From: Eledone cirrhosa
Lineage: Eukaryota
Assembly (NCBI GenBank): GCA_964016885.1
Contig: OZ024744.1
Location: forward strand, 112,778,001 to 112,842,000
DNA: 64,000 nt
Reading direction: 5' to 3'
Shown piece after piece: positions 1-64,000 of the stretch; position 1 is the stretch's first letter; the number at the start of each line of letters is the position of its first letter. The position numbers and the translations under genes are program-made. Under the pieces are notes generated by a model. It made no database searches. It was not told where the DNA came from and was given only the letters and a program-made list of their open reading frames with translations.

Positions 1-380
1 TGACTTGGTCACGTTACCTCTGACATGGTCACACGTTACCTTTGGCTTGGTCACGTTACCACTGGCCTGGTCACACGTTACCTCTGGCTTGGTCACGTTA
101 CCTCTGACTTGGTCACATAAGCTCTGACTTGGTCACGTTACCTCTGACATTGTCACAACCTCTGGCTTGGTGACGTTACCTCTGGCTTGGTCACGTTACC
201 TCTGACTTATTCACATAACCTCTGCCTTGGTCACGTTACCTCTGGCTTTGTCATGTTACCTGTGGCTTGGTCACATAACCTCGGGCTTGGTTACGTAACC
301 TCAGGCTTAGTCACATAACCTCTGGCTTGGTCACTTTTCATCTGGCTTGGTCACCTTACCTCTGACTTGGGTCACCTTAC
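1..380. repeat. ~20-bp tandem repeat, consensus TGGCTTGGTCACGTTACCTC (runs off window start)
   Basis: Repeated GGTCACGTTACCTCTG(A/G)CTT units with ~20-bp period. Confidence 0.9.
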
Positions 381-3300
381 CTAGGTTACAACAGTAACTA
401 GGTTACAACACTAATTGTTGTGTAACGGTGTCGGTAATTAGGTTATAACACTAATTGTAGTGCGACCGTGACAGTAACTAAGTTTCAACACTAATTGTAG
501 TGTAACTGTGTCAGTAATTAGGTTACATCATTAATTGTAGTGTGACTGTGTCAGTACCGAGGTTACAACACTAATTGTTGTGTAACTGTGTCAGTAACTA
601 GGTTACAACTCTAATTGTAATGTAACTGTGTCAGTAACTAGGTTACAACACTAATTGTTGTGTAACTGTGTCAGTAATTAGGTTACATCATTAATTGTAG
701 TGTGACTGTGTCAGTAACTATGTTCCGACAATATTTGTAATGTAACACTCTCAGTAAATAGGTTACAACATTAATTGTAGTGTAGCTGTGTCATTAATTA
801 TGTTAGAACACTAATTGTAGTGTAATAGTGTCACTATCTAGGTTACAACAGTAAATGTAGTGTTACTATGTCAGTATCTATGTTACAATAGATATCGTAG
901 TGTAACTGGGTCAGTAACTAGGTTACAACACTAATCGTAGTGTAACTGTGTCAGTAACTGTGTTACAACACTAATCGTAGTGTAACTGTGTCAGTAACTG
1001 TGTTACAACAGTAATTGTATTGTAAATGTGTCAGTAGCTAGGTTACAACACTAATTGTAGTGTAACTGTGTCAGTAAATATGTTACAACACTAATTGTAG
1101 TGTAACCGTGTCAGTAACTAGGTTACAATGCTAATTGTAGTGTGACTGTGTCAGTAACTAGGTTACAACAGTAAATGTAGTATTACTATGTCAGTATCTA
1201 AGTTACAATAGATATCGTAGTGTGACTGTGTCAGTAACTAGGTTACAACAGTAATTGTAATGTAACTATTTCAGTAAATAGGTAACAACACTAATTCTAG
1301 TGTAACTGTCAGTAATTAGGCTACAACACTAATTGTAGTGTAACTTTCAGTAATTAGGCTACAACACTAATTGTATTTTAACAGTTTCAGTAAATAGGTT
1401 ACAACAGTAATTGTAGTGTGACAGCGTCAGTAACTAGTTTACAGCAGTAATTGTAGTGTAACTCTGTCAATAACTAGGTTACAACACTAATTGTAGTGTA
1501 ACTGTCAGTAATTTGGCTACAACACTAATTGTAGTGAGTCTGTGTTAGTAACTAGGTTATAACACTAATTGTACTGTGACTGTGTCAGTAACTAGATTAT
1601 AACACTAATTGTAGTGTAACTGTGTCAGTAACTAAGTTGCAACAATAGTTGTCGTGGACCTGCGTCAGTAACTATGTTACAACACTAATTGTAGTGTAAC
1701 TGTGTTAGTAACTAGGTTACAATGCTAATTGTAGTGTAACTGTGTCCGTAACTATGTTACAACACTAATTGTTGTGTGACTGTGTCAGTAACTATGTTAC
1801 AACAGTAATTGTAGTGTAACACTCTCAGTAAATAAGCGACAACACTAACTGTAGAGTAACTACGTCAGTAACTAGGTTACAATAGAAATTGTATTGAAAC
1901 TATGTCAGTGGCTAGGTTACAACAGTAATTGTACTGTAATTGTGTTAGTAACTGGGTTACAGCACTAATAGTAATGTGACTATGTCAGTAACTAGGTGAC
2001 AACAGTAGTTCTCGTGTGACTGTGTCAGTAACTAGGTTACAACAGTAATTGTAGTGTGACCGTGTCAGTAAATATGTTACAACACTAATTGTAGTGTAAC
2101 AGTGTCAGTGACTAGGTTAAAAAGCTAATTGTAGTGTGACAGCGTCAGTAACTAGTTTACAGCAGTAATTGTAATGTAACTATTTCAGTACCTTGGTTAC
2201 AACATTAATTGTAGTGTAACTGTCAGTAACTAGGCTACAACACTAATTCTAGTGTAACAGTGTCAGTAAATAGGTTACAATAGTAACTGTAGTGTGACAG
2301 CGTCAGTAACTAATTTACAGCATTAATTATGGTGTAACTCTGTTAATAACTATGTTACAACACTAATTGTTGTGTGACTGTGTCAGTACCTATGTTACAA
2401 CAGTAATTGTAGTGTATCACTCTCAGTAAATAGGTTACAACACTAACTGTAGAGTAACTGCGTCGGTAACTAGGTTACAACACTAGTTGTAGTGTAACTG
2501 TGTCAGTAACTATGTTACAATACTAATTGTTTGGTGACTCTGTCAGTAACTAGGTTACAACATTAATTGTAGTGTAACTGTGTCAGTAACTAGGTTACAA
2601 CATTAATTGTAGTGTTACTGTGTCAGTAACTAGGTTACAACATTAATTGTAGTGTAACTGTGTCAGTAACTAGGTTACAACATTAATTGTAGTGTAACTG
2701 TCTCAGTAACTATGTTACAACACTAATTGTTGTGTGACTGTGTCAGTAACTATGTTACAACACTAATTGTTGTGTGACTGTGTCAGTAACTATGTTACAA
2801 CAGTAATTGTAGTTTAACTATGTCAGTAACTAGGTTACAACATTAATTGTAGTGTAACTGTCTCAGTAACTATGTTACAACACTAATTGCTGTGTGACTG
2901 TGTCAGTAACTATGTTACAACAGTAATTGTAATTTAACTATGTCAGTAAATAGGTTACAATATTAACTGTAAAGTAACTGCGTCAGTACCTAGGTTACAA
3001 AACTAATTGTAGTGTGAATGTGTCAGTAACTAGGTTACAACTCTAATTGTAGTGTGAATGTGTCAGTAACTAGGTTACAACACAAATTAAAGTGTAACTG
3101 TGTCAGTAACTAGGTTACAACACTAATTGTAGCGTAACATTGTCAGTAACTAGGTGACAACAGTCATTGAGGTGTAACTGTGTCATTATCTGGGTTACAA
3201 CAGTAATCGTAGTGTAACTGATTTAGTAACTAGGTTACAACACTAATTGTAGTGTGACTGTGTCAGAAATTAGGTTACAACACTAATTGTAGTGTGACTG

Positions 3301-4635
3301 TGTCAGAAATTAGGTTACAGCACTAATTGTAGTGTGACTGTGTCAGTACCTACGATACAACAATAATTGTAGTGTCACTATATCAGTAACTAAGTGACAA
3401 CAGTAATTCTCGTGTGACTGTGTCAGTAATCAGGTTACATTATTAATTGTAGTGTGACTGTGTCAGTAATTAGGTTACAACACTAATTGTAGCGTAACAC
3501 TCTCAGTAACTAAGTTACAACATTAATTGTAGTGTATCTGTGTCATTAACTAGGTTAGAACACTAATTGTAGTGTAACAGTGTCACTATCTAGGTTACAA
3601 CAGTAATTGTAGTGTAACTGTGTCAGTATCTATGTTACAACAGTAATTGTAGTGTAACTGAGTGAGTAACTAGGTTACAACACTATTTGTAGTGTAACTG
3701 TGTCAGTAATTGTGTTACAACAGTAATTGTATTGTAAATGTGTCAGTAACTTGCCTACAACACGAATTATAGTGTAACTGTGTCAGTAATTAGATTACAA
3801 CACTAATTCCAGTGTAACTGTGTCAGTAACTAGGTTACAACAGATATTGTAGTGTGACTGTGTCAGTAACTACGTTACAACAATAATTGTAGTGTAACTG
3901 TGTCAGTAACTATGTTACAACAATAATCGTAGTGTAACTGTGTCTGTAACTAGGTTACAACACTAATTGTAGTGTGACTGTGTCAGTAAATAGGTTACAA
4001 CAGTAATTGTAGTATAAATGTGTCAGTAACTAGGTTACAACACTAATTGTAGTGTAACTGTGTCAGTAACTAGGCTACAGCACTAATCGTAGTGTAACTG
4101 AGTCACTAACTAGGCTACAACACTAATTGTAGTGTAACTGTGTCAGTAACTAGATTACAACACTAATTGTAGTGTAACTGTGTCAGTAACTAGGTTACAA
4201 CAGTAACTGTAGTGTAATTCTGTCAGTAACTGGGTTACAACACTAATTGTAGTGTAACTGTGTCAGTAACTAGGTTACAACACTAATTGTAGTGTGACTG
4301 TGTCAGTAACGAGGTTACAACACTAATTGTAGTGTAAATGTCAGTAACCAGGTTACAAGACTAATTGTAGTGTTACAGTGTCAGTAACTGTGTTACAACA
4401 CTAATTGTAGTGTGACTGTGTCATTAACTATATTACAACATTAATTGTAGTGTAACTGTGTCAGTAACTAGGTTACAACACTAATTGTAGTGTTACAGTG
4501 TCAGTAACTAGGTTACAACATTAATTGTAGTGTTACAGGGTCAGTAACTGTGTTACAACACTAATTGTAGTTTCACTGTGTCATTAACTACATTACAACA
4601 TTAATTGTAGTGTCACTGTGTCAGTAACCAGTTTA
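381..4635. repeat. 40-bp satellite, consensus TGTGTCAGTAACTAGGTTACAACACTAATTGTAGTGTAAC, ~105 diverged copies
   Basis: Constant 40-bp period visible across lines, with occasional 2-bp deletions. Confidence 0.95.
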
Positions 4636-4939
4636 CTAACAATGATGAACATGTTGCCAATAAAAACTATACGATTAAATATATAGTGGATTATATTTGC
4701 ATTTTTTTTTTTTAAATAGTTAAAATGGTTGTTCCATGATTTAATTGCTGTATTTTCAACATATTGTCTCACATGATGTACAACTCTGAAATTCTATAAA
4801 ATACATCTAGTATATTGTGTAATAAAATATAGCATTTTTCTTTTTTTTTCCTTTCTTATCTAAAAGATACTGATTCCCAGAAACTGATCCCGAAATAATC
4901 TCCGGAACAATACCTCTTGAAATACAAAGATGAAGTGAA

Positions 4940-5125
4940 GGCTGCAGCCCAGTGGTTAACGTTATTAAATTCCTGGGATTCCTGGACCAGACATTGCATT
5001 TTATCCTTAGGCAAGATCCTTCATTTCACATGACTACAGTTCACTCAACTGAAAATGAGTTGTGACAGATTGACATCCCACAACATGCAACTCCAATAAA
5101 CTTAGGTCTGATGAGCCTAAGAAAA
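4940..5125 (+). mobile_element. Degenerate tRNA-derived CORE-type SINE
   Basis: GCCCAGTGGTT A-box-like head; CCTTAGGCAAGATCCTTCATTTCAC...CACTCAACTGAAAATGAG resembles the core of the SINE at 62211. Confidence 0.45.
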
Positions 5126-6289
5126 AACTTTGATTACCGAAATCATAATCATTTTCTGTTCACTGCCCATGCTGGTATGGGTTCGATGTGTCAACACAGT
5201 TCCATAAAAATATATAAACTTAAATATATGAGTTAATAGGTTAAGCAACTGATGCCGATGTTGTATGCCATCAATAAAAAGTGGCTATAAAACAGCTAGA
5301 CAAGATTTAAACTTACCCAATATCATCTTGGTAAACTCATGAGATCAGTACCTCACCCTTGTGGTTATATATGAACAAACCACCGATCATTGCCATCGTG
5401 AATGGGTTGGTTACACTGAAAATAAGATATCAAATATAAATATAAAACTGTTTAACTAAAGATGGGAAAGGAAACTATGTTTCCATTGTTAATACTACCT
5501 TCCAGCCATTATTCCAGGTAGGAGGAGAAAGGATTTTAATTCAGTATATACAGAGCCAGATGAGATACAGCAATGCATCCCATCTCTCTTTCTAATGATT
5601 TTTCTGATCTACCACTCCATAGATTGGTACTTTATTTCACTCCAAAAGAATGAAAAACAAAGTCATCCTCAGTAGAACCTGAACATTGCTTGAAAAGGGG
5701 CCTCGTGATAAGATAAAACCTTTTATGTGACCGAAAAGGCTTTAGCAGAGAGGTATTCATCTTTAAAAGCTACTGCTACATACTTTATTGCTAGCTGTGA
5801 AATCTAATCTAGTAAATCTATAATCATTGACATCCCAGGTGTATCTAGGACTATATACCTAAGTGGGAGCTAACATAATGTAGTGTATAAAAGTATTCTT
5901 GATCAAAATACAACCCATAGTGAAGAAAAAAAGATGTATTAATATTAAAGGCAAGGGAAACAATTCCGAAATTTAAATGGGATATGCACGTAGAGCCACT
6001 AATAGACATTGATGCACCATAGACTTACTTGCATTTATCAGACGTCAGAATCTGGAAATATATAGATTTTGGTGAATAATATCAACTGACTAAATAAATT
6101 GAAATGATACAGAAAATTTCCCAGGGAAAGAAGATATTTAAGTGGACAAAAGAAAAAAAGCAATCTTAGTGTACATAACCTTATATATTATTTAATTAAG
6201 ACAGATGTGATTTTAATGAGATTTGGCTACCATTTCTAGCAAGCCAAGCCATCAGGTAGAAAAAAAAAATGAAAATAAATTTACAGTTG

Positions 6290-6800
6290 ATACCTATGTA
6301 GGTATAACTGGCCTCCTACAAAGTATTGCATAGGCTGAGTGTTTTAATGATAGGGTTCCCAGTCCTATCATGTTGTTGTTACATCTTACACCAATGTAGG
6401 GTTAGCTTGTCTCTTACAAGGTTGTATCTCATAGATTTCTTGAGTGTTTTAATGATAGGGACTCCAATCCTATCATGCTGCAACAGCTCACACTAATGTG
6501 TCTCATAGGAGGTTTCTTGGGCGTTTTAATGATAGGAACCCAGTCCTATCATGTTGTTACAGCTTTCACCTATGTAGGTTTAGTTGGTTTCCTAAAAGTT
6601 TGAATTGCATAGGAGGTTTCTTGGGTGTTTTAATGATGGGGGCCCCAAGACTATCATGTTGTTTCATCTCACACCTATGTAGGTTTAGCTGACCTCCTAC
6701 AAGTTTGTATCTCGTAGGAGGTTTCTCATGTGTTTTAATTATACAGACCCCGGTCCTATCATGTTGTTACAGCTCACACATATGTAGGTTTAGCTGGTAT
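6290..6800 (+). repeat. ~103-bp minisatellite containing the hairpin ATGATAGG-N9-CCTATCAT (diverged copies)
   Basis: About 5 units; same unit as 51985-52535 but in opposite orientation. Confidence 0.85.
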
Positions 6801-7799
6801 TTGAATGACAGGGGACTTGATTAAGTTGGCCCAAGTTTTCTCCGTTTGGCTGCCTCGGTCAAACATGATCTATATTTGATACGTCAAATTGGAATAGCCA
6901 TGGCTGCAAATGTGCTGTTGTTGTTGATAGTTGTTGTGGCTGATGTCATTGCCTCTGCTGCTGTTGTCACTGTTGTCGTTGTTGTTGTAGCTGTCGATGC
7001 CACTTGTTTTGCTGTTTTGTTACTGCCGGAGACGGTCACTTTCTTGACTGTAGAGGGGGTAGTGGCAACACTGATGATAATACAATACAGATAAACTGTA
7101 AAGTGAAAAATAAAGATGAACTGAATAATTCTAAGTTATAGTTACACTTAGTCCTTTGATGTTGAGAAGTTATCAGGAATTATAGAGAGTGGGGAAAGAA
7201 GGAAAAGAAAGAGGAAAAGGAAGATGAAAGAGAGAAGGATGCAAATAAAACATAAATGGAAGTAAAGTGAAGAGGAAAGAGAGTGAGATATGAAAAATAT
7301 TATGTATAATGAATTTAAAATTACAAACTAGTAAAATATTGAAAGATCGATATGAAAATCTATTTATACATAAATACATAAACAAACATTGTTGGCTATG
7401 GTCGAGACAAAGCAAGAGTATATTTGAATTCATACAAAAAAATGAGAAAACTCACCACAAGATTAACTTTAGGCGATTAGTATCGGTGTACATATATGCA
7501 TTATCAGAAATGACAATAAATGCCGGTGTGTGTTGTGACAAGGTTTTACTTCACAGAAGTCAAATGGATTAATATAAATAAATGGTTACCCGTTGGTCAC
7601 AACTCCTAGGCTGAAGTGTGTGGAGAAGAACAGAGATCTTCTCTTGGAGGTGTTAACATCTTCTTAGGCTGCCGGTGGCATTCTTCTTTAGTGGCGAAGG
7701 AAATGAGAGAGGAGTCATCTCATGACAAGGTCGCAGGTGTTGTTAACACTTTGGGATTGAGAAGGCGAGAGAGTGAGATCGCCCTGACTTCTCCGGACG

Positions 7800-7871
7800 G
7801 AGACCGTAAAGGGCCGTAACTCTATGCTGCAAAGCATAGCGTCCGACCCTCTACCGATACTGCCAATCCAC
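7800..7871 (-). mobile_element. 5' head fragment of the tRNA-derived SINE family seen at 50488
   Basis: Reverse complement of GTGGATTGGCAGTATCGGTAGAGGGTCGGACGC... Confidence 0.8.
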
Positions 7872-8214
7872 TTATATATATCAATTAACATTTCAAGGGA
7901 GGTTACTCTTACAGTTTTTAGACGTATGATTTAGAGTTACCTCCCTTGAATATATATATATATATATATATATAGATATATATATATATATAAGTATGCA
8001 TGTATACGTACATACATATATGTATACAGACGTACAGTAGCATGCACATATATATATATATATATACATATATACATACATATGCATACAGGTACACATA
8101 CATATATGCACGTATCAGTTTAGCGGCGCTAAATATAACGGATGAAATGTGGTAAGGAACCAGGTGGACCATAACGCACCAAAGTACTCAATACTTAGGG
8201 TAGTAGAGTGGGTA

Positions 8215-8337
8215 ATAGGAACGAGTAGGACCCCGACGGCTGAGTTCAAGCCGTTTCGACGGCTAATTCTGGACTAAATTTAGTCCAGAATTAGCCGTCG
8301 AAACGGCTTGATATCAGCCGTCGGGGTCCTACTCGTT

Positions 8338-8342
<5 letters not shown>
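8215..8342. repeat. 128-bp near-perfect palindrome (no spacer), with a partial extra arm at 8371-8420
   Basis: ATAGGAACGAGTAGGACCCC...CTAAA|TTTAG...GGGGTCCTACTCGTTCCTAT, 2 mismatches; related sequence at 44440-44605. Confidence 0.9.
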
Positions 8343-8373
<31 letters not shown>

Positions 8374-8439
8374 TCGTCGAAACGGCTTGAGCTCAGCCGT
8401 CGGGGTCCTACTCGTTCCTATATATATATATATATTTGT

Positions 8440-11400
8440 TTTGCGAGGTTTTTCATATGAAATCATGCGTCTATAAACGAGAGGGCCCAAATTCTCTACT
8501 CACACTATGCTAAACCCATGGCCTCGAAGTACCTGATACTCAAAAACTCAGCAATGTCCAATAGTGCGAAGTTTAATATTCTGATCGCAGACTTGGTAAA
8601 AGAGATGAAGAATGTGTCCCGCATGTGCGACCCAACTGAAATGGAAAGACACATCCAACACTTCATTAATCGCAGGCAGTTCTCTGGCTACAACCAAAGA
8701 GACAGAATCAGAGTATACAAAGGAGCCACGGAGAAGTATAAGACCCTCATAGAAATGGACATGAAAGGAATTTGCCCATTATACAGGAGCAAATTATGGA
8801 ATAGCTTAGATAGGACTGAACATAAGATAGGGAAAGCCACTTCATGGTACGACAACCAGAGATACCAGAGTGTCATGTTCGTGGATACTACCCCTGGGGG
8901 AAATTAGCTAACCAATGTAGAAAGGCCCTAAGGAAGACCCACTTAAAGATTAAAGTGGTAGAAAAGCCAGGATCTACCATAAAATCCCTGATCAGCAAAA
9001 CATGCCCCTTTAAGAAAACCCACTGTACTAATAAGAAATGTGTTATATGTAGAATGAACCCCCAGATGAATTGTAAAACTAGAAATGTAGTCTATAGCAT
9101 AAGATGTACAGAGGGTACTTGCAGAAACATGACAACGACACACATAGGTGAGACAGCTCGAAGCATAGGAGAAAGAAAAGACCAACACTGGGGGAACTAA
9201 AAGGACAAAAAAAAAAAACGGTTCAGTACTATATGAACAAGCCAGACAAAGACATGACGGTAATATAGACAACATAGAAATTAAAATAATATCTAAACAT
9301 AGAAATGACTCAACAGGTAGACAAATCAGAGAAGCAGATGAGATAGAACTAAGAAGACCAAAGTTGAACAGAAAGAACGAATGGAATAACAACAACAACA
9401 ACCATACCCAAACAAACAATACTGACCTAAGGGAAATATAAATAAATAAATAAATATATACACAAGTACAATAACAACAAACACATATAAACACACACTA
9501 GTGAACAAAGATAGAATACAAAAACAAAAACAGTCACCCAAACACGAACACACACATCAAACATTATACACACATACAACATTACACACACATCAAACAT
9601 TATACACACATACAACATTATACATACATACAAACATTATACACACATAAAACATTATACACACATACAAACATTATACACACATACAAACATTATACAC
9701 ACATACAAACATTATACACACATCAAACATTATACACACATACAACATTATACACACATACAAACATTATACACACATACAAACATTATACACACATACA
9801 AACATTATACACACATCAAACATTATACACACATTCAAACATTATACACACATACAAACATTATACACACATACAAACATTATACACACATACAAACATT
9901 ATACACACATACAAACATTATACACACATACAAACATTATACACACATCAAACATTATACACACATTCAAACATTATACACACATACAAACATTATACAC
10001 ACATACAAACATTATACACACATACAAACATTATACACACATACAAACATTATACACACATACAAACATTATACACACATACAAACATTATACACACATC
10101 AAACATTATACACACATACAACATTATACACACATACAAACATTATACACACATACAACATTATACACACATACAAATATTATACACACATCAAACATTA
10201 TACACACATACAACATTATACACACATACAAACATTATACACACATACAAACATTATACACACATACAAACATTATACACACATCAAACATTATACACAC
10301 ATTCAAACATTATACACACATACAAACATTATACACACATACAAACATTATACACACATACAAACATTATACACACATACAAACATTATACACACATCAA
10401 ACATTATACACACATTCAAACATTATACACACATACAAACATTATACACACATACAAACATTATACACACATACAAACATTATACACACATACAAACATT
10501 ATACACACATACAAACATTATACACACATCAAACATTATACATACATTCAAACATTATACACACATACAAACATTATACACACATACAAACATTATACAC
10601 ACATACAAACATTATACACACATACAAACATTATACACACATACAAACATTATACACACATCAAACATTATACACACATACAAACATTATACACACATAC
10701 AAACATTATACACACATACAAACATTATACACACATACAAACATTATACACACATACAAACATTATACACACATCAAACATTATACATACATTCAAACAT
10801 TATACACACATACAAACATTATACACACATACAAACATTATACACACATACAAACATTATACACACATACAAACATTATACACACATACAAACATTATAC
10901 ACACATACAAACATTATACACACATCAAACATTATACACACATTCAAACATTATACACACATACAAACATTATACACACATACAAACATTATACACACAT
11001 ACAAACATTATACACACATACAAACATTATACACACATACAAACATTATACACACATCAAACATTATACACACATCAAACATTATACACACATACAAACA
11101 TTATACACACATACAAACATTATACACACATACAAACATTATACACACATACAAACATTATACACACATACAAACATTATACACACATACAAACACTATA
11201 CACACATACAAACGCATGCACACAGACAAACATTATACACACATACAAACATTATACACACATACAAACATTATACACACACATCAAACATTATACACAC
11301 ATACAAACATTATACACACACATCAAACATTATACACACATAGAAACATTATACACACATACAAACATTATACACACACATCAAACATTATACACACATA

Positions 11401-13240
11401 CAAACATTATACACACACATCAAACATTATACACACATACAAACATTATACACACACATACAAACATTATACACACATACAAACATTATACACACATACA
11501 AACATTATACACACATACAAACTTTATACACACACACAAACATTATACACACACATCCAAACATTATACACACATACAAACGCATGCACACATACAAACA
11601 TTATACACACATACAAACATTATACACACATACAAACATTATACACACATACAAACATTATACACACATCAAACATTATACACACATACAAACATTATAC
11701 ACACATACAAACATTATACACACATACAAACATTATACACACATCAAACATTATACACAAATACAAACATTATACACACATACAACATTATACACACATA
11801 CAAACATTATACACACATACAAACATTATACACACATACAAACATTATACACACATCAAACATTATACACACATTCAAACATTATACACACATACAAACA
11901 TTATACACACATCAAACATTATTCACACATACAAACATTAAACACACATACAAACATTATACACACATCAACCATTATACACACATACAAACATTATACA
12001 CACATACAAACATTATACACACATCAAACATTATACACACATCAAACATTATACTCACATCAAACATTATACACACATACAAACATTATACACACATACA
12101 AACATTATACACACATCAAACATTATACACACATACAAACATTATACACACATACAAACATTATACACACATCAAACATTATACACACATACAAACATTA
12201 TACACACACATCAAACATTATACACACATACAAACATTATACACACACATACAAACATTATACACACATACAAACATTATACACACATACAAACATTATA
12301 CACACATACAAACTTTATACACACACACAAACATTATACACACACATCCAAACATTATACACACATACAAACGCATGCACACATACAAACATTATACACA
12401 CATACAAACATTATACACACATACAAACATTATACACACATACAAACATTATACACACATCAAACATTATACACACATACAAACATTATACACACATACA
12501 AACATTATACACACATACAAACATTATACACACATCAAACATTATACACAAATACAAACATTATACACACATACAACATTATACACACATACAAACATTA
12601 TACACACATACAAACATTATACACACATACAAACATTATACACACATCAAACATTATACACACATTCAAACATTATACACACATACAAACATTATACACA
12701 CATCAAACATTATTCACACATACAAACATTAAACACACATACAAACATTATACACACATCAACCATTATACACACATACAAACATTATACACACATACAA
12801 ACATTATACACACATCAAACATTATACACACATCAAACATTATACTCACATCAAACATTATACACACATACAAACATTATACACACATACAAACATTATA
12901 CACACATCAAACATTATACACACATACAAACATTATACACACATACAAACATTATACACACATCAAACATTATACACACATACAAACATTATACACACAT
13001 CAAACATTATACACACATACAAACATTATACACACATACAAACATTATACACACATCAAACATTATACACACATACAAACATTATACACACATACAAACG
13101 CATGCACAGAGACAGAGACGGAGACAAAAAATAAATAAATAAATAAAATGAAAATGGCGTAGACACTACAATACAACAGAGGAACATAATAGTACCACTG
13201 ATGATGTTGCAGATGTGCAACGAAAGAACTTTGTTAGACT
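8440..13240 (+). mobile_element. 5'-truncated Penelope-like element (RT C-terminus + CxxC + GIY-YIG endonuclease, frameshifted), with its 3' region interrupted by a satellite
   Basis: ORFs 8518-8907 and 8844-9200: YYAKPMAS...SAMS..KFNIL, CVIC...NCKTRNVVYSIRC...HIGETARSIGER; degenerate hammerhead at 13189-13242; flanked by (TA)n. Confidence 0.8.
9545..13100. repeat. 19-bp satellite (CATTATACACACATACAAA)n, with a ~791-bp internal block duplication
   Basis: The 19-aa periodic pseudo-ORF equals 3x19 bp; marker AAACGCATGCAC at 11578 and 12369. Confidence 0.95.
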
Positions 13241-13242
13241 AT
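13189..13242 (+). ncRNA. Degenerate type-I hammerhead ribozyme at the PLE 3' end
   Basis: CTGATGA-T-GTTGCA(GATG)TGCAAC-GAAA; stems I and III imperfect. Confidence 0.55.
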
Positions 13243-13421
13243 ATATATATATATATATTTATGTCTGTATTTTTAACTGTTGGTTAGTCAGTGGTAAACA
13301 TTGATTGCCAAATAAATTAACCATGGAGATATAAAAGATACAGAAGCGAAAATCAACCAAACAGTGAGTGTGTTCTGTTATCATTTCTGGCAGTTACAAC
13401 AATATGACCCTCCCCAAGTAT

Positions 13422-13505
<84 letters not shown>

Positions 13506-13842
13506 TCATCGTTTTATGTCTGCTTTTCCCTGTTTGCAAGGGTGGGACGGGTCCTATTCAGCACAGCATCTCTTCACTTGTCACAGTCCTTCATCATCTC
13601 CTCAGTGAGATTTGAGATTTGAGATTTGAGACTGTATTTTTCTAATAACCAATTTTTCACTAACTTATTAATTTGTGTTTGAGATACGTTGGCTGAGTGC
13701 TTATGGTGGCAGCAGAACTATTTGAATTCTACTCTCCTGCCCTCATGTAAATTTATAAATCAGTAGCTAATCAGGGGACAGCATTGTGATGTGCAGAGAT
13801 TCCAGTTGCTAATCGTTTTATATTGGTTATTGATTAGGTGGA

Positions 13843-13899
13843 AATCCGGTGATGAAACCTACTGCTGCATTAAGTGTGGCCGAAACTCGAGTTTGGAAA
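13843..13899 (+). ncRNA. Degenerate hammerhead-like motif
   Basis: GTGATGA (C3>G)...GCTGCAT/GTGTGGC...GAAA-CTCGAG-TT with palindromic stem III. Confidence 0.35.
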
Positions 13900-14238
13900 C
13901 AATTGGAGGTACCCGCTTACGTGTGTTGTATTGAAGCAAATAACTATGTGTATACTCTGGGAGTTTATTTAACATTACCTATTGAGTATACTGAGATGCA
14001 ACATGTCCTAGCAGTGATAACTATACTAGGTCTATCAACTTATTATATATATATATGGTATGGTGAACTAACTGTTGTGGAACTACTACTAAACTCTTCC
14101 CATGAACTGAGTGCTCTACTACTATGGTTATAATCCACCAGTGTTCTACTATTATATATATATATATACATATATATAAAATATTAAAAAAATAATGAAT
14201 AAAACAATGAAACAGTTCCTTATATAAAACAAAAAAAG

Positions 14239-14392
14239 TTCATTATTTAACGATCGTTTCTAGGATATATATGTGTTAGAATTGGCATGCATATTCAACA
14301 GATCTATGTACAAAATTATACAAAATTATACAAACTATCAAAATTAAATATACATACCAACACATACATATGCCGTCTTCAGAAATAATGAA
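14239..14392 (-). ncRNA. Type-I hammerhead ribozyme with very long stem II insert
   Basis: Minus strand: TTCATTATTT-CTGAAGA-(~115 nt)-GAAA-CGATCG-TT-AAATAATGAA; perfect 10-bp stem I, palindromic stem III. Confidence 0.65.
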
Positions 14393-14875
14393 ATATATTT
14401 ATTGATAATAACAACAATTCAAAATTACAGGTCTGTTTGGGAACAGAGTTCAAATTGACCAATGAAAACACAAAAAGTTTATACAGTTAGGTGTGTGTAT
14501 ATATGTAAGTAACTTCGTTCACAGATATGCATAAAAATATATGTTCACATGCATACGCATGCCGAAAAGATGTATGTAAATACAAAAATTTAGGGCTAAT
14601 GTCTCTGTATGTTTATAATCTACAGATAAAATACATATACTCATATAAACATATAAATATAAAAATAAATATATACACATTCATATACTCACACATATAC
14701 ATACATTCACACACACACGCGCGCGTATACGCATAAATATACACACAACCACGAACATACATACACACACACACACCCACACACATATATGTGTATATAC
14801 TATTATCATAAGCATATGGACATTAATGCGCGCACATAAACACTGCCACACACATTTAGATCCAGATACAGAAAG

Positions 14876-14968
<93 letters not shown>

Positions 14969-15113
14969 CAATAATATGACCCTCCCCAAGTATAACAATA
15001 TATATATATATATCATCATCATCGTTTTATGTCTGCTTTTCCCTGTTTGCAAGGGTGGGACGGGTCCTATTCAGTACACCATATTTTCACTTGTCACAGT
15101 CCTTCATCATTTC

Positions 15114-15168
<55 letters not shown>

Positions 15169-15184
15169 GGAGGTACACAATATT

Positions 15185-15254
<70 letters not shown>

Positions 15255-15256
<2 letters not shown>

Positions 15257-15372
15257 CATGACTCATACACTGTTCATTTTCCTGACATTTGTACATTATT
15301 CTATGTACTATACATGCACCTTTGATGAGTTGTAGTGCACCTGAGCACTGTACACAATAATTTCATTATTAC
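15255..15372 (+). mobile_element. 3' tail of a CR1/L2-like LINE family (same as 50345-50465)
   Basis: ATCATGACTCATACACTG...GTACACAATAATTTCATTATT is shared. Confidence 0.75.
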
Positions 15373-15631
15373 ACTGTGTGTTGTGGCATGATAAGTTATC
15401 TAAGGTGACATCAGCTACAGCAACATCAATAATATGTGGCTGAACGTGTAACACATGATGGCTTCTACTGTGTATGTAGTATGTATGTATGTATGTATGT
15501 ATGTATGTATGTATGTATGTATGTATGTATGTATGTATGTATGTATGTATGTATGTATGTATGTGTGGGGGGTGTACAAGTCTATATGTGTAAATATATG
15601 TTCTCCCTTTCTCTTAATTTTGAGTTTATTT

Positions 15632-16200
15632 TCACCTTCCCGGGGGTAATGTTGTAAAGTAAAGGAAATTATCGTCGTCTCCTTTAAATTGTGAGAATGT
15701 TTTACAAACTTTGAAGGTTCTAGATATTGCGGCCATTTGTAGATTATAAATTAAGGAACAACAGTCTTTCTCCACAAATCCAAGTTGAGTTATACTTTGG
15801 TCCAGGCGGGTTAATTTTGTATTCCTAAGTGCATTCCAGATAGTTCTAACTATCCCATCGTGTCTCATAGGGACGTAGTAGCGAGACGACATTCTTTTGC
15901 AGTTGGCAACAATGTGGCTAACATCTTCAATCTTTGTTTTACACAGCCTACATCTGTTGTTGACTGATGGCCCTCCTCTTTTGTGTAGCAGATATTTGGT
16001 AAAGATTTCTTGTTCCTGTATTGCATAGACATATCCTTCAAGGTGAGATGTCTTAAACTTGTCGGAACTCCATGTTAGACTATTACTGTGGTTTAACCCC
16101 TCTATGGTCTGTGTTCTTCTCAAGTACCCATGTACAACCCTTTCAGTGAATTGATCCATTTTTTATTTTGTTCTAGCATTGAGTAGAGTCCTCCAATGTT
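15632..16200 (-). mobile_element. Internally deleted RLE-type (R4/Dong-like) non-LTR fragment
   Basis: EGYVYAIQEQ...CRLCKTKIEDVSHIVANC...RHD zinc-knuckle region, homologous to 24410-25800. Confidence 0.8.
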
Positions 16201-16274
16201 CCTGGGAGAGAAATTTGTATCATGCTCATAAGCCTGGGCAAGATGGCTGCTGAACATTTTCTTCTGCTGAGGAT

Positions 16275-16385
16275 GTTGTTCAAATCCCGCCTAGGTTAAC
16301 TTTATCTTTCATCACTACGGGGTCGATAAAATAAAATACCAGTAATACACTGGGATAATTGCTGGCCTTGTGCCACAAGCAATTA
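16275..16385 (+). mobile_element. Partial tRNA-derived SINE (B box plus 3' part)
   Basis: GTTCAAATCCCGCC...GGGTCGATAAAATAAAATACCAGT...GGCCTTGTGCC. Confidence 0.8.
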
Positions 16386-16469
16386 TACAGGGACAAGATA
16401 GTATGTTCTATGTACACACACACGTAAAATCAAACCGATTTCTAATTTCTAATAAAAAGCAAAGAAATA

Positions 16470-19010
16470 ATGATTACTTCATTAACCACAAAGGGCTTAC
16501 AAAAAATTCATTAAGGACAGCACAGGACGGAACAAATGAAAATATGTAAAAAAAATGAAAACAAAGGAAAATACCTAATAGAGGGAAGGCCAACTATATT
16601 TATTTATTCACCACAAAGGGTTTACATAAAGAAAAGATTAGGATTACACATGACGAAAACAGTGTGTGGGTTTGCGTGTAAACAGGTTTAATTATAAAAG
16701 AAAAGTAACAATAAAACATTGTATCAATAGAGATTCCTCCATAGGGAGGAGGCATTCGAGGGTTGTTCATGGGAAAAAAAGCCATAAAACCACAGGTGTC
16801 CTGATCTCTAGGGCAAGTGCCCTCTCCCACTTGTCCTCTTTCAATCTACAGGCTCGAACTCAGAGTGGACCCATACACCCGGGCCATGTTCGCCTCTCTC
16901 ACCCACCTTACAACAAAATGCTTGGCCGACCCTTCCTGACTAAAGGAAGGCGATCTTTATAATGGACTCACCTGATAACAATATTCATCCTACATGCGAC
17001 AAGAGTTGTTTTTAGTTCGCGTGGGATGCACCTCAACGTATCTAATTTGTGCAGTAGTGACTCAAGAGTCAGTACATACAACAGTGATGAGAGGAGACAA
17101 CCGTTGTGGACCAAGCGCCCGATGCTGAACAGTTCTGAGAGGTGACTGTTCACTGATCCCTGAACAGATGTCGCTGTGCATAGCAGTGATCCATCCTCTG
17201 AAAACAAACGCGAAGCCTTGAGAACCACCACCAGGTACCAATCGTCGTCCTATCAGGACTTCACCCATGTCAGGATTCTTAGCCACACTCTCTAAAAGGC
17301 CGCACACATCTGCTTGGGATCTCTATTGATACCATTCGCCCGTTATGATGCACCAAAGATCTGATTGAGGCTGTGTTGCCACGCCACGCCTCCGCCACTC
17401 GGGCCCATTGAACGGCTTTCCTCCTCACATGCCGAAAAGCGCACACCTTAGCTCTGACCACGCAGCCTTTGTGCTTAGCATTGAAGAATTGGTCTAGGAC
17501 CAATCTCACCGCAAGAACGTTGGTTGCGATGCCTTTGCTAATTGCCTCTTCAATGATTTTCACTAGTTCCCTCTCTACTCTAGTTTTCTCTATTGTAGCG
17601 GCTTTGCTAAACCTTATCGATTCTACTATAATCGTCCTTTTCATGGCGTTCCCCTATTTGTTGATGACGATTGCTCCCGTCAACGCCTGCTTAACTAAAT
17701 CCCTAATCCAGTCTCGGTAGGCTTTGCCTGCGGAAAATGATGTGTTTGGCTTCTTCCAGTAACTAGGTCCTTGCCTGTGTAGCCTATCTAGGTTGACTAC
17801 ACAGAGGCTTTCTTTAATGAAGAGGGAGAAAGAGTGAGAAGGAGCACTCGCCTTAGATTTTGGGGAAGAAAGGACGGTTGATCCGTTGAAGTCTCCTGCA
17901 CCGAAATGTCTGTATAAATTATTTGGGAGAGCGTCCCTCGGAAGTATCCAATTTAATCGGGAAATTGGGATATTAAATGTGTTTTATGTGATTTCTATGA
18001 TTTCTATATTTATAGATAGCGTGATTTTTTGGGGTGCGATAAAGTATTTTCCTCTAATTGTAGTAATAGTTCAATAGTTTTGTGTTGTTAGTGTTTATTA
18101 CTGTGTAGTGTGTGATATTTGCATGTTTTTGTTGTATTTGCTGTTGTTGTGGTGTTGATGCTGATAGTGGTGGGGGGGTGTAGAGGGTGTAGGTGGTGGG
18201 GTGTAGAGGTGGGTGTAGGTGGCGGGGTGTAGGTGGCGGGGTGTAGGTGGTGGGGATGTAGATAGTGGTGGGGGTGTAGATACTGGTGGTGGGGTGTAGG
18301 TGGTGGGGTGTAGATGGTGGGGGTGTAGATGTATGAATATTTTTCACCCTTTTTTTTAAAATGAAGACAAGATTTTTTCGTTTTTTTTAACTTTTTTTTT
18401 TGTTTTGTGTGTGTTTTTTTTTGTTTTTTTTGTGTGTGTGTTTTTTTTTGGGGGGGGGGGAGGATACTTGCCACTCCCCTCCCTGGCCAGGATTTAGGTC
18501 CCACTCTGTGACGTCGAGGAGGGGCATGTCTTCAATGGGCATTGGTGTTGGCAGTTCTGTAGGCGGGTGTTGCTGTTCCAGATGTTGCTGTTGTTCTGAA
18601 GATGTTATATTCTGGGTTTTGGTGGTTGTTAGGGTTTTCTCTCTGTCAGTGATTGGTAGAAAGACAAATGAAACACTTGGCCTTCCTCCTTTCTACCCCA
18701 ATGGGTAGGATGATGCCGCCTGGGATATGTATTTGGTCGGGAACGGTGTCTACATTCTTTTGCGTGATTTGGATAAGGATTTCAATCCCCCCCCCCCCCC
18801 CCCCCATCCCCGATAATATGTTGTTGTTGTTGGTGGTGAAGCTAGTGCTCACTTATGGCGGTGGAAAATTATAATAATCACCTGCCTCGCTACCATTACA
18901 ACTGCTGTTGTTGTTGTTGTTGTTGTTGGCGACGGTAGCCTTGGTGGTGATGATGGTGGTGACGTCGTTATTCTCGTTTTTCCTGTACATGTTGAAGTTC
19001 TTCCTGGGAG
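16470..19010 (-). mobile_element. Degenerate, internally deleted Tx1/L1-like element
   Basis: Fragments match the element at 29249-34860: ESIRFSK...FFNAKHKGCVVRA; ILPIGVERRKAKCFIC (ORF1 knuckle); GAGDFNGS; similar 3' end CCACAAAGGG...GCACAGGACGG. Confidence 0.8.
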
Positions 19011-20657
19011 AAGAATCTATGGCTTTAACACTAACTTCTTTATAATTGCAAACAAGTTACATCAAATTTAGTCTACAAAAATATCATATTTATAATATTA
19101 TCTCATGTAGAATACTGAGTATGATGTGTAAAATTATTTTACTTTAGGCTTCATTGTCTATAGAAAATTTTGATTTCATATTACACAAATATACAAGCAC
19201 ACACATATTTAACTATAACACTGAGCCCCAACCATTAACGTTAACCATTAATTCACTGGGTCATTTTACGCCTGTTCTGTCCATACTTGTATGCATGAGT
19301 CATACACGTGTCTCCTGCATACATTCAGTCCACTTAATGCATTCTTCCATAATCTCCTGCCATATGCAACGTTCTCAAATTACCTCTCAACTTCCTCGGT
19401 CTTCCAATTCCATAGGACACTATTGAAACTTTTTTCACAAAACCAGCAGCGTCTGTTGGTATCATCTGACCATAGCAATGTAATCTCCTCCCTTGCACAC
19501 TCTAGCTTATTCCCAACTAATCCCAACCTCACAATTCATGCACACCATCATTGATGCTATTAAAAAATGTGCAACGATAACATTAAATGTTAGAAATAAT
19601 TTTTAAACTTGAAGTTACCAGAGACGGCATCATAACTAAGTAATCCTATTTAATATTTAGAACATTCCAGGTCAGTTATACAATACCTATTAACATAAAA
19701 CAAATGTATAGATCAGAGAAATAAATACTAACCCTCAACTCTACACTGAGATATAGCACCAGTGACCGAACACCAAAATAATTACCCTAATTCTAAATTA
19801 CCTTTTCTAGAGTAACCGTTAAACCCTATCAAAGTCTAATCCCTAAATTAAGACTCTAAAGCTAAGTCCAATCAAACCCCTCTCTAAAACCATCCACTGT
19901 CATAGCCCAAACTTTAACATATATTAACGGTCCATGCACCAAATCAAATTTATTAATATCAAGCCAAATATGCATGATATAGGGGAGATAAGTCTTAAAG
20001 CATGCAGCTAAAAAATTGTGCAAGCAATTGTCACTACTCAGTTATCTCCCTTGCTGGTTCTAGTTATTCAGTTTGCATGCAATAAAATTCCAATATCATC
20101 AAAGAAACATTAACTTTGACCCTAACCCTAAATATTAATTATCCTTCACAGTTAACCTTACCTTACCCCCTACATCCTAACAGTTGAGATTAACAGTTAA
20201 TTGACATGGGTCTTCTCCAGCATAGCTTCAGTCTAATTGTTGTTATTTCATTGTTTCCTGCTGCAGGGTCAGCATTTTGAAATCAGGTTTCGTCATTACT
20301 GACGTCTTCACTCTTCCTCTTCAACTGTGTCCTTCCACTCCAAGCCACTGATAATTCTTCACACATTAATCATCATCCATATGTATCAAGTGTCCATACC
20401 AGTGATATTTCCTCCCCTGCACACTGCATCAGATTAGTAGTAAATTTTAAAAAAATAAAAAAAATAAAAAAAATAAAAAAAATAAAAAATAAAAAATATA
20501 TATATATACACACACATACATATACATACACATATATTAATAACAATAATAAAAATAATAATAATAATAATAACAACAATAATAATAACGACAACAACAA
20601 TAATAATATACATATACATATATATACACACACACACACGCACACACATAAACATAC

Positions 20658-20694
<37 letters not shown>

Positions 20695-20695
<1 letters not shown>

Positions 20696-23600
20696 TAGCA
20701 ACTAACAGCGCTGCGATCGAATGTGGCTGTTTAGCCCAGCCAATGATCTAAAATGTCTTGCACAGAGTCGGCAACCAAAACATTCACTGGGAATAGTCGG
20801 CTGTGGCTGGAGTTCGTGTACTTTTGCATGTCGCTTGAGCCCTCCTGCTGATTTACATTCTCTACCACATGTTTGGCAAGCATGATGAGTAGCATCTCTA
20901 ACAGTAGCCTGGTTACTTTATGACTGCGAAGATGACTTTCGAGTCCAGCTTTGCTTAGGCAGAGTCTCGCTTAGACGCTGCATGTCAGCACCATAGGAGG
21001 ACCCTCGCCGACTGAAAGTGCAACAGCAATGCCCTTCCTCACATCCCACTTTACTTTCTCGTATGCGTCAAAGGCAACTTTTCCCTCATATACAGTCTTT
21101 CTCCATTTATTACGATCAGCAGCAATATTTTCCCATATATCAGCAGAGATGTTAGCGTCTTTCAGAGAGGCTTTCAAGGAATCCTTATACCTCTTTTTTG
21201 GTTTATGTGGCGGTCGTTTTCCTTTTATTAACTCTCCATAAAAGAGTTGTTTTGGTATTCTAGAATCCTTCATCCTGGCAAGGTGACCACTCCAACGGAG
21301 TCGTTGCTTAAGCACAAGAGCTTCTATACTGTCACACATAGAGCTTTCCAAAATCTCGACATCACTGATGTGGTCCCTCCAGTGAACGCCATGGATCCGT
21401 CTGAGACACATCTGATGGAAACGCTCCAATTGCTTAAGGTGGTGTCGATATGTGACCCAGGTCTCGCAGGTATAAAGAAGACAAGAGAGCACACATGACT
21501 TGTCTACCTGGGAAGCACTGTCAATCGATACGGCAACCTTGACAGTGAAATCTCACTTAGGATTAGGAAAGTAAGTGATGCTTTCGGAAAGCCAGAAAGG
21601 CGACGCTGGGGTCGGCAAGACTTATGCAGGAGGACAAAGACTATGTCCTCCTGCATATGTCTCGCCGACCGCAGAGTCGCCTTTCTAGCTTTCCGAAAGC
21701 ATCACTTACTTTCCTAATCCTAAGTGAGATTTCACTATCAAGGTTGCTGTATCGATTGACAGTACTTCCCAGGTAAACAAACTGATCAACCACTCTAAGT
21801 CGTTTACCATACACATAGATATTTGGTTCAGTGTACTGCTTACCAGGGGCAGGTTAGTACATGACGACGGTTTTCTTGAGACTGACAGTCAATCTTAGGG
21901 CAGTGCAAGCGTCAGAAAATGCATTCAAAATGTGCAGCATATCACTCTCTGTGTGCGCTACAAGATCGCAATCATCTGCATACAAGAGGTCTCTTATGAT
22001 TGATGTAAATACTTTTGTCTTTGTAGCAAAGCGCCTGATGTTAAATATGCTGCCCGAGGTTCGATATCGGTTGTAAACACCATGCTCGCAATTCCTGAAT
22101 GCAATACAGAAAACCATTGCAAAGTATATGGCAAACAGGGTCGGTGCTGGAATATCCCCCTGTTTCACTCCATTTTTTACTGAGATAGGCTCCGACATGT
22201 TACCCCCGACATTAACCCAAGCCTTCATGTCGTCATGGAAAGATCTAACTAAAGCAAGGAACTTATCAGGGCAACCAAGTTACTGGAGAACCTTCCATAA
22301 TACATCTCTGTTAACAGTATCGAAAGCTTTTGTCAGATCGACAAAAACCTGATACAGATCCAAACCTTGTTCCATGCACTTCTCCTGGAGCTGTCTAGCT
22401 GAGAAGATCATATCAGTAGTGCCGCGTCCAGCACGAAAACCAGATTGACTTTCAGGAAAAACACAATCTGCAATGTGTGTCAGCAGACGGTCCAGAAGCA
22501 CACTACATAACACTTTCCCTACGACAGAAAGCAATGATATACCTCTGTAGTTCCCACAATCATTCCTGTTACCCTTTCCCTTGTACAAGACCACCACTAC
22601 TGCATCTCTCCAGTCCTCAGGTACGCATTCATTAGCCCATATACTGCCAAACAAATAGTGAAGATGTTGCAGTAGTCTCTCACCTCCATATTGTAGGAGC
22701 TCAGCATGTATGCCATCCATACCTGGAGACCTTCCACTGTTCAGCTTCGAGATAGCCACTGCAACCTCCACAAGCGTCGGAGGTTCTGCGAGAGCTACTT
22801 TCACAGGACTTTCTGGAATGAGATTGAGGAAATCTTCACTGACGACAGACGGCTGATTCAAAAGATCATCAAAGTGCTCTCTCCACCTTCGTAGAATTCC
22901 TTGTGAGTCACGAAGAAGTTCTTTGCCATCCTTGCTGCGAAGCGGTGTCACCAGAGAAGAAGACGGTCCATAAACCTCACGCAAGAGACTGTACAACAGC
23001 TTTGTGTTATTGGAATCAGACGCAGTTTGTATCTCACCAGCCTTCTCACTCCACCACTGATCCTTCATCTGAGAAAGACTCCGCCTAACACGTGATTTTA
23101 CATCCTTGAGTTCCTCATGCAACGTATTCCTCTCGTGTGGTTTTGCCGTCAAGTAGCGTGACAGGCACGCCTCTTATCAGCCAACAAGTCTTCTATATGT
23201 ACATCATTCTCATTAAACCAGTCCTGATGTTTTCTCTGCATCAATCCCAGAACACGCCTGCCTACATCATAAACCGACTTTTTAATCCTCACCAAGATCT
23301 GCAGCCTGCATCTCTTCTTCCAATGTCCTCTTCACATTTTTATCCTTAAGACGAGCAGCATTCAATCTTTTGGGCAGGACAGCACCAGGAGCCCGGATTT
23401 TACGTTTAGAGATTAGTTTCACTTTTGCGCGTACCAGGCGGTGGTCCGTCCAGAACTCAGCTCCACGAAGAACACGAACACACTGCACATCCTGTCTGTC
23501 ACGCATCCTGACTAGGACGTAGTCCAAAAGATGCCATTCCTTAGATGCAGGATGCATCCATGTGGTCTTGATTTTGTTCTTTTGTTGGAACATGGTGTTG

Positions 23601-24250
23601 GTAACACACAGATCCAGCTCCTCACACATCTGCAGCAGGAGCATACCATTGTTGTTACACTTTCCCACCCCATGCCTTCCGATTACATTCCATGTGTTAA
23701 AATCCCTACCCACTCTAGCATTAAAGTCACCAAGCACGGTGACTTTGTCTGCCTGAGGGATATTTCTTAAAACACCTTTCAAGGCATGGTAAAAGGACAC
23801 TTTTTCTTCATCGACAGAATTCATAGTTGGAGCATACACACTCACCAGGGTAGCATATCTTCCTTTGTCCAGCGGAATTCTCATGGGCATGAGACGCTCA
23901 CTAATCCCTACTGGGAATTCTTCTAATTTATTCACAAGAACAGTCTTAACAGCAAATCCTACCCCAGCCTCTCTTCTGGTTCCTTCATCTCTTCCTTTCC
24001 AGAAGAATGTATATTCTCCACAAAATTCTGTAAGATGACCATCTCCAGCTAACCTCGTCTTAGATAAAGCTACGATGTCAAGATCGTAACGTCGAAGCTC
24101 CTTTGCAACAAGAGCGGTCCTTCGTTCAGGACGCTCCAAGGAATCCCTATCAAGCAGCGTCCGTACGTTCCAGCAGCCAAGACTAAATGCCTTATTTGGC
24201 TCTATTACAATGGCACGATGACGAGCGGGCCCAGGCTGTGATAACCTGGG
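20695..24250 (-). mobile_element. Near-full-length RTE-clade (BovB-like) LINE: APE endonuclease + RT + C-terminal C2H2-like fingers, several frameshifts
   Basis: GCWNVRTLLD...ERRTALVAKELRRYDLDIVALS; LGDFNARVG; TDHRLV; NYRGISLLS; FVDLTKAFDTV; GVKQG; LYADD; LRWSGH..RMKDSRIPKQLFYGEL; ends at a (TG)n tract. Confidence 0.95.
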
Positions 24251-24381
24251 GCTCCTGCCCTTATTGCCAATTATCTTTTTTGTTCCAGAACCTAAATTGC
24301 CAATTATCTCTTTTATATTGTTCTGGAACATCATTGAATTGGGGACAAAAAAAAAAAAAAAAAAGTAATAATAATAGTAAC

Positions 24382-24409
<28 letters not shown>

Positions 24410-24412
<3 letters not shown>

Positions 24413-25875
24413 TTGTTGACACTGTCCGTATTTTCAGCAGTGATATATGTATGCAGTTTGGTATTGGTAAATGTGGAGTCATTGTGATGAGGAGGGGTAG
24501 GTTGAGCAGAAGTAACGGGATCCAGATACCAACAGGTGAGATGATAAAGGAAATTGACTCTGAGGAAGGATACAAGTATTTGGGCGTTCTGGAGGCTGAT
24601 GGCATAAAGAACAAAAAAATGAAGGAACTGTTAAGAACTGAATACATTCGGAGAGTAAGGAGCGTATTGAAGTCACATCTGAACAGCAGAAATGCCATAA
24701 GCGCAGTAAATTCCCGAGCTGTGTCTATTATTAGGTACAGTGCGGGAATTCTGAGATGGAATGTTGCTGAGCAAAAAGAAATGGATAGGAAGACTAGGAA
24801 GCTATTGACTATCTACAACATGTTCCACAAGAGGAGTGATGTCGATAGACTCTACCTAAGGAGATCTGAGGGTGGAAGAGGTCTTATCAGCATAGAGGAC
24901 TGTGTTCAGATGGAGAAAAACAACCTAAACAAATACGTGACCTATAGTAAGGAGCCAATGCTCAGAACTGTACTGAAGGAGGGGACAGTAGGCCAGGGGA
25001 TGTCCAAGGAGGAAATAACATCAAGGAGGAAGAGCAGCCTTAAGGGAAAATCCCTTCATAGTACCTTCTTTGAGAAAACTGAATTTAGAGATCCACAGAC
25101 ATGGAACTGGTTGAGAAGAGGAGACCTCAAAAAGGCTACAGAAGGAATGCTAATGGCTGCGCAGGAGCAGGCCCTCAAAACGAAGTGGTTGAAGCACCAT
25201 ATTTACAAGGAGGAGGCTAGCCCACTGTGCAGGATCTGTGGAGAGAGAGAGGAGACTGTGGCTCACATTGTGTCCGAGTGTAAACACCTAGCCCAGACCC
25301 ACTATAAGGGCTGGAGACACGATGTGATGGGCAGGGTGATCCACTGGCACCTGTGCAAAGTAAACAATTTACCACATTCTGAGAAATGGTATGAGCATAG
25401 GCCAGAAGCGGTGATGGAGAACAATCAGGTGAAGGTGCTGTGGGATTTTAGGATACAGACGGACAAAAAACTGGAACACAATAGACCTGACCTGGTGGTT
25501 GTGGACAAAGAAAAAAGATCGTGTCTGATTGTGGATGTGGCCTGCCCTTTCGACACGAGAGTGCAAGAGAAGGAGAGGGAGAAAATTAACCGATACCAGG
25601 ACCTAAAGTGGGAGGTGAAAAGGATTTGGAACTGCCATGAAGTCAAAGTGATCCCGATTGTCATAGGCGCACTGGGGACTATCTCCAAAAGTTTCCAGGG
25701 ATGGTTAAAGAAAATCGGCCCCTTCACGCTTTTTGGAACGCTTCAAAAGGCATGCTTGCTTGGAACAGCAAGTACCCTCCGATACGTCCTGAATATCTGA
25801 GGCTGCAGGTAGTGGCTTGATATTCATTCCAACGGACTTTCCAGTTAACCAACATAAATGACTGAGATTCAAGGA
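24410..25875 (+). mobile_element. 5'-truncated Dong/R4-like RLE non-LTR retrotransposon (intact 3' ORF) inserted in (TAA)n
   Basis: FSSDICMQFGIGKC, YKYLG, GGRGL, AAQEQAL, CRIC..ETVAHIVSEC, RHD, NRPDLVV..DVACP, KYxDL-like; (AAT)n on both sides. Confidence 0.92.
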
Positions 25876-25886
25876 ATAACAACAAC

Positions 25887-25990
<104 letters not shown>

Positions 25991-28900
25991 GATCGTAAAT
26001 GATAAATAATGATAAATAATGAGATCGTAAATGATAAAGAAATGAATGAGAATGAACTTGCCAACTTGAAGGATGAAATTATGATCGAATGGATGAAAAT
26101 GAAAGAATCTGACATGGGGCAACGAGACACCCTCCCTAAGATCCAGAACTCCAAACAGAACCAAAAGATAATACACAAGACTAACATAATTCTCAAAAAC
26201 ATTATCATCACAAACAAACTAAACATTACTGATTTAAATCATCTCTATTATGCATCGGCTAAAGTCACCACTCACTTATGTGGAGTGAAGATGAAAAAAC
26301 AAAGGAATTCCCACAAGAAATCTACTTGGCAAGAGAACATCAATCGCCAAATAAACCTTCTCCGATCTGACATAGAAATTTTAACAAACTATAAAGTAGG
26401 TGAACATGTTAAACAAACTAAACTTAGAAAATTGAAAAAAAAGTACAGTATAAAATCAACATGTGACATAGACATGCTGATAGAAATAATCAAGCAAAAA
26501 GTGTCGGCCAAAGCTGCTCGTATAAGGCGCTTTGAAAAACGATCTAGATTCTATAAGGACAATAATATGTTCAAAAACAACCAAAGAAACTTCTACAGAA
26601 AAATTGGTAAGTCAACAATAACTGCTAAATCAATACCACCCAAGGAGGAAGTGCAAGAATTCTGGGAAAAGATCTGGGCCGAAGAAAAAGTTCATAACAT
26701 ACATGCCCCATGGATAGACAGACAAATGAAAGATACAGCTCACCTTGAGGAATAAATATGGGAAAATATAACAGTTGAACAGTTGCGCTTGGCTCTAAGA
26801 AAAACTAGCAAATGGAAATCCCCAGGAAAAGACAAAATACAAAACTTTTGGATAAATGCCTTCACAGAGTCTCATGAGCTGTTAGCCCAACTTTACAATG
26901 AAATAGTTAAGGAGCCAGAAAAGATACCATCGTGGCTAGTTAACGGCATTACATTCCTGCTTCCGAAGAATGATGAGACAAACAATCCCAAAAATTACAG
27001 ACCGATAACTTGCTTGACCACAATGTATAAAATTTTAACATCAGTCCTAACTGAATACACATATGACCACCTGAAAACAAATGACCTATTTCCCATTGAG
27101 CAGAAAGGGTGTAAACGAGGCTCATATGGCTGTAAGGATCAGCTTCTGGTTAACAAAATGATACTGGAAGATTGTCATAATAGACACAAAAATCTATCGA
27201 TTGCTTGGATAGATTATAAAAAAGCATTCGATAGTTTGCCACAGTTGGATTGAAAAATGTTTAGAGATTTTCAAAATATCCCCCGTTGTCAGGAGGTTTT
27301 TGTCATTCAGTATGAAGACATGGAAAACGACACTCCTTTTGATTAGTGAAACAAAATCACTGGAAGCTGGAGAAGTTAATATTAATTGTGGAATTTTTCA
27401 GGGTGACTCTTTATCACCGCTTTTATTCTGCATCGCACTTATACCATTAAGTAAAATGCTCAATGAAACAAAACATGGATATAAAGTCTATGACAAAACC
27501 ATTAATCACTTGTTCTACATGGATGACCTGAAACTATTTGCAAAAAATGATGAACAATTGCAAGGGCTATTATCCACTGTGGAGCAGTTCAGTGATGACA
27601 TTAAAATGGAGTTTGGACTAGATAAATGCGCCAAAGCAACGTTCACCAGAGGAAAGCTGCTGAAGAGTTCAGACATTAATCTTGATCGGGGGAACGTGAT
27701 AAGAGAACTTGATCAAGAAAAACTTACAAATATCTAGGTGTTTGTGAAGGAGACGGAATCAAGCACTCGACAATGAGGGAAAGGATAAGGAAGGAATGTT
27801 ACCGCAGAGTAAGAGCAATCTTAAGAACGGAATTGAATGCAAGGAATAGGATCGATGCCATAAACACGCTTGCCATACCAGTAGTAACCTACAGTTACAA
27901 TGTCATCAACTGGTCAAGCACAGAGATCCGTAGGCTCGATACAAAAATTAGAAAATTCTTAACCATGCACAGAATGCATCACCCTAAGGCAGATATAGAT
28001 AGAATATATCTCCCTAGGGAAGAAGGAGGACGTGGGTTAATCCAGTTAGACATTGCGTTGAAAACTGCAACAATTGGATTATCTAGATATCTAAGGGAAT
28101 CACATGATTGGATGATCAAACTCGTTTTGAAACACGAAAGCATCAAAAGATCATATTCCATTACAAAAGATGCACAAAGATACAGTAATGGACTACAAAT
28201 TTCAGAAGTCCCATTTACTGCTGAAATGGAAAACACAGAAAAAGCAAAGCAGGTAAAAGTAACTGCAAAGAAAGAACTGCTACAGAAACTGGCTAAGAAA
28301 TGGCACGAAAAGCCTCTGTATGGAAAATACCCAGAAAGAGCTAACAATCCTGATGTTGACAAAACTTTAACCCATCAGTGGTTGGCATCCTCTGGACTGA
28401 AATCGGAGACTGAAGGACTGATTATATCGGCACAAGATCAGTGTCTGCCAACAAAAAATTACCAAGCCAACATAATAAAAAATGGGTGCAGCCCATTATG
28501 CCGTGTATGCAAAAAACAACCAGAGACCATTGACCATATAATTTCAATGTGCAGTCCTATAGCTCCGACCGAATACCTAAACAGGCATGACAGAGCTGCA
28601 CAATACATACATTGGATAATGTGTAAGCATTTTGACCTGCCCCATCAAAAGAATTGGTGGGAGCATCAACTACCTCCCATACTTGAAAAAGATCACATCT
28701 CAGACCGAAAAATAGATGCAAACAGACCTGATATAATATTGAAAGACTTTCAAAAGAGGGTATTTGATATGTCTGTTCCAATGCTAATTGATATGTCTGT
28801 TCCAATAGACAAGAATGTATCTATAAAAACATTTGAAAAATTGAGCAAGTATAAGGACCTGGAGATAGAAATTGAAAAAATGTGGAAATTGAGAACTAAA

Positions 28901-29193
28901 ACAATACCAGTGGTTGTAGGCGCTCTGGGAATGATACCTAAGGGGTCTAATGATTACATATCGCAAATCCCAGGAAACCCGCGTATAGGAGAAATACAAA
29001 AGATAGTACTAATGGGAACTGCCCATATACTAAGGAAGATTCTGTCAATATAAGTACATCACAAGTCTAAACACTAAAGATGCATGTGTGAATATGTATG
29101 TTCTTTCTTGAACATGGCGGACCTTGTCTCTTGAGGTCACTGGTTGTGACTTGGTGATAACTCGTATGAACATAAAGCAAGATAAATGCAACT

Positions 29194-29195
<2 letters not shown>
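25991..29195 (+). mobile_element. Second, distinct Dong/R4-like RLE element (RT, CCHC, PD-(D/E)xK), with one stop and two frameshifts, inserted in (TAA)n
   Basis: WKSPGKD, NYRPITCL, WIDYKKAFDS, GIFQGDSLSP, HLFYMDD, CRVC..HIISMC, NRPDII; (AAT)n flanks. Confidence 0.93.
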
Positions 29196-29229
<34 letters not shown>

Positions 29230-29248
29230 GTAATAATAATAATAATGA

Positions 29249-41699: not shown

Positions 41700-43800
41700 T
41701 TTTGTTGTTGAAAGAATGTGATAAAGGCAAAGGAAAAACGAGTGCTCTATGTGTAGAACAGCTGTAAAAAATATTTTGTTGTTGAAATTATGTGATAAAG
41801 GCCCAAGGTGGTAAAATAAGAGAGAATGTTCAGGAAAAGATGAAGTGAAGAAGTGAATAATATGTAAAATAAATTTGAAATAAAGTAAAATAAAATAAAT
41901 GTTGAATATATAAAGTAAGAGAGATTGTTCAAGGTAAAAGTAAGGGAAAAGAAGAAATAAAATAGGTGTAATATAAAATAAGAGCTTAATATAAGTGTTG
42001 AATGTGTGATAAAGGTCCATAGTATTTAAAGTAAGAAAGAGTGTTCAAGGTGTAATATATGATAAGTGTTGCATGTGTGAAGAGGAGTGTTCAAGGTGGG
42101 TAAGTGTCCAAAATGGTGTTTTGATACCGAGAAAGGAGGTGAGTTCTTATATGTGGGCAAATTTTAAATATCTCAAAATTAGAGTTAAGACAGGTGTTAG
42201 GAGATTTCAGATTCTGTAGAATTCTTGTGCCTTTAACATATTCTTTTGATTGGTCTAAGATAGACCAATCAATTTCATATGGGATCCCATGCTCTTTCAT
42301 CTCCCACACTTTATTTGCCAGCTCCGTAGTTTTCTTTTTATCCTGGCGTTGAAAGGAAGCGACGTGTGCATAGTATCGTTTTTAAAAAGTATCCTGGGTC
42401 ATGCCCACATAACGTTCTCCGGTAGAAGGTTGGTTGGTGTGGGTAGGTCTTATAATTGCCTCATATACAATGGATTTGATGTTGCATTTACCTTGCAAAG
42501 GACATTCACCTGGGATTCCTCTGTCAGTTTTTATGGTGGTGATTTTCGATTTTATGGAAGGACTGCAAGAATAGGTAATCTTGACACAGTTTCTGTTAAA
42601 AATTTTGTTATATTTATGATGATGGGGGAAATGTTTATCTACTAATTCAAGGAATTTTCTACCTACATTAGTTTTGAGTGCTAAAGAGAAGGGTGGTGTG
42701 AACAAGATTATTTCTTTTCCTATTATTATGTGTAGAAGGATTAGAGGGGTTAGAAATATATTTAATTTGTTCAGTGAATCTGCTATTTTTAAGGGCCTTA
42801 TTATAGTCAGGGGCTGCTTTATTAAATATTTCTCCAGAAGAGGAGAAGGAAGATATCCTACGGTTAATAATAGGGATGAGGTTTTTGAATACTATGGGAG
42901 GGTGGCATGATTGTTTATTTATATATTTATATATCGTTAGGTTTATGGTAAGGTTTAAATGAAGCAGTGAGTAAGTCAAGGTTTATATCAAGGAAATTTA
43001 TGTTGGTAAGATTAGTATCTATAGTAATTTTAAGATTTAGGTCAGAAAATAGTTTAATTAAATCTTTACGAAAAGTGTCGAGGTCATGGCCATTGGTAGT
43101 ATGAGAGACTTGGTCCGTCGTCTCGCTATAACCCGATGGTATGACCTGGGAGTTTTTCCCTTATTGTGTGTAGAAGGAACAAACCAACCAAATCACACAC
43201 ATCGTCACTGCCAAAAGAACCCATAGAGACATCAAAAGGATTTTCTGGGTTTGATTTTTTTACCCAAGTTTCATTTTTGGCAAAAAGTAGAGTTTTCCTA
43301 GCATGTAAAATTACTCCCTCTTCTAAATTGGATATATTAGTAACATTTTTAGCGAAATCTAATGCTTTAGCTAATAAGGAGTGAGTTATATCGAATTGAG
43401 TGAATCTAGATATATATTTATCAGGTATAATATTAAACCATGAAACTACTGAAGCAGTATTAAGCCATTAATAAAGTTCTGTTTTACTTCTTATTTTTAA
43501 GATTATATTTCTTAAAATATTTTTACTGGCAAGACCAATTTCTGATTTAGCAAGCTTAATGAGTCTACAATTAGGTCTGTTAGTGAACTCTATTTTGTGG
43601 TCTTTCAGTGTAATATAGGCTTTACGTTTAGCCAGGCTTTCAGTTCTATTATCAATTTTTAATTTACTTGCAATGTCTTTAGCTTCAATATTTATATTAT
43701 AGGTGTTATTTTTGGCTTTTTGATATTTGGTAGTAATACTATCTGTTAAAAGTTGGTTATATAAATCGTTATTTACTTCTAAATATAGATACATATTTAC
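41700..43800 (-). mobile_element. Degenerate Penelope-like element (RT + GIY-YIG)
   Basis: AYITLKDHK..F...CRLI..KSEIG, TPPFS...TNVGRKFL.LVDKHFP, CPLQGKC..IVYEA..YVGMT, ICPH. Confidence 0.88.
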
Positions 43801-43879
43801 ATATGTATCTATTTGTAGTTTTGCGTATGTAATTGTATTCATGTTTAACTATATATGTGATGTCGCCGTATCATTTCAT

Positions 43880-44380
43880 ATATATATATATGTGTGTGTG
43901 TGTTCGCATATGTATGTTTTTGCAGACTAGTGTGTCTATGCTATATATACATACATATGTATATATGCATGTATGTGTATATATGTATGTATGTGATATA
44001 TGTGAATGTGTATATGTATTTGTATATGTCTGTATTTGTTTTTATATGTGTGTGTGTGTTTCTATATATATGCGTATGTCTGTGTACATGTACGTTTGTG
44101 TGTATATATATATGTGTGTGTGTGTGAGTGTGTGTGTTCGCATATGTATGTTTTTGCAGACTAGTGTGTATATGCCATATATACATACATATGTACATAT
44201 GCATGTATGTGTATATATGTATGTATGTGATATATGTGAGTGTGTATATGTATTTGTATGTGTCTGTATTTGTTTTTATGTGTGTGTGTGTTTCTATATA
44301 TATATGCGTGTGTCTGTGTACATGTACGTTTGTGTATATATATATATGTGTGTGTGTTTGCATGTATGTATGTATATATA
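43880..44380. repeat. Two tandem ~235-bp complex (TG/TA) units; inverted relative at 39680-39910
   Basis: TTTTTGCAGACTAGTGTG marker at ~43917 and ~44152; CACACTAGTCTG at 39885. Confidence 0.7.
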
Positions 44381-44699
44381 ACTGAACAAAAAGGAAAGAA
44401 CGAACACAGACATATATATGTGTGTGTTCAAATCGTAATGGACCCCAACGGCTGAGCTCCGGCCGTTCCGACAGCTAGATCCGAACGGCATTCAATACGG
44501 GTGGAACTCAGCTGTCAGGGTCCTGACTCTTTTTCTATGACCCACTCTACAGCCCTAAGTATTGAGTACTCTCATGCATTATGGTCCACCTGATTCCTTA
44601 CCACACTTTCTTTGTTGTTATATATAAATATATATATATGTACCACCCTTGCAAGCAGGGAAAAGTGGATGTAAAATGATGATGATGATGATGATGATG

Positions 44700-44784
44700 T
44701 ACATAAAAGATGTAGTGGGATCACAGGCAAGCTATCTAAGAACGTAGATTTTATATAGGACCGATGCTCAGGGAAAGGCAGACG

Positions 44785-44815
<31 letters not shown>

Positions 44816-46100
44816 CCACCCTTGCAAGCAGGGAATAGCGGACGTAAAAAGGTGATGATGATGATGATGATGTACAGAGAAGATGTAGTGGAATCACAGG
44901 TAAGCTATCTAAGAACGTAGATTTTGTATGTGGCCGATGCTCAGGTGCAGTAAGTAGCAAGCGCCCACTGGATACTATATCCTTCTATTGCCCAGGTGGT
45001 TCTATAGAAATAGTGGACAGCTTCCGTTACCTGGGTGACAAAATCAGCAGTGGTGGAGGGTGTTCTGAAAGTACAGTAGCTAGAGTCAGAACAGGATGGA
45101 AAAAGTTCAGAGAGTTAATACCACTGTTGACCACTAAAAGTTTCTCTCTAAAAATGAAAGGCAGGTTGTATGATGCCTGCATACGAACAGCAATGTTACA
45201 TGGCAGTGAGACTTGGGCATTGTGTGCAGAGGATCTGCGTAGATTGGAAAGGAACAAAGCATGCATGCTCCGTCGGATGTGTAATAGTTTGCTTGAGAGA
45301 AGATTACATTGGTATGTTCACGTGATGCGCATGAAAGACGACAGCTTTATAAAGAAGTGCAGGGCGATCAAAATTGATGGAACTATGGAGTAGGTAGACC
45401 CAGAATGATCTGGGACAAGGTGATAAAAGCTGACCTTGCGCACTTGCATCTCTCTAAGACAATGTCAATGGATTGAGATCTTTGGCATTATGCAGTAATA
45501 CAGAAGACCTGCCTTCCCTTGCGCACAAACTTACACCTACTGTCAGTAGGCACCTCTTAACCCTTTAGCATTTGTATTACTCTATATATTCTATTGTATT
45601 TTCGCTGTAAAGGCTTTATTTGTCATAATATATCGCATGATATTGAATCTATGAGATTTCAATATTTTTTATTTTGAGAACAATACTTTAACATCAATAT
45701 GAGTGGCCAGTTACAGCCGGTTTGAACAGAAAGAGGTGAGAGAATTCTGGCCGGATACGGCCGATTTAAATGCTAAAGGGTTAACCCAATATGCACCCCC
45801 ACCCCACATCCCACACACATACTCCATCCTCCCACTTCCACCCACACCACCTTTTCTCTGTAAAGTTATGTTGGTACCACAACATCCAGCCCACACTGTA
45901 AAGTGGTCATGTAGGAGACATGGTAAAAAGCACCCAGTCCACACTGAAAATGTGGTTGGTGTTAGGAAGGGCATCCAGCCATAGACAACCAGCGCGAAAC
46001 AGTTTTATATGAGCAAGACACGGTCACCTGACCAAACTTGCTTCAAGTAGGACAAACCCGTCAAACCCATGCTAGTAAAATAGATGTTAAATGATGATAT
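44700..46100 (+). mobile_element. RTE LINE 3' fragment with 3' UTR, interrupted by a MITE
   Basis: HKRCSGITGKL, DSFRYLGD.ISSGGGC, LHGSETW; GTTAGGAAGGGCATCCAGC tail. Confidence 0.88.
45561..45780. mobile_element. piggyBac-type MITE (220 bp), TIR CCCTTTAGCATTT, TTAA target-site duplication
   Basis: TTAA|CCCTTTAGCATTT...AAATGCTAAAGGG|TTAA; empty site CACCTCTTAACCAAAT present in the sister RTE copy at 40535-40550. Confidence 0.9.
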
Positions 46101-46332
46101 ATATATATATATATATATATAAAAACAAATAACGAAACGAAATTAAATTTCGTTTCGTTTGTAACTCACTTTTGTATGACTGACGCTTAAACAATTAAGT
46201 TAAAAATGTACATCTACATATGCATACTGAAATACTAGTATGCATATGAATACACACACGTATACTACTCATAGAAAAAGCATATAACGATATGTGCTTT
46301 TACGATTCTCCAGAAAGGCCGGTAGATAGGTA

Positions 46333-46377
46333 AATATTGCTGATGAGTTGTAACAACAACGAAACTAGTTCAATATT
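46333..46377 (+). ncRNA. Canonical minimal type-I hammerhead ribozyme
   Basis: AATATTG-CTGATGA-GTTGT(AACA)ACAAC-GAAA-CTAG-TT-CAATATT; all core nucleotides intact. Confidence 0.88.
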
Positions 46378-46595
46378 CCTTGTCTGGCTTTCTGGAGAAT
46401 AGAGGAAAGGTGTTTCCTCAAAAACCAGTATGACTCTAAAAACCGGTTTGTCTGTGTGTTTACATACGGAATAGCTGGATACTCACAGTAAAGTAACCAG
46501 TGAAAGACTTGGTACATCTACATATGTATACGTGTGTGTATTCATATGCATACTAGTATTTCAGTATGCATATGTAGATGTACATTTTTAACTTA

Positions 46596-46632
<37 letters not shown>

Positions 46633-46950
46633 TCATCATCATCATCATCATCGTTTAACGTCCATGTTCCACGCTTGCATGGGTTTGGATGGGAGTTTTC
46701 CCACTTGAGGCAAGAGTGGTTGTCTTGCTCGCATAGGACTGTCTGGCGGGTTTTCTACAGTTGGATGCCCTTCCTAAAACCAACCACATTTACAGTGTGG
46801 GGCTGGGAGGTTTTTACCGTGTTGCCTACACGGCCACATTACAGCGTGGACTGTCTGGCGGGTTTTCTACAGCTGGATGCCCTTCCTATATATACAATTA
46901 TATATACAATTGATATTAAATAAATGGAAACTATATTTATAAAACATATT

Positions 46951-47011
46951 TATTCTATTATATATATTTCAAGAGTACCAAAAATTTGGTATGCTATCAT
47001 CAGATAAAATA
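46951..47011 (-). ncRNA. Type-I hammerhead ribozyme
   Basis: Minus strand: TATTTTAT-CTGATGA-TAGCATACCAAATTTTTGGTACTCTT-GAAA-TATATA-TA-ATAGAATA. Confidence 0.7.
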
Positions 47012-47238
47012 CAAAATATTTTATAAATATTTGACATATAATAGAATAAATATGGTTTTATAAATATAGTTTCCATTTATTTAATATCAATTGAATACTG
47101 ACTCCAGAAAACTGTCGAGTGCTTTGAATCAGTTGTAAACATCTATATTTGTTGGATTGCCAACAAATTAAATATCTCTTATACATATATATATATATAA
47201 ATAATATAAAATCAAAAGATGGTTAAAAGAGTTCCATG

Positions 47239-47309
47239 TATTTTATTATGCGCATTTCAAAAACAAATATCATCATGGGATGATATTTGCGTTCTCATCA
47301 GATAAAATA
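47239..47309 (-). ncRNA. Type-I hammerhead ribozyme (same family as 35152)
   Basis: Reverse complement of the 47369-47439 copy. Confidence 0.85.
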
Positions 47310-47368
47310 GGGAGACATGATATATGTCATGTCTCCCTATTGATATATTGATATATATCATGTCTCCC

Positions 47369-47439
47369 TATTTTATCTGATGAGAACGCAAATATCATCC
47401 CATGATGATATTTGTTTTTGAAATGCGCATAATAAAATA
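47369..47439 (+). ncRNA. Type-I hammerhead ribozyme (same family as 38760)
   Basis: TATTTTAT CTGATGA GAACGCAAATATCATC CCAT GATGATATTTGT TTTT GAAA TGCGCA TA ATAAAATA. Confidence 0.85.
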
Positions 47440-47558
47440 CATGGAACTCTTTTAACCATCTTTTGATTTTATATTATTTATACTCCAGTCCTATAAACTG
47501 TTGAGTGCTACTTATCCGATATTTGCATTGCTTTATTGTGCTACAATAAAACTCACCT

Positions 47559-47603
<45 letters not shown>

Positions 47604-48137
47604 TGTAGTAAAAGTTTGGTAGAAATATCCAAAGGTAACAGCACTCACTTCATAGGATGAGTTAAGTATAACAGGTACTTAAGTTTCATTGGGTTATACA
47701 CAGTAACTTTTATTCAGCCTGTTATAAAAAGAAAGATGGCCTATATATATCTAGTTTATATATATATATATATAAACTAGGTATTACTGTTATTTCTTTG
47801 AACTATCAGGTTTAGCAGTCATCTAAGCAAAGAGATGCTCAGAATCTCAGAATGTTCTTTCACAAACAGTTATGTTTAACCAACTTGTGATAGTGGCAAC
47901 GTTCTGTATATGAGGCTGCGTGTGGAAGTGTGTGTAGCAGAGGGGGGGGGGAGGTCACCTGATGACCTTGAAAGATGAAACCAGTTTTCTGTCATTTGAT
48001 ATAAAGTAAATTTTGGAAGGAAACCCATACTTACTAAATTATTATTAGCACTACTGTTTTTACCAAAGACTTCACTTATTTTATATACATATTTCTAAAA
48101 TGTTCCTGGTGGCAGCAACAATTCCAGTGCCTCATGC

Positions 48138-48350
48138 TGGTGAATTGGCAGACTTGGTAGAGCATCAGTTAAAATACCATTGTGGTATTTCTTCTGACTC
48201 TTTAGATTCTGAGTTCAAATCCTGTTATGTTCAACTTTGCCTTTCATTCTTCTGAGGTTGATAAAATAAAGTACCAGTAAATCACTGGAGTTGATTTTAT
48301 CAACTTTGCCTTTCCCCAAAATTTGCTGTCTTTGTGTATAGAAATCAATA
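48138..48350 (+). mobile_element. Older, diverged tRNA-derived SINE
   Basis: TTGGCAGACTTGGTAG, GAGTTCAAATCC, GCCTTTCATTCT...GATAAAATAAAGTACCAGT. Confidence 0.75.
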
Positions 48351-48379
48351 TAAAATAAATAAATAAATAAATATATATA

Positions 48380-50465
48380 CATTGAAGCTCCAACGTCTGG
48401 CAACTGACTTGGTAAACACCCACAAAATTAATAACCATCTTGCCAACAACAACCCTGAGCATCTTTTTGAATTGCATGTGTCTAATGCATGTGGGCATGC
48501 CTACAAAATCAGAAAACAGCACAGCTCCCATGACTTTCGGAAACATTTTTTCACGCTCAGAGTTGCTGAAGCATGGAACAAACTACCTGCATCAGTTGTT
48601 AGCTGTTGAGACACTGCATCCTTTAAAACCTCCATGGAACAAACTACCTGCATCAGTTGTTAGCTGTTGAGACACTGCATCCTTTAAAACCTCCATGGAA
48701 CAAACTACCTGCATCAGTTGTTAGCTGTTGAGACACTGCATCCTTTAAAACCTCCATGGAACAAACTACCTGCATCAGTTGTTAGCTGTTGAGACACTGC
48801 ATCCTTTAAAACCTCCATGGAACAAACTACCTGCATCAGTTGTTAGCTCTTGAGACACTGCATCCTTTAAAACCTCCATGGAACAAACTACCTGCATCAG
48901 TTGTTAGCTGTTGAGACACTGCATCCTTTAAAACCTCCATGGAACAAACTACCTGCATCAGTTGTTAGCTGTTGAGACACTGCATCCTTTAAAACCTCCA
49001 TGGAACAAACTACCTGCATCAGTTGTTAGCTGTTGAGACACTGCATCCTTTAAAACCTCCATGGAACAAACTACCTGCATCAGTTGTTAGCTCTTGAGAC
49101 ACTGCATCCTTTAAAACCTCCATGGAACAAACTACCTGCATCAGTTGTTAGCTGTTGAGACACTGCATCCTTTAAAACCTCCATGGAACAAACTACCTGC
49201 ATCAGTTGTTAGCTGTTGAGACACTGCATCCTTTAAAACCTCCATGGAACAAACTACCTGCATCAGTTGTTAGCTGTTGAGACACTGCATCCTTTAAAAC
49301 CTCCATGGAACAAACTACCTGCATCAGTTGTTAGCTCTTGAGACACTGCATCCTTTAAAACCTCCATGGAACAAACTACCTGCATCAGTTGTTAGCTGTT
49401 GAGACACTGCATCCTTTAAAACCTCCATGGAACAAACTACCTGCATCAGTTGTTAGCTGTTGAGACACTGCATCCTTTAAAACCTCCATGGAACAAACTA
49501 CCTGCATCAGTTGTTAGCTGTTGAGACACTGCATCCTTTAAAACCTCCATGGAACAAACTACCTGCATCAGTTGTTAGCTCTTGAGACACTGCATCCTTT
49601 AAAACCTCCATGGAACAAACTACCTGCATCAGTTGTTAGCTGTTGAGACACTGCATCCTTTAAAACCTCCATGGAACAAACTACCTGCATCAGTTGTTAG
49701 CTGTTGAGACACTGCATCCTTTAAAACCTCCATGGAACAAACTACCTGCATCAGTTGTTAGCTGTTGAGACACTGCATCCTTTAAAACCTCCATGGAACA
49801 AACTACCTGCATCAGTTGTTAGCTCTTGAGACACTGCATCCTTTAAAACCTCCATGGAACAAACTACCTGCATCAGTTGTTAGCTGTTGAGACACTGCAT
49901 CCTTTAAAACCTCCATGGAACAAACTACCTGCATCAGTTGTTAGCTGTTGAGACACTGCATCCTTTAAAACCTCCATGGAACAAACTACCTGCATCAGTT
50001 GTTAGCTGTTGAGACACTGCATCCTTTAAAACCTCCATGGAACAAACTACCTGCATCAGTTGTTAGCTCTTGAGACACTGCATCCTTTAAAACCTCCATG
50101 GAACAAACTACCTGCATCAGTTGTTAGCTGTTGAGACACTGCATCCTTTAAAACCTCCATGGAACAAACTACCTGCATCAGTTGTTAGCTGTTGAGACAC
50201 TGCATCCTTTAAAACCTCCATGGAACAAACTACCTGCATCAGTTGTTAGCTGTCGAGACACTGCATCCTTTAAAACCTTCATGCTTCCTGAGATTCACCA
50301 ACACTACACCTGATATCCCCCCTCCATACACATGCACATTTGTATATCATGACTCATACACTGTTCACTTTCCTGACATTTATACATTATCCTATTACTA
50401 TACATGCACCTTTGATGAGTTGTAGTGCACCTGAGTAGTGTACACAATAATTTCATTATTATTAT
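48380..50465 (+). mobile_element. CR1/L2-like LINE 3' fragment containing an internal 61-bp tandem array
   Basis: RLATDLVNTHKI...GHAYKI...RKHFFTLRVAEAWNKLPASVV (CR1-type ORF2 C-terminus); (ATT)n tail. Confidence 0.85.
48572..50283. repeat. 61-bp tandem array, ~28 near-identical copies, with a 244-bp (4-mer) higher-order repeat
   Basis: Unit CATGGAACAAACTACCTGCATCAGTTGTTAGCTGTTGAGACACTGCATCCTTTAAAACCTC; variant GCTCTT at 48846, 49090, 49334, 49578, 49822, 50066. Confidence 0.97.
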
Positions 50466-50487
50466 TATCATTATATTATATATAGTG

Positions 50488-50676
50488 GAAAGGGCGGTGG
50501 ATTGGCAGTATCGGTAGACGGTCGGACGCCATGCTTTCCAGCATAGTTACGTCCCTTTACGATCTGAGTTCAAATCCCGCCGAGGTTGACTTTGCCTTTC
50601 ATCCTTACGGGGTCGATAAAATAAAGTACCAGTAATGCACTGGGTAATTGCTGGCCTTGTGCCTAAAGTAGAAACA
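50488..50676 (+). mobile_element. Full-length tRNA-derived SINE with 18-bp TSD
   Basis: A box TGGCAGTATCGG, B box GAGTTCAAATCC; TSD ATTATATTATATATAGTG at 50470 and 50677. Confidence 0.9.
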
Positions 50677-51035
50677 ATTATATTATATATAGTGTTTTAA
50701 CTTCAAACTTATATATACTCTCTATATATTTTTATGACATTTATGCCAATAATTGATAGAGTAAGCCTTTTAATTGTAGGTTATGTATATCAGAAACTGT
50801 TATTAGGGTTTGGTTTAGGGATAAGGTTTGGGCAAAGGTGGAAGAACCTTTTAATATTGAAAGGCCACATTAAGTTACTTGTAATATAATAAAGCTGCAT
50901 TCAAGAAACCAGATTTGTATATTCTTAATATCTACTAATTTTTTAATTCTGGCTGTCAGTGGATTATTTCCTTGAATTTTATTTTACTCTTTGATATTTA
51001 AAATATGTTCATCTAATGGTTTAAATTAAAATAAT

Positions 51036-51217
51036 TCTTTCTACTTTAGGCACAAGGCCAGCAATTACCCAGTGCATTACTGGTACTTTATTTTATCGAC
51101 CCCGTAAGGATGAAAGGCAAAGTCAACCTCAGCGGGATTTGAACTCAGATCGTAAAGGGACGTAACTATGCTGGAAAGCATGGCGTCCGACCCTCTACTG
51201 ATACTGCCAATCCACCA
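51036..51217 (-). mobile_element. Full-length tRNA-derived SINE (same family) with 16-bp TSD
   Basis: Reverse complement of the 50488 copy; TSD TTTAAATTAAAATAAT at 51020 and 51218. Confidence 0.9.
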
Positions 51218-51336
51218 TTTAAATTAAAATAATAAGAGATAGATAAAAGCAATAAAAATTAAACATTTGTTGGAAATGTTTGATTCTTTCAAAAGGCTAC
51301 ACAGAATTGTATGGAAAGCTGCAGAGTCCCATCTCT

Positions 51337-51432
51337 GGGTTAGGGGTTAGGGTTAAGTGATTTTGGGTGGGGGTTAGGGTTAGGGTTAGGGTTATGCATT
51401 GGGGTTAGAGTTAGGAGTTAGGGTTAGGGTTA
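51337..51432 (+). repeat. Degenerate interstitial (TTAGGG)n tract
   Basis: GGGTTAGGGTTAGGGTTAGGGTTA and variants. Confidence 0.7.
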
Positions 51433-51984
51433 ATCAACTTTGCCCTGTCCCCACCCCACCAAATTTAAAAACTATTATTTGTTCTGGAGCTGCACTCTCA
51501 GTTCAAATCCTTTTTCCTTTCATTTTTCAGGGGTTAAATAAATGAAATACCAGTCATATACTGGGGTTCAGTCATCTCCACAAATCACTCACTTTTTCCC
51601 CCTTCATTATCTGGAAGAAATGGTGGGGTGGCTTATGACAGGGTTTTATCATTTATCAGTCATGGGTAGACATTATCCAGTGGAAAGTTGAACATTTTGG
51701 GGGGGTTTTAAATCACCACCACCACCATCAACACTACCCACACCTCCATCACCAACACCACCACCACAATCAGCAACAGCACTAACACCACCACCACTAC
51801 CCTCACCACCACTATCTTCACCCTTACCACCACCACCACTATCTTCACCCTTACCACCACCACCAACAACACTAACACCAGCACTGCCAACTTCACCATC
51901 AACAATCCGCCCTTACCACTACACCCAACAGCAACACCTCCACCACACTCACCACAACCACAGTCAACAACACCATTACCATCA

Positions 51985-52537
51985 CCAACATGATAGGACT
52001 GTGGTCCCTATCATTAAAACACCTGAGAAACCTCCTATGAGATACAACTTTGTAGGCGACAAGCTAAACTTACATAGGTGTGAGATGTAACAACAAAATG
52101 ATAGGACTGGGGTCCCTATCATTAAAACACCCAAAAAATCTACTGTGAGACACAACCTTGTAGGAGACCAGCTAAACCTACATAGATGTGAGATGTAACA
52201 TGATAGGACTGGGGTCCCTATCATTAAAACACCCAAGAAACCTCCTATGAGATACAACCTTGTAGGAGAGCAACGAAACCTACATAGGTGTGAGATGTAA
52301 CATGATAGGACTGGGGTCCCTATCATTAAAACACCCAAGAAACCTCCTATGAGATACAACCTTGTAGGAGAGCAACTAAACCTACATAGGTGTGAGATGT
52401 AACAACATGATAGGACTGGGGTCCCTATCATTAAAACACCCCAAAAACCTCCTATGAGATACAACCTTGTAGGAGAGCAACTAAACCTACATAGGTGTGA
52501 TATGTAACAACATGATAGGACTGGGTCCCTATCATTA
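51985..52537 (-). repeat. ~102-108-bp minisatellite, ~5.5 copies, with hairpin ATGATAGG-ACTGGGGTC-CCTATCAT
   Basis: CCCTATCATTAA recurs at ~52006, 52114, 52216, 52318, 52423, 52528. Confidence 0.9.
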
Positions 52538-52538
52538 A

Positions 52539-52742
52539 CCATTTAGCATTTACATTACTCTATATTTACTATTGTATTTTTGTGGTAAAGGCTTTACCTC
52601 ACATAATTATCTCGCATAATATTGAATCTATGAGATTTTGATATTTATTTTGAGAGCAATACCTTAACGTCAGTATGAGTGGTCAGTTATGGCCGGTTTG
52701 AGCAGAAAGAGGTGAGAGAAATTTGGCCAGATACAGCTGGTT
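52539..52742 (+). mobile_element. Second, 3'-truncated copy of the piggyBac-type MITE
   Basis: TTAA|CCATTTAGCATTT...; aligns to 45561-45765. Confidence 0.8.
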
Positions 52743-52833
52743 AGGAGACTAACTAAACCTACATAAGTGTTAGATATACTTGTAAATGCAATTTCAGTTC
52801 ATTCTAAACACTAACTTTCCTTTCTGTTTACAG

Positions 52834-53088
52834 GTACTGATGCCTTGATAGAATTATTTACTTATCGTGGGATTAAATCACCTGATCCTAGCTGGCATAC
52901 ACTGTCACAAGATGGCGCTACTGCCAGCATTGTGTATAGAATACGGGTCCTCTGTGATAAAAACTATTATAGTAAAACTTGCAAAAAACTATGTAAACCC
53001 AGAAATGACTCTTTTGGGTACAATACCTGTAATGAAAGTGGGGACAAAATTTGTTTGGAAGGCTGGACAGGGAATCATTGTATGACAG
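52834..53088 (+). CDS. Internal coding exon of a Serrate/Jagged-like (DSL family) Notch ligand: end of the MNNL/C2 domain plus the DSL domain
   Basis: Acceptor tttcctttctgtttacAG, donor AG|GTAAGA; 255 bp, phase 1-1; TDALIELFTYRGIKSPDPSWHTLSQDGATASIVYRIRVLCDKNYYSKTCKKLCKPRNDSFGYNTCNESGDKICLEGWTGNHCMT with all six DSL cysteines; matches the layout of the DSL exon of vertebrate JAG1 as I recall it. Confidence 0.93.

Positions 53089-64000: not shown

What the first reader, a model, noticed from the sequence alone, without database searches (positions are those of the whole stretch)
46191..46600. 410-bp non-coding element: perfect 75-bp inverted repeats around a textbook hammerhead in a long hairpin (retrozyme-like)
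Seen: arms 46191-46265 and 46526-46600 are exact reverse complements. Inside lies an intact hammerhead (46333-46377) whose stem I is extended by ATTCTCCAGAAAG/CTTTCTGGAGAAT and AGATAGG/CCTTGTCT pairing. The element has no ORF, (TA)n follows the right arm directly and lies ~70 bp before the left arm, and the ribozyme is sense to the host gene. Inference: a young ribozyme-carrying mini-element that would be mis-annotated as a MITE.
Basis: partly seen in the sequence, partly recalled or inferred. Interest (0 to 1): 0.75.

Follow-up and report, generated by a model that had tools for sequence, protein, structure and literature searches.

The report
Truncated two-armed hammerhead retrozyme insertion
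This is a short, broken copy of a 466-base non-coding repeat that occurs thousands of times in this animal genome and carries a predicted self-cutting RNA; its mirror-image ends are not transposon termini but likely arise when a Penelope-type retrotransposon enzyme copies one RNA from both cut ends of a TA microsatellite.

Summary
The 75-bp inverted repeat and the hammerhead are real, but the element is not 410 bp and has no terminal inverted repeats. The insertion spans about 46121-46600: a 145-bp reversed arm plus a 332-bp forward arm of a 466-bp tandem unit, inside (TA)n. The genome holds 9,070 intact-core hammerheads of this family and at least 1,970 insertions. In 116 sampled insertions the two outer ends fall at two fixed unit positions 70 nt apart; 86 have one of each, none has two long ends and one has two short ends. 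Both arms share one template variant, and most arms run through the cleavage site. This is the Penelope footprint (tail at one end, inverted copy, TA target) on an animal non-LTR retrozyme. The hammerhead stems covary with a 61%-identical sister family. Helix III is a 2-bp palindrome, so it likely cuts as a dimer. This copy has one hammerhead and lacks 64 nt of the unit, so it is probably inert. The partner enzyme was not found and no RNA was available. The scan reported such families, probably this one too, on other DNA of this genome. New member of a known kind.

The parts
46097..46121 (.). left (TA)n target tract (boundary with the element ambiguous by 2-3 nt)
46121..46265 (-). arm A: unit positions about 300 back to 156, outer end at long start site A
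   Evidence: 99.3% to the L012 monomer
46121..46190 (-). 70-nt tail between start sites B and A, present at this end only; holds a hairpin at 46131-46159
46191..46265 (.). left half of the 75-bp inverted repeat (part of arm A)
46266..46268 (.). inversion junction, 3 nt (TAC) aligned to neither arm
46269..46600 (+). arm B: unit positions 365-466 then 1-230, outer end at short start site B
   Evidence: 99.1%
46305..46400 (+). extended stem I hairpin carrying the hammerhead
46333..46377 (+). type I hammerhead: stem I 46333-39/46371-77, CUGAUGA 46340-46, stem II 46347-60, GAAA 46361-64, palindromic ACUAGU helix III, predicted cut after 46370 (GUU)
46526..46600 (.). right half of the 75-bp inverted repeat (3' end of arm B)
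46600..46630 (.). right (TA)n target tract

Best explanation
The feature is a truncated two-armed insertion of a 466-bp tandem non-coding hammerhead repeat (an animal non-LTR retrozyme family), likely pasted into (TA)n by a Penelope-like reverse transcriptase/GIY-YIG enzyme acting in trans on one, probably circular, RNA. Shown: tandem unit, copy number, TA target, two fixed outer ends paired one of each, variable inner junction, shared template variant between arms, covarying hammerhead stems. Inferred steps: (1) multimer loci are transcribed, possibly from an internal promoter marked by a conserved ATGCAAAT octamer; (2) tandem hammerheads cut as dimers and the monomer is circularised; (3) the enzyme nicks both strands of a (TA)n tract; (4) one nick primes cDNA at unit position about 300 (site A), the other at about 230 (site B); (5) each runs a variable distance round the template, from tens of bases to many units; (6) the two cDNA 5' ends are joined, mostly with a few bases of microhomology or filler. 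The 75-bp inverted repeat here is the part of the unit copied by both arms. This copy has a single hammerhead and lacks unit 301-364, including the octamer, so it is probably inert. Confidence in family identity and a Penelope-type footprint is about 0.95; the figure given is for the whole mechanism including the circle.
For: Unit 466 bp cut-to-cut, head-to-tail. 4,843 exact 45-nt hammerheads; 9,070 of 9,239 with intact core; 1,970 exact end-A/(TA)n junctions; reversed-pattern controls 0. End pairing: of 76 end-A insertions, the other end is B in 46, a short B stub in 10, A in 0; of 40 end-B insertions, the other end is A in 28, an A stub in 2, B in 1. 154 of 194 arms cross the cleavage site and 115 exceed one unit. 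The partner arm is the strictly closest sequence in 27 of 58 two-arm insertions, tied in 14, against 0.66 expected by chance; median difference 0.65% versus 4.1%. L066 has 18 of 18 identical monomers over both arms with 5 differences to any other sampled locus; L109 and L070 have 6 of 6 identical. Arm B is too long to be a fold-back of arm A in 35 of 74. Hammerhead: 6 of 16 pairs change on both sides, core invariant except N7 and H17. A 61%-identical 420-bp sister family keeps the core and the octamer, and the four TA-abutting ends found for it lie at the same two regions. At least seven GIY-YIG/RT element types occur in the genome, several ending in (TA)n; a Hydra-type element in this window has the same inverted, one-tailed layout. 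Literature: tail at one end and inverted 5' copy (PMC8557442); two internal start sites bounding the tail, both strands nicked and extended (PMC11167929); circRNA and dimer cleavage of animal retrozymes (PMC7229834).
Against: No RNA, cleavage or circle was observed. No autonomous element sharing the ends or hammerhead was found: 7 element types gave no alignment above shuffles. The partner arm was not the closest sequence in 17 of 58 insertions. Several arrays are heterogeneous (mean 8.9, 6.1, 5.1, 3.8, 3.7 and 3.1 differences within an arm in L112, L086, L097, L104, L100, L061), and in L072j a period-3 variant pattern occurs in arm B only; ageing, multimer templates or later unequal exchange must contribute. 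In vitro, the anole element used uncut linear RNA, did not need its hammerhead, and showed no start-site difference between strands. The covariation rests on few independent events (mainly family 1 versus family 2). The 70-nt tail is longer than the 30-40 bp reported for Penelope elements.
Confidence: 0.62

Rival explanations
1. Same family and same Penelope-type twin priming, but the template is an uncut linear multimer transcript, and long arrays grow further by unequal exchange; the ribozyme plays only an occasional part.
For: Heterogeneous arrays and repeated variant blocks (L061, L097, L072j arm B). The anole hammerhead was dispensable in vitro. Li et al. invoke unequal crossover and saw cleavage in 1 of 9 Xenopus dimers. 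GUU appears in the subfamily of the window copy, GUC in the more diverged ones. Arms crossing the cut site fit this equally well.
Against: Arrays of 6-18 identical monomers with locus-private variants across both inverted arms require a single-monomer bottleneck. The core and stems are kept across 61%-identical families.
Confidence: 0.28
2. A SINE-like passenger of an ordinary non-LTR retrotransposon (LINE), inverted by L1-style twin priming.
For: LINE remnants are abundant in the window; the junctions show short microhomologies.
Against: Both outer ends are fixed internal sites of the unit and there is no poly(A) or simple-repeat tail of its own; in L1 twin priming (recalled) the second primer anneals at variable internal sites and the outer end is not fixed.
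Confidence: 0.05
3. A MITE or fold-back DNA transposon with 75-bp terminal inverted repeats that happens to carry a hammerhead.
For: Perfect 75-bp inverted repeat and TA flanks at this locus.
Against: Inverted overlap varies from none to more than 5 kb; the left end extends 70 bp beyond the repeat; the unit is tandem; inner junctions scatter round the whole unit.
Confidence: 0.02
4. The inverted arm is a fold-back copy of the first cDNA rather than a second priming event.
For: 6 of 74 insertions have near-equal arms, and some junctions sit on palindromes.
Against: In the window copy each arm has sequence that the other lacks; arm B exceeds arm A minus tail in 35 of 74; arm lengths are uncorrelated (rho 0.19, P 0.11).
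Confidence: 0.03

Closest known systems
Animal non-LTR retrozymes (coral, mussel, axolotl/newt satellite 2; Cervera & de la Pena 2020, PMC7229834, passages and parts 3-4 of 6 read; Li, Clavereau & Pollet 2026, bioRxiv 10.64898/2026.07.22.740005, parts 1-3 of 5 read)
   Same: Non-coding, low-GC tandem monomer with one type I hammerhead per unit; thousands of copies; weak palindromic helix III; co-occurs with Penelope-like elements.
   Different: Unit is 466 bp (170-400 nt in PMC7229834; 51-972 bp in the preprint). The parts read do not describe insertion ends, targets or inverted two-arm layout; a word search of PMC7229834 found 0 hits for 'inverted', 'microsatellite' and 'target site'. Unlike 24 of 57 Xenopus families, no matching pLTR was found. 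Circles and cleavage not tested here.
Penelope-like elements, EN+ clades (Craig et al. 2021, PMC8557442, passages and section 11 read; Frangieh et al. 2024, PMC11167929, parts 1-2 of 4 read; Cervera & de la Pena 2014, PMC4209133, parts 1-2 of 4 read)
   Same: Partial tandems, inverted 5'-truncated copy, tail at one end, (TA)n targeting (Hydra, Naiad), two internal start sites, dimer-type hammerhead.
   Different: No ORF; tail 70 nt rather than 30-40; arms reach about 31 units (listing, C1:5738328-5752340); start sites are paired almost strictly one of each, whereas in vitro no strand difference was seen.
Non-autonomous Chlamys elements such as MRC1 (PMC8557442, passage)
   Same: Non-autonomous Penelope passengers with multicopy head-to-tail insertions.
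   Different: Those generally resemble an autonomous family at the 3' end, and Chlamys mostly lack canonical hammerheads; here there is a hammerhead and no partner match.
MITEs (recalled)
   Same: Short, non-coding, inverted ends, TA flanks at this locus.
   Different: No fixed TIR length, asymmetric ends, tandem multimers.

Membership tests
Animal non-LTR retrozyme | Short non-coding monomer in head-to-tail tandems | tested here: met
   466-bp spacing, longest Met-ORF 50 aa; 163 monomers from 40 insertions
Animal non-LTR retrozyme | Type I hammerhead with intact core in each unit | tested here: met
   9,070 of 9,239; covariation; no Rfam match at gathering score
Animal non-LTR retrozyme | At least two consecutive complete hammerheads (active copy, Li et al. 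criterion) | tested here: met
   Met for the family: 51 of 116 insertions. Not met by the window copy, which has one.
Animal non-LTR retrozyme | Self-cleavage of the transcript | not testable with these tools
   Needs in vitro transcription; arm truncations at the cut site are not clearly enriched
Animal non-LTR retrozyme | Expressed as unit-length circular RNA | not testable with these tools
   No RNA holder listed
Penelope-mobilised element | Tail at one end only (two fixed start sites) | tested here: met
   86 A-B, 0 A-A, 1 B-B among 116
Penelope-mobilised element | Inverted 5'-truncated copy and partial tandems | tested here: met
Penelope-mobilised element | Microsatellite / AT-rich target | tested here: met
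   The unselected far end also abuts (TA)n in most insertions; the near end was selected for it
Penelope-mobilised element | Sequence similarity to the pLTR of an autonomous element | tested here: inconclusive
   None among 7 element types or 80 RT/GIY-YIG loci; these are a small part of 59,300 and 10,596 candidates
MITE | Fixed terminal inverted repeats bounding a uniform-length element | tested here: not met
   Overlap from none to 5,269 bp; total length 10th-90th percentile 0.5-2.5 kb
Plant-type LTR retrozyme | Type III hammerhead in direct LTRs with 4-bp TSD | tested here: not met
   Type I topology, tandem unit, (TA)n flanks

The most novel reading that the evidence does not exclude
Thousands of fresh insertions record, in vivo, a Penelope enzyme dimer working on one circular ribozyme RNA: the two nicked DNA ends are obligately primed at two different sites (one A, one B) and each rolls round the same circle up to tens of times. 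This would tie animal retrozyme circles directly to Penelope machinery and add a strand-asymmetry rule that the in vitro system did not show.
Probability: 0.45. Interest if true: 0.68.

Novelty: new member of a known kind. Interest (0 to 1): 0.45.

Why it matters
Which enzyme moves animal retrozymes, and whether their circular RNAs are the real template, has been proposed but not shown in the papers read. This family carries the Penelope footprint at thousands of young sites, with a near-strict one-long-one-short end rule and shared variants between arms, so the question becomes testable by genome statistics and a simple priming assay. It also shows that short copies of this family mimic MITEs and would be mis-annotated. 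The window copy itself is probably an inert fragment.

Tried and rejected
Rfam scan: no match. RNA runs: no RNA holder listed; contigs laid on the unit and on the locus gave no usable empty-site joint because the TA tracts are skipped; small matches in organisms B and C were not followed up. Pile-up of arm truncations at the cut site as evidence of cleavage in vivo: 7 versus 2.7 expected at +/-3 nt (P 0.02) but not significant at +/-2, 5 or 10, four windows tried; the striking L204 junction sits on the AATATT palindrome, so it was rejected. Strict period-2 patterns (dimer circles) were not seen. Partner search: unit against 80 RT/GIY-YIG loci and the 3' ends of 7 element types gave only independent retrozyme insertions or shuffle-level scores. 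Upstream exons of the DSL gene: MNNL family search found no hit on this contig; tblastn and an HMM over 264 kb found nothing significant. The paper on the newt satellite 2 promoter was not held; its snRNA-type promoter is cited second-hand from PMC2220036 and the octamer in it is recalled. No rate comparison of GUU with GUC was found (only lists GUU as cleavable). Literature searches (listings only, except the papers named as read) showed no paper on two-armed retrozyme insertions; supplements were not read and could hold species lists or insertion maps.

Full report
Observation. The two 75-bp arms are exact reverse complements and the hammerhead sits where stated. Stem I is AATATTG/CAATATT, the core CTGATGA, stem II GTTGT-AACA-ACAAC, then GAAA-C-TA-G-T-T with the predicted cut after 46370. 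The extended stem is in the minimum-energy fold. Rfam has no match at its gathering scores.

The real unit. A search of the 3.0-Gb own genome with the inner 260 bp gave 1,213 candidates; the 41 matches reported were 99-100% identical, many 466 bp apart. Cut-to-cut the monomer is 466 bp, with no Met-initiated ORF above 50 aa. The window copy maps onto it as two arms: 46119-46265 is the reverse of unit 302-156, and 46269-46600 is unit 365-466 plus 1-230. The element therefore runs from one (TA)n tract to the other, about 480 bp, and the 75-bp inverted repeat is simply unit 156-230 copied by both arms. Unit 301-364 is missing. Whole-genome exact counts: 1,970 long-end/(TA)n junctions, 205 of one short-end variant, 4,843 exact 45-nt hammerheads, and 9,070 intact cores among 9,239 copies with intact flanks. 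The last figure partly reflects youth, not only selection.

Insertion anatomy. I took the first 78 of the 1,970 end-A sites (all on contig C1) and kept 76: one near-identical duplicate was dropped and one site was lost to a mis-targeted parse. I also took 40 of the 205 end-B sites (47 listed on C1; I left out five already in the A sample, one fetched earlier and the last one, which biases against A-B pairs). For the 76, the far end was B in 46, a short B stub in 10 (one doubtful), A in 0, a single arm into (TA)n in 9, other in 7, and unresolved in 4. For the 40, it was A in 28, an A stub in 2, B in 1, a single arm into (TA)n in 4, other in 4, and unresolved in 1. One earlier locus (L016) and one unfetched pair in the listing also look B-B, so that class is rare, not absent. 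End B scatters over unit 227-233; end A lies at about 300-302 also where it was not selected. Inner junctions scatter round the unit, mostly with -4 to +9 nt of overlap. Of 194 arms, 154 cross the cleavage site and 115 exceed one unit, so a cut linear monomer cannot be the template. One arm holds about 31 units (listing).

One template per insertion. In 58 two-arm insertions with at least 60 shared positions, the partner arm was strictly closest in 27, tied in 14 and not closest in 17, against 0.66 expected by chance; medians were 0.65% versus 4.1%. L066 has 18 identical monomers over both arms, five differences from any other sampled locus; L109 and L070 have six identical each. Against a pure single-circle model, six arrays are heterogeneous (3-9 differences between units) and L072j shows a period-3 variant in one arm only. 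Fold-back copying cannot be general: arm B is too long in 35 of 74, and arm lengths are uncorrelated.

Ribozyme. Subfamilies differ by a compensatory stem II change, and the cleavage triplet is GUU in 62 insertions and GUC in 37. A sister family of about 420 bp and 61% identity keeps the core, the ACUAGU palindrome and TATGCAAATT, and the four TA-abutting ends found for it lie at the same two regions. On 20 variants that I chose for diversity from 74 distinct ones, 93.8% of cells pair and 6 of 16 pairs change on both sides, far above slid controls, though from few independent events. Helix III is 2 bp plus a 2-nt loop, the type that Cervera and de la Pena describe as active in dimers (PMC4209133; PMC7229834). 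The window copy has one hammerhead and no octamer, so it is probably inert unless cut in trans within a host transcript.

Mobiliser. A one-ended tail, an inverted truncated copy and (TA)n targeting are Penelope hallmarks (PMC8557442), and the tail is the interval between two internal start sites (PMC11167929). The window itself holds a 5'-truncated element with YRDD, a CxCX5C linker and CxxC/CxH motifs, as described for the Hydra clade; it has an inverted, one-tailed layout and its own, different hammerhead. A protein search with it gave 59,300 candidates. At least seven RT/GIY-YIG element types were seen, but none shares ends or hammerhead with the unit above shuffle level. The partner is therefore inferred from the footprint, not identified.

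Host gene. An internal-looking + strand exon with a DSL domain lies at 52835-53089. No upstream exon was found, so an intronic, sense position is plausible but unproven.

Comparison and verdict. The family meets the sequence-level criteria of animal non-LTR retrozymes; cleavage and circles could not be tested. A Penelope link is already proposed (PMC7229834; preprint). What this family adds is end-level evidence: a near-strict A-B pairing and shared variants between arms. My reading was fixed before the look-up; the scan had already reported a 467-bp family, probably this one, and 310-530-bp families with the same layout in this genome (a sequence look-up returned nothing). Those notes are not independent support. 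Novelty: new member of a known kind. Interest 0.45.

Noticed in passing
window 35022-38860: 5'-truncated Penelope-like element with Hydra-type motifs (ORF 36194-37657, minus strand), inverted arms, a tail at one end, hammerheads at 35219(-) and 38763(+), flanked by (TA)n; very abundant family (59,300 candidates).
   Followed up: partly
window 47196-47562: Short two-armed remnant of the same Penelope-like family: 134-bp inverted repeat, two head-to-head hammerheads and a one-sided tail in (TA)n; the same MITE mimicry as the finding.
   Followed up: partly
L014, L116, L127, L176, L205, L233, L251-L253: Sister retrozyme family of about 420 bp (485-511 bp where an internal TA tract has expanded), 61% identical, GUA triplet, U-U mismatch at the base of stem II; arrays lie 20-40 kb upstream of the window.
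   Followed up: partly
unit position 336-343 (absent from the window copy): ATGCAAAT octamer invariant across both families; may mark an internal snRNA-type promoter as reported for newt satellite 2 (second-hand; the octamer link is recalled).
   Followed up: partly
window 52835-53089: Exon of a Delta/Serrate-type Notch ligand gene (DSL domain, E 1.6e-16), + strand; other exons not located.
   Followed up: partly
window 45939-46096 and 46631-46888: Two related high-copy repeats with (ATG)n/(CAT)n ends face the same (TA)n tract from both sides, so the tract looks like an insertion hot spot.
   Followed up: no
L021-L026 (C1:407.946-407.949 Mb): Two units of 484 bp carry an 18-bp duplication exactly at start site B, suggesting re-priming or slippage there.
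   Followed up: no
unit 261-280: Arm truncations pile up at the GAAATTTAATTTC hairpin (22 stops, about 3 per 1,000 passes against about 1.3 on average); may be stalling or alignment ambiguity at a palindrome.
   Followed up: no
L225, L226, L229, L236, L238, L240: Other Penelope-like families carry hammerhead-like variants in their 3' regions (CTGAAGA core with short stem II; a possible U3-A8 variant in L240, judged by eye).
   Followed up: no
runs X4 and X6 (organisms B and C): Contigs 90-99% like the unit occur in runs labelled as two other organisms, at low depth; relatives or contamination not resolved.
   Followed up: no
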